A DNA stretch of 64,000 nt, from NCBI GenBank assembly GCA_965112155.1, contig OZ218114.1. The stretch is one strand, 5' to 3'. This document shows positions 1 to 64,000 of this stretch, one piece after another. A program made the translations under genes and the position numbers. The notes below the pieces were generated by a model. It searched no databases. It was not told the origin of the DNA and saw only the letters and a program-made list of their open reading frames with translations. Origin of the DNA: Podarcis liolepis (lineage: Eukaryota). Each line of letters opens with the position of its first letter. Position 1 is the first letter of the stretch.

Positions 1-1458
1 TACTAATCGTAACAAAGTTATTTTTGAAGGAGAAAGGTGCACAAGCAATTTTCATAGCCAATCAATTATATACTGGATTGTATCAGTAACCCAGTTTGCA
101 GTCTGAAACGTGGGAATCATAGTAAGTTGGTGGCAGTTTACAGCAGTCAAAGCAAAACTGGCTGTTTTCAGAGTCACCTTGTTTATACTATTTGCAAGTA
201 CATTCCAGTTTTCTTCCAATTAAGGAAACAGTGGAGCATATTTTTCATAGTTGTCATACACATACCCCAAACAACTCCTCTGCTCACCTCTTCCTTGCTA
301 ATTAGGCTCCTGGGAGTGAGTCAAAAACTGACATAGTTCTAAATGTGGATATCTTTGAGTGGAATCAAATTTTATTTTTCCATGCTTGTAATGTGTGTCC
401 ATGCCTGTCCTTGGCTTCTGATACAGACATCTTTCACAGCATGCAGAATTGCTTAAGTTGTTTTCCTCTGAGATTATCCTTCAGGGGTTACATAGTTTAT
501 ATTGGAGGTGGGGAGTCTGTGGCCCTCCATATATATATTATAATAATAATATAATTTTAATCTAAACACAGAACAATCAATGCAAACAAAACAAATGACA
601 TTGGTCAACAGGTACAAAATAGTTTCATTACTACAGATACAAGCCCAAAATGACATCATCCTTTCAAGTCTGGTAACCTAACTAATAAACATTATGAGTT
701 ACAGCGGGTCAAGACTCCTATGGGTGAGAGTTAATAAATGAAATAAATATAAGCCAATCAGTATCAAAGGTATCCTTTTGAGTTTCTCCATACATCACTC
801 TGTTATGATGTGTGAGATTATCTGTCAAGGCTAAAAACCATATTGCATTTATTGCACTCACCAGCATTCTTCCAATTTAATAATATTTCCATTTGTGCTG
901 CCACTAAAATATGGTTTAACAAATTCTTATATGGGAGATTTTATCACAGCCTCTAAATAAGGACAGCAAAACACCCCTAGCTCCATGTCAACATTTTTAT
1001 GAAAGAGGTCAGTAAACACATTGGCCCCAAAGAGCTGCATGTACCTTTGGACATTCCCACCATAAGTGAATCAGCATGCCTGTGTTCTGGCAGCCCCACC
1101 AACATGGAGGTGACAAAGCACCATTAATAGAGTGTAGTTAAACTGAGGTCCAGTGCCATCTATGTAAGTTTCATCATAGACGCCTACATTTTAGCAGAGA
1201 TTATCTTAAATAGGAGGTGTATGCCATAAAGCCACTCATTCTCCTGGCCCTCCGGGTATTGTTGAATTCCTATCCACCCCAGCCGGCACAGACAGTGGTC
1301 AGGGATGATGGAAGTTAGAATCCAGCAACATCTGGAGAGCCACAGGGATCAACACTGCCACCTGGACAAATGGATAAGAACTGTAGCCTGGGCAGTCCTG
1401 TTAAAAGTTTGTGCCTTTCTCACTCTACATGTGTTTTGGTCTTTTATTCCTTTTCAAG

Positions 1459-4400
1459 TGTTGAACATAAGAAAGCAGTCTATGCATTCTGGTGGGAGAA
1501 CAAAGCAGACCCTAGCCTGAAGTCACGCTTCTTGGTTTCCTCTGAGGATTATGAGCTGTGAGTAGACGTTTTGCCAGTTTATGTTGCATTTTGTTTTCTA
1601 GGTTAGCTATTCCACCTCTTTGACGCAGAAGGAAGCTGCTTTATGCCAAGTCAGACCATTCATCCATCTTGTTCCACATGGGAATGATCATTAGTGGGCA
1701 ATCTGCAGCCATAGAGACACCCTTGGCCTAATTTCAACAGCCTTCATCAAATACTAAGTCCATATCACTGGCAGAAATCATCTCTGTCTCTTTGCTGATT
1801 AGCTTTTGGTCAGGTATCTCCACATGCCGCCAGCATATGGCCTCTGTCAGTTATCCCCAAGAGGGAATGTAGCCCCTTGGCCAAAGGAGAAGAATTTATT
1901 AGAGGGCCTGATGGTGGGACAGGGTTAGGTGTTGACCGTACCTGGTCGTTTCAGGGCTTTGATACTGTTCCTCCTGCACTGCTGGGGCTCCCAAAGTAAT
2001 TACTCATTCAGGCTGGAATAATTTTTCTGTAAAATCGTTTTAGATTTTCTTGTTGTTGCACCACCTGTCTTCTGTGGTAGAGGCAGCAAAAGGCCACTGC
2101 CTCAGTTCACGTTGTTGCTCCACAAACTGATAAAACTTTTGAATCTGTTTCAGCTTCAAGGCATCACTCTCCAAAGCTCTGGAAGCTTATGAGGAAAAAG
2201 AAGATGAACTCATTCAAGAGGTGAGGACAATAATGTGTTTGTGTGTGTGGGGGGGGGGGTAGGAATTTGGGTTTCTCCTCTGCTTCAGGTTCTCATTGTT
2301 TCTTCTGCCTACCCCAATTCCAGGTGGCTGCTCGCATCAGAGAGGTGGAGCAGAGACGGCAAGAAGTAGTGCAGGCTGCCTTAGAGGTTTGTGTGCCCAG
2401 GATGCACATGGGCAGTATCCATCATTACGTTCACAGCTGTTTCTGTGCCCCTTGCCTTTCTCTCTAGTTGTGCTGTTGCCCTGAAACACATGATTTCTCT
2501 TTCAACCACTAGGGAAGGTGGTGAATGTCCCCAGCAGTGACTATACAAGCAGCACATCTCATCTCTCATGTCCAGTTTAGATTTCATTTCTATGGCCTTC
2601 CTTTCCTAACCCCCTTTGTTAGCACAGAGCAGAAACGCCTGGCTGTTGTTTGTGGTCTGGGGCACCCCCACCTCTTGAATGCCCTTTCTGTGACTCCCCC
2701 CCCCCAAATGCAAAGTCCTTTACCGGCCACTATTTGCTCTATTGACAATAAAGCATTAAAATATTCCACCTAATTAGCTTCCTTTCCTTGATATGTCCAC
2801 ACCTTAAGTGTTGGTTAGGGGGCATCTGTGGCCAAAGCTTATTTGCAGACCCCCATTTCCCTCCAATGCAAGAGCATTTCTTTGCCATTATCTCTTGATG
2901 GGCATTGGTCCACCTTATTAGTAGAGATTTCATTCCAAGGTTGTCCTACAGAGCAGACTTTACTATTGTATCTTGAAACAAGTGTTTTTTCCTGAATCAA
3001 ACTCAGCAACAGGCAGAGACAGAGCTGTGCAATGGAGCTGCCACCGTCAATGTTTTTACAGGAAGCCCAAGGTAAGAGTTGTTTAGTCACGGTTATCAAT
3101 GGTGTTTGCTTTAGAGGCCTTAATGACTCCATACACCAAGGGCCCTTTCTGCCCTTTGTAATATGGCCTTTTCAACCCCCGTGCAACAAAATGTGCCCAT
3201 ATACTTTCTGCTTTACTCGAGACATTCTCCTGTGTTGTAGTGACTCTGCTTTTGCCACGGAAGAACAGCAGCAGCCTGGGCCAAGCAGAAACGTGGCATT
3301 TCTTGAAGGACACCCTGGATCTGCATACAGAACGGTGCCAGAGTCAGAGTGGCAGGAAGCAGGACAGTCTTTAACTTTTATTGGCCATCAGGTAGGCAGA
3401 TGGGAGCCCACTTCATCTCTTCACAATGGCCCATTTGTCCTCGAAAGCCTTTTAGTTTGGGGTTCTGGATGAATATAGCTAACGAGGGTATAATTACACT
3501 TTATTCTTATGGTGGCACGGATTTTATTGTGTTAAATGGTTGGGTAATACTGAGATAGTTTAAAGAAAATGATTGTAGTCTATCTGGTTGAAGATTTTCT
3601 TTAGAAAGCAGAATATAAATCTCTTGAATAAAAAAAAATCCGCTGCAGGTGCCTTGTACTGCCATGAATGGCTTCTGACTTGAGTGGCAGAGCTCCTACA
3701 CCAGTGGCAGACCAGCGAACAGTTTGGTGGTCCTTAACCTTTATTGCACATAATAGGATATGCCCCATTCCCAGCTTGATATAAGATTTGGCTGGCACCT
3801 TCATTTTACCTTTAGGCAACAGTCGAACATGTTCTTCAGTCAGGCCTCTGGCTGATTATTATCCTATTCCCTTTTAAATGTGTTTGTGGGAGAGGGGTTT
3901 ATTGGTTTGTTTTTTGTTTTTATCTTGCATTTTGTGTTTTTATCTTGTATTTTTATGTTGTGAACCACCGAGATCTATGGATGTAGGGTGGTATACAAAT
4001 TTAATAAATTTGTGAACATGGGGAATTGGAATCGGGAGTTAATTACCTTTAAAAGCTGCACTGTATAATTAAATGCAACTCTTGCTCCTTCTTTGCAGCA
4101 ATGGGAGCTGCCTCTTTACATACTTCCTCTTCTCTAAATCATTTCTACCTTGGTTTTCCCTTTGCTTTTTTTGAACACAGGAACCAGCAGAGCACGGCAA
4201 CATTTACACAGGTATGCTAGCAAAGATTTGATTGCTCCACTTTCTGAAACATGATTTTGACCTGTCTTATGATGAGGTTTTAATAAACTCTGGTCTTACA
4301 TGAGAAAGATCCTAACTGTGGTTGCAAATAGAGAATGCCCAAAAACCACACACAGATTCTTAAGAATAGCCACGTTACCAGAAACATAGGAAGCTGCCTT

Positions 4401-6116
4401 ACACAGACCACTTGTCCATCTAGCCCAACATAGTTGACGCTGTTACTAACAGTGGCTCTCTGAGGTTCCAGAATCTTTCCCAGCCCTACCTGTAGACACC
4501 AGGGTTTGCACCTTGTACCTTTTGCATGTAAAGCATGTGCTCTGCCACGGAGGTTTCAACCCTTGTTCAGAAAGGTAAAAAATATTAAAGACACCTTATT
4601 GCATTAGCTGAAAAGATAATGGCCCCAGAGATGGGGAGGCTGCGATTTGACACAGAGGTAAGAAGAATGGGGCTGCTTTAACTTCTCATTCTTCTATACT
4701 TTAGGGGCCAAACCCCCTTGGCTGATGGAGGAGGAAGGGGAAAGCACACCACAGATTGGACCTTCTTACGAAGAATTTCTCAAGGAAAGTGAGTATGCAG
4801 AAATTTGGCCCTGTAGCCGGGACTCTTTATTATGACACCAGCTGACTTGCTGGAAATCAAAGTGAGACTAGGACTCCAATTCAAGACTTGAAAACGATTT
4901 CTTTCCCTACCCTCCTTTCTTTAAAGAGGAGAAACAGAAGCTGAAGAAGCTCCCACCTAATCGTGTTGGTGCCAACTTCGATCACACCTCTCAGACAGGA
5001 GAAGGGTGGCTCCCCTCCTTTGGGCGGGTTTGGAACCATGGCAGGAGGTGGCAGTCCAGGTAAGCCTCTATGCACACATTTGCTTCCTTTATAATGTATT
5101 TGTATTTGACAGTGGACAATACAGCAGCTTTTACAGGGTAGGCTCTGTAGCATCTTGGGCTTTTACAAAGAAAACCAGATGTGGTGGATCTTTGGTTGAA
5201 TCCTACCAGGCACTTTAGCACATACTAGTTGAGTCTTCGACCCCAGCATTTTGAACATACACTGGCTTTGTAAAATTAACGCTTTCTGATTGGCCACAGA
5301 AACTTTAGTTTCATCTTTAAGTAGAGTACTTGTTACTGAAGTTATCTGTCCTGGTATATTATTATTATTATTATTATTATTATTTAACTGACCTGGGTGA
5401 CTTCCCTTCACTTTCATTAATTGAAAAAATGGCAAGAAGTGCCTTTTATTAGCTATGGCTGTTTCTAAATATAGCCTGCCCAGTGCTGCATGCTCAGATA
5501 ACCTGGAGTCTTGATTACTATAATCTGTTTCCATAGAACTACCTTTGAATAATGGTCCAGAAAATTTAGCTCGGTTTTTTTTCTGGACCTATGCAGCAAC
5601 AACTATTCTGCAAGATCTGCACAGGCTGCCAATACGTTACCGTGCCCAATTTAAGGTTTCATTATTGATACGTAGAGCCTTAAGTCCCTGATGGTGTACA
5701 TTTCTCTTTATCACCTGCCCTGAGATCAGGGTAGAGGATTTCTTGCTGAACAGTGATAGAGCCTTCCCTGTATCCTATTAGAATTCCCCCCTTTGCAAAT
5801 GTCAATTGCCTCTACTTTGTCTTTCAAGGCCAGGTCAAAACACACCTGCTTATCCAGGCCTTTGGTGAATTTGATCTAACACTTTGAAAAATATATGGTA
5901 TGGGAGTTTATTCTCCCCCTGCCCCCCCCCAATTAAAATGATAATTGGCAATACACTCATTTGTAAGGGAATGAACAGGGTGGCTCTGCAACTGATGTGG
6001 TGGTTGGTTCATTCTTTTAAGCTTCTTTTATTAACCATACTTTTTCTAGACATCAGTTCAAATCTGAAGCACAGAAACATCCTGGCCCTAAAAGGAAACG
6101 GCAACAAACTGACTGA
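1459..6116 (+). CDS. CENATAC: CENATAC/CCDC84, minor-spliceosome (AT-AN intron) factor; 5'-truncated, first exons lie upstream of the window
   Basis: Exons 1459-1557, 2154-2220, 2324-2386, 3007-3071, 3241-3391, 4181-4211, 4705-4788, 4927-5059, 6050-6116 (TGA), all GT-AG and phase-compatible. Peptides [113 protein letters not shown] match CCDC84. AATAAA at 6243-6248. Confidence 0.93.
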
Positions 6117-7159
6117 AGGGAAGAAAGGCCTGATTCAATTATAGAAGGTTGTGCAGCCTGAGAAGAGGCCAGATGAAGACTTTTCTTTTTGAACATTCTG
6201 TATGTCAGCAAGTATCATGTGGTTATTCTGTAGTAAAGTATCAATAAATATAAAACGTGTTTTAAAATTCTACTCATCTCAACTCATCTATCTTAAACAG
6301 AGAGCTCCTCTAAGGCAGTTATTGTAAAAGTTGGGAACATGTTCTTATCCCTGGCTGTTCTGAGGGCTTATTCTCCCCTTTTTTTTTTTAATTAAAAGGC
6401 ACTAGCTCACTTTGTGCAACAAGCCACATTTACCCCAAAGGGCTAAGCATTCCACATTCTGTTTGCACAGTATCCAGTAGGAATATGGTATAATGCAGGC
6501 CTGCTTCAATGCCAGGTCTCCATTTCCTACAAGCAGAGGATTCACTTCAACAGCTCTCAACTCCTTGATACCTTGCTGGACTGAACACCCCTTACACTGC
6601 ACAATGTCTTGGCTGCTTGAGTGGATGGTTAAGCACCACCTCTTCATCAGAACCCTCCTGCATCAGGGCCTTTAAATCTGAACAGCTGGGAGTCCTTTAT
6701 CCCTCCACTATGATCTAATAATCTATGCTGTTATAAGGAGACTAGAAGCCTGTTTATAAATAGCTCCCATGATAGCCTCATTGGCACAGTAAAAACAAAG
6801 ACTGGGTGGTAGAATCTGCATGTTTTATGTCATGGGCCCGGGACATAATTTTGAAAGTACATAGCCATGCACTTGCAGGCCAGCCTGGTATGAAAATGAG
6901 TGAAGGCTTTTCAATGACTGATTGCCTGTGGTCCCTGACTATTAGAAACAAAGCTGTACTTAACTCCACTGAGCAGAAAAGCACACAAAACTTCCGGAGT
7001 TGAAATTATTTTATTTTAGTCATTTACAGAGTCTTAAAAAACCTCCCAAGAACCTGCAAAACAAACAGATAAATTAATTAGAACCATTTGCCTGTTAAAT
7101 AACTGCCATGATAGAATTCCACCAAGCCATACTGCCAGCACTGAGAAGTAGCTCACCTT

Positions 7160-9056
<1,897 letters not shown>

Positions 9057-9237
9057 GGTGCTGTCGGAGCGGCTACGGTCGCTGCTTCTCCCTCAGCGAT
9101 TTCCGGCCAGAAAGGAAGGCGCCTGTGTGGGCAGGCCGGGAAACCCCGTAGCCGAAGGTCCCTTCCGGGGCGGCACCGGAAGAGATGCTCAGGCGGGGAG
9201 CTGGGCGGGAGAGGCGTGACGTCAGACGGAAGCCGCG
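9057..9237. promoter_or_regulatory. Compact CpG-island bidirectional promoter shared by RPS25 and TRAPPC4
   Basis: Start codons are about 180 bp apart, head to head. Perfect CRE TGACGTCA at 9217-9224, several CCGGAA/TTCCGG ETS sites and GC boxes. Confidence 0.85.
9109..9118 (-). promoter_or_regulatory. 5'TOP/TCT-type start motif of RPS25
   Basis: Minus strand CTTCCTTTCT about 55 nt upstream of the ATG, the typical ribosomal-protein pyrimidine initiator. Confidence 0.75.
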
Positions 9238-11414
9238 ATGGCCATCTTCAGCGTGTATGTGGTGAACAAGGCCGGAGGGCTCATCTACCAGCTGGACCAC
9301 TACGCGCCGAGGGCCGAGACCGAGAAGACCTTCAGCTTCCCGCTCGAGCTGGTGCTGCGCCCGCACGACGAGCATGTCCTCGTCTCCTTCGGGCAGCGCG
9401 ACGGCATCCGCGGTGAGGGGCGGGAAGCAGCCGCCAAAGGAGCGGCCCCGGGAGCTGGGCCCTTTCGACACAGGCGGCGCCCGAGGGGGACGAGCGGAGC
9501 CCCCCCCCCATTTCGTTAACACGCGCTGTATTCCCCCACCCCCATAAGTATACTTTCCCCACTCTGCCTCCCCCCCACACCCAATTTTTTATTTCTCTGT
9601 AGTGGCACCCGCCCTGTGGAACGCCCTCCCACCAGATGTCAAAGAGAAAAATAACTACCAAACTTTTAGAAGACATCTGAAGGCAGCCCTGTTTAGGGAA
9701 GCTTTGAATGTTTAATAGGTTATTGTATTTTAGTGTTTGGTTGGAAGCCGCCCAGAGTGGCTGGGGAAACCCAGCCAGATGGGCGGGGTATAAAAAATTG
9801 TTATTATTATTAATATTAATTATTTTCTGGTGCCTCCGCTGCCTTTGTACATTGAAGGGGAGACGGAACTCATGACAGCTGCTCCTTGAGCTGAAAAAGC
9901 TTTGGTGGCAGCGCACACCTGAACCTTGTCCACTTTATTAGGCTCCTCTGGCAAAGGGTGGCTCACAAGGGATCAGGGAATTGGGCTTTTTGCGGCAGGG
10001 TGAGGGAACAACTGGGTCCCACCAGCGACTCTCTCCGACCCCCCGACCCCCTTACTATTAGGCAGGGTACGGTGGCTGCCTCCAGCAGCTGGTTTTGATG
10101 GCCATTGATAATTTATTATCAATACAGTGGTACCTCGGGTTACATACGCTTCAGGTTACAGACTCCGCTAACCCAGAAATAGTACCTCGGGTTAAGAACT
10201 TTGCTTCAGGATGAGAACAGAAATTGCACGGTGGTGGCGCGGCAGCAGCAGGAGGCCCCATTAGCTAAAGTGGTGCTTCAGGTTAAGAACAGACCTCCAG
10301 AGTGAATTTAAGTACGTAACCAGAGATACCACTGTACATTTATGCTTCTGAGGGTTTTTAGCCTCATGTGTGACATAGTAAAATGTTTTGACCAGCTCCC
10401 AAAGGTTTTATTTATTTGCTTGTTTGTTTATTTAGCACACCACCTTAAATCCAAAGATCTCAGGGTGGCTCAGAGATGTTCACTGGCTAAGCTTTGCCTA
10501 CCTAATATAGGGATCCCAAGCTAAACCTGGTCAGACCCAACACCCACCACCCATCTCAGGTTATGTCACTGGCAAATTCTGCTCCAGAAAATGACATTGT
10601 ATACATTGTATACTGGAGCTGCTCTTGCTCCTTTACTCCACTGATTGGCAGAGCTCCCACAGGTGAGGGAGACAGGGGAGGTACTGATGCAGGAAGGCTT
10701 GCCAGTGCCGGGTGAGAGGGGGTATTGAATGGTGACTGCCTCTTCCCTTCTTTGCAGTGGGCCATGCTGTGCTTGCCATCAACGGCATTGATGTAAACGG
10801 AAGGTACACTGGTGACGGCAGGGATGTGCTGGAGTTCCTGGGCAACCCAGCCAACTACCCAGTGTCAATCCGCTTTGGTCGCCCCCGGCTGTCATCCAAT
10901 GAGAAGCTCATGCTGGCCTCCATGTTCCACTCGTGAGTCAGGGGTGGATGAGATGTTTTCCAGAACCCAGAAAGGGAGAGGGGTTGACTGGATTTGATAT
11001 AGGGAAGGCACTTCATCAATTGGTACAATTTGGGGCTCTGTTTTATGCGCAGGTTGTTTGCGATTGGGTCCCAACTGTCTCCCGAGCAGGGGAGCTCTGG
11101 AATCGAGATGCTAGAGACCGATACTTTCAAGCTACACTGTTTTCAGACTCTAACAGGTATTGCTTCTTTTATAATATCTGCATTTCTTGACCTTTAGTTA
11201 GTATGGACAGCGGACCCCACTTGAGCAAGTAAAGTTCTGCAGCTACATTCAGTGAGGATGTTCCTAGAAGTGCTACTCTTTGTGGAGAAGTGATAAAAGA
11301 CAAATGTTTAATAACTATTATGTATACTTCATTATACAAAAATCACAAGTGGTTTACAAAAAAATAAAATGTTTCTTCCGTTTAATCTAATAATAGTCTC
11401 TCCCCAGGGAGTTG

Positions 11415-11462
<48 letters not shown>

Positions 11463-12965
11463 CTAGTGTTCTTATAATTTTATTTTGTAATTTTATGTTG
11501 TGAACTGCTGTTCATTTTCAAGGTGAAGAGCATTATACAAATGTAATTATTATTAATAATAATAATAAGTAGTAGTAGAAGTAGCTTATAAAAAGCAACA
11601 AAAAAACTCCCAATCAGTTAAGTTACCTAAAAATAAAAGTGTGTATCACAAAATAGAATTAAAATTGTAAGAGTCAGGAGTCCAATGAAGCTTGGGTAAA
11701 CAAATGTTTTAAGAGGCAGTTAAATATCATTACTGTCTCCACAAATTTCCCAAGGTAAGGCATTGCAAAAGGTGGGAGTCATCACTGAGGCCTGTTTCCG
11801 CATTACCAAGTGGCAATCCAGTGATGGAACGACTTGCAGGGTGTCCTTGGGAGCTTGCTAGCTATCCTGGTCCTAAGTTGTGTAGGGCTTTAAAACCAAC
11901 AATACCTTGGTAGCTAATAGGCAACTTTCTCCTCCTTTGCTGTTCCATCTGCCTGGTTCCTGGCATTTGATATCTGCCTTTGCCTTGCAGGGCCTTTATT
12001 GAGGAAGAATGACAAGGAATGAACCTTTTTGTGCATTTTAAAATCACTCAGGCCAGTTGTATGTGTTGCTTTGGATGTGGCTTGCTCTAACTCTGTTTTT
12101 CATATCCTCAGGGATAAAATTTGTGGTGCTTGCTGATCCACGGCAGTCTGGGATAGATTCCCTTCTGCGCAAGATTTATGAGATTTATTCAGACTTTGCT
12201 CTGAAAAATCCTTTCTACTCTTTGGAGATGCCAATCAGGTAGAGATCAAATGCACATTCTCACACTAAAACAAACCCTCCCTTACTAAAATTGATTCCCC
12301 CCACCATATGTTTAGAAGTCAATCTACATGAGTATTAAGAGAGAAAAACCCTCCTGGCTCCTGAACCCCTCAGTTTATTCCCTGGGATGCTGGCAAATCC
12401 CATGAACAACTGTGGAATGTGATCACAATAGGTAGTGTCACATTAGATAGTGTATGAGGCCTAGTAAGTCTGCATGGCTCTAGTTTCTTACATGCCCTCA
12501 CACTGAGACATGTTACTCAACACTTCATGCCTGGGGGGCATTTTCCACAGTGCCAGTGTTGATTCAAGAAGTTAAGCTTATCAAGGAGAGCAAACAGAAG
12601 CATCTTCAACAGGACCTGGAAGCCTGTAAGGGCCTTCCAGCTCCCATCATCCCTGACTACGGGTCATGTTTGCTGGGACTGATGGGAGTAGAGGGTCCCC
12701 AAGGTTGATCTTCAGGCTGCATTGACATGGTATTTCATACCTTACTAATGCTGAATCACACAGTTGCACTCCGTTCAGACATTCATCCCAGACTGAGAAT
12801 AAAATGGAAAATGGGTGACTTACTGTTCTAAACCTGCTCCAGTGTGGTTATGTTCTAGTTCTCTTGTGTTTGTTTCACCATTTCAGATGTGAGCTCTTTG
12901 ATCAGAACTTGAAGCTTGCGCTGGAGGTAGCAGAGAAAGCGGGGCCTTTTGGGCCAGGATTGTAG
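9238..12965 (+). CDS. TRAPPC4: Trafficking protein particle complex subunit 4 (synbindin/Trs23), 219 aa
   Basis: Exons 9238-9412, 10758-10932, 11053-11156, 12112-12238, 12887-12965 (TAG), 660 nt total. [20 protein letters not shown]...[108 protein letters not shown] at 13268-13273. Confidence 0.97.
10125..10334. mobile_element. Tc1/mariner (Tigger-like) MITE
   Basis: Ends CAGTGGTACCTCGGGTTAC ... GTAACCAGAGATACCACTG, flanked by TA on both sides; no coding capacity. Confidence 0.85.
11418..11461. repeat. (ATT)n microsatellite
   Basis: About 14 tandem TTA units in TRAPPC4 intron 3. Confidence 0.9.
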
Positions 12966-14572
12966 GGTGGATTTATCCCACTTCAGTCACCCAGTGGACT
13001 AAACAACTAAAATATGAGTCAGACAGCTGACCAACCATCTGTTCGTAGCCACCTTGACTGCAATTCCAGAGCACAGAACAGGGAGTATTGCTGTTGAGTG
13101 GATGTGGTTGGTGCTGAATCTTGGCTGCTGCTGAAGGAAGCTGGCTGGCAGCTTGAAAGGAAACATGAGAGCTACACCATTCCTTCAAGAGTGGTGCATG
13201 TACACATATGTCTGCTGCAATGTATTCTTTTAATTTATAACTGAAGCACTGTATGTTTGCAAATGTAAATAAAGCATTCCTTAAAGGAAGAGGAAGGACT
13301 TGATTCTTGAGCTGGGAATGAATTATCTGGCGTTCAGCATCCAGGGAGGGTAAGAGCCTGCACCAAATTGCAAATCTCTATGGGCTTCTGCCTAGTGGAG
13401 TAATACTATTTAGGAAGAGGCCTCTGCACAGGAACATAGGTTAATTCTACTTTATTGTCTTTATTGCTGTCAGTGTACACTCCATAACAATGAACAAGAT
13501 CTGGAATCCAGTTTCACATAGAACTGTCCATTTTTAGTCTGCATTATCAGCTCCTCATGGCAATTATAGTTAGAGGCCCCTAAAATGTCTGCAGAAGTGT
13601 CCAGGGAAGTTCTGATCAGTGCAAACCGCAAAATGCTACATTCCTCATTATCATGTATCTATTTACATCAGTCTGAGGGCTGCATTCCCTTGCTGGCAAC
13701 ATGCCAGTAGAAGACAGGGTCAGAGGCAAAAGCAGGAGGATAACTCATGTAAATTTTACCTTTGTACAGCAGACTAGGTTCTACACACACACATCCCCTT
13801 CTCTCTTCCATCCATGTAAGGAAGAAGCATTATAAGAGTTCAAGAACACATTCTGGAAAATGAAAACAATGTAGGGATGGTGTCTGGGGAAGAATCCAGA
13901 GGACCAGATGAAAGAGTCTTGGGCACATTTGGGCCCAGTTCTGAGGTTTGCATGTCTATATGCTTAGTAAGGTACACATGCCCGTCCATCCTTGCCTAGC
14001 TACAGCCCCAAATACTAAGATTAAGGAATGAAGCCTTCCCTCTTGTGAATGTCTCCAATTCAATTACACCCCAATGTACCACAGACTGTTTGAGGAGAGA
14101 GTTCTCCGAATTAACTGAATGTTGGAAGGTGAAGAAATCAAGGGGATAATTAAGCACAAATACACAAGAGAAGTGTTCTGTAGGTGATGGAGGTAGAAAA
14201 GTGACACCTCCCTCTCCAGGCAGTAAAAATGAGTCCTTACGCTGCTTGCTTACAAAACATTTGGAAGAAGTGCAGGCTGCCAGTGAGATCATCAGGAGGC
14301 TAATACAGGTGGAGCTGCCAAATCTTGCCTTTGCCAGGGAGAAGCAGAATAGGGTTTGGTCCATTAGGTCCAAACCATTCTGGCCGTTCCCATTTTAAGG
14401 AACAAAAATAGGTGGCAGCAAAGTGATTTTTTTAAAAACAGAAAACTTTACCCTGGTCCAGGATACACTGTCAAAGCTTAATTCTGCCTTGATCTAATAG
14501 TTGTTGGAGTACTTTTTAAAAACCCATGGTTGCAGTGGGAGGCTCCTCCAACAGCCAAGCTACTGCACTGCT

Positions 14573-21672
<7,100 letters not shown>

Positions 21673-21899
21673 TGCGATTTCAGAGCTGTGCCTCTAAGGA
21701 CGGAGAGAAGGTGCCTGTAGCAGTTCTGACTTTAGATCCCAGTTTACAGTAAATGTGAGAAGAGGGGTGGCGGCACCAATGTGCTAGAAAGAAGAGAGAG
21801 AGGCAGGGAAGCAGCAGCTGTCAGAGCACTTGAGCGGCAGGCGCTTGCCAGGGTTTCTGCTGAGCCCGGAGGTTTGCTGGAGTTCGCTGTTGCTCTCTT

Positions 21900-21970
21900 T
21901 TCTGCTCACGGCCACCTTCTGGAGAATAATTAACTCCGGGAACATGGCTGGACACACTGTTCAGTATAAA
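21900..21970 (-). promoter_or_regulatory. Putative proximal liver/kidney promoter of SLC37A4 (HNF1 site plus GRE-like element)
   Basis: GTTAATTATTCTC (21934-21922, minus) fits HNF1 GTTAATNATTAAC. TGGACAcacTGTTCA (21949-21963) fits a GRE. Both lie about 250-290 bp upstream of the ATG. Confidence 0.6.
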
Positions 21971-22354
21971 TCCATCCACCTACAGTGAAACAAACAAGAG
22001 ACGCTAGCCTGGGATAAACAGAGCTGTCTTCCGAGTAGAAAGATTAACAAGGGTTTCCTCACTCCCACTACACTCTGACCCCTGAACTCAAATAGCACGA
22101 TGGAGTAAAGGGGGGGGGGAATCAATGCCTTCCTCAATCAGGTCTACAACATAATCTTTGATAGGAACTAAGTCCTGCTGCAGAAGCAAGCTGCCTATGG
22201 GCTGGGCTGTCTACCTAGCACTACCCTTCCTAGGAAAAGAGTCTTGCTCCCAAAAGAAGGTGCAAAGGTGTAGAGACATTATCCTGCAGTCGCAGACACT
22301 GATGGATTGCTCTGTCAAAATCAGTAAGGCAAGAAGGCTGTCTCTTGTATCAGC

Positions 22355-22546
22355 AGGAACATAGGCAGCTGCCTTACAGAGTCAGATCATGGGTCCATCT
22401 AGCTCAGTATTGACAACACAGACAGGCAGCAAGAATCTCTCTAGGTTTTGGCAGGGGGTATCTCCCAGCCCTACCTCAGGCTGCTGTGGGTTGAACCTGG
22501 GACTTTTTGAATGCAAGACAGAGGCTCTACCACTGAGTGATGGCCC
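22355..22546 (-). mobile_element. tRNA-derived SINE with LINE-like tail
   Basis: Minus-strand head GGGCCATCACTCAGTGGTAGAG...CCAGGTTCAACCC (A and B boxes), tail ...TAAGGCAGCTGCCTATGTTCCT. Related decayed copies at about 4380-4550, 47590-47650, 43050-43180 and 61250-61335. Confidence 0.7.
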
Positions 22547-25489
22547 TGATACTGCAAGTGAATTAAAAACTAAACACTTCCCTCTACTGTATTTCCAGGG
22601 TGGACCATCAAGCTTATTAATTTGGAAGACTTTTATTCTGCCTTTCAGTTTATCAAAATTCCTAAGGAAGCTTCTAAATGTAGAGCAAAAATACAAACAT
22701 CAAGGCGTATAAAAGCACAAAAATAAAGCATAAAATACAGAAAGGCAGCATAAAATTAAAATCCAAATCAATTTAAAGCACTAGATGAACTGCTTTTGCC
22801 CACACTGTTTGAAATCAAACCATGCAGGCAAAGGCACATCCAGAAAAGTACTAACACAGTCCCATAAACAGTGCTTCATAAGACCAGACAATCAGCTTAC
22901 TCTTGGGATTTGAAAGCCCATATGCACAGGACTGATCAGCTGTGCTTGCAAACCCGCTTTCGACTCAGCCCTGTTTTACCTGCCCCATATAGCTTGGCAT
23001 AAACACTGGAACATCTTTTTCTGTCTGTGTCCACCTTTGCCCTCCATCTCCCTTTAAGCTTTCTCCCCGTTTTTAATTATTTATAAAGCACTCACATTAT
23101 AAAATATCAGGATGGTGTACAAAAAACAAGGATAAGTATAAAATGTATACCAAGAATAATAAAGTTGATATGGATGACAACAGAAAAGTTCAGTCAGAAA
23201 AGGCTCGGGCAAATAGAAAGATTTTAAGCACACACCTAAAAGATTAGATTGTTGGGGTATACCATATCTTAACATATCCCACGTTAAAGGGACTGCCCAT
23301 AAGAGGAAAATATTCCATAATTTTGCTTGCCATTTGCCTTTTATCATAATTAACACTTCCTTTTTCTGGAAAAGTTCAGGCTTTGTCTCTATTATTTCTG
23401 CTCAGGTACCTTAGGGCACTCTGCTCACCAAACTAAGGTTCCTAATGTTATGCATGCTGTGCTTCTGTGGATTTGATAAACATGCTAGTTTCTAGGCCAG
23501 CTCTACTTGCTCAACAGCCTGTCCTCTGCCACAACAGAACCAGGGCTGCAAAAAACAGGTACCCCAAGCACTAGAGTAATCTCACCCATCATTAATATTC
23601 CAAAACAGCTTATGCCATGAATACAGAAAAGTACGGTAAGTTTTAGACAGACATGCAGACACAATTCCATGCAGTGTGTTCCAGTCAATAAATTCAGTTG
23701 TCATATTTTGCATCAGTTTATGTTTATGTGTAGTCTTCAAAGGCAGCTCCTAGAAGTGTTGCAGTAATCCAAGTTATATGTTACCAGGTCACAGACAATG
23801 GTTACCAGGTGCAGTAGGTGCATCAGCCCAAGTTGCTGAAAGGCTTGTGCTAGATGCCATCTGGGCTTCCAGCATAAGGCTGCATCTAACCAAGACATCC
23901 CCAAGATGCAAACTTTTACAGGAGGAATGGATGAGAAAAGGGAACACCCACCATGTGGTTGATTAGATGAACTGGCCCTCTTCTTATTACCATTAAGTAT
24001 ATTAGCATCTGTCTGGTCCATGGCAGACCGCAATTCCCCTGCTCATAACATCCTGTCTCACATGAATCCTATATGAAAAGGATAGAGCTGAGTGTAAACA
24101 GCATATTAGCGACTGCTCTTCTTCTTAAACAACAGAAAGAACGAAACACTCTTGTGGCACTCCATAGCATATATGCCATGGGGCAAAGTAAAAGTCCCCC
24201 AAGACAGCATGGGGAATCTGAGCTGAGGCCAAATGCAACCCTCCAAGCCTTTCTACCCAGCCCTCATGCTACTCTCCTAACTGGTTCAGCTCTGTACCCT
24301 TCTTAAGTGCTTTTGTGTGGCTGGAATGTGTCCCTGAACTGTGATAATGCCTTTTGCTAGCATGGATGGAAGGATGGGCAATTTGTGGCTGACTGCTGGA
24401 AGGTAGCCTCTTGTACAGATGTAAGAGTTACAGCTGTTGTTCTACACACTTTTTGCTTCCTGCTCTGGGCACCACTGATATGTCATCTCTGCAAAACAAT
24501 TGTCCATGAGCTGAAAAATGTCTCCCCCCACTTTTAAAAAAATTTCCTTGCTTCTTTTAAGGAGTTCCAAGAATAAATCTCATTCAGAAATTTAAAATCT
24601 GCTTTGACATGTGATAATTTCACTGCAGTGTTGCTAGACAGCACTACTGTAGTTTGCTGCCATTTTTGTGTCCTCTCACAGGGACTTTGGAACAAAAGGA
24701 TAAATTGTCTGGAAAAGTGAGCTAGTAGAGAGCAAAGTAGAATGAAGTTGAAATGGACAAGGCAGTACTCAGACTCCCTGCACAGATGTCGGACCACCTA
24801 AAATTATAAATGGGTTACAGAGTCCTGCAATTTCAAGGGTCCTTAACAAGAAGTCCTTTAAATGTCACCTCCTTTTAGCTAGGATCATCCCACTCTTTTT
24901 AGATTATAAATGATCTTAGATCCAATATTCAGCTGAAAGTCCTATGAGGTCCCCCAGCTACTTGCTTTTTAGAAGGGTTTATTCCTGGGACACAGTGAAG
25001 CAGCTTGCAGACATTTGCCCTGAGCAAGTGTGATAAGAGTATGGTCACATTTATCCCAGTTTTTCACAGCCCTCTGAAGGAGATCCCATATCTTACTTAA
25101 ACAGTATGACTTTCTAGAGCCTAAAAGGGCTTGGAAACCAGCAGGCAAAATCAATAAAGGAAAGTCCATCAAAATGGTTCTGATACAAGTCTGATGAAGT
25201 CAGCGGAGCTTTCCCTCTACTGAATTTAGGCCAAAGAATAATTAACAGAGATAACTTTACAATTGGGTAACTGCCGGCAATGGGCAGTCAGCCAAGCTGG
25301 AGGACTGGGCCAAGGACATTACATGGTTGCAAATGCTATTACGTACACTTTTTCAGAGTAAAATTTTTATCTAGTCACTTGTTACACCACTATCTAAGAC
25401 TGTGTTACAGGATACTTTACATTACATTTTATAATGAAGACAACTCTGTGTGAACAACTGCCTATTAGTGTCTCTTCCTAAGTAGAACA

Positions 25490-25848
25490 GGATCCCTAAG
25501 GATGTGCTTTAGGAGGAGCTTGCTTTCAGGCACTAGGTTGGCACTGGCAGACCAATTCTGCATTACAAAGACGTCTGCAAATGTGACATGAAGGCTGACA
25601 ACATTAACCTCGCCATATGGAAACCCTTGCAGACAACTGCAGTGCCTGGAGAGTGTCAGGTCATGAAACGCTGTGATGCATCTGCAGCAGCAAAACCAGA
25701 TGCCTTCATTTACCCCACCTGCAATAAAACATGTCTCTCTCGTATTGGTTTCCACAGCCACAACAGGTGCTGTAACTCTCCAACTGTTTGACTTTACCTC
25801 TGATGGTGAACTCTTTCATTGTCTCTTGAGACAGACGGATGCCAACAA
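25490..25848 (+). mobile_element. RTE-clade LINE 3' fragment (degenerate)
   Basis: Decayed ORF end ...YKDVCKCDMK...FIYPTCNKTCLSRIGFHSHNRC (RTE C-terminal Cys/His motif), followed by the typical 3' end GAGACAGACGGATGCCAACAA. Confidence 0.7.
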
Positions 25849-26389
25849 ATGGTGGTTTGTGTGTTTTCCTAATACGCTGTGCTGTATGTAATATTAATGT
25901 AGTATACGACGTAATGTATTTATGTATTTCTGTGTGCCATTGTCATACACACACATATATATTCCAACCTACATTCCTCAGAGACCCTTTGGGTTACAAG
26001 TGACTAGTAATGTTTAATTTAATAATTAATAAGGGGAGGGAGGCAATAGTTACGGTGGAGTTAACAGTTAGCCTGAGATAATTCTGTATACTTTAAGCGA
26101 ATGTCTGAATTTAAAAAGTTTGAGATTGGAGCATGGCGCTATATATTAGGAGCTGCACTCCCTTTATTCTTCATTTCCATATACAAGTTTGTATTTATGA
26201 AAACAAACAATCCAAATATTATCCAATTTCTTACCCCCTTTTCATCATGTGAACACAGGAAGTATGAAAACAATTTTAAAAAGTACAATGCTGAAATCAG
26301 TATTAAAAGAAATACAAACATATATATTGAGGTGCCAAAGGCTATTTGGCTAAAACAATAACGAATTTTAATGCCGCGTAATATAAAAC

Positions 26390-27330
26390 ACCTTCCCGTG
26401 TGACGTGGTCTAGGCAGAGATGGGGCTAAATCGAGAAACGGCAGGATCTTGAGTCTCGGGTGTTTGTGGAGGTGCCTGGCACGTACCCCATACGGAGCCA
26501 GACAGGAAAGGCAATTGAAGGTGCAGAGGCAGTCAAGAGACCGGACGGGTCCCCCGACCTCGGGCGGAGGCTATTCGCATTCCACTCCTTCCGCCTGTGG
26601 ACGGGTTCAGGGGAGCGCCGTGGCCCCATCCCTTCACCCTCCGAGAGGACAGCGGCGCGGCAGGGGTGACCCTTTAGTATAGATCCACACAACAAGGGAA
26701 GGAAAGGTCGCGAGGACGCAGGAAGAAACTTTTATCACGCTCGCTGCAGCGGCTCCCTCCCGCTCCCAAAGGCCTCCGGGCGCCCATCAACGTCGGCCCG
26801 GGCACCTTGGGCCCATACAATTCAAGGGCGCTTGCCCAAGCCGGACGTGGACCATTCGCCGCCGCCAACCCACCAACCGGCCGCGGTGGTTCCTCTGCAC
26901 CAGCCGCAGGAAAAGTGGGCTAACCTGATAGTGGCTCCTCAGCGACCCGCAGCTTGGAGCTCCGCCTTGCGGAAAGCATTCTCCTCGGCTATTGGGCAAG
27001 GGGCACGCCACTCTCCGGGCTCCTCCAATCCATATTGTCCGTGTCGACAGGTAAGAGCTTCCGGCCAATCCCTGCCTCTCGCGCGCAGTTTCCTATGGTA
27101 ACGCTTTCCTTTCTAAGGAGGGTCGCCATCCGTGTTTGGCCTCCTTTACCTGTTTTCCCGTCGGCCTCACTACCAAGCCAAGCTGCAGCGCACGCGCACT
27201 TCCCACTACTGAAAGACCGGCGGCCTTCCAAGTTTGAATCACTTTTCCCGCCAAAAAGTAACGACGAGAAGCGGCTGCGCCTTTTGAGGCAGCCAAAGGC
27301 TGTGCTGACAGCATTTTAAGTAGGAAGCAC
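26390..27330. promoter_or_regulatory. Intergenic CpG island, probable distal/ubiquitous promoter of SLC37A4
   Basis: CpG-rich. Minus-strand donor-like sites at about 26487 (GG/GTACGT) and about 26927 (CAG/GTTAGC) could splice to the strong acceptor preceding 21783. CCAAT boxes, X-box and E2F motifs present. Confidence 0.65.
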
Positions 27331-30263
27331 CTTGAGGAGAAGCTGAAGGGGGCCATAAATAAAATATAATAATAAAGAAACATAAAAATAAAAGAGTGCT
27401 GACTTTCTCCCCTTGGCCAGCGACTTCCACAGAGGAATGGTCACCAAGGCAACAGCCTCCCTGTCCCTCCTGTCAAAAACAAAACCCCAACTGAAGGCAT
27501 CAAGCACCACACTAAACAAGGCCCTGCCTTCATGCTAGGAGTATTTAAAGTTTAGGAAAAAACATCAAACACGCCCTTTTATATAGTGGGGGCTTAACAT
27601 GAGACAGGATTCCACACTAAAAAGAGGTTCAGGGACAAGAAAAAAAATCACACAAAATATGGTGGTCATCAGATGTTGTTGGACTGTCTTTGGGCTTAAG
27701 CCATTTGGGCTTAAAAGAATAGGGGCCTAACACCTGCAGGGCACCAGACTTGACTACCCAAGCTCTAGAATGCATCCACCAATATGGCGGGGAAGGAAGC
27801 AAGCAAGAGGGAAGAAAAAATGCACTTAGGCACCATGGCCAATTCTCACTGCCTACACAGAAGGCCTGGATGGGTTAGGGATTACCAAACAGGCAGCCCC
27901 TCACCTTTTAGAAATCCATCACTGCAGCAGGTAGTAGGTGGCACTTTAGGATCCATCTGTTTGAGAGGGTAGCCAGTGTAGGCTCCACCAATTTTCATTC
28001 TTCCATTTAAAAAGAGTGATTTTTTTTTTTAGAAAAGCAAGTTATTTTATTGAAACCATTTTCAAAAGGAGCAAATACATTTCAACTGAATGACTTAAAA
28101 TGTGATCACCACCCGCTTTCTCCTGTCCTCCCTCCAGAAAAAAAAGTTAACAGAACTGACCAACGAGCACCTGAACATTGATGTAAAACAAACAACCCCA
28201 GACTCCACAGCTAAATAAGTGCCAATATGGCAGAGGGAACTTGCACAATTTCTGCAGAGCACACAAAGGTGGCAGCATAAGGTACTCTCTTGCCTACTGG
28301 CTTTCTGGATTAGGCTTAGTTGGGTTTTAGGCAGCAGCAGAGGAATGGAAGAGGGAACATTCCTCCTTCACTCCCAAATTACATTCCCATGACAGAGAAA
28401 TTAAAACTTCTAAGCCTGCCCTGTTCAAAAGGGGGAAATTTTTAAGAAAAGACAGACACAGCACAAGACAAATTCAGGGAAATGTTTTTCAGGAAACCAA
28501 GATTTACATTCAAATTCCAATTACTTTATCAATGCTCACAGTAGAATGCACATTCTGCTCAAAACAGGTATGCAAAAACAGTTGCTTTGTTTTTAATAAG
28601 GTTTTAAACTCCATTTTCATCAAAATCCAAATATTCAATGCACATTTTAACAGAGGCAAAAACACCTGTGTGTGTGTATATATATACACAAAACTGGGAA
28701 AGATGGCAAGCTTAACTTCCAAGCACAAGTATAAAGCTTGTTGAAATTAAGAGGAAAGGGGGCATTACAATAGGCAGCACACAATTTAGTATTAATTTCT
28801 CACATTTGCCTTGTTCTAGGAGCCTGTAGCATTTGGCATACCACTTCTGCCTGAATACTAGAGAAATAATTCCTCAAAGCTGCAAGTTAAGACAAAGACG
28901 TCTTGAAATTAATTCAAGAGAAGAACACATTTCCAAATTGATTTTAGGGACTAGGAGGCAGTGCTTAGGAATGAGTTGCTGAGCAATGATGTTAAAGAAA
29001 ACAGGGTCTCAGCATGGTCTACATATGATATTCCTTTGAACAGTTTGGACGTTGTGTGTAGAGGGGAAAACTGAAGTAAAAACGGCTGGATGAAGTTTTT
29101 CCTCTACTTTGTGACATCTTTACATATTCTAGTTTATGTGCAGTTGGACTGATTTGTACTTCTGAAAACTGAAGTATCACAATTATTTGTCCTATAGCCA
29201 AAGCTGTCCCTACTACACTACTAGGTGGCCAAAGTGGAAAGTTCAGCTGCCAGTAGGGTGACTGAGCTAGTAAATAAAAGGTGCACACACACAAAAATGT
29301 GCATTCACCACCCAAGACAGCAAGCTTTGTAAGCCAGCTTCCCAAATCACCATATAACATCAGCAGTATTAGGAAATGGCAAGACTAAGAACAGTGCCCA
29401 GTGTTGCTGGGAAGGCAATTAGAAAGCAAATCTACAAACTTGAGGAGCAAATAAAATAGGTAAAGAAAACCTGTACCTTTCTGGGATAGATCAGACTTCC
29501 TGCTTTATTACAACAGCATAGTTTCATGGGCCTCTTAGAAAATGACTGGCATTAGGGAGTTTTGCTAAAGGCAGTAACTGATAATAAGAATCAGGGATGC
29601 GTGTCTCATCAGTGGCCATCCCTGCTATGCTACAGCTGTCTGATAAATACTTCTGAAAGCAGAGTCGTATAGTTATCTGTTTGAGCATTTTGGTTTTCCT
29701 TCCATGCATTGTCAACTTCTTTTACTCTCCACTCCTGTTTCATCCATTTCAGTTGCACAGACACCCCCAAAAGAGAAAACTGTCCATCAACAGCCAAGAG
29801 TAAGAATATAAAGGGACTTGCTCATTCAAACCTAGTTGATGAACCATAACATGATGAGGCTGAAGCAGAAGGTTCCAATTTGATATTTCCAGTTGCAGAC
29901 AAATAATGTTTCCAGAAGGTGAAGCATAGCCCAAAAAACTGCTGATGCCAACTGTCATTTCCTAGAACAGTTTCAGGTAGATTTAAATCTACTGGTTAGA
30001 AGTGCAATTCAGGGGACAGTGCTGTGGAAAACACAGCAAGAGTGCCCAGTGAGCTCAAAGTCATTTTTAAAGAAAGGAAGAGACAAGACAACACACCAAA
30101 ATCAGCAACAAATAAATCCCCAACAGAAAGAAAAAAAAATGTACAGCTCTATTGCATTTTGTTGTCAGTCTGTGCCATGTTCCACTAACCAGGTCCATCA
30201 TAAAAACAATGGAGTTAACTGTAAATAAATAGGTGTTGGTGCAAGGGGGGGTTTAAGGAACTG

Positions 30264-33200
30264 TTATAATTCATCATTGGTTCTGGTGTCTTCCCTTGTT
30301 TCCGACCTCTTGTCAGTTTGTGGCCCTGAAAAGAGCAAGAGCAGAAAAACCGTAATGAATCAAAACTGTGCAGCATGGACAACAACTTTCCAAATCAAGA
30401 TAGTACCAGGGAAACATGTTCAGATACACAAAGAGTAAGAAAAATTTCTGCAACAGCAACAGGGTAGCAGGGTTAGAAAGCAAGAGCAGGCAGATAAAGC
30501 CATGGCTTGAGACTCAAACGTATTAGCGGATGGAAGAGCATTTAGAATTGAAAAGTAAAGGGTTGCTACCTCTACAAATCCCAACCCTAACCCTCGACGG
30601 TTCCAAAGGAATTTAGTTCTTCAAGATTCCCAGTGCCAACCCTTGTGCAGTGCAGGGATGAGGTAAATAGGAAGTAAGAAAAGGGTAATTGGGGAAAAAA
30701 ATACATTGCCATCCTTGAGATGCATGCTGCATAAAAATTCAATCTGTTTTGTGGCACTTTAAACCCACACATTTGTGCCACTTAAATTCCCTAGAGAAAT
30801 TGGAGTTCTTGTTGACACTGCACTGAAAAGGATATATCAAGAACTCTGGCCAAAAGTTTCAATATAAGGAATAATTCCTACTCAAGCGTTAAAATGAAAA
30901 ACGTGTATATTCTGCTAAGAATAACAGTTTGAAGCTAGTGATAAGTTTAAACACAACGTGTAAGTACAATGGTTTTAAAGTAATAGTAAGTTTGGATACA
31001 ACGTTTAAGTACAGAAATAATGTAGTTTCAAATATACAGTGATATAGTACAAGGGTACATGAAATACCAGTGCACAACAATTGTTTTATACAAGTCTCAA
31101 TAGTAGTCAAAAAGAGTCCACATTATATAAAATCAGAATAAAGAATAAAGAGTAAAGGATCAAATAGGGCCAAAAAGGAGTATCCGAAGTGTGAATCAGA
31201 TGTACGACTCAGTAGTAGTAACCAGGACAGGGCCCTGTTTCGGAGACACGCCTTCTTCAGCTTGGTTTTTTTGACGACTATAAATCTGTTGGAAGTCTGT
31301 ATCATTTAATTCTTTTATGTTTCTTTTTCGACATGCGTCTTAGATAATTGCATCCAAGTTTTCTTGCGTTTCTCTGTGCGTTTTGTACTATATCACTGTA
31401 TATTTGAAACTACATTATTTCTGTACTTAAACGTTGTATCCAAACTTACTATTACTTTAAAACCATTGTACTTACACGTTGTGTTTAAACTTATCACTAG
31501 CTTTAAACTGTTATTCTTAGCAGAATATACACGTTTTTCATTTTAACTCTTGAGTAGGAATTATTCCTTATATTGAAACTTTTGGCCAGAGTTCTTGATA
31601 TATCCTTTTCAGTACTTAAATTCCCTACACATGCTCTTGAGGCCCCTTCCTCCATCAGGACTGTTGAGATCACTTGGGGAGGAGCTTTTGCCAGGAGCAC
31701 CCTTCCCCTGGGTTGGCAGGGCAAGGAGGAGAGAGCAAGCCTTGTCTGGGAATAGCTCATCCCTCTGTATTACTGTCTTTTCTCCTCCCTCCCTGAATGT
31801 TGGAAATGCTCTTGGTGCCCCTTGAGCAACACAGTGCCCAGTGTCTTTTCTGAAAGCAGCCACGTCTCCCCCTGTCTTGCAGCCAATTCCCAGGGTGGCA
31901 TGGAGTTTCCCAGCATCAACTGTATGAATTGACTACGGCTATTAAAATAGTAATTTGGATAACTTGTTTCCTTACATTGTTTCACATTGTGAATTTGAGG
32001 CCCACAATAGCATGGCTCCAGAATAAAAGGTTCCTGAATTCCCACTATGATGTGGAGAACCCAAGAAAAAGCAATCACATGGCCTAGGGAACTCCAATGC
32101 TCTCAGCCCAATATTTCCTTATCAGAGTTCTGCTCAGTGATCGAAATAAATCGATTCATTCCTTACCAGAGTCTGGTCCCAATTCATCATCCAGTGGTGC
32201 TTTTTCTTCTATGGGTGGTTCTTTGACTGGGCTAGCATCTTCTGGTTTATCTGGTTGGAAGGAGAAAAAAAGGTATCCATAGTTGCAGAGGTATGTGCAA
32301 TGACCAAACTGGATGCACACCACATCACCCAAGAGAAATTTCATGGAGCAACCAACCAAAGGCTAGAAGAGGCAGCAAAGACTGAGGACCCTCTTTTACA
32401 CCAAGCAGTCTTCCACAGGGCTAGTTTCAAACACCAGGGAATATGAAGAGGGGAATTAGAAGACTACTGATGCTGCTGTGAGACCATCTCACCTTTTTGA
32501 TTCTCATCCTTGGGAGGAATGACTTTTTCACCCTCAGGAGGCACAGTGGTGTTCTTGCCCGCTTCTGTTTTTGTGGTGTTCTTCTTGGGGGGCCTGATCT
32601 TTGAAAACTTGGCTTTGTTGAGGAGGTATTGCACTTCCCTGTCCAGAGCTGCAATCTTCAGCTCAATGTCTTTGGAAAGCAGAATAGGCTTCTCGGCGGG
32701 TGACAGCTTGGTCTGTTCTGCCAGGGTCTCATTCTTCCACAACTAAAACAAACAAACCCAGGAAAACATATTATCCTTAGGCTCCACCTGATAAGACCAG
32801 CCTTGTTTGGTGCTGTTCATTACCAAGTGCCAATGGCCTTCTGACCTGACACAACTCCACTACTCAGTGCATAATCACTGCTTAAAAGCTCCATCTGGCC
32901 TCTGCTGAGCCCTATTTCTACAACCATCCATTCATTCGTTCATACCCCCCCACTCCATAAAGTGAGCACAAGTTGTGGGCTTACTGTATTTTGGCAGGAT
33001 TCTTAGGTTTACCTGTGAACTGAATCACAACATTCTAAGTAAAAAGAACAAAAAGGGTATCTTTTGGAGCCTAGAGCAGAAGGGACAAGACGTGCACATC
33101 CATGAACGCACATAGTTTGGATACTGAAAAGATTTTCTGCACTCCTTGCGACCCTTCTTACCGTTGTCTCGTTGATAACTTTTTCCAAGGTGCTTAGCTC

Positions 33201-36200
33201 CACCTCTGTGAATAACTGATCAGCCTCTGGGATCATGCGAGCTCCCCTGAAAAAAATGAATGAGAAATATGTCTCCCTCTTGCCCTGAAGCAGTTTTCAC
33301 ACTATATTAAAGCTCTCTAGTTGGTGTAACTGGCTCCTGTGCAGCCAACAACAACTGCTAAAGACAACACCTTCAGCTTTACTATTCTAGGAAAAGTGAC
33401 AACTGGGACACAGGATGCAGTACAGAAATATCTAGGCTAGAACATTTCTAGCTAATTTCAGCTGCTAAGTTTGACAACCATGTTAACAAGTGAGATGGAC
33501 AACAGGTGAAACTTCGGGAGATGGTTACAAAGCGGGATTTTCCCCCCAGTGACCATGAGTGCCAATTTATTTTGTCTCAAACAATTTTCCTTTCTATTTG
33601 GTGACAAAGACATGGAATCAGCAACTCCGAAGTTCTACATAAAAATATATATTGCTCAAGGAAAGGAAAAAAAACCCAGTATGTATGACAACGGCAAAAT
33701 ACCAGCCCTCCGTAAGAAAAGCAAACTCCACCACACCCTTACAGCAGCATGCACATGTGTAATTATCTTGGTCCTTGATATACACCCTTACTTCCTTTCA
33801 AGGTAGCAGAGATTTGGAAACCAACTCTCATGGGTAAGAATTTAGCGTTCCATGCTAAGAAACTCAACTTCTCACAAATGGAGACCATTTTCATATGTAA
33901 CTTTTAGCAAGAGGACACTACAGCACTGGAACCTGTTGCTATTCCTCCATGAGTTCCACTATCAGCTTGAGAACAACCCTTATTAAAATAAAACTGTTGT
34001 GTGGTACAACCAAAAATGGTTTCACTGAAAGTGAGCTGCTTCTTTGTCTCCTGGTTGCCTTGCTGAGATTTAAACAGCTGCATTGCACAGCTCCCCATGC
34101 ACACCCTTTGGTTCCAGAGAGTGCTGATCTCAGCTGCTAGTGTAAGTAAGGCAATCCCCTATGCCCCAACCCAAGTCCCCTCCTCTCCTACTAAAGACGT
34201 CTTGGTTGCTCATACTTGAGGAAAATATTGGAGTGATTGAGTAAGCTTTCCAGGGTAGCTAGACGGTCTGGCCACTTCCTTCTCTCCTCCACACGGAAGA
34301 AAAGGCTTCGACACAGCTTCTTCAGTTCAGAGAGCCTCTCTTTCAGCTCCTGTGAATTGGAATAGAAGTTAAAAAACTAAAATTCTGCCTTGGACACATA
34401 TATTATCTTGCAAAGATTACTGATGGTTTGGAAATTCAGGAAGAAGGGGTTAAACATCCACAATCTGAGCCTGCCTGGAGACCCACTAGAACTCTGCCCT
34501 GGAGGCTCCACAGTGACAGCCAAGCTATTATTAGGGCATCCAGTTCCCAGGGAGTTCAAATCCACGTCCCAAAGTTAAGAGGACACACAAGCCAAGTGTG
34601 ACACTTGCAGGTTGGTCAGACATGCAGACCACGGGAATCCCACACAATGTTTGCAGCTATGAATGACAAAGTACTTTGCCATTGCCCAGAAGGCAGTGCA
34701 ATCAAGGAAGTTTAAAGTTGTTCTCATCAACCATAGCAAGTCACCTTCTTCTGTTTCTCCGATTCTGACAAAATATACTGGCTAAAATTTCCAAAACGCT
34801 TTTGGCAAGGAAAAGACACTTCTGTAGTCCAGATAACCCACATGAAACACACTCTGAGAATCTTCAAACTCTAGCCTAACAATACAGAGAAGTTTCCCCT
34901 GAAAAAGATATTAGCAGTTCAAAGTGGTGCCCCAACCTTAGTTGTGGCTGTATAGCCTTCCTCTTCCATCCAGTTGGAAGCTTCGCTCAGCTTCTTGGAA
35001 ATTTCCTCTCGCTCTTCTTCTGTTGAAACAAACTTATACTCCTCCTGTTGTAGCTTATCCTGGTAAAAGACACACACACACACAAAATCAATCTCTCTGA
35101 AGTTCTTGTCACTTAAGGGAACATTCACCAAACAGGAGTCTTAGGCTCTGTTCGCTTGTCCTCCTGACAGAAATTTAATCAAAGGCGACACAGCAGCCTC
35201 CCTGACCTATTCCAAATTTTCTTACAGCTCAAGTTGCAATAGTGCTGCAACTTTACACAAAAGACAAGACACACATCAGTTAATCGGCAGCAGAGAAATA
35301 ATTTTATGGGGGTGGGATCATCGGCAACAAGATGAACCCGCTAAATGCCCTCTGATCCTTTTTCCCGGGACCTACCTGAGTCTCAAAGATGAAGGCCTCA
35401 AGGCCATTGGCTGACTTTTCCCTCTCATGCTTTGCTATGTCTCTTTCAGTCAATTCTTGCAACCTGATGTTAGAAAAAGGTGGGAAGAACAAAGTACCCA
35501 AGGTCACAACCTTCTCTGAATGGGAGAAGACAAAAAGCATCCCCATGCACTGACAGCAAGCAGTCTCATCCCAGCCCACAGCTGGGGGGCAGAGGCAGCC
35601 CTGAAGATCCACCTACTTCTTAATTGAGTCCTGCAATTCTTCTGGCAGCAACTCTGGCACATCATTCACATCCAGCTCCACTGCAATCTCTTCCACCAGC
35701 TTTTGTTTCTTTGGCGGCTTCAGCTTTTTCTCCTCCTCCTCAGCTGCTTTGGCACCATTGCCCTCGGGGCTCTTTGTAGGCTCCTCATCCTTCCCAGTAT
35801 CCGTCTTTTCTTGGGCTTCCTAGATGGGAGCAATTCCATGACTAACAGGGGGCTGTTTTCAGCCACCAGCTAGAGCCAACATTTGACAGGTTTGCTTTAA
35901 TTTTAGATTTAAGTTGGGCCGGCCCTGCCATTAGGAAGAGAGGCAACTACCTCAAGTGCTAACTTCTGGGAACAGCTACCTACCAACCCCATTCCTTCCG
36001 AGTTCCCTGGCCATATCTTTCTGTTGTAAGATCTGTACCTGCATAACTACTGTTGCTCTCAGGGTTGGTGGAGGGCATTATTCCACTGGCAACGATGAAA
36101 TAAAAAAAATCAACTGCTGGTCCAGTCAGAGTTTGTATGTAGAAATTGTTGTTGGTGGAAATTTGTTGCTTCAGGTAGCAAAAGGTTTTGTAATGGCCCT

Positions 36201-39200
36201 GGATTCAGCCATGCTCAGAACCATGTAGATGCCAAGTTTTCAGGAGAATTCTCACACAACCCCATGGGCACCAGACCTTAAAAGGAAGTTTCCCACCCTC
36301 TCCAATAAGTAGACAACAGTGGTTCAGGGGATTTGAAGCGTGAAAAAGTACTGTTCCCCACAATAATTTCACCCCTACGGACGCCTTCTCATTTGCCTCC
36401 TGTTGGATAAAAAAAGGGGGGGGGAGGCTGTTCAGTGACCCTGCTCACTGCTTGCTCACCTGGGAGTCTGATTTCTCTCTTCCTTCCTCTTGTTGGTCCT
36501 CAGCTGAAGCATCTTCAGCAGCTTTTTCCTGAGATGGGGATGGTGTTGGCTGCTTTTCTTCCTCCTCACTAGGAGCCCCATTGTCATCCTTCTGGTCCTC
36601 CTTACCCGCTTCCGCTTGGCTCTCCTCTTCCTCCTGGGCAACAGAGGGGAAATTCCCAAGGGTGTTATAAGAACCTTGCACAGCTAGGCTTCTTCAGCCA
36701 AGACAGGCAGGACTCTGAAGGGACCCAGCAGGTCCAGCTACAAGCTCTGCTGCTACAGACACTTGTCATGGATTCCTTCCGACTGTAAGTATTTATTATG
36801 GTTTTAGCCAAGAACACAGTGCCATTGAACAGGTTCACAGAACTCTTGAGACTAATACCAGGATCCTCCCCTAATCTTTTTTCATATTTGTACCCCTTTT
36901 CAAGTCCCTGCTGACATTTGCATTAGTCCCAAATCCTGCATCTTGCTGGCAGGCTCTCCACAGAACAGAGCTCACCTGAACAGTCTCAGTCAAGTTTTCA
37001 GGTGCTTCTGGCACAGGGCTCCCTCCTCCAAAGAGACTAGAGATGGTGTTCCCAAGTTCTGCTCGAAAGAAGAAACATACTTGAGAAAGGTTTGGGTTCT
37101 ACACACAGAAAACCCAGCTTCTGTCTGCCACCTGACCCATCCCCTCTGGGGTAAAGGACAGATCTTTGGCTCTGCTTAGTGAAAGCCTTCATAATCTATG
37201 TGGCAGCCTCTCAATCTTGGAGTGGGTGTTGGCTGGCACAATAGCATAGGTCACCTCTGCCCCTACAGCTGTAAAAACTACAACACCCTCAACAAATGTA
37301 AAACCTCCATGTCTCCAAGTGCCAAAAGTGTCCTGGTGTGTACACTGCCTTGTTTCTTCAGCATACTGGATTACTAAAGGTAGCCAAGAACAGAGAGGCC
37401 CCACCCCAAGGAACCAGTCCCTGCAACCGCAGCTTGCTTGGTTGGAAAGCTGAGGGGCAAAGAGTTGGAAAGGTCTCATTTCTGACCACTCAAAGTGATG
37501 CTGAAAACTGGGAAGGGGCAGACTAAGTCAAACTGCCTACATGGTACGAGAAGAGCTGTTGCTGCAACCCAACCAACTCACTTGTTAGCGTGGATTCCTC
37601 CTCTGGCTTGTCCTCCACCAGAGTCTCAAACACAGATTCTACCTGGGAGACAACACATGGAGCAGAATGAGATTGGAAGGCCCAGCAAGTGAGCCAGAGA
37701 TGAAGGGCATTGAAGCGGTACTTACACGATCGAGGCTCAGCACACCACTCTCGTCCATGTTGAAATGAGCCTTGATGCCTTTGGACTCGTAATCCAAATG
37801 TTTCTTGAAGCTCTCGCCCACTCCTTGCAGCTTCACCCTTGTAAGGTTCAAGGACCCAAAAGCTCTGCAGAAACCACACAAGGAGACACATTGGGATGGG
37901 TGAGCACAGCGGCTGGCCACCCCTCCTTTCTGTTCCCATTCTCTAGCTCTACCACAGAAATCACAAACCTCTGTAGAAACAGCGAAGAGCAGTAATATAG
38001 ATATTTTATTTCCTGGATACTCAGCTGCAAGGGTACAAGTTCAAACAGCCGAGAACAAATTTGAGTTCCCAAAGCTGTAGCCACTGACATAAAGCTGAGT
38101 TCAGGCAGAATCATAAACTCTGAGGACATGAGTCAAGTTAAGCCTTTTTTTAAAAAAGGGCTTTATTAGGACTTTTCAAAATACTATAGAAGACCAGACC
38201 AAAACAAAAACAAAACAAAAAATACATAAAAGAGAAAGAATATTTAAGAAAATAACAGAATAGAAAGATAAAGATAACAAAAATAAGTAAAATGGACTTC
38301 CAGCTACCACATACAAGAGTTCCTCAAAACAATCAAATTTTCAATAAAGAGTAATATTCAGCTATTCCTCCCTCTGTCATGTTTTGCTTTTGTTCTTTAT
38401 GCAAACCCCGTCAATTCTTCCCTCCTTAGACCAAATTCCCGGGCAGCTGTAACTACCATAACAAAAGGGAAAAGGAAAGTAAGAACCAGCATGTTCTGTT
38501 TTTGTGGCTGACCCACAACTGCACTCACTTCAAGTCACTGTCACCCAGAAAGCCCATATCTGCGTAGTTGACATGGAACTCAAAGTCATCTGTGTATCGG
38601 TTGAAGGTGATGACCTTCCGTTGGGGATATGGAGCCATGCGCTGGAACAGGATCCGCCGGTTGTGCTTAAGGCTCTTGGATTTATCCTCCTCTTCTACCT
38701 CACGGGTGAACTCAACCTAAGGTTAGGAGAGGATAAAGCACAGACTGTACCTCTTCCAGATTCTACCACATGGGAGAGCCAATTGCATGCCAACATTAAG
38801 GGACAAAGATCAGCACTTTTCTTGGGCTGCTTGAGACAGAATGCTGAGTCAGGCTTTTTACCAACCCTCTCCCTGAAATCCACAGCACTCTGATACTTGA
38901 TAATGAACCACAGCTCACCTGGATGGGGAAAACAGCTGCATCACGGACAATGAAAGGCTTCACCTTAAAGGCTTTGCTCAAGGCAGCTGCTTGGTAGACA
39001 GCGCCCATTGCAGCTGCTTCATCTGCATTTATGTTCTTGCCCAGCTCATCCCTGTGTTGTCAACAGAAGAATGATTAGATGCTACCCTGCTCAGGACAGA
39101 GAATATTTTGAGGGGGGGGGGAGGCGGAAAGTACCACCAAAACTGGGCTGATGCTTACTTGCCAACTGCCTTTAGCAGAAATTCCTGCACCTTTGGGACG

Positions 39201-40782
39201 CGAGTGGCACCACCAACGAGGATCACCTGGTCAATTTCATTCTGGGAATTGGGGAAAGATAACAGGGTCTGACTCTCTGAGCTTGAACTCTGTTACACTT
39301 TCTGAATCTAAGAGTTCTGCTTGCACAGATGTGGGTGGCCTGGAAGGAGCAGTAAGTGCTTCCCACCATGGCCTACGCTGTGGAATTCACATTGTTCGGT
39401 GAAAACTAGAGACCTTGTAACAAAACCATCCGCACTTACCAAACTGATCTCAGCACTGCTGACCGCCTGCTGCACAGGTCCTGCAACCCGCTGGAACAAA
39501 TCAGAGCACAGCTCCTCCAATTCCTGCCGTGAAACTTTGGCCTTGAAGTCAATGTCATCCAGCAAGCCCTCGATCTAGGGAGAGAAACCAAGAGCATCTT
39601 ATCTCACAGACACATGCAGCACTTCCTCTCTGAAGCCAGCACACTGCTTCTACTGTGCCTTCAAAACAGGATAAGACCTTAAGAAAATGTAGAAGCTTTT
39701 CATCTACATGTAAGCAGATAGCTGCTTACAATTGACTATAGCAGACTACGAAGGTTAGGCATTTTCCATGCACCCAGGCCACACCAAATGATACACACAC
39801 AACCTACCTGCGCCACATGGTCAGCATTGGCACTTAGTACTGTTTTCACGCGATTGGCTTCCTTTAGTAGCTTGGCCATGGCCCGGAGATTTTTCCGGAC
39901 ATCCTTTGATGGATTTTGCTGATTGAAGAGTTTGGCCAGATGGTCACGGAGGCGCAGCTCCATCTCCAGCCCTCCCAGTGTGCGATCAAATCTGAGGAGG
40001 AGGAGGAGGAAGGCAGTGGAACCAGCTACTCAAGCCAGCAGCCCTTTGCAAAGAAGCCCAGCAACTACCTCTCCAGCTACCACTCCTCCCAACAAGCTTG
40101 ATATCTCTTTATCTCTCCCACCCCAAAACCAGCATTTTGGTTTTCTAAACATCCTTCCACAAGAGGCCTGCAGCCAGATCAGACCACATGTCCATCCAAA
40201 TCCAGCATCCCAATCTTACAGGCAACCAAGCTTATGGGCAACCATCAAATAGGAAACAAATGCAATAGCACTTTCCACATTTGCCATTCCCAGGAAATCA
40301 CTTTTTAAAAAAAGGGGGTGGGGAGGCATGTTGACTCCAGCTAGGACCTAGCCAACATGATCCATTATGCATTTGCTTGATTCTGCTTTGTGCAATACCC
40401 CTCCCAGTTTGGACCTTTCTACTTCAGATATCCTGTTCTCTCCTGACTCCTAAGCAAATTTAATTCCAAGAATCAAGCTCTTACCCAACACCCCGAATCT
40501 GAAGCTGAGGCTGGGTTCCCGAGTCCTTGGTTTTCACTGCTTGGTAAGTCACGATGGTACACACAGTGCTGCCTGCTCCCATGTCATAAAACATAATATT
40601 CTGGAAATCAACAAAGAATCAATGCTAAAGACAGCAGGCAACAGCAGGCACGGAGGTATCAGAGTCTGAAGTATGGTACATGAATGTCTGTGGGAAGTCA
40701 GATCAGCAGTCTCCAAGCTTAAAAATATATACAAGAGTATGAGTATCAGAGTGGCTGGGGCAACCCAATTAGATATATTAAT

Positions 40783-40843
<61 letters not shown>

Positions 40844-43800
40844 ATAAAATAAAAGTCAGACTGTTTGTTCATCTGGTCCAGAGGTGGGTCAGCCCTCCAG
40901 CCTGCAGGCCTAATTAGACCTAACATGGGTCCAAATTTGGCCCATGAGGCTGTTTTCTGCCAAGTATGCCCACCAGCCCCACACCAGATGTCATGTGTGA
41001 TGTCAGATGGGAGACAGGTAAAGATGCAGCTGACAAGATGCTATATTGGGAGTCCTGAAGAGTGCTCCAGATTGTGCATTGGCAAGGGAGGCTTCCTGTC
41101 CACGTCAATCAACTGACAGACAAAGCAGGCATGTGGAACTCTAACAGGCCTCAAGTGTCCACCTGTGGCCTTGGTGACTCCAAGCCCAGTGGATCGGATG
41201 TGCAACCAAGTTCTCCAGAGGAAACTCAAGCCACAGAGCCAATCTGTAGCCAAACCTGCAGAAAGCATGTTTGGAGTCACTGCCTATTGGCCAGTAGGTA
41301 CCAACTTGAAACTTGGCTTGGCTTTGGTAACACAGCTTGCCTTGCTACAAAGGATAAGTTGGTCACTAGATTTCATAGTAATATCAGATGACTGACAGGT
41401 GAGTGGGCCCTGCTCACTTGTGTATGTCGCTAGCTGGAATTAGGGGAATGTGGAATCTGTACATAAAAGTTTGGATTCAAACAGGCAGCTCTGATTGACC
41501 AAGAAGACTGCCCTGCCCAAATTCCCTGTGTTTTCTAGGTAAGGTTACAGAGGCACAATGAGCTTGAGCCCTGGGTAAAAACCTCCCCCCTCCTGAGCCA
41601 CACACACCCTCCGGTTACAAGCACCTGGGCTGTAGCGTTGATGTCCTTCCTTCGGAACACCCCATAGTTCAAGGCCACAGCTGTGTTATCATTGATGAGC
41701 TGCAAAACCTTGAGATCTGCCATTTTTGCTGCATGCAGGACCGCTCTCCTCTCCGCCTGGTTGAAGTAGGCAGGGACAGTGATCACAGCATCCTTGACAG
41801 GCTGTTCTGTAAGATAAGGAGAAGGTATGGTGTGAGCTCCTGGTTCAGGTGCCTCTTCATTTTCATTCATATGCTTGCTGACCAAAGAAGGAAAGACAAT
41901 TCTTGTGCCTCAAACACTCAAGAGTCATTTCTAACCTGCAAATTCCTCTGCCAGTGCCCGAGAATAGTTGAGCACCATGCCCAGGATCTCTTCTGGAGTA
42001 TACTGCAATTTGCTGCAAGGAAGAACAAGAATGATAAATTCTAAATTCCTGATCCCAGCTGTGAAATGCATCTTTTGAGCATGGGTGGGCCTCATCACTT
42101 CCACAAACCACTTGCCCCTTATCAGGGCACATACCAAATATGAGTTGACCATGGCATTTGGCCAACCAAATCTATGCAGCAGTACTCCCAAAGTGGCTTA
42201 CAGAAAGATGCCACAGCCTTTCTTGCTCAGCAGTGCCACGTGGCAAACCTCAAAGTGGAAACGTACTCTGACAGCTTGAAACTGACTGTCTCCCTCCTTG
42301 CATCTTTCACCAGCTCATGTTCTGGGAACCGTGACTGGTACATGGTCACTTGTGGGTTATCAATGCGCTTGCCCAGGAGATCCTGGAAATACCGGAAAGC
42401 CACTTTTGGGTTCTTGATGCCCTATTAAAAAAACAGGAAAAACACACAACCATGCTGATTCCTCCGGAATGTTCACCTATCCCCCATAAATTTCTTTTTA
42501 AAAGGCGTACAACGCCAGAAACCCTCAACAACTGAACTACTGAAAATATCCAAAGTGGCATTTAGGATCCTCCGTTTCCAAAACCATAAAAGTCACCGCA
42601 TGCCAGCACTGGAAAAGTCCTTCTCTGGAACATGAGCTAACCTGCCAAAGAGGACCTGTAGCACTGTCTCTTCAACAAATCTCAGTGGGGAGGAACATGT
42701 TATTGAAGCTGAAAGTGTAAAGAGGAAGGTGAAGCAGAGACAGGACCCCAGAAGAACAAGCTGTGTATGCAAATAAATACTCTTGGTACAAAGTATAGAA
42801 AAGGCAGAGGGGATGTGTGAGTGGACATCTGAGGGACTTACCATTCCCACGGCATTGTCACCAAAGAGGCGCTCATTCTCTTTTAGAGTTACAGCCACTG
42901 GTGTTTTTCTCCGAGATTCCCTAGAACAACAAGAAAAATTAAACTAGAACTGTTTCCTAGGGAGATAGGAAGTTGTCTAATAACCAGGATAGGCTATTTA
43001 TTCATCTAGCTGAAGCAATATTTCTGACTCAGGTCTGCAGTGGTTCTCCTGGGCCTCAGACAGAGGCACACTGTTCCTATTGTCTGGTACCTAATAAATT
43101 TAAGCAGGAGATGCCTGGGATTGAATATGCGACCTCCTATAAGCAAAGCAGGCGCACTGCACAATGGCCCTGCCCCAGAGATTCCTGGGGTCTAACTTCT
43201 GGGTTCCTTGGAGAAATGATGAACTGGCTTTCAATGCCAGGATTCAGCACTGGAACAAGTGAAGAGAAACACATTGGCATCTCTTCTAAATAGTCACATC
43301 TAAGATTAGGGAACAATAAGTAAGGGCAAAAGAAAGTCACACCTATGGGAAGCTGCCCCATATTTTCTGTACTGCACCACTAAGACATGGATTTATTCCT
43401 GCACTGTAAGTGGTTAGACCGGATGAACCTTGGGGCACCTTTACAATTCTATGATGTGTCAAGCCCTCCAAAACAGTTGTTGCCACAGTCACATTCATTG
43501 CAGCACATATTTAGCCCACTCACTTGTTTAAGACAATTTCCATTGGCACCCCAGGCTTCACAATGGCGATCTTCATAGATTCACTACCCATGTCCACTGA
43601 CATCACAGCCAATGAATCTGTGGAACAAAAGTATTGTGTCAAATGTACTTTCTTCCAGGAAGAACCTCAGACAATACCCTCCAGCCTCCTTCCAATTTCT
43701 AATGCTTAGCTGAATCAAAAAGCCAGTCTAAACACAGATGTGTTACAGCACACCCGGAGGACTCCACCAGAAGAAAGTTTCACAGTACTGTATCATCCAG

Positions 43801-46207
43801 AGCATCTCATTTGTAGGGAAACATCTCAAAACATCTCTTTATCTCTAAGTATTTTTTAAGCATCCTTCAACCATATTCCCAGGGAGGTTTATACAAAGTA
43901 AATAGAAAAAACACACAATCAAAATGCAAATAAAATTATAAAGCTAAAAGCTACAAAGTAGTAAGAGCATAATAAAACCAGAAGAATTAAAACTATGTCT
44001 ACATGGAAATTAGGAGGCGTCTTTCCTGCTACTGAAAGAAAAAATAACTAGATTCCAGAGACCCACCCAGAAGGCCTTCTCTCCGGTAGCTACTTGCTTC
44101 ACCGCAGATATGGGGGCACCTACAGGAGATCCTCCAATGAATATATTAATTTATGGAATTAATGAGTACAGTGGTGCCCCGCAAGACAAATGCCTCGCAA
44201 GACGAAAAACCCGCTAGACAAAAGGGTTTTCCGTTTTTCGATGCGCTTCGCAAGACGAATTTCCCTATGGGCTTGCTTCGCAAAACAAAAAAGTCTTGCG
44301 ATTTTTTCCGCTCCCCCCCCCTTTTCTAAGCTGCTAATAGCCTTTTAGCCACTAAGCCGCTAAGCCTTTAATAGCCGCTAAACCGCTAATAGCGCTAATC
44401 TGCTAATAGGGTTGCTTCGCAAGACGAAAAAACCGCTAGACGAAGAGACTCGCGGAACGGAGTAATTTCGTCTTGCGAGGCACCACTGTACTAGGGAAGT
44501 ACTCAGTCCTTTAAATAGTCCAGCCATAAGACATGAAGGGTTTTGAAGGTGAAAAATAGCACTTGAAGTGGACCTGAAAATGGACTGCGAGTTACTGTGT
44601 TTGGCATCACAGAGACGTAATACAATAAATGCCCAGTCCAACATAGCTATCTAGCAGTATGAATGGCAGTTTCCAAACAGACTTCAAGGTAGTCAATATG
44701 TGCCTTATGGACATGCAGCACTGACAGCATAGCCAAGGGAGGCCCTGAACTGGTTTTAAAGGGCACCTGGCCTCTAAGACACATTGGGCCCAAACCACTA
44801 AGATCCTCAAACGCCATCCAGGTTGAATTGTGAATCCTGCAATAGAAGGCTACCTGGAGGTGGAGCCAATGGCACACAAGTCGCTAACATGTTCCTGATA
44901 AATCAACAGCCTGCCCCATTCTGCACTAGCTGATACTTATGAAATCTCCAAGGATATAGTGCCCCCCATGCCAAATACTTAGTAGCCTAGCCTAGAGGTT
45001 ACAAATGGCAGATAAATATCTGGCGTCAAAATCCAAGAAAAAAGGGTTACAACATTATCAATTTTATTTTGAAAAATGGCTCTCTATTTACTTTAAAGTT
45101 AGTTTTGGTAAACACAAGTTATGGCATAGGTCTGAATAAAAAAACTGAACCTCTGCTGGATGCCTACAAAAACAAGGAGCTATTCTTCTTGCCAATGGAC
45201 CCCATATCAATACCAATAAATGTAATATCCAGGGGCCCCAAAAGCTCCCTGCAAATTATAGCAATGCCTGCCATAATCAACACCTCTCCTAATATGGTCT
45301 CTGAACCTAAAATGGGCTATCATTTACATCACTGAAAGTGCCTCTTTTCAAGAACTAAACTGGTAAAAAAAAGATATGCAAGAACGTACAGCTGGTTCCT
45401 CTTTCTTTATGCAACACATTTTGTAAGGCTTAAATGTTGACACACATTTTCTACAGGAGGTGGCAAATGAAACATGCCACCACCAAATAAATAAGTAAAT
45501 GTAGTGCAGCATCAGCAGCATCCTTTAGAAAAGTTGTCTCCATCAGGTCCCACGACCAATTTCTGCATTCCAGTAGTTCATAATGAGTCCAACACCAGCT
45601 AAAATGGAAATGCTTTCACTCTCAGGGACATGACAAAGACTGTCACCTAAGGGCTACCTCAAGGTGTGCACAGAAGCATCCAAGGAACACTCGGCCCTTC
45701 CTGCTGGTCAGTTTCGTCCCGCCCACCTACAGGATACACGTTAGCTTTTCAGACAGCTCAGTCGTTGTGGTTTCGAGCCCCATGTTGGGCAAGAGATTCC
45801 TGCGTTGCAGGTGGTTGGGCTTTATCAGGGTTCCCCAAATTTGGGTCTCCAGGTGTCTTTGGACTACAGTTCCCACACCCCCGACCACTGGTCCTAAAGG
45901 ATAGGGATGATGGGAGTTGGAAGTCCAATATCAGCTGGCGATCCAAGTTTGGGAAACCCTGGACTAGATGATCCTAGTGGTTCCTTCCAACTCCACCATT
46001 CTATGATTCTGAGGCGAGTCGGATCCAACCATGCGACCAAAGGGCTCGCTCCTGCCCTTAGAAAGCCTGATTCTTCGGCAACTTGCAAAACCACCAAGAT
46101 CTTTCCCAGGTCCTTCCACGGGGGCGGGAGAGGCACCTACCCAAGTGCGCAGGCAGGGAAGCCAGCAGGAGGAGGGGCAGCAGCAGCCACACGCGTGCTG
46201 GAGCCAT
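30264..46207 (-). CDS. HYOU1: Hypoxia up-regulated 1 (ORP150/GRP170), ER Hsp70-family chaperone and nucleotide-exchange factor, 992 aa
   Basis: 24 coding exons: 46207-46141, 43617-43524, 42920-42842, 42421-42267, 42012-41936, 41806-41625, 40600-40485, 39991-39808, 39574-39440, 39241-39159, 39051-38919, 38716-38529, 37864-37726, 37642-37582, 37058-36976, 36633-36460, 35819-35617, 35463-35376, 35059-34937, 34349-34216, 33246-33162, 32742-32493, 32250-32167, 30325-30264 (2979 nt). Signal peptide [18 protein letters not shown]; motifs [68 protein letters not shown]; C-terminal NDEL. Minus-strand AATAAA at 28046-28051. Confidence 0.97.
30794..31613 (-). mobile_element. Penelope-like retroelement remnant (pLTR with inverted partial copy) in the last HYOU1 intron
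   Basis: 14-bp TSD ACTTAAATTCCCTA (30780-30793 and 31614-31627). Inverted arms 30822-31052 and 31383-31613 (231 bp; I see only 2 mismatches). The spacer contains a minimal hammerhead motif typical of PLE pLTRs. Confidence 0.82.
31220..31267 (-). ncRNA. Minimal type-I hammerhead ribozyme
   Basis: Minus strand: AACCAAG CTGAAGA A GG CGTGTCT CC GAAAC AGGGCCCT GTC CTGGTT. This gives stem I, the CUGANGA core, a short stem II, GAAA, a palindromic stem III (ACAGGGCCCTGT), the GUC cleavage triplet and stem I'. Confidence 0.82.
40789..40838. repeat. (TA)n microsatellite
   Basis: About 25 TA units in a HYOU1 intron. Confidence 0.95.
44169..44488. mobile_element. Tc1/mariner (Tigger-like) MITE
   Basis: TIRs CAGTGGTGCCCCGCAAGAC / GTCTTGCGAGGCACCACTG with TA TSD; internal repeats of CGCAAGACGAA and CCGCTAA. 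Confidence 0.88.
45755..46010 (+). mobile_element. tRNA-Lys-derived SINE with CR1-type tail, interrupted by a palindromic hAT MITE (45826-45961)
   Basis: Head CAGCTCAGTCG...TTCGAGCCCCATGTTGGGC; insert CAGGGTTCCCCAAA...TTTGGGAAACCCTG; tail GACTAGATGATCC...CCTTCCAACTC...ATTCTATGATTCT. Confidence 0.7.
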
Positions 46208-46559
46208 CCTGACGATCGAGGGCCGCCCAACCCCGATGTGGAAACAAAGGCGAGGCAGGGAGGGCACTTTCCTCCGACAGACCCGGAACGGCGGCGAGGC
46301 CCGGCGCCAAGGTTCACCTGGAGACCCAGGGGTTCCCCCACCCCCACGCGGAAGAGGCCGACCCCCGGGCGCCTCTAAGGGGGACGCCGCTGTCTTCGGC
46401 CCGGCACGCCAACCGCTCGCTCCGGGGGCTCCCTGCCCGCTCGCTCTCGGCTCGGACTCCGCAGACTCTCTCCCTCCCGCTCCGGCTGCCCCTCTCTCTC
46501 TCTCTCTCCCCTCGGCCGGCCGGTCTCCCGGACTCCCTGGCTTGCGAAAGCTGCGCTCC

Positions 46560-47048
46560 GCCCTCCTTCCCTCCCCGGAGCCGGACGCGGCGCGAGCTCA
46601 TTGGCCCGGCGGCTCCCCTCGCGCGCTCCCCATTGGGCCACGTCTCCGGCGCCCGGCGCAGCGGCCGCAATCATTGGCCGAGGGGCGGGGCTTCCTAGCG
46701 TGGCGGTGGCAGCGACGGGCCTGACCGGAGAGCTCCTGAGCACGTGCAGACTGCGCGCTCTCCTTTGGCCACCCCCAGCACCTCTCTGATCTGTGCCGGC
46801 CCGCCAGACAGTCACAGTTACCCGCCCTCGGCCTGCGGGCTCAGCAGGGATGCCTGCAATACCGGCGCGTGGAAACAAGGGGGCAGCGGCGCAAGGGCTG
46901 CGGGTCCTCTCTGGGCTTGCGCACTAGGGCGGGGGGTTTAGAGACCCGGCGAACTACAAATCCCAGCAGGCCCAGCGCTAAGAGGAGCAGCAACGCGGAA
47001 GCGGCATGGTCACATGACTCTCCTCCGGAGTTGGGCCTACCTGTCAAG
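46560..47048. promoter_or_regulatory. Bidirectional CpG-island promoter of HYOU1 and VPS11
   Basis: ERSE-like CCAAT-N9-CCGCG (minus, 46586-46604); exact ERSE-II ATTGGgCCACG (46632-46642); third CCAAT 46673-46677; ZNF143-type ACTACAAATCCCAGCA (46953-46968); CLEAR/M-box GTCACATGAC (47009-47018); YY1 AAGATGGCGGC over the VPS11 ATG. Confidence 0.85.
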
Positions 47049-50000
47049 ATGGCGGCCTACCTGCAGTGGCGCCGCTTCGCCTTCTTCGACCGCGATGTCC
47101 TGACGGAGCCTGATGGGAAACCCGTGCTGTTGCCGCCAGGCATCACAGTCTGCGACTCGGGCCGGGGCAGTCTCGTTTTCGGGGATATCCTTGCTGTTAG
47201 TGGTGTCGCGGGGGGCGGGCAGGGTGCCTCTGAGCGTGTGTGGAGTGCTCTTTCCCCCTCAACCAGCTTGCCTGGGCAGGGCTTTTGTCTCGGTCAGCGG
47301 ACATGAGTTTTGGGTAAGCTGGAGCCATGGCTCGCCTTCTGCCAAAGTCTGAAGGCATTCCTCCTCTCCGCCCCGTGGGTTTATTCATGTTAAGAACATA
47401 AGGCAATGCCTGATGAAAGCATTGGCCCTACATCGTGGTGACTGAGTTGTCACCCTTGCTGCTGACCATGGCCATTGCCCAAACTGACGGCAGTTAAAAG
47501 TCCAGCAACATCTGGGCAAACACAGGTTAGGTAGGCACTCAGAGTCTATGATGACCAGCAGACAGAAAGTAGAAGCCTTTACCTACTTGGAGGTTCTAGG
47601 GATTGAATCTAGAATCCTTTGCATGCAAAGCAGGTGCTTCACCACCAGCCTTTCACCCAGCTCAGATATGCAGGTCTTGTTCAGTGTCTGGGTGGGAGGC
47701 AGCTGCGGAAACAATTTGAGTTCCATCATGGAAGAAAGATGGGATATAAACGTAATGTGATAAAATATTTTAGAAGCGAACCACTGAGCCTTTTGTGCCT
47801 TCTGCTCTCTTATGGGGAGGACTCCTTAACTCAGACCTACATATGGAAGGGCAGATATGGTTCCTGCTGCGCAACCTTGAGCTCAGCAGCTTCCAAGCTT
47901 ATAAGCTGAGAGTGACACATCTCTACCAGTTGAAGCAGCACAGCATCTTGGCTTCAGTTGGGGAGGATGAAGAAGGTATTAACCCTTTGGTAAGTTGGTT
48001 TGAGGGAAGCCGGACTTGTTTTTCTTTTTGATGGAAAGCTTTTGCGAGATTAGTTGTAGGGAAGGAGGAGTCTTCCGTGATGACAAGGCTGAGATAAGTG
48101 TGGGCCACCAGTTCTTCAAAACATTGCTGCTGGAATCTAGGAATTTTAAATATTTATTTGTCACCTAAGCCTTTAACTCAGGTGTTCAGGCTTTTTTGTA
48201 TTTTTTGTATTTTTCTGACTTGCGCATACAGTCATACCTCATGTCCGCTTCATGTTACGTTCTTTCAGGTTACTTCCTGCGGCAACCCGGAAGTAGCGCT
48301 TTCCGGTACTTCCGGGTTTCGCCACATGCGCAGAAGTGCAAAATGATGTCATGCGCAGAAGCGGCAAATCGCAAGCTGCCATGAGCAGATGGGCCGTTGC
48401 GGGTTACGCTCTTTTCATGTTGCGAACGGGCCTCCAGAATGGATCCCGTTTGCAACCAGAGGTACCACTGTATTTGGCTTAAGCCTGATCAAGAGAAGGG
48501 TGTCTTGCTCCTTCTGCCTATTTGCCTTGCAGTGACTTCCTGCTAGGAGAGTAAATGTGGCTCCTTTCTTTCCACAGCAGCTATGTCTGCACTCCTGGTC
48601 CCAGAGTTTGACTGGAGAAAGGGGGAAATGTGCATCTTATATGCACAGTAGCACTTACTTTTAGATAAAAAGGGAATCGGTGCAATTTGTGGTGGTTTTC
48701 CTCAACAAGCCCCCTATAATAACTTGTAGGTCAAAGTCTGGAATCTAGAGAAGCGTGATGGTGGGAATCCTCTGTGCACCAGGATTTTCCCTGCAATACC
48801 AGGCAACAAGCCTACAGTTGTGTCCTGCCTCACAGTCCATGAGAATCTCAACTTCATGGCCATTGGTAAGTGGAAATGAAATTGCTGCTGTGAGTTACAG
48901 ACATAAAATCATAAAGGAAAAATTGATCTTGCAGAAATTGATCTACTTTGTTTTGGGGAGAGTACTCCTTCGTCTTTTCATATTAATCTCATTCAGCTTT
49001 CCATTTGGTGGACTTACCTGATGTCTTCCGATAGCAGAGAATGCCTGCTTTTTCCCAGGGTGTCTCATGGAATGCAGCATTCACCCTTTCCCATTTCTGC
49101 TGTAGGCTTTACAGATGGGAGCGTTGTGCTCACTAAAGGAGACATCACAAGAGATCGGCACAGCAAAAGTCAGATCCTTCAGGAAGGCAGTTACCCAATT
49201 ACAGGCCTTGCCTTCCGTCAGTCTGGCAAAACAACACATCTGTTTGTTGCCACCACAGAGAACATCCAGGTAAGATGTTTGGTTGACCACCAAGGGTGTG
49301 TGTGTTATGCCCTGCTCCATCCCAGTTTCTGAGCTGTTCTTGTGGCTTTCCAAGCTTCATTGTGTCCTCCTCCTTGTGGACTTTGCAGTGTTACACCCTT
49401 TCAGTGAAGGACTATCCGAAGCTAGAATTGGACACACGTGGCTGTGGGCTGCGCTGCTCCACACTCAGCGATCCCTCCCAGGACCTCCAGTTCATTGTGG
49501 CAGGAGATGAATGTGTATATCTGTACCAGCCAGATGAGCGTGGGCCCTGCTTTGCCTTTGAAGGCCAGAAGCTGATATCCCACTGGTATCGGGGCTACCT
49601 TGTCATTGTTTCCAAGGAACGGAAGCCTTCTCCAAAGTAAGACAGAACTGCAAGACAGAATAACTTGAATTGTTTTCCTTTGACCTCTTAAAAACTCAGG
49701 GTGTGGGATCTGGATAAAGGTGGTTGCTTTTAAATTATATATTGCTTCTGGTTAGGTACTCTTCTGTAGGAGAGAGCAGTAGAAAGTTATTGTGTGTTGC
49801 ATGGAATTTCTTTTTGGCCTTCCAATCCCTATTTGAAGGCAGTGTTAAATCCAGCTTTCCTTTCCAGCTTCCTATCAGATCTTGGATTTTCTGACTATGC
49901 TGAGTGGGATATGTACAAGTAATCTTGAGAATGTGATGACTGTCATGAAAGGTCCAAATGGCTGAATGCGGGGGTTGGGTAGGGAAACCCTACTTTGCAG

Positions 50001-53000
50001 CAAGGCAATATGTTGTACTATCCAAGGCTCAGAAACAGTTAGGATGACATACATATTGTGGGGGAGAAATAGGAAGCAGATGCATCTTATGCACTGGAAT
50101 GCAAAAGCTTGGTCAGAAGCTTAGTTTTTTAGATTCATCAGGTACTCTCAGAGGGCTCTGCCAGCTGACTTTAACGTTTGCCTGGAAATGTTAAGATCAG
50201 CAGTTTGAGACTCTCTGAGACTGGAGTGTGGACCATTCTTTCATCCAATGCATGAAAGGGAACTCTGTGAGTGAAAGTTAAAAGACTGTCTCTGAGGCTG
50301 TCCCTCACTCTTTGCTCCTCTGTACTCCAGATCGGAATTTGCTGGGAGTGATCCACAAAACTCCGACAAGCAGATCCTGAATATTTATGACTTGGGCAAC
50401 AAGTTCATTGCGTATAGTTCTGTCTTTGACGACGTGGTGGATGTCCTGGCCGAGTGGGGGTGCCTCTATGTGCTGACCAGAGATGGGAAGCTCCATGCAC
50501 TGCAGGAGAAGGACACGCAAACCAAGCTTGAGGCAAGGGACCTTGGTCGCTTCTTCCTTCTCTGTGGTTAGTGGGGTTCTGAGGTGCAAAGCTTATTCAC
50601 AGCTGCCTGCAGCTCAAAGCCCAGACGTTGCCCTACACCAGACCGTTTGGACTGCAAATACCATCAGTCCCAGCATCATACACCTGTGCTGCCTGGGGCT
50701 GATGGGGAGCTGTAGCCCCAACCATTTGGAGGGCTCCAGTTTGTGGGAGGTTGGTGTGGTCTGCTGTTTCTCCGTAGGGAGCCTGAGTAAGGGGCTGGAA
50801 GTGACTCTGAACTAGCATCTGTGCCATGTGGCACAGAGGGAAGGAGCAGCTGTGGCCTAGAGCCCCTTGTTTCTTCTCTTAGAATTACGAAAGTTGCAAA
50901 TGCATGTCGTTATGCATTCACAAAACAATACATCAGTATGCATTCCATACTTGAGGACCCCAGTAATTAAGCAGCTCCCCATGGAACAAAGGTTATAAAT
51001 AGTCAAGATAACCCTTAAAACCCTGTTGATCCCATCAACATTTGTAAGCAAGCAAGCACTTCCCTTCCAACAGATGCTCTTCAGGAAGAACCTCTTTGAA
51101 ATGGCCATTCACCTGGCCAGGAGCCACCACCTGGATAGTGACGGCTTGTCTGAGATCTTTCGCCAGTATGGAGACCATCTGTATAACAAGGGAAACCACG
51201 ATGGCGCCATTCAGCAATATATTCGGTAGGCAGGATAGGGGAGTTTTGGCCCTCCTTCCCTCCCTCCCTTTCCATTACAGCCATGTTGGGGTGAGAAGAA
51301 AAACCAGAGGCCTTGCTATCTAAGCATCTGGGTGCCACAAATCTGGATTTTTAATCTGACCAATCTGCCACCTTCTTGTTGGCTTCCTTTCTGAATTGCT
51401 TCACCAGGGAAATCATCATGAGATGGGAACTAAATCCATCCAAATCTGGTTTGCAAACACACAGAGCCCTGGTGAGCTCTGACACATCCAAATGAAGTTT
51501 GGCTCTCTGGATCTCAGTGGACTGGTATTTATTTACTGAGATAGTATATAGCGAATGCCTATCTATCTGTGGTTGCTCCTGGCTTTTCAGATTGTGAGGT
51601 GCTTATCAGCAGATTGCACTACCTTTGGCAATGTGAGGGGCAGACCAAGATAATTTTCCAGCCCCAAATTGTGAGAACTACAAGTTTTGATTTCCACCCA
51701 CTTGATTTCCACTCTCCCCAATTAATTTGGCACTCCAAGCCACCTCCTCTTCCTGTGCCCTACTTGTGTTGGAAATTGTGGCTGCACCTTCTGATCTTCT
51801 GTAGAACCAGATGCGAGGTTGGGCTTACATGCACACTTTCTCATCTTCTCTCTTGGCTTTTGACTACCTGGAATAGGGTCCTCATGGGGTCCTCTTTCTC
51901 CCTAGTACCATTGGGAAACTAGAGCCATCCTACGTCATCCGCAAGTTCTTGGATGCTCAGAGGATACACAACCTGACTGCGTACTTGCAGACGCTCCACC
52001 TGCAGTCATTGGCCAACGCAGACCACACGACACTGCTGCTGAATTGCTACACCAAGCTGAAAGACATATCCAAGCTTGAGGAGTTCATCAAGGTACAACA
52101 GGGAAGGGTGCGGATGCCCTGGCGTGCTGGCTCCTCCTTCCGCATTATGCCTCAATGGGCTTGTGTGCTTGAGCAGCCATCCTCCAACTTTTGGTGCCTG
52201 CCTGCTCCACATTCCCAGTGCAGAGATTGAGAGAGCCTTCCGGGTAATTGAAGGACCCTTCATTTGGCTGCTTGAGGTTTGGTGGGTGCTTTCCTCCAGT
52301 CCTGGAGTTGAGAAGGATCAGAAGTCTTCCCTTTGCAGGAAGAGAAGCTTATTTCTTTTTAACCTCATAGGAAGGAAGAAGCAGAGGCCTTCTCTTCGTC
52401 TCAGGGGGCAACCTGCTGCTTCTGGCTCCAGCCATAATATATTACGGTTTCATGGGAGAGATACAGAGGCATTCCTCTTTCTCAGTAGACATGCCCCTTC
52501 TGAATGCCTTCTTTGCTTTGTCCTCCCCCACACAGACCAGTGAGAGCGAGGTGCACTTTGATGTGGAGACAGCCATCAAGGTTCTGCGTCAGGCAGGCTG
52601 CTACTCCCACGCCGTGTACCTAGCTGAGAAGCATGCGCACCACGAGTGGTACCTCAAGATCCAGCTGGAGGATATCAAGGTGAGGCCAAACAGCCTGCCT
52701 GGTGCTGAGCTTCACTTCCAGCTTTTAAAGCTGACTTCTTGGAGTGCATCTGGATGCTGGAGAAACCCGAGAGGCGCTTTGGCTCAGGAGGGGGGTGATG
52801 ACCATGTTTCTCTACATTCTCCCTTTTTTGCACTGGGGATAGTAGTGTCCACAGTTTGGGACTGTGTACATCTGTTTTCCCACATGGCAGACAAAGAGGC
52901 ATTAGACTAGCGTAAGGGTGGGTAACTTGCCGGCTCCCGTGGGTCTTTCACTTGGCCTGTTACGAACACTTTCTTAGTTGTTAAACATTTTGGGGTCTCA

Positions 53001-56000
53001 AGGCTGCAGCAGCAAGTTTAAAAGGGCTTGCCATGATTTTTACATTAAGTGGAGCAGCTGCTCCTGTGCTGCGTTTTGCAAGAGGAGCTGTGTGACTTGT
53101 TGCCATGGAGAATAAAAGGCAGGAGTACACTGCTTAGCTCTTTTTTCCTTATTATTATTATTTATTGAAATTCACAAAAAACAAACAGACAGACAGACAA
53201 AAACCTTTAACATAGACCATATATTACGGTATATTATCAATTGACTTTTCATCCTCCCCTTCTATGGTTTCCACATTTACCCTTGAATGCTGCATATTTC
53301 ACGTATACTATCCAATACAGTCATACCTTGGAAGTCGAACGGAATCTGAAGTCCGTTCAACTTCCAAAACGTTCAGAAACCAAAGTGTGTCTTCTGATTG
53401 GCTACAGGAAGTTCCTGCAGCCAGTCAGAAGCCGCGCTGGACTTTCGGCTTCTGAAAATCATTCGGAAACCGGAACACTCACTTCTGGTTTTTGTTCGTT
53501 TGGGAGCCGAAACGTACGAGTTCCAAGGCATTTGGCAACCAAGGTACGACTGTACATCCATGTTAACCTATTTATCTTAATAATGAACGCTGTTGCTCAT
53601 ATTTCAAGTCCTGCTCGCGTTTTCATCTCACTATAGGTAGTTCTTCAAATACTTAGTTCTAACCCCAAGATACAGGGAAACTGGGGTCTGCTTCTGCAGT
53701 TGGCTCAGCCTGTCTTGCCCTGGGAGTGTTATCCATGCTTGTGTCAGAAGCCCTCTTCAGGTGTCCTATCAGCATGTAGAATATTACTGGTGGAGGGGGG
53801 GCATGGGGATGGGAGTGCTAGCTCTGCCCCCCTCATTTTCATTCCTGTTGCCCTCCTCCAAGTTGGAGGCCAATTGTCTGAAGCTCTGAGCTTCTTGTAC
53901 TTGTTGAGGCTCCCTGTGTACTTTTAAACTCCGAAGTCAGGGTTCTAAAATGCCTTGGAGAGTTTCCTTGAGTACAGGAGGCTCCCCGCTTTGCAAGGTC
54001 AGCATCCAGCATGCGGAGGACCCACAGGAACGGCGGTGAGAGGGGCAGAACTGGCAAACTTATCTCACAAACTTTCCATGTGTGATAGTTCTGCAGCACA
54101 CATTTCCCTGTGTGTTTTGGACTACAGTTCCTATCAGCCCCCATCATCACACAGCGGTTGTGCTGGCTAGGACTAAGGAGAGTTATCCTGCAAAACATGC
54201 AGAGGGCACCCGGTTTGGGAAAGCTGTTCTGCTTGAAGGCAGAAGGCCAACACATTGGCTCCAGAGCAACCTCTCTCTCCTATCACCTGTCCTTCTTTTG
54301 TGCAGAACTACCAGGAAGCCCTACGTTACATTGGGAAGCTGCCCTTTGAGCAGGCCGAGAGCAACATGAAGCGGTATGGCAAGATCCTCATGCATCACGT
54401 CCCGAATGAGACCACTGAGCTCCTGAAGGTCCTGTGCACGAACTACCAGCCGGTGGGGGATCGTGAGGGTCCTGGAGCACTGGAAGGGAGGAAGGTATTG
54501 GCTGGATTTGGGGTGGTGTGTGTGTTGCTGCCCGTTGCTTGTGCAGCTGAGGGTGGTGCTCACCAAGGAGAGCAGGGGGATGAGGAGTAATCGGCATTAA
54601 GTGAACAAAATGCTAAGTGTAAAATACAGTCTGGGCAAGCAGGCTTAGTGGTGATAGCCTGCAGGGTATTGTGGGGGACAAACAGAGTCATAGAACTGTA
54701 GAGTTGGAAGGGACTATTAGGGTCATCTTGTCCAACCCCTGTTGCCCAAAGTGGGGTTCAAACCCGCAACCCTGAGATTAAGAGCCTCATGCTCTACCGA
54801 CTGAACTGGTTGGAAGGCAGGGATGTTGAACAACCTCTGGGAGGCAACAAAGGGCTCAGACCTGTGTGGCTTGCAGAGTTTTTGCTTGTCTGGTTGCTGT
54901 TCAGATAAGCCATTCTTCCCCATACAAACACACACACATACCTCATACCGGGTTTATTGCAATAGCACTTGCTGATACTTGCTGTGTCCTGAGCACCAGC
55001 CAGTCTTTGCTAGGCTCCTTGTAGGGCAGGTGTGGGGAGTCACTGACCCTCCAGGTGTTGCTGAAGTACAGCTCCCATCCTCTCTGGCCATTTGCTTGCT
55101 GGGGCTGGTGGGAGTTGTAGTTCAGCGACGTCTGGAGAGCCAAAGGTTCCCCACATGTGTTGTGGGGGGAGCTCTGGGACATTTGGGGCTGCCGAAGGCT
55201 CTGCCAGGAGAACTGAGACACAGAATGTTCCATCTAGACTGGCTACTGCCTGCCTTTCCCCATTCTCTTCTCTCTTTGTAATATAGGCAAATCCTGATGA
55301 GTTCATTCCCATTTTTGCCAACAACTCCCGGGAGCTGAAGGCCTTCCTAGAGCACATGTCAGAAGTGCAGCCAGACTCTCCACAGGGCGTGTACGACACA
55401 TTGCTGGAGCTCCGCCTCCAGAACTGGGCGCATGAGCAGGATCCACAGGTCAGTCCTCCATCCGCTTGGGGTCAAATTTCTAGTTGTGCCCAGGGGAGGT
55501 TGACTGGTGGAAGCCATTGGCAGCAAGGTCTTGGGTGACCTGCCTGGTGAAAATCTGGCTGGCAAGAGAGAAAAGCTCAATTCATGGGGCTCTGGTTCAA
55601 GGTGCCTGTGACACAGGTGGCTAACCCATCTTTTGGCCTGAGTGCCACATTGAACCTTGGTCAACCTTCACAGGGGGCAAGGAACTGCGTTCCAGGGGTG
55701 GGTGCTCACCAGATACTATCACATACTGTTTCCTGCACACACAAACGCAGCTGATCTATGCAGAAAACTGCGAAGTGGAGATTATCTTTTCCTCTCTGTA
55801 CACCAAATGACCAGTTGGATGACCAGGAACAGGACAGTTTGCACCCACACAAACACCCAATTAGGGCCCACCCACCACACAGCAGTATGTCTGTTTCATT
55901 ATTATTTTCTGCCAAAGTTGGAGGGTTATTGGGGCAGTGCCAGAACAGTTGCTTGGAGGTGTGTGTCTGGATCAGACTCTCGAAATGAAGCGTATCCACC

Positions 56001-59000
56001 CCTGTCCCTTGCCCATCTCCTAATTCTTGATCCTGGGGTTATCTGGCAAAGCTGAATAGTGGGAGATTCAGGGCAGAGAAACGGGAAGATGGGACACAAA
56101 ATACGGAATCTATTCCCACGTGATTTAGTGATTATCACCAACTTGAATGGCTTCAAAAAAGGATTAGACACATTCACGGAGGGCAATGCTATTATTCCTG
56201 ATGGTTGCATGCTCTTTCCAGAATCAGTGGGCAAGAGCAGGAAAGTGCTTCTGTTGCATTTAGCTCTCCTTGCATTATGGCATCTGGTTGGCCACTGTAA
56301 GAACAGGATACTGGACTGGATGGGCCTCCTTTGGCCTGATCCGTTTGCTGCAGAGCTCTGCTTATTAACTTGATGTTTTCTTGGCTTTGGGCTCCGTGTA
56401 GGTCAAAGAGAGGCTGCACAACGAAGCCATTTCCTTGCTGAAGAGTGGGAAGTTTCGGAGCGTCTTCGACAAGGCTTTGGTCCTGTGCCAGATGCACAAC
56501 TTCAAGGATGGTGTCCTGTACCTCTATGAACAGGGCAAGCTGTGAGTCTAGAGGCGCCAGCAGCCTCCTACTCTTTGGGGGAGGGTTGGAAGAGGGTTTC
56601 TGGAGCTTTTTGGAGAGCAACAGGTGGGCTCAAGGGCATTATATTTGGTCCCCTGGTGGAAAGGACCCTCTTCTCTCTTCCTTCCCCAGTTTCCAGCAGA
56701 TCATGCACTACCACATGCAGAACGAGCAGTACAAGAAGGTGGTGGAAGTCTGCGAGCTGTACGGAGACCAGGAGGCCTGCCTTTGGGAACAAGCCCTCGG
56801 CTACTTCGCCCACAAGGAGGAGGACTGCAAAGAGTACATCACAGCTGTGCTCAAGCACATTGAGACCAAGAATCTCATGCCGCCCCTGCTGGGTGAGGGA
56901 GGTTCCACTTCCAGGCAGGGGGTGGGGATGGCTGAGGCTGTCTCCTTGAGAGGCTTGACTTTGGGAAGCTTCTGGGGTGGATGGAGCTGGGAATTAAAAC
57001 CAGTCTCTCAAGCAAAAGAGCTGCTAAATAAATCCAGGGCTCCCTTCAGCCTCTCCCTTTATGAGAATGACCTGCCTTCCAAGCCCCTATGGAGGCCAGA
57101 TGCTGCTCTTACTCTTGACGCTAGTGAAGCTTTTGGCTGAAGGTTTATTTGTTTTTCTGATCCACCCTTTAACAATGGGTAACAAATTTAAATTGCCCTC
57201 TTTTTCTGTGGCAATCACACAGGGTCCCCGGATGTTTCACCGTCTATTGATCCCTTGCCACCACTTTATTTCTCGCTGCCACCACCCAGGCCCTACCTGG
57301 GACAATACTGAGTCCAGTCAGGTTAAATTGAAACATAAACTTTTGTTTATTTATTGCAGTTTAACAAGTGTGTGGTTTCATAAACAGTATCCATCAATTA
57401 CATTCATGGGGTGCCTATCCAGACCTATAACTTTCGCTACCTGCTCTCTCTCACTCAACCACCTCTCAGATATTTACTTGTCTGCCTAGCCCCTAACAGT
57501 TCCTGACTCAGCCTATTTCACTACACTAACTCAACCTACCCACAACTCTAGCCCAATTCACTCCCACTCCAACCAACCACCCAATTCCCAACGAACTCAG
57601 CTAACTCCCCAAGGAACTCTCCCCTTTGCCCCTCCCAGAGCTGGTTTTATAGTCCCACTGACTCCACCCCCCTGGGTCCTGACTGGGCAACCTGTTTAAC
57701 TATTTCACCTCCAGCACTCTCTCATATGTTAACGTCACAATGCTGCTCTTACTCTTGACGCCAGTGATGCTTTTGGCTGAAGGTTTATTTGTTTTTCTGA
57801 TCCACCCTTTATCAATGTATCACAAGTTTAAATTGCCCTCTGCTCTCTGAATCTTGGCCGTTAAAGGGTCTGAAGTGTTGTGGAATGGGACAGAGAATGG
57901 TGAAGGGCCCCTCCCCTGTGGTTTGAAGGGACAAGGTAGATTTGTGCTCACCCAGGTGTAATATAAATTGCCCCACTCCCTCTACTTCCCTGTGCTGATG
58001 GATTGCCCCCTCTGTCCAGTTGTGCAGACTCTGGCTCATAACTCCACAGCCACCCTGTCTGTCATCAAGGATTACCTGGTCAGCAAGCTGCAGAAGCAGA
58101 GCCGCCAGATTGAGCAGGACGAGCAGAGGATTCAGAAGTACCGGGAGGAGACTAAGCGGATCCGCAAGGAGATCGAGGAGCTCAAAAGCAGGTAGCCGCA
58201 GTCTATGTTGCTGGGCCTGTCTGACCTCCATAAGACGTGGCCTCCAGAGGGAGCAAGACATCACCACATGCCACTTTCCTGCCTTCTGCCCATTGTGCTC
58301 TGTTTGGTGGTGCAGTGTGATGAACAAGTCCAGGTGGTTCCTTGGAAGGGATTGAGATGGATCGGGAAGGGACTCCAAAGGAGACTTCATTCATCTGCCA
58401 ATCTTCCAGAGTACAGCTGCTCTTTACTTACAGCTGCTGTAGCAATCCTGGAATCCAGGGCAGGGGAGAAGCTTGATGCTCAAGTGCAATGTGGGCATCA
58501 TCGGAATGTGTTGCTGTTGCTTCTGCGCATGCGTGTGTCCCTGAAAACCATCTCTCTTCCTTGCCCTTCCCTTGTGTGTTTCCTTTTCTCAGTCCCAAGA
58601 TCTTCCAGAAGACCAAGTGCAGCATTTGCACCAGTGCCTTGGAGCTGCCCTCAGTTCACTTTCTGTGTGGCCACTCCTTCCACCAGCACTGCTTTGAGAG
58701 CTACTCGGAGAGTGGGTCGGAGTGTCCCACCTGCTTGCCCGAGAACCGCAAAGTCATGGACATGATCCGCGCTCAAGAGCAGAAGCGGGACTTGCATGAC
58801 CAGTTCCAGCACCAGGTGGGGCTCCCTGGCTGCCTAGCTAGATTTCCAGTCTGGTTTATTATGACACTTTATATCCAACTGGTGGGGAGTGCCTGGCCCT
58901 GCCTGGGATTTTTTTTGGGGGGGGAATACTGTGTTGTTTTAAATGCATAGTGTAATTTGTGTTTGAACCCATAACTCTGGATGTTGGGTGAAGACATGCC

Positions 59001-59393
59001 AAAGTCATGTTTCGGTCCACCATCTTGGTTCAAAATGGCGTCTGTGCCCAAACAGCAACGAAGTCTATTGCCCCACCACTGCAACCATCGTGCTGAATTT
59101 GACAATGATATCTCAAGAGGTGGCCGAACATATAGAGGCAAACCATTTTCCAAAATGTATAGTAAATGATAGAATCTCCCACCCTAACCGCCCCCGAAAG
59201 TGAAGCTTTTATTTGTTCCATCTTACAGATGAAATGCTCCAATGACAGCTTTTCTGTGGTTGCGGATTATTTTGGCCGAGGCGTTTTCAACAAGCTCACC
59301 CTCATCACAGACCTTCCTCCAGGCAAATCTGCTGCAGTACTCGATGCGGGCCTGCAGCGTGAGCTGCTGATACACACAAAACGGAGCACTTAG
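47049..59393 (+). CDS. VPS11: Vacuolar protein sorting 11, HOPS/CORVET core subunit (beta-propeller, clathrin repeat, RING-H2), 923 aa
   Basis: 16 exons: 47049-47184, 47841-47989, 48730-48865, 49106-49269, 49389-49636, 50331-50532, 51074-51225, 51906-52092, 52536-52679, 54306-54494, 55287-55448, 56402-56541, 56690-56892, 58020-58191, 58593-58815, 59229-59393 (2772 nt). MAAYLQWRRFAFFD...GITVCDSGRGSLVFGDMEGQIWFL; YGDHLYNKGNHDGAIQQYIRTIGKLEPSYVIRKFLDAQRI; RING CSICTSALELPSVHFLCGHSFHQHCFESYSESGSECPTC. Confidence 0.97.
47185..47840 (+). other. U12-type AT-AC intron (VPS11 intron 1)
   Basis: 5' splice site ATATCCTT at 47185, branch point TCCTTAAC at 47823-47830, terminal AC at 47839-47840. Splicing restores G|AT = Asp in SLVFGDMEG. 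Confidence 0.93.
48229..48470. mobile_element. Tc1/mariner (Tigger-like) MITE
   Basis: Ends CAGTCATACCTC / GAGGTACCACTG with TA on both sides. Confidence 0.8.
53318..53552. mobile_element. Tc1/mariner (Tigger-like) MITE nested in an AT-rich LINE-like remnant
   Basis: Ends CAGTCATACCTTGG / CCAAGGTACGACTG with TA TSD. Confidence 0.82.
54684..54812 (-). mobile_element. tRNA-Lys(CTT)-derived SINE with CR1-type 3' tail
   Basis: Minus strand CAGTTCAGTCGGTAGAGCATGAGGCTCTTAATCTCAGGGTTGCGGGTTTGAACCCCACTTTGGGCA, directly followed by GGTTGGACAAGATGACC...CCCTTCCAACTCTACAGTTCTATGA. Confidence 0.8.
57207..57739 (-). mobile_element. Probable solo LTR in VPS11 intron 13
   Basis: TG...CA termini with short imperfect inverted repeat (TGTGGC / GTCACA). 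Minus-strand TATAAAA (57645-57651) upstream of AATAAA (57346-57355). Flanked by a duplicated host segment. Confidence 0.65.
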
Positions 59394-61429
59394 ATGGCGG
59401 TGGGTGGGTGTCCTTCAGTCCCCTGACCTTGGGTCTCCAAACGAGTGATGCAATCAGCCTCTCTTTCTAGTGCACTGTGACGCAAAAGAGGCTAGTATTT
59501 GACTGAAGACCAGGAGGGCTGTGTAACTGGCTTAGGAAACAGAGTGAGAGAGACCAAAGGAACTCTGGCTTGTTTATTATTGTTGTTATTATTATTATTT
59601 TGCCTGACTACAGCCAGGCCTGCTTCTCCAAGCCTTACAGCCTGCTGGTTAAGCCTCCTGGTAAAAAGTCTGGTGCTTCAGCATTAGCAGTGGGCTCCTG
59701 TACAACTGTGTGATGAAAACGAGCTCTCCGCTCCAACTTTTTCCTGGTGCCTCTTGTGTTCCAAGCTCTGTATGAGGAGGATCTCTAGTAAGCCTGTGTT
59801 GCCCTCATCAAAGATATACAGCGTGGAACTAAACTGACTGGATTCTGGAACTGGAAGAGTTATTTTCCTGGGGAGGTGGATTGAAGATGTAAATAATGTT
59901 CAGCACTAACATCTCTGTAACCCTTCACTTAATAGCGGTTTACTTGCTTGAGCTATAAAGTGTGTGAATGTGGGTGAAGAGAACTATGGGTCTTGCTGTA
60001 TATGTATGTATACTCTTGCTTCCTTTCTGAACAACTGCCTCTCTCTCCCTCCCGCCTTCCCAATTCTTTGGTATTTCTTTGAGAGCCAAGAAGAGCTGCT
60101 TCATAGAAAAGGCCCAGTTCTGTGGCTAATCTTGCTCAGGATTAGATTTCTGGTATAGTTTGTGGGTGGTAGAAGCTGGGCCTGCAGGCAGATGGCTGTT
60201 ATCTGAGCTGGTTCCTCCCATCTCCTCTGCTGCAATTAGCTTCCTACCACCCCCTCACTTCACCTCCTTGGTTCTTGACTTTGCAAGAGCAATTATGAAT
60301 TGGAACTGTGCTGCAAGCCACAGGGAGCTTGCTTCCTGCTCCTTCATCTTTCTTGGGGCACCATCTTCTACCACAGAGGGAGGAATAATCTTTGAGGCTA
60401 GATGCAGGCTTGAGCTTCCTCCCACAGCTGCCTGCTCTTTTCTCTCTGGAGATAATGAGGAAAATGCAGTTCATCCTAAACCATGAATTGATGTATGTTG
60501 GGACAAAATACCTTAATTTTACATATACCTCGTGGTCTGTGAATCTGATGGTGAGTTGCCAGGAATGAGACCTTGTGGGTGGCAGTGGATAGCTCAATGA
60601 AGTTGTTGACATAGCATGTGGTAGCTGTGAAAAAGGACAATTTCCATGCTAGGGATCATTGGGAAAGAAACTGAAAAGAAAACTGTTGATATCATAATGC
60701 AACACCAATCTATGGAAAAAATATTACATTGTTAGAAAAGGGCACCCAAAATGATGGATGGAATGACTGGTTTAGAGAAAAGTTTGGTAAAAGGGGTGAA
60801 GGAGTTGGTTGCTCTCACTTGGTTGGGCTGTTACTGGCATACAGGACTAGGTGGTGTGTGGGCTACAGCAGCAGAGCTGCTCTTACACTATTTATAGTTA
60901 TGCTCTTTGGGAGCTGGGGTTCCTAATACGCATCGTTAAACCTCTTCACTTCCATCAGTTGGTCCAATCCCCTTGTAATAAAACACATGCGAATTTCCTT
61001 GCTGGATCCAATCAAGCACCACACTCGTCTACTATCCTGCCAGCTGCACTTGCTAATTAGGCCACCTACAATAAACTCATTTGCAGCACCATCAGGGATG
61101 AACACCAGTCAGTGGGTCCCATTTTCAGTATGCAGTGATATACCGTACTTCTTATGCACCTGGGGTCTCCATATTACAGGATGAGAAGCCCGAGAGACCT
61201 CTCTGTTTAAAGTAGCGTTCGTTGTCAGCTCATCTTGTAGCAGAGAGTTACACAGGAAGCAGCTATACACCAACCAGACCATTGGCCCTTCTGCCTCATT
61301 GGCTGGCAGCGGCTCTCCCAGACCTTTCAAGCAGCGTTCCCTCTATTTTAGAATAAATCTCATGACACTTTTGAAGGCGATTTGCAGGTAGTTTGCAAAA
61401 TACTATAGGCCAGCCCCTTTCAAACGCCT

Positions 61430-61960
61430 AACTAGCGTACTCGGGCAGGAGACGCTCCACTGCCCGTAAAATATGCGGCCGGAGCCACGTGCAGCGCCCG
61501 CAGCGCCTCACTGCAAGGACCGGAACGCGAGGCGATCCAGCGGCGCCCCCGGCTTCACGTTTCCGAAAAGGGCGTGCGCCGCGTCGACGGCAATTACGGT
61601 ATAAAGGGGCATCGGGAGCCACCTCCCATTCATGGAAAGCCGCCTGTGGGAGGGACAGGAAGCCGGAAGTGACGTCCGGGACGGGGAGGCGCATGCGTGA
61701 CTCCGCGGAGTGGCGATGGAACCGGCAGCGCCTAGTTGACCCAGAGCGGGACCCCCTCCAGCCCTCGCCCCGCCTGCCTGCCGGCAACCCTTCGCTGCTC
61801 GGCGCCACCAGCGGCATGACCAGCTCGCCGCCCGCTTCGGTGAGCCTCTCCGCCGCTGCCTTGACCGGCGCTTCGCTCGCTTTGGGGAGGGGGAGGGAGA
61901 GAGGGGACGAAGGGGCGGGGCTTCCAGGGGCTCAGCCAATGGTGGAGAACATCGCGAGGT
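61430..61960 (+). promoter_or_regulatory. CpG-island housekeeping promoter of the next gene (probably HMBS)
   Basis: ETS-CRE composite CCGGAAGTGACGTC (about 61663-61676), NRF1-like GCGCATGCGT (about 61689-61698), GC and CCAAT boxes. Confidence 0.75.
61816..61839 (+). CDS. HMBS: Probable housekeeping exon 1 of hydroxymethylbilane synthase (rest of the gene lies beyond the window)
   Basis: ATG ACC AGC TCG CCG CCC GCT TCG | GTGAGC: a short phase-0 first coding exon. Identity rests on conserved VPS11-HMBS synteny only; no catalytic-domain sequence is visible. Confidence 0.5.
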
Positions 61961-64000
61961 GACCTCTGTGCATGGTGGTGACCTCACGCGCGTCGCGGGG
62001 GTCTTTAATGAGATGCAGATGAGTTCAGCCCCCGCGGGTGGGCCTGGGGACGGGGGTTGTCTCCGACCATGGCTGCCTATCTGCTACTCTTCCCCACCCC
62101 CGACTCTCTCTTTTCCTACACTTGTGTGTCCTCCAGTGTTGCTTTTCTTAGGAAGGGGGAATATAGTTGTTAAATGGTAGTGCTAGTTTGATTTTTATGA
62201 AATTTGATTTATATACACGCACACACAATTTTGTTTATGATAGCAGCAGTAGCAAGAACAACAACAGGGCACTGGCCTCGTTCAAGTGCTCGTTCAAGTG
62301 TTTCATGTTAGTATCCCTGTAATCCGCTTTATATCTGCAGAGAAACATTGGGAGAGGCTGGTGTTTCTCCCAGGGCTATTTTGCCCTTTGCCGGTCAAGG
62401 GAGGCAGGTTGCATTTCTAGAATGTGCTCCTGCCAAAATCAGATGCCTCTTGTTTCTTGCACAACCTTGTGCAACTTGAGCTCTGCCTCTGTGTAGCAAG
62501 GCACTCTTGCCTAATCCACAGGGTGGCTTTGTAGGACACACCTTTGCCCTGTTAGGTAGTACACTGTACAGATACCTCCAGGCAGTTTCTACTAGCAGCC
62601 AAGGTGAGCCAGAGTGTGGTGGCGGCGAAGAGAAGTGTGGGTTTGCTGCTTTCAGGTGCCCTCTTGCATTCCCCTCTGCTATAGGGTGCTTCATCAAGCT
62701 GTTTTTCTAGTTTCTGCATGCACACTCACACTTTCACTTACCCTTTCAAAGTTCCGCTGGGAATACATCCCATAGCCTTCCCATGGGGAGACTGTTATAT
62801 TAGCTTCCAAACCTGAGACTTTGCCTGGATTTTGGGCTGTTGGGCCTGAGCCTTTTGGGTGATACTGTATGGTGGACACCTACACAGCTTGCCTGTTTCT
62901 GTGTTTTCAGTCCCAGATTCATACAAATTCTCTTCTCTCTTCACACTAAGCACCTCTTTCTGTCCCCCTTGGCTGCATAATTGCCCTACAAACACAGAAA
63001 CTGCTGCTTTCAGCACCCTGATGGTATCTCTCTTTTTCTTCCCTAAAGCTAAGCAGCTAGTGCTCATGGCTATGTTTGATGAAGACTGAAGGGAACTGAT
63101 GATTTGGGGTTGACTCCCAGAAGTCACACATGGGGCTTCTGTACCTTGTGACTACCAATCTCTCCTATGAACTATTGATATGTACTGCCCATATTCAGCT
63201 CTACTGCCCACCTGTGCCCCATTCCTGTGTTTTGCCCTAACTCCCTGCATCCCATTTCTTGTCTATGTACTCCTTTCCATGGCCACTATCCTAAGAGGAG
63301 CCACATTCTCTTGGGAGATGTCCTAGAAAGTAAATACCAGGCCAGCTTGTGCACTTCCTTGCTGCAGAACTATGTGGATGGCACAGATAGCACTGGCCAC
63401 CATGGGTGGAAGCAAGTTGGTTCTCAGGATGATAGCTTCCTGCATTCTGATCCATTGAGATTATAGTTGTTTGCCATGCAGTTTGATTGTATCTCCCCTT
63501 CTGCGCCGCCACCCTCCCCTTGCCCTATATTGCAAATAAGTAGTTGAAATGTCCCTTGTTCACTTGTGCAAATGGCCCCTTTGTCAATTGCTTTGCCCTG
63601 GGAGATTGTCTTCTGCTGCCTGTCTTTCCCAGAACAATTTCTTTCTGTGCAAAACCCGGAGAGGTCCTTGCAAGCAGCCCCTGCAGCTGCAGTTCCCTCC
63701 AGGCTCAGTTCCTTCCTTCTCCCCACCCCCCTTGAACACCCTTTTTCCTTCTCTGCCTTATCTCTGCTGCCAGGTTGGGGCTAGTTTGCAAGGAGAGACT
63801 CCCTTGATTAGACGCTGACAGAGCAAGGCAGCAGGTCTTCTTCTCCCCTTTAGCAAAGACATCTTTCTCCTCCTCCTCTTCACTGGGTCCTGGGTTGCAA
63901 ACCTCATTGAGATGGCAAAGGTGGTGCTGCAGGACAGTCAGGTAAGAGGTGTATGTCTCTCCAGGCCTCTTTGCGGGTCTGCGGAAATATTTCCAAATCT

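What the first reader, a model, noticed from the sequence alone, without database searches (positions are those of the whole stretch)
30780..31627. Young Penelope-like insertion with a 14-bp TSD and 231-bp inverted arms in the last HYOU1 intron
ACTTAAATTCCCTA is duplicated exactly on both sides of an 820-bp AT-rich insert. Arms 30822-31052 and 31383-31613 are reverse complements with only 2 differences that I can see. The structure is asymmetric (28 extra nt, 30794-30821, on one side), unlike DNA-transposon TIRs, but fits PLE insertions made of a pLTR with a 3' extension plus an inverted partial pLTR. No RT or GIY-YIG ORF remains. Near-identity suggests a recent, possibly polymorphic event.
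Basis: partly seen in the sequence, partly recalled or inferred. Interest (0 to 1): 0.7.

Follow-up and report, generated by a model that had tools for sequence, protein, structure and literature searches.

The report
Spliced Penelope leader copy in HYOU1
This 820-base insert in the last intron of a lizard's HYOU1 gene is a real, probably recent, protein-less copy of the end repeat of a Penelope-type jumping gene; it lacks two intron-like pieces, likely because it was copied from the spliced message, which would help explain why full-length Penelope elements keep their introns.

Summary
Observation confirmed: exact 14-bp duplication, 231-nt inverted arms with 2 differences, 28-nt one-sided tail, last HYOU1 intron. 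The insert belongs to a Penelope-like family; G000 holds full-length partners with RT, CxxCxxC finger and GIY-YIG (Neptune-type). The layout (inverted pLTR, one tail, TSD) is published. New here: against the full-length pLTR the insert lacks exactly two GT..AG segments (81 and 119 nt). The second ends at the first base of a hammerhead-ribozyme core. Such copies are common (25 vs 47 exact junction matches). They arose repeatedly on the family tree, all 24 begin within 26 nt of one site, and none of 29 reaches ORF1. Best reading: dead-end retrocopies of the spliced 5' leader, likely primed from both cut DNA ends. Splicing was not seen in RNA (too few reads). Contigs from four related runs appear to lack the insert, so it is probably recent; arm identity alone is average for the family. 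This scan reached a similar reading earlier in another genome (e1-9506236, unchecked). I found no report of spliced genomic PLE copies in my searches; key subscription papers were not readable.

The parts
30780..30793 (.). Target-site duplication, left copy (14 bp)
30794..30821 (-). PLE 'tail' (28 nt); matches the leader just past the 5' pLTR, upstream of the ORF1 ATG, in full-length L053
30822..31052 (-). 3' end of the pLTR in the long arm; ends in a pyrimidine tract + AG (30832-30823)
30794..31260 (-). Inferred leader exon 3 (hammerhead core to tail)
31220..31269 (-). Type-I hammerhead-like motif: core CUGAAGA 31260-31254, GAAA, 12-nt palindromic helix III, predicted cut after 31226; helix I 5' strand now comes from exon 2. 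Not detected by Rfam; read by eye against the published consensus
31261..31338 (-). Inferred leader exon 2 (78 nt); the 119-122-nt GT..AG segment is missing between 31261 and 31260
31339..31384 (-). Inferred leader exon 1 (46 nt) starting at the putative transcription start; the 80-82-nt GT..AG segment is missing between 31339 and 31338
31383..31384 (.). 2-nt microhomology (TT) at the head-to-head junction
31383..31613 (+). Inverted, 5'-truncated, tail-less pLTR arm (231 nt)
31614..31627 (.). Target-site duplication, right copy
30326..32166 (-). Last intron of HYOU1 (host context)

Best explanation
The insert is an ORF-less piece of a Neptune-type Penelope-like retroelement that lacks two GT..AG segments of the element's end repeat, likely because it was reverse-transcribed from the spliced 5' leader of the element's mRNA and likely primed from both ends of a 14-nt staggered cut. 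Steps. (1) Inferred: a full-length copy is transcribed from a start site inside its 5' pLTR, about 46 nt before intron 1. (2) Inferred from precise junctions: two introns are spliced out, the second at the first base of the hammerhead core, which swaps the 5' strand of helix I. (3) Inferred, by analogy with the anole element in PMC11167929: the RT/GIY-YIG protein cuts both DNA strands about 14 nt apart and starts cDNA inside the RNA at two sites about 30 nt apart just upstream of ORF1. One target end copied tail-to-cap (591 nt); the other began at the pLTR end and stopped after 231 nt. (4) Inferred: the two cDNAs joined head to head at a 2-nt microhomology and gap fill made the TSD. Because copying starts upstream of ORF1 and runs 5'-ward, a spliced leader can only give ORF-less stubs. 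ORF-bearing copies take their pLTR from the 3' end, which was unspliced in all copies examined. The insert is most likely a dead, near-neutral passenger in HYOU1.
For: Full-length partner L053: pLTR-tail-ORF1-746-aa RT/finger/GIY-YIG-pLTR-tail. Missing segments are GT..AG in 23 of 23 and 28 of 28 distinct unspliced sequences. Both junctions go together: 21 spliced-spliced, 11 unspliced-unspliced, 0 mixed of 32 distinct contexts. Genome-wide exact matches: 25 spliced, 47 unspliced, reversed controls 0. Spliced and unspliced rows interleave on the tree: 12 changes, at least 5 forced by well-supported branches, 0% of 200 bootstrap trees with one origin. 24 of 24 spliced copies begin at reference positions 244-269, while 14 of 19 unspliced run further upstream and 5 begin at 243-267. 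0 of 29 spliced contexts reach ORF1. TSD 14-17 bp in 22 of 25 sites. Two-armed insertions: exactly one tail in 15 of 15 and 3 of 5 held-out sites; two tails in 0 of 20. The tail is on the short arm in several (L009, L013, L023, L101, L109, L115), so that arm was not copied from the long one. L070 and L073 carry a deletion in one arm only.
Against: No RNA read showed either splice: 5-15 records per run from related organisms, no joints. Each junction has a 2-nt AG microhomology, so deletion is formally possible. The one-tail rule failed in 2 of 5 held-out sites (L123 no tail; L126 a 59-nt insert with at most a partial tail). Both window arms share several alleles that differ from their clade's majority, which also fits copying of one arm from the other. 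The 24 vs 19 comparison is biased: unspliced loci were partly picked through the ORF, so its p = 1.5e-7 is overstated. Tree rows include duplicates of some loci. Rfam found no hammerhead and the motif does not fold as a hammerhead at minimum energy. Neptune placement rests on a motif, not an RT tree.
Confidence: 0.8

Rival explanations
1. Same element and same spliced template, but the inverted arm arises by fold-back self-priming or repair copying of the first cDNA, not by a second priming on RNA.
For: Arms are 99.1% identical and share source-specific alleles; 2-nt microhomology at the junction; L068 has the same internal deletion in both arms; self-priming was proposed in PMC3846280 (passages).
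Against: In at least 6 insertions the short arm carries a tail that the long arm lacks; one-arm-only deletions in L070 and L073; the anole protein extends both strands from two adjacent RNA sites in vitro (PMC11167929).
Confidence: 0.2
2. The short unit is a self-propagating non-autonomous subfamily (SINE- or retrozyme-like) from one master that lost two segments by microhomology deletion.
For: Uniform length of about 560-590 nt and a defined 5' end; AG microhomology at both junctions.
Against: A single origin is not supported by the tree; both losses are exact GT..AG units and always co-occur; no head-to-tail tandem of the short unit among the loci mapped; intron-bearing copies start at the same site.
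Confidence: 0.07
3. A MITE/DNA transposon or DIRS derivative with terminal inverted repeats.
For: Inverted arms and a TSD.
Against: Most family members have one arm only or inverted arms of any length from about 30 to 315 nt; the sequence is contiguous with RT + GIY-YIG ORFs, not a transposase or recombinase.
Confidence: 0.01
4. The inversion or the insert is an assembly artefact.
For: No laid run showed the filled site.
Against: Exact TSD of family-typical length, tail on one end only, two arm differences, a clean junction, and about 20 other sites with the same grammar.
Confidence: 0.02

Closest known systems
EN+ Penelope-like element insertions with inverted pLTR, tail and TSD (Pen2a_Av, PMC3846280; scheme in PMC8557442; passages seen)
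   Same: Direct pLTR + adjacent inverted 5'-truncated pLTR, 28-40-nt tail at one end, TSD.
   Different: No ORF; TSD 14-17 bp here vs 8-10 bp in the rotifer passages; the copy is intron-less, whereas these papers describe intron retention as the PLE hallmark.
Neptune clade PLEs (CX2-5CxxC finger between RT and GIY-YIG, PMC8557442; two-ORF killifish Neptune, PMC12602865 passages)
   Same: The partner has CxxCxxC before the GIY-YIG domain and a separate upstream ORF1.
   Different: No RT phylogeny was built here; two leader introns were not mentioned in the passages seen.
Drosophila virilis Penelope 5'-UTR intron and hammerhead (PMC2377424 passages; PMC4209133 parts 1-2 of 4)
   Same: Intron 46 bp after the start site; the intron end maps to hammerhead helix I, giving different spliced and unspliced ribozymes; most transcripts spliced.
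   Different: One intron there, two here; there the spliced form is known from RNA, here it is found integrated in DNA.
Poseidon of Anolis carolinensis, PAc (PMC11167929 parts 1-2 of 4)
   Same: Two adjacent internal RT start sites that define the tail; both target strands extended.
   Different: There the sites lie 111-118 nt inside the ORF; here the 3' ends cluster about 10 and 40 nt upstream of the ORF1 ATG.
Non-LTR retrozymes (bioRxiv 10.64898/2026.07.22.740005 part 1 and passages)
   Same: Short, ORF-less, pLTR-derived, carries a type-I hammerhead.
   Different: Not a head-to-tail tandem; appears to be a dead-end by-product rather than a replicating unit.

Membership tests
EN+ Penelope-like element | Linked to an RT plus C-terminal GIY-YIG ORF | tested here: met
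   L053 746-aa frame: RVT_1 E=4.6e-8, GIY-YIG E=1.3e-4, both above Pfam cut-offs; window unit 94% identical to its pLTR. The window copy has no ORF itself.
EN+ Penelope-like element | pLTRs from partial tandems; inverted 5'-truncated copy | tested here: met
EN+ Penelope-like element | 30-40-nt tail at one end, matching sequence past the 5' pLTR | tested here: met
   28 nt here; one tail in 18 of 20 two-armed sites
EN+ Penelope-like element | Hammerhead motif in the pLTR | tested here: met
   CUGAAGA, GAAA, GUC and palindromic helix III found by motif; Rfam gave no hit; cleavage not tested
EN+ Penelope-like element | Introns retained in genomic copies | tested here: inconclusive
   Met in all ORF-bearing copies examined, not met in the window copy and about two dozen others; splicing itself not seen in RNA
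Neptune clade | CX2-5CxxC finger between RT and EN | tested here: met
   CGSCNVC upstream of the GIY-YIG domain in L053; definition
Neptune clade | RT groups with named Neptune elements | not tested
   No named Neptune sequences were in hand; nearest proteins are unnamed lizard, amphibian and fish RT/GIY-YIG ORFs
Non-LTR retrozyme | Head-to-tail tandem of at least two hammerhead units | tested here: not met
   One hammerhead, head-to-head arms; definition
MITE / DNA transposon | Fixed terminal inverted repeats shared by the family and a transposase partner | tested here: not met

The most novel reading that the evidence does not exclude
Penelope-like elements do reverse-transcribe and integrate their spliced sense mRNA, but internal priming just upstream of ORF1 turns every spliced template into an ORF-less stub. 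Intron retention in full-length PLEs would then follow from where copying starts, not from an antisense or nuclear-only template. Splicing of intron 2 would also act as a switch on a hammerhead that cleaves in vivo: three family junctions fall at the predicted cut site.
Probability: 0.5. Interest if true: 0.75.

Novelty: new variant of a known kind. Interest (0 to 1): 0.57.

Why it matters
Why Penelope-like elements keep introns through an RNA intermediate is an open question: PMC8557442 calls its significance unknown, PMC3846280 proposes an antisense template, and PMC2377424 proposes selection against intron-less copies. A genome with dozens of precisely intron-less leader copies beside intron-bearing full-length copies makes this testable: an antisense template cannot give spliced copies. 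The same insertions record the cut geometry (14-17 bp) and the two priming sites, matching in vitro data from another lizard element. For HYOU1 itself, the insert adds a predicted 231-bp RNA hairpin and a candidate splice acceptor to the last intron; no effect is shown.

Tried and rejected
Rfam scan of 30700-31700: no hammerhead family, one chance miRNA hit. Unconstrained fold of the motif: not a hammerhead fold, z = +1.1; helix I duplex energies differ little between unspliced (-5.6) and spliced (-4.7, -5.4 kcal/mol) forms, so no switch direction can be claimed. Run search: no RNA holder listed. RNA lay on the L053 5' pLTR: too few reads, no joints, no verdict. DNA lay used 29700-31380 only (left flank and long arm), so the letters beyond the TSD in the contigs were not seen and the empty site is inferred. 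Arm identity as a clock: rejected, it is average for the family. The window copy's long tree branch (0.031) is mostly alleles shared with other subfamilies; only 3 of 434 positions are private. ADAR-type editing of the template: no A>G excess. A third intron ending at the pLTR-end AG: no copy lacking that stretch among those mapped. Alternative splicing in L070 and ribozyme-cut deletion in L068: both better read as microhomology jumps. Hammerhead cut as the usual 5' end: only 1 exact match genome-wide. Dropped rows: 4 of 29 TSD calls (L007 duplicate; L021, L070, L113 doubtful) and L127 (duplicate of L122); 23 of 52 loci gave no exact TSD of 10 bp or more. Literature searches for spliced or intron-less genomic PLE copies listed none that reports them; Arkhipova 2003 and 2006, Evgen'ev and Arkhipova 2005 and Repbase were not read, nor any supplements.

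Full report
Observation. The 14-mer at 30780-30793 recurs exactly at 31614-31627; the 820 nt between are 32% GC; arms 30822-31052 and 31383-31613 are reverse complements with differences at 30887 and 30931. The chance of such a repeat at the arm ends is about 3e-5. The host gene is HYOU1 on the minus strand: an exon is 100% identical to a named lacertid protein, and the insert lies in the last intron, 30326-32166.

Family. The insert finds 124 matches among 40 scored of 140 candidates in G000; a 21-nt pLTR-end motif has 134 exact matches, control 0. Longer relatives ran into a broken GIY-YIG frame. Following them gave full-length copies. L053 reads pLTR, tail, ORF1, a 746-aa frame with RVT_1 and GIY-YIG above Pfam cut-offs and a CxxCxxC finger between them, then pLTR and tail. 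That finger marks Neptune or Nematis in PMC8557442 (passages); no RT tree was built. The window unit (31384 to 30794, minus strand) is about 94% identical to this pLTR, and its 28-nt extension is the leader between the 5' pLTR and the ORF1 ATG. The layout is the published one for endonuclease-bearing PLEs.

The copy is intron-less. Against L053 the unit lacks 81 nt (GTGAGA...TTCTAG) and 119 nt (GTATGG...TACCAG). These segments begin GT and end AG in 23 of 23 and 28 of 28 distinct intron-bearing sequences, including a subfamily 87% identical. Exact junction patterns give 25 spliced and 47 unspliced matches genome-wide. Where both junctions are present they agree: 21 spliced, 11 unspliced, 0 mixed. 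On a 58-row tree of the shared 430 nt the two states interleave (12 changes; at least 5 forced; no bootstrap tree with one origin; some rows are duplicate loci), so the loss recurred. All 24 spliced copies start at reference 244-269; 14 of 19 unspliced copies run further upstream and 5 start at 243-267 (sampling favours long unspliced copies). None of 29 spliced contexts continues into ORF1. I read the start cluster as a transcription start about 46 nt before intron 1; D. virilis Penelope has its intron 46 bp after the start (PMC2377424 passages). Against: RNA reads from related organisms were too few to show any joint.

Hammerhead. The second acceptor AG abuts CUGAAGA (31260-31254), followed by GAAA, a 12-nt palindrome and GUC. 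Rfam misses it and it is not the minimum-energy fold; it fits the dimer-type PLE motifs of PMC4209133, which also reports that the D. virilis intron ends at helix I. Splicing swaps the 5' strand of helix I; predicted energies differ little. Cleavage rarely defines copy ends, but three junctions fall at the predicted cut.

How the two arms form. Of 52 loci, 29 gave an exact TSD of 10 bp or more; after dropping 4, 22 of 25 are 14-17 bp. In 15 of 15 two-armed insertions with a TSD, one end stops at reference 1000-1012 and the other at 1023-1042. In five held-out sites this held in 3, and two had no full tail; none of 20 had two tails. The tail lies on the short arm in at least six, and two insertions have a deletion in one arm only. 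This fits priming from both cut strands at two adjacent RNA sites, as shown in vitro for the anole element (PMC11167929), better than fold-back copying, which remains a rival (0.2). The window junction has a 2-nt overlap.

Age. Arm divergence (2 of 231) is not below the family mean (12 of 2017 columns in 11 insertions); 3 of 434 positions are private. In runs X1, X3, X4 and X13 a single-depth contig follows the left flank to exactly 30793 and then continues unaligned for 22, about 1040, about 4740 and about 1015 nt; flank differences are 2, 7, 6 and 18 letters in 1094. I infer empty sites; the letters were not displayed, and X1's 22 nt are below the tool's bridging length. No run showed the filled site. 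The insertion thus probably postdates the split from very close relatives; polymorphism is open.

Novelty. The architecture is known. Spliced genomic PLE copies were not found in eight library searches; PMC8557442 and PMC3846280 describe intron retention as the rule with unknown cause, and the latter proposes an antisense template, which cannot yield these copies. Older subscription papers, Repbase and supplements were not seen and may hold precedents. An unchecked note of this scan on another genome (e1-9506236) states a similar reading; mine was recorded before the look-up. Verdict: real; a new variant of a known kind; interest 0.57.

Noticed in passing
L121 (about 1521), L123 (445), L051 (5172): Three of 32 internal 5' break points in reference 575-960 fall at 608-609, the predicted hammerhead cut site, with none at 575-607 or 610-648. 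L121 came from a targeted search; the other two were incidental (about 0.16 expected). Weak hint of cleavage in vivo.
   Followed up: partly
L123:282-444: About 160 nt of GC-rich host sequence, 98% identical to one other place (G000:C16:42934375-42934533), sits directly before the predicted ribozyme 3' product inside a TSD-flanked insertion; no Pfam hit. Possible template jump onto a host RNA.
   Followed up: partly
L053:6545-6590 and the same place in L051, L052, L055, L057, L064: ORF1 and the RT frame overlap at an identical GGGTTTT run, a candidate -1 frameshift site (slippery-site rule recalled, not tested).
   Followed up: no
G000:C20, 21-30 Mb and 0.1-12 Mb: Many family copies cluster on C20, several with shared flanks (L006/L007/L085; L014/L015/L017/L018), i.e. 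later segmental duplication on a repeat-rich chromosome.
   Followed up: no
window 31607-31620 vs 31418-31431: The right junction (pLTR end + TSD start) matches an internal element 14-mer at 13 of 14 positions (D11); may be chance or target-RNA microhomology.
   Followed up: no
L126 (G000:C1:87796950-87797400): A 59-nt two-armed insertion with a 14-bp TSD, the smallest member seen.
   Followed up: no
window 30267-30325: HYOU1 ends in TNDEL here, as in the named lacertid protein.
   Followed up: no

What the first reader, a model, noticed from the sequence alone, without database searches (positions are those of the whole stretch)
31220..31267. Minimal hammerhead ribozyme, sense to HYOU1 pre-mRNA, in the loop of the inverted repeat
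The minus strand reads AACCAAG-CUGAAGA-A-GG(CGUGUCU)CC-GAAAC-AGGGCCCU-GUC/CUGGUU. All hammerhead core elements are in order (CUGANGA, GAAA, GUC). Stem I closes the ends (type I), stem II is very short, and stem III is the perfect 12-nt palindrome ACAGGGCCCUGU. Minimal type-I hammerheads with palindromic stem III are the known hallmark of Penelope-like pLTRs and are thought to cleave best as dimers. Predicted cut is after C31226 (between 31226 and 31225). Because it is co-oriented with an ER-stress-inducible gene, every HYOU1 transcript would carry a potential self-cleaving site. If dimerisation in trans is needed, cleavage could depend on transcript concentration; that last point is speculation.
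Basis: partly seen in the sequence, partly recalled or inferred. Interest (0 to 1): 0.85.

Follow-up and report, generated by a model that had tools for sequence, protein, structure and literature searches.

The report
Penelope-type hammerhead motif in intron
A hammerhead-ribozyme-like string in the last intron of an HYOU1-like chaperone gene is real, but it is the usual ribozyme motif carried by a very young, not yet fixed Penelope-like retrotransposon fragment, and nothing shows that it cuts or regulates the host gene.

Summary
All hammerhead core boxes are in order, helix III is a 12-nt palindrome, and the predicted cut is after C31226. The motif lies sense in the last intron of an Hsp70-superfamily gene that ends in NDEL.

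It sits in an 820-bp insertion (30794-31613) with a 14-bp target-site duplication, 231-nt inverted arms and a 28-nt one-sided tail. That is the anatomy published for 5'-truncated Penelope-like elements (PLEs).

Public reads show a high-copy family in three species. Its ends are fixed on the left and variable on the right, so the element's sense strand is the motif's strand. The empty site is present in all three DNA runs, so the insertion is young and not fixed.

The motif shows three of the four emergent PLE mini-hammerhead traits: an extra base after A9, a G10.1-C11.1 pair and a palindromic helix III. Helix II is only 2 bp, then a C.U mismatch, then 1 bp.

Rfam models give no hit even at E<=10. 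The hammerhead fold is 8.5 kcal/mol worse than the best predicted fold.

Verdict: a new member of a known kind. Any effect on HYOU1 is unsupported. First-stage notes of this scan report many similar PLE hammerheads elsewhere in this genome.

The parts
31220..31267 (-). Whole hammerhead-type motif (type I, helix I open)
   Evidence: Sequence read. It is the only hit of the descriptor scans in the window.
31261..31267 (-). Helix I, 5' strand AACCAAG (one bulged A)
   Evidence: Pairs with CUGGUU at 31225-31220, 6 pairs. The A-run just upstream varies in length among paralogues (table 4: 31265/31266).
31254..31260 (-). Core box CUGAAGA (C3-A9)
   Evidence: No substitution at 10% share or more is listed here among paralogue contigs of three species (table 3; 22 rows were not shown).
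31253..31253 (-). Unpaired A between A9 and G10.1
   Evidence: An extra base at this position is a stated trait of PLE mini-hammerheads (PMC4209133). Anolis Poseidon_Ac has a U here.
31242..31252 (-). Helix II and loop 2: GGCG-UGU-CUCC (G-C, G-C, C.U, G-C)
   Evidence: About half of the paralogue depth has one extra base in loop 2 (T put in behind 31245 on the + strand, table 4).
31238..31241 (-). Core box GAAA (G12-A15.1)
31227..31238 (-). Helix III: perfect 12-nt palindrome ACAGGGCCCUGU. It can form a 4-bp hairpin with a GGCC loop, or a 12-bp duplex between two molecules.
   Evidence: The predicted dimer forms the 12-bp duplex.
31225..31226 (-). Predicted scissile bond: after C17 (31226), before C1.1 (31225)
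   Evidence: Position follows from the GUC triplet. Cleavage was not tested.
31220..31225 (-). Helix I, 3' strand CUGGUU
30794..31613 (.). 820-bp insertion of a Penelope-like element fragment (32% G+C, against 46% for the window)
   Evidence: Empty-site contigs skip 30780-31613 in runs X1, X3 and X8 (table 5). Summed depth is about 100-fold above the flanks (table 2).
30780..30793 (.). Target-site duplication, left copy ACTTAAATTCCCTA
   Evidence: The value 'both = 14' at the joint agrees.
31614..31627 (.). Target-site duplication, right copy
30794..30821 (-). 28-nt one-sided 'tail' beyond the inverted arm
   Evidence: Paralogues end at either about 30795 or about 30820 (table 7). The tail signature is described in PMC8557442 and PMC11167929.
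30822..31382 (-). Longer 5'-truncated copy (561 nt), 3' end at the left; it contains the motif in sense
   Evidence: High-depth paralogue contigs bridge 31052/31053. Others depart at 31340 or 31381, which marks variable 5' ends on the right (tables 7-8).
31383..31613 (+). Short inverted 5'-truncated copy (231 nt). It is too short to reach the motif.
   Evidence: It has two mismatches to the other arm (30887/31548, 30931/31504).
30326..32166 (-). Last intron of the HYOU1-like gene (GT at 32166-32165, AG at 30327-30326), 1841 nt. The cut site is 941 nt from the 5' splice site.
   Evidence: The reading frame runs ...GPDSG|[20 protein letters not shown]. The splice sites are inferred, not shown by RNA.

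Best explanation
The motif is the hammerhead-type element of a Penelope-like retrotransposon (PLE) family. It was copied into the last intron of the HYOU1-like gene as part of a 561-nt 5'-truncated copy, joined head-to-head to a 231-nt inverted copy.

In the parent element such motifs lie in the pseudo-LTR. They are thought to process element transcripts as dimers or with help from the element's own protein.

At this locus the motif is a passenger. It is a single copy with a very weak helix II and a much more stable competing fold, in an intron that is spliced out. Autonomous cleavage of the host pre-mRNA is expected to be negligible.

Shown: the string, the insertion anatomy, the high-copy family, the strand of the element, and that the insertion is not fixed. 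Inferred: that the family is a PLE (no RT/EN ORF was seen), that the motif is that family's ribozyme, and that it is nearly inactive here.
For: (1) The core is complete and in order, and the cut site is as predicted.
(2) Three of the four traits that Cervera & De la Pena list as emerging beyond their descriptor are present: a base between A9 and G10.1, a G10.1-C11.1 pair, and palindromic 15.2-16.2/loop 3. The fourth trait, consensus families full of covariations, could not be assessed here.
(3) The insertion has a 14-bp TSD, inverted 5'-truncated twin copies, a 28-nt one-sided tail and no poly(A). This matches the published PLE insertion anatomy.
(4) Paralogue contigs in three species end at two fixed points on the left (about 30795 and about 30820). 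On the right they end at variable points (31340, 31381). The element's 3' end is therefore at the left, and its sense strand is the motif's strand.
(5) Chance expectation is low: 0.04 per window for a fitted descriptor, and 0 in 400 windows when a palindromic insert of 6 nt or more is required.
(6) The motif is a 56% G+C island in a 32% G+C element.
(7) Variation among paralogues falls in loop 2 and in the A-run outside helix I, not in the core boxes (table 4).
(8) Weakness at this locus: the hammerhead fold is -2.1 against an MFE of -10.6 kcal/mol, and there is no second copy in the window.
(9) The Anolis PLE hammerhead needs PLE protein and shows no cleaved ends in RNA-seq.
Against: No Rfam hammerhead family matches, even at E<=10 on a 111-nt search.

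Helix II (2 bp, a C.U mismatch, then 1 bp) is far shorter than the 6-8 bp reported for PLE mini-hammerheads.

No covariation could be tested, because the paralogues are nearly identical over 31188-31384. Their conservation may only reflect youth.

No RT/GIY-YIG ORF of the family was seen, so 'PLE' rests on insertion anatomy.

The distance from the cut site to the 3' end (about 405-430 nt) is about twice that in Anolis Poseidon_Ac.

The few RNA reads from paralogues in organism G are antisense to the motif, if the library is of the usual stranded type.
Confidence: 0.7

Rival explanations
1. Chance look-alike. The retroelement is real, but the hammerhead-like string in it is a coincidence of a GC-rich palindrome with short core words. 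It never served as a ribozyme for the family.
For: No Rfam hit at any threshold. Helix II is nearly absent. The hammerhead fold is strongly disfavoured, and the whole segment is no more stable than shuffles (z = 0.46). Conservation among paralogues is not informative, because the flanks are equally conserved. My descriptors were fitted after seeing the site.
Against: The motif lies on the element's sense strand. It has the extra base after A9, G10.1-C11.1 and a palindromic helix III, none of which a chance core needs. There were 0 hits in 400 simulated windows once the palindrome is required. PLE pseudo-LTRs are exactly where such motifs are expected.
Confidence: 0.2
2. Active intronic ribozyme that affects the host gene. 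The motif cleaves HYOU1 pre-mRNA, alone, by pairing through the palindrome with a second transcript or with RNAs of paralogous copies, or with PLE protein. Cleavage lowers or modulates mRNA output.
For: The core is intact and the motif is sense in the pre-mRNA. Helix III can form a 4-bp hairpin in a monomer or a 12-bp duplex in trans. The family is young and abundant, so element RNA and protein may be present.
Against: The insertion is absent from contigs of all three DNA runs laid, so it is no conserved regulator. The hammerhead fold is 8.5 kcal/mol above the MFE, and even the predicted dimer does not form helices I and II. PLE mini-hammerheads cleave poorly in vitro. The Anolis one leaves no cleaved ends in RNA-seq. 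No RNA data exist here for the filled allele.
Confidence: 0.05
3. The GC-rich palindromic segment is a different functional element of the retroelement, such as a protein-binding or dimerisation site for its RNA. The hammerhead resemblance is vestigial.
For: It is a GC island with a perfect 12-nt palindrome in an AT-rich element. No substitutions are listed over 31188-31384, while the 3' part shows about 20 listed differences from paralogues (table 3). PLE protein binds element RNA near the hammerhead in Anolis.
Against: A palindrome alone does not explain an intact CUGANGA...GAAA...UH order with correct spacing. Table 3 is incomplete (22 rows not shown), so the conservation contrast is uncertain.
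Confidence: 0.05

Closest known systems
Minimal hammerheads of metazoan Penelope-like elements (Cervera & De la Pena 2014, PMC4209133)
   Same: Both are type I with an open helix I. Both have a short helix I, an unpaired base between A9 and G10.1, a G10.1-C11.1 pair and a palindromic helix III. Both lie in a PLE terminal region, often occur as single motifs in truncated copies, and are reported in reptiles.
   Different: Helix II here is 2 bp + mismatch + 1 bp instead of 6-8 bp. Helix III carries a 10-nt palindromic insert (12-nt palindrome in all) instead of none or 2-4 nt, so a monomer hairpin is possible.
Hammerhead of Poseidon_Ac (PAc), Anolis carolinensis (PMC11167929)
   Same: The order of parts is the same: CUGANGA, one extra base, helix II, GAAA, C...G, UC cut. 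Both lie near the element's 3'-terminal unit, with a 'tail' made by two RT start sites.
   Different: PAc has a helix II of about 6 bp and a loop-less helix III (CG), and its ORF start lies at the start of helix II. Here there is no ATG and no long ORF downstream (stop at 31123). The cut site is about 405-430 nt from the 3' end, against about 200 in PAc. I see no sequence similarity by eye.
Conserved intronic hammerheads of amniotes (Rfam Hammerhead_HH9, HH10)
   Same: Both are sense-oriented hammerheads inside an intron of a protein-coding gene. This comparison rests on my own knowledge of De la Pena & Garcia-Robles 2010.
   Different: HH9 and HH10 are canonical, with loop-loop contacts, and are conserved across species at orthologous sites. 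This motif is not matched by those Rfam models and is absent from the orthologous site in related species.
Animal non-LTR retrozymes (tandem hammerhead repeats; bioRxiv 10.64898/2026.07.22.740005)
   Same: Both are non-coding, PLE-derived sequences carrying type-I hammerheads. Monomer derivatives are scattered in introns and intergenic DNA.
   Different: Retrozymes are head-to-tail tandem units. Here there is one motif in an inverted twin insertion with a TSD, and no tandem.

Membership tests
Hammerhead ribozyme (any type) | Conserved core: C3 U4 G5 A6 N7 G8 A9 ... G12 A13 A14 ... A15.1-U16.1, H17 not G | tested here: met
   CUGAAGA at 31260-31254, GAAA at 31241-31238, U16.1 at 31227, C17 at 31226.
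Hammerhead ribozyme (any type) | Three helices around the core that the RNA can adopt | tested here: inconclusive
   Helices I (6 bp with a bulge) and III (4-bp hairpin or 12-bp duplex) can be drawn. Helix II is 2 bp + C.U + 1 bp. The fold scores -2.1 against an MFE of -10.6 kcal/mol, and pair probabilities are 8% or less.
Hammerhead ribozyme (any type) | Site-specific self-cleavage after H17 | not testable with these tools
   The RNA run laid (X23) is from a species that lacks this insertion.
Rfam hammerhead families (Hammerhead_1, _3, _II, HH9, HH10) | Covariance-model score at or above the gathering threshold | tested here: not met
   No hammerhead match even at E<=10 on 4.5 kb or on 111 nt, and none in the whole window at gathering score. 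The PLE mini-hammerheads were found with a custom RNAmotif descriptor. Whether Rfam models detect them at all was not tested.
PLE minimal hammerhead (Cervera & De la Pena 2014) | Unpaired nucleotide between A9 and G10.1 | tested here: met
   A at 31253. The trait is stated.
PLE minimal hammerhead (Cervera & De la Pena 2014) | G10.1-C11.1 pair | tested here: met
   G at 31252 pairs with C at 31242.
PLE minimal hammerhead (Cervera & De la Pena 2014) | Palindromic 15.2-16.2 and loop 3 (dimer-capable helix III) | tested here: met
   ACAGGGCCCUGU at 31238-31227 is a perfect palindrome. The cofold forms the 12-bp duplex.
PLE minimal hammerhead (Cervera & De la Pena 2014) | Large helix II (6-8 bp) | tested here: not met
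   Only G-C, G-C, C.U, G-C. The listed paralogue variants (insert behind 31245, loose ends at 31246/31248) show the same stem letters.
PLE minimal hammerhead (Cervera & De la Pena 2014) | Consensus families with covariation and compensatory changes within a genome | tested here: inconclusive
   Paralogue contigs show no listed substitutions in the motif, only loop-2 and A-run indels. With no variation there can be no covariation. Paralogue sequences themselves could not be fetched.
Penelope-like element insertion | 5'-truncated copies with a fixed 3' end, often with an adjacent inverted 5'-truncated copy | tested here: met
   231-nt inverted arms, with one copy extended by 330 nt. Among paralogues the left ends are fixed and the right ends vary. 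The anatomy is described.
Penelope-like element insertion | Optional 30-40 bp 'tail' at one end, from two RT start sites | tested here: met
   28-nt extension at 30794-30821, on one side only. Paralogue ends lie at about 30795 and about 30820. It is slightly shorter than the published range.
Penelope-like element insertion | Target-site duplication | tested here: met
   14-bp ACTTAAATTCCCTA on both sides, and empty-site contigs with the same 14 nt once.
Penelope-like element insertion | Family encodes a telomerase-like RT with a GIY-YIG endonuclease | not tested
   This copy has no long ORF. There is no other copy in the window.

The most novel reading that the evidence does not exclude
The family's hammerhead is a distinct architectural variant: a near-absent helix II and a long palindromic helix III. 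It would act only as an intermolecular dimer or with PLE protein. In carriers of this insertion it would cut HYOU1 pre-mRNA in trans-pairing with abundant RNAs of paralogous copies. That would make host mRNA output depend on retroelement expression.
Probability: 0.03. Interest if true: 0.7.

Novelty: new member of a known kind. Interest (0 to 1): 0.25.

Why it matters
The finding shows that a tool-less reader can pick out a Penelope-type mini-hammerhead that the Rfam models miss.

It also documents a very recent, still segregating PLE insertion inside a stress-chaperone gene. A locus with filled and empty alleles is a natural experiment. Allele-specific RNA from a heterozygote would test directly whether a PLE hammerhead, or the 231-nt intronic hairpin around it, has any effect on a host transcript.

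Beyond that the case is ordinary. Thousands of such motifs are reported per genome in PLE-bearing vertebrates, and their in vivo cleavage remains undemonstrated.

Tried and rejected
Rfam cmscan on 4.5 kb, on 111 nt and on the whole window gave no hammerhead match.

Single-strand folding did not recover the hammerhead. The segment is no more stable than shuffles.

BLAST of the element against the window found no further copy, only its own arms.

Descriptor scans for other PLE-type hammerheads in the window found none.

Exact-pattern scans for the motif, with loop 2 or all of helix II left free, found 0 matches in metagenome contigs (two scans), viral contigs and prokaryotic genome contigs. No paralogues were available for covariation.

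The supplement of PMC4209133 is not held, so no reptile mini-hammerhead alignment could be compared.

A DNA-transposon reading (MITE with long terminal inverted repeats) was rejected. The ends are asymmetric (one-sided tail), the TSD is 14 bp, and paralogues show one fixed and one variable end.

An L1/CR1 twin-priming reading was rejected. In that case the inverted part would not duplicate the same 3' segment (own knowledge).

A retrozyme reading was rejected because there is no tandem.

I did not fold the Anolis PAc hammerhead as a positive control, because that would have required typing a sequence.
Full report
**Observation**

On the minus strand, 31267..31220 reads AACCAAG CUGAAGA A GGCGUGUCUCC GAAA CAGGGCCCUG UC CUGGUU.
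- All hammerhead core positions are present and in the right order: C3-A9 at 31260-31254, G12-A15.1 at 31241-31238, U16.1 at 31227 and C17 at 31226.
- Helix III is the perfect 12-nt palindrome ACAGGGCCCUGU (31238-31227).
- Helix I is AACCAAG/CUGGUU, six pairs with one bulged A.
- Helix II is weak: G-C, G-C, a C.U mismatch, then G-C closing a UGU loop, preceded by an unpaired A (31253).

**Gene context**

The minus strand carries exons of an Hsp70-superfamily protein (Pfam HSP70, E = 2e-6 and 7e-6; PDB Hsp70/Sse1 matches).
- The penultimate coding exon ends ...GPDSG at 32167, followed by GTAAGG.
- The last exon starts after ...TTTTCAG at 30325 and reads [20 protein letters not shown].
- The motif is therefore sense in a 1,841-nt last intron, 941 nt from the 5' splice site.
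- The splice sites are inferred from sequence. The name HYOU1 rests on my recollection of that protein.

**What the motif sits in**

The motif lies in the 330-nt spacer between two 231-nt arms that are 99% complementary (30822-31052 and 31383-31613).
- The whole 820-bp block 30794-31613 is flanked by a 14-bp direct duplication, ACTTAAATTCCCTA (30780-30793 and 31614-31627).
- A 28-nt unique extension lies on the left side only (30794-30821).
- There is no poly(A).
- The block is 32% G+C, against 46% for the window. The motif is a 56% G+C island within it.
- Published descriptions of Penelope-like element (PLE) insertions list these same features. They are strong 5' truncation, an adjacent inverted 5'-truncated copy giving inverted repeats, a 30-40 bp 'tail' at one end, and hammerhead motifs in the pseudo-LTR (PMC8557442).
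- In the Anolis Poseidon element the tail is explained by two adjacent internal RT start sites (PMC11167929).

**Evidence from public reads**

I laid Logan contigs of three DNA runs (organisms A, B and G) and one RNA run (organism G) on 30400-32100 at 80% likeness or more.

(a) All three DNA runs contain a contig that joins 30779 to 31614, with 14 shared letters. This is the precise empty site. The insertion is absent at this locus in B and G, and an empty allele exists in A, the best holder. The word shares of about 0.4 in the other species equal the share of flanking sequence. The insertion is young and not fixed.

(b) Summed depth over 30799-31596 is about two orders of magnitude above the flanks in all three species. 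That indicates a high-copy family, although the tool warns that depth is not a copy number.

(c) Loose ends of paralogues cluster at 30795 and 30820 on the left, with unrelated flanks beyond. On the right, paralogues depart at different places (31340, 31381). High-depth contigs bridge the arm/spacer boundary 31052/31053. The only listed piece bridging the spacer/right-arm boundary 31382/31383 has single-copy-like depth.
- The unit 30822-31382 is therefore colinear with the family.
- Its fixed (3') end is at the left and its truncated 5' end is at the right.
- The element's sense strand is the minus strand, which is the strand of the motif. A chance motif had an even chance of failing this check.

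(d) Within the motif, the listed variation among paralogues is an extra base in loop 2 and length changes of the A-run 5' of helix I. The extra base (T put in behind 31245) accounts for about half of the depth in all three species. No substitution is listed between 31188 and 31384. About 20 are listed between 30816 and 31187, but 22 rows were not shown, so I give this contrast little weight.

(e) The few RNA reads of organism G come from paralogues. They share private variants and, if the library is of the usual stranded type, they are antisense to the motif. They say nothing about this locus.

**Is it chance?**

- A descriptor fitted to the candidate finds only this site in the window, with 0.04 expected per 64 kb in a first-order Markov null.
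- A second descriptor requires a palindromic insert in helix III. It finds only this site, and only at its lowest stringency.
- Over all insert lengths that second descriptor gave 0.05 hits per window. For inserts of 6 nt or more it gave 0 hits in 400 simulated windows.
- The descriptors are post hoc, so these numbers flatter the site.
- Even so, location inside a PLE-type insertion and on its sense strand makes coincidence the minority reading.

**Comparison with known PLE hammerheads**

Cervera & De la Pena (PMC4209133) describe metazoan PLE mini-hammerheads as follows.
- They have an unpaired base between A9 and G10.1, and a conserved G10.1-C11.1 pair.
- They have palindromic 15.2-16.2 and loop 3.
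- They are probably active as dimers and poorly active in vitro.
- They are found in thousands of mostly single copies per genome, reptiles included.

The present motif has the extra base, the G10.1-C11.1 pair and the palindrome. It lacks the large helix II. It also has an unusually long palindromic insert, so that a monomer could close helix III as a 4-bp hairpin.

The Anolis Poseidon_Ac unit, read across its tandem junction, shows the same order: CUGAGGA, U, a helix II of about 6 bp, GAAA, CG, UC. That hammerhead cleaved only when PLE protein was added. It was dispensable for insertion in vitro, and no RNA-seq reads began or ended at its cut site.

**Competence at this locus**

- No Rfam hammerhead model matches, even at E<=10 on a 111-nt search.
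- The hammerhead secondary structure scores -2.1 kcal/mol. A competing fold at -10.6 kcal/mol pairs C3/U4 with the helix II strand and buries the GUC site in a CAGGGC/GUCCUG hairpin.
- Pair probabilities for the hammerhead helices are 8% or less.
- The predicted homodimer forms the 12-bp palindrome duplex but not helices I and II.
- The short inverted copy does not reach the motif, and the window holds no second one. No tandem dimer can form in the pre-mRNA.
- Nearest-neighbour energies ignore the core's tertiary structure, so this does not prove inactivity. It does make efficient autonomous cleavage unlikely.

**Verdict**

The functional extension is not supported. That covers the claims that every HYOU1 transcript carries it, concentration-dependent cleavage, and a link to ER stress. 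The insertion is not fixed, activity is doubtful, and no RNA data exist for the filled allele.

It is a new member, with an atypical helix II/III balance, of a known and very abundant kind. First-stage notes of this scan list 89 entries in this genome that mention Penelope and hammerhead together. One of them covers this same insertion. These notes are unchecked leads, not support.

**Limits**

- I could not fetch paralogue sequences.
- As a result, covariation and the presence of an RT/GIY-YIG ORF in the family remain untested.
- I built no consensus of the element.

Noticed in passing
window 30822-31052 and 31383-31613: The two 231-nt arms (2 mismatches) lie in the same intron. The pre-mRNA of the filled allele could fold into a long, near-perfect double-stranded hairpin with a 330-nt loop. 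That could be a substrate for RNA editing or dsRNA sensing, and it is arguably more consequential than the hammerhead. It is covered by sibling note s1-846474.
   Followed up: partly
window 30986-31072: A subfamily of paralogues in organisms A and B lacks this 87-nt segment. The joint runs 30985->31073, with AAGGTA in between in X1. The same skip is seen as an apparent strand switch in X3 record 14. The segment spans the arm/spacer boundary of this copy.
   Followed up: no
window 31152: Paralogues in organisms G and B carry 7-nt or 17-nt deletions starting here. The expressed paralogue(s) in the RNA run X23 carry the 7-nt deletion.
   Followed up: no
window 54751-54807 (-): Partial tRNA match (Rfam RF00005, 31.4 bits, model positions 9-63 of 71). 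It is probably a tRNA-derived SINE fragment rather than a tRNA gene.
   Followed up: no
window 31123-31305 (-): A 60-aa ATG ORF runs through the hammerhead motif and stops at 31123. It shows no resemblance by eye to the N-terminus of the Anolis Poseidon_Ac protein. In that element the ORF starts inside the hammerhead.
   Followed up: partly
window 31768-31938: RNA reads of organism G cover this unique part of the intron, with first mates on the + strand. This fits unspliced minus-strand pre-mRNA in a conventionally stranded library.
   Followed up: no
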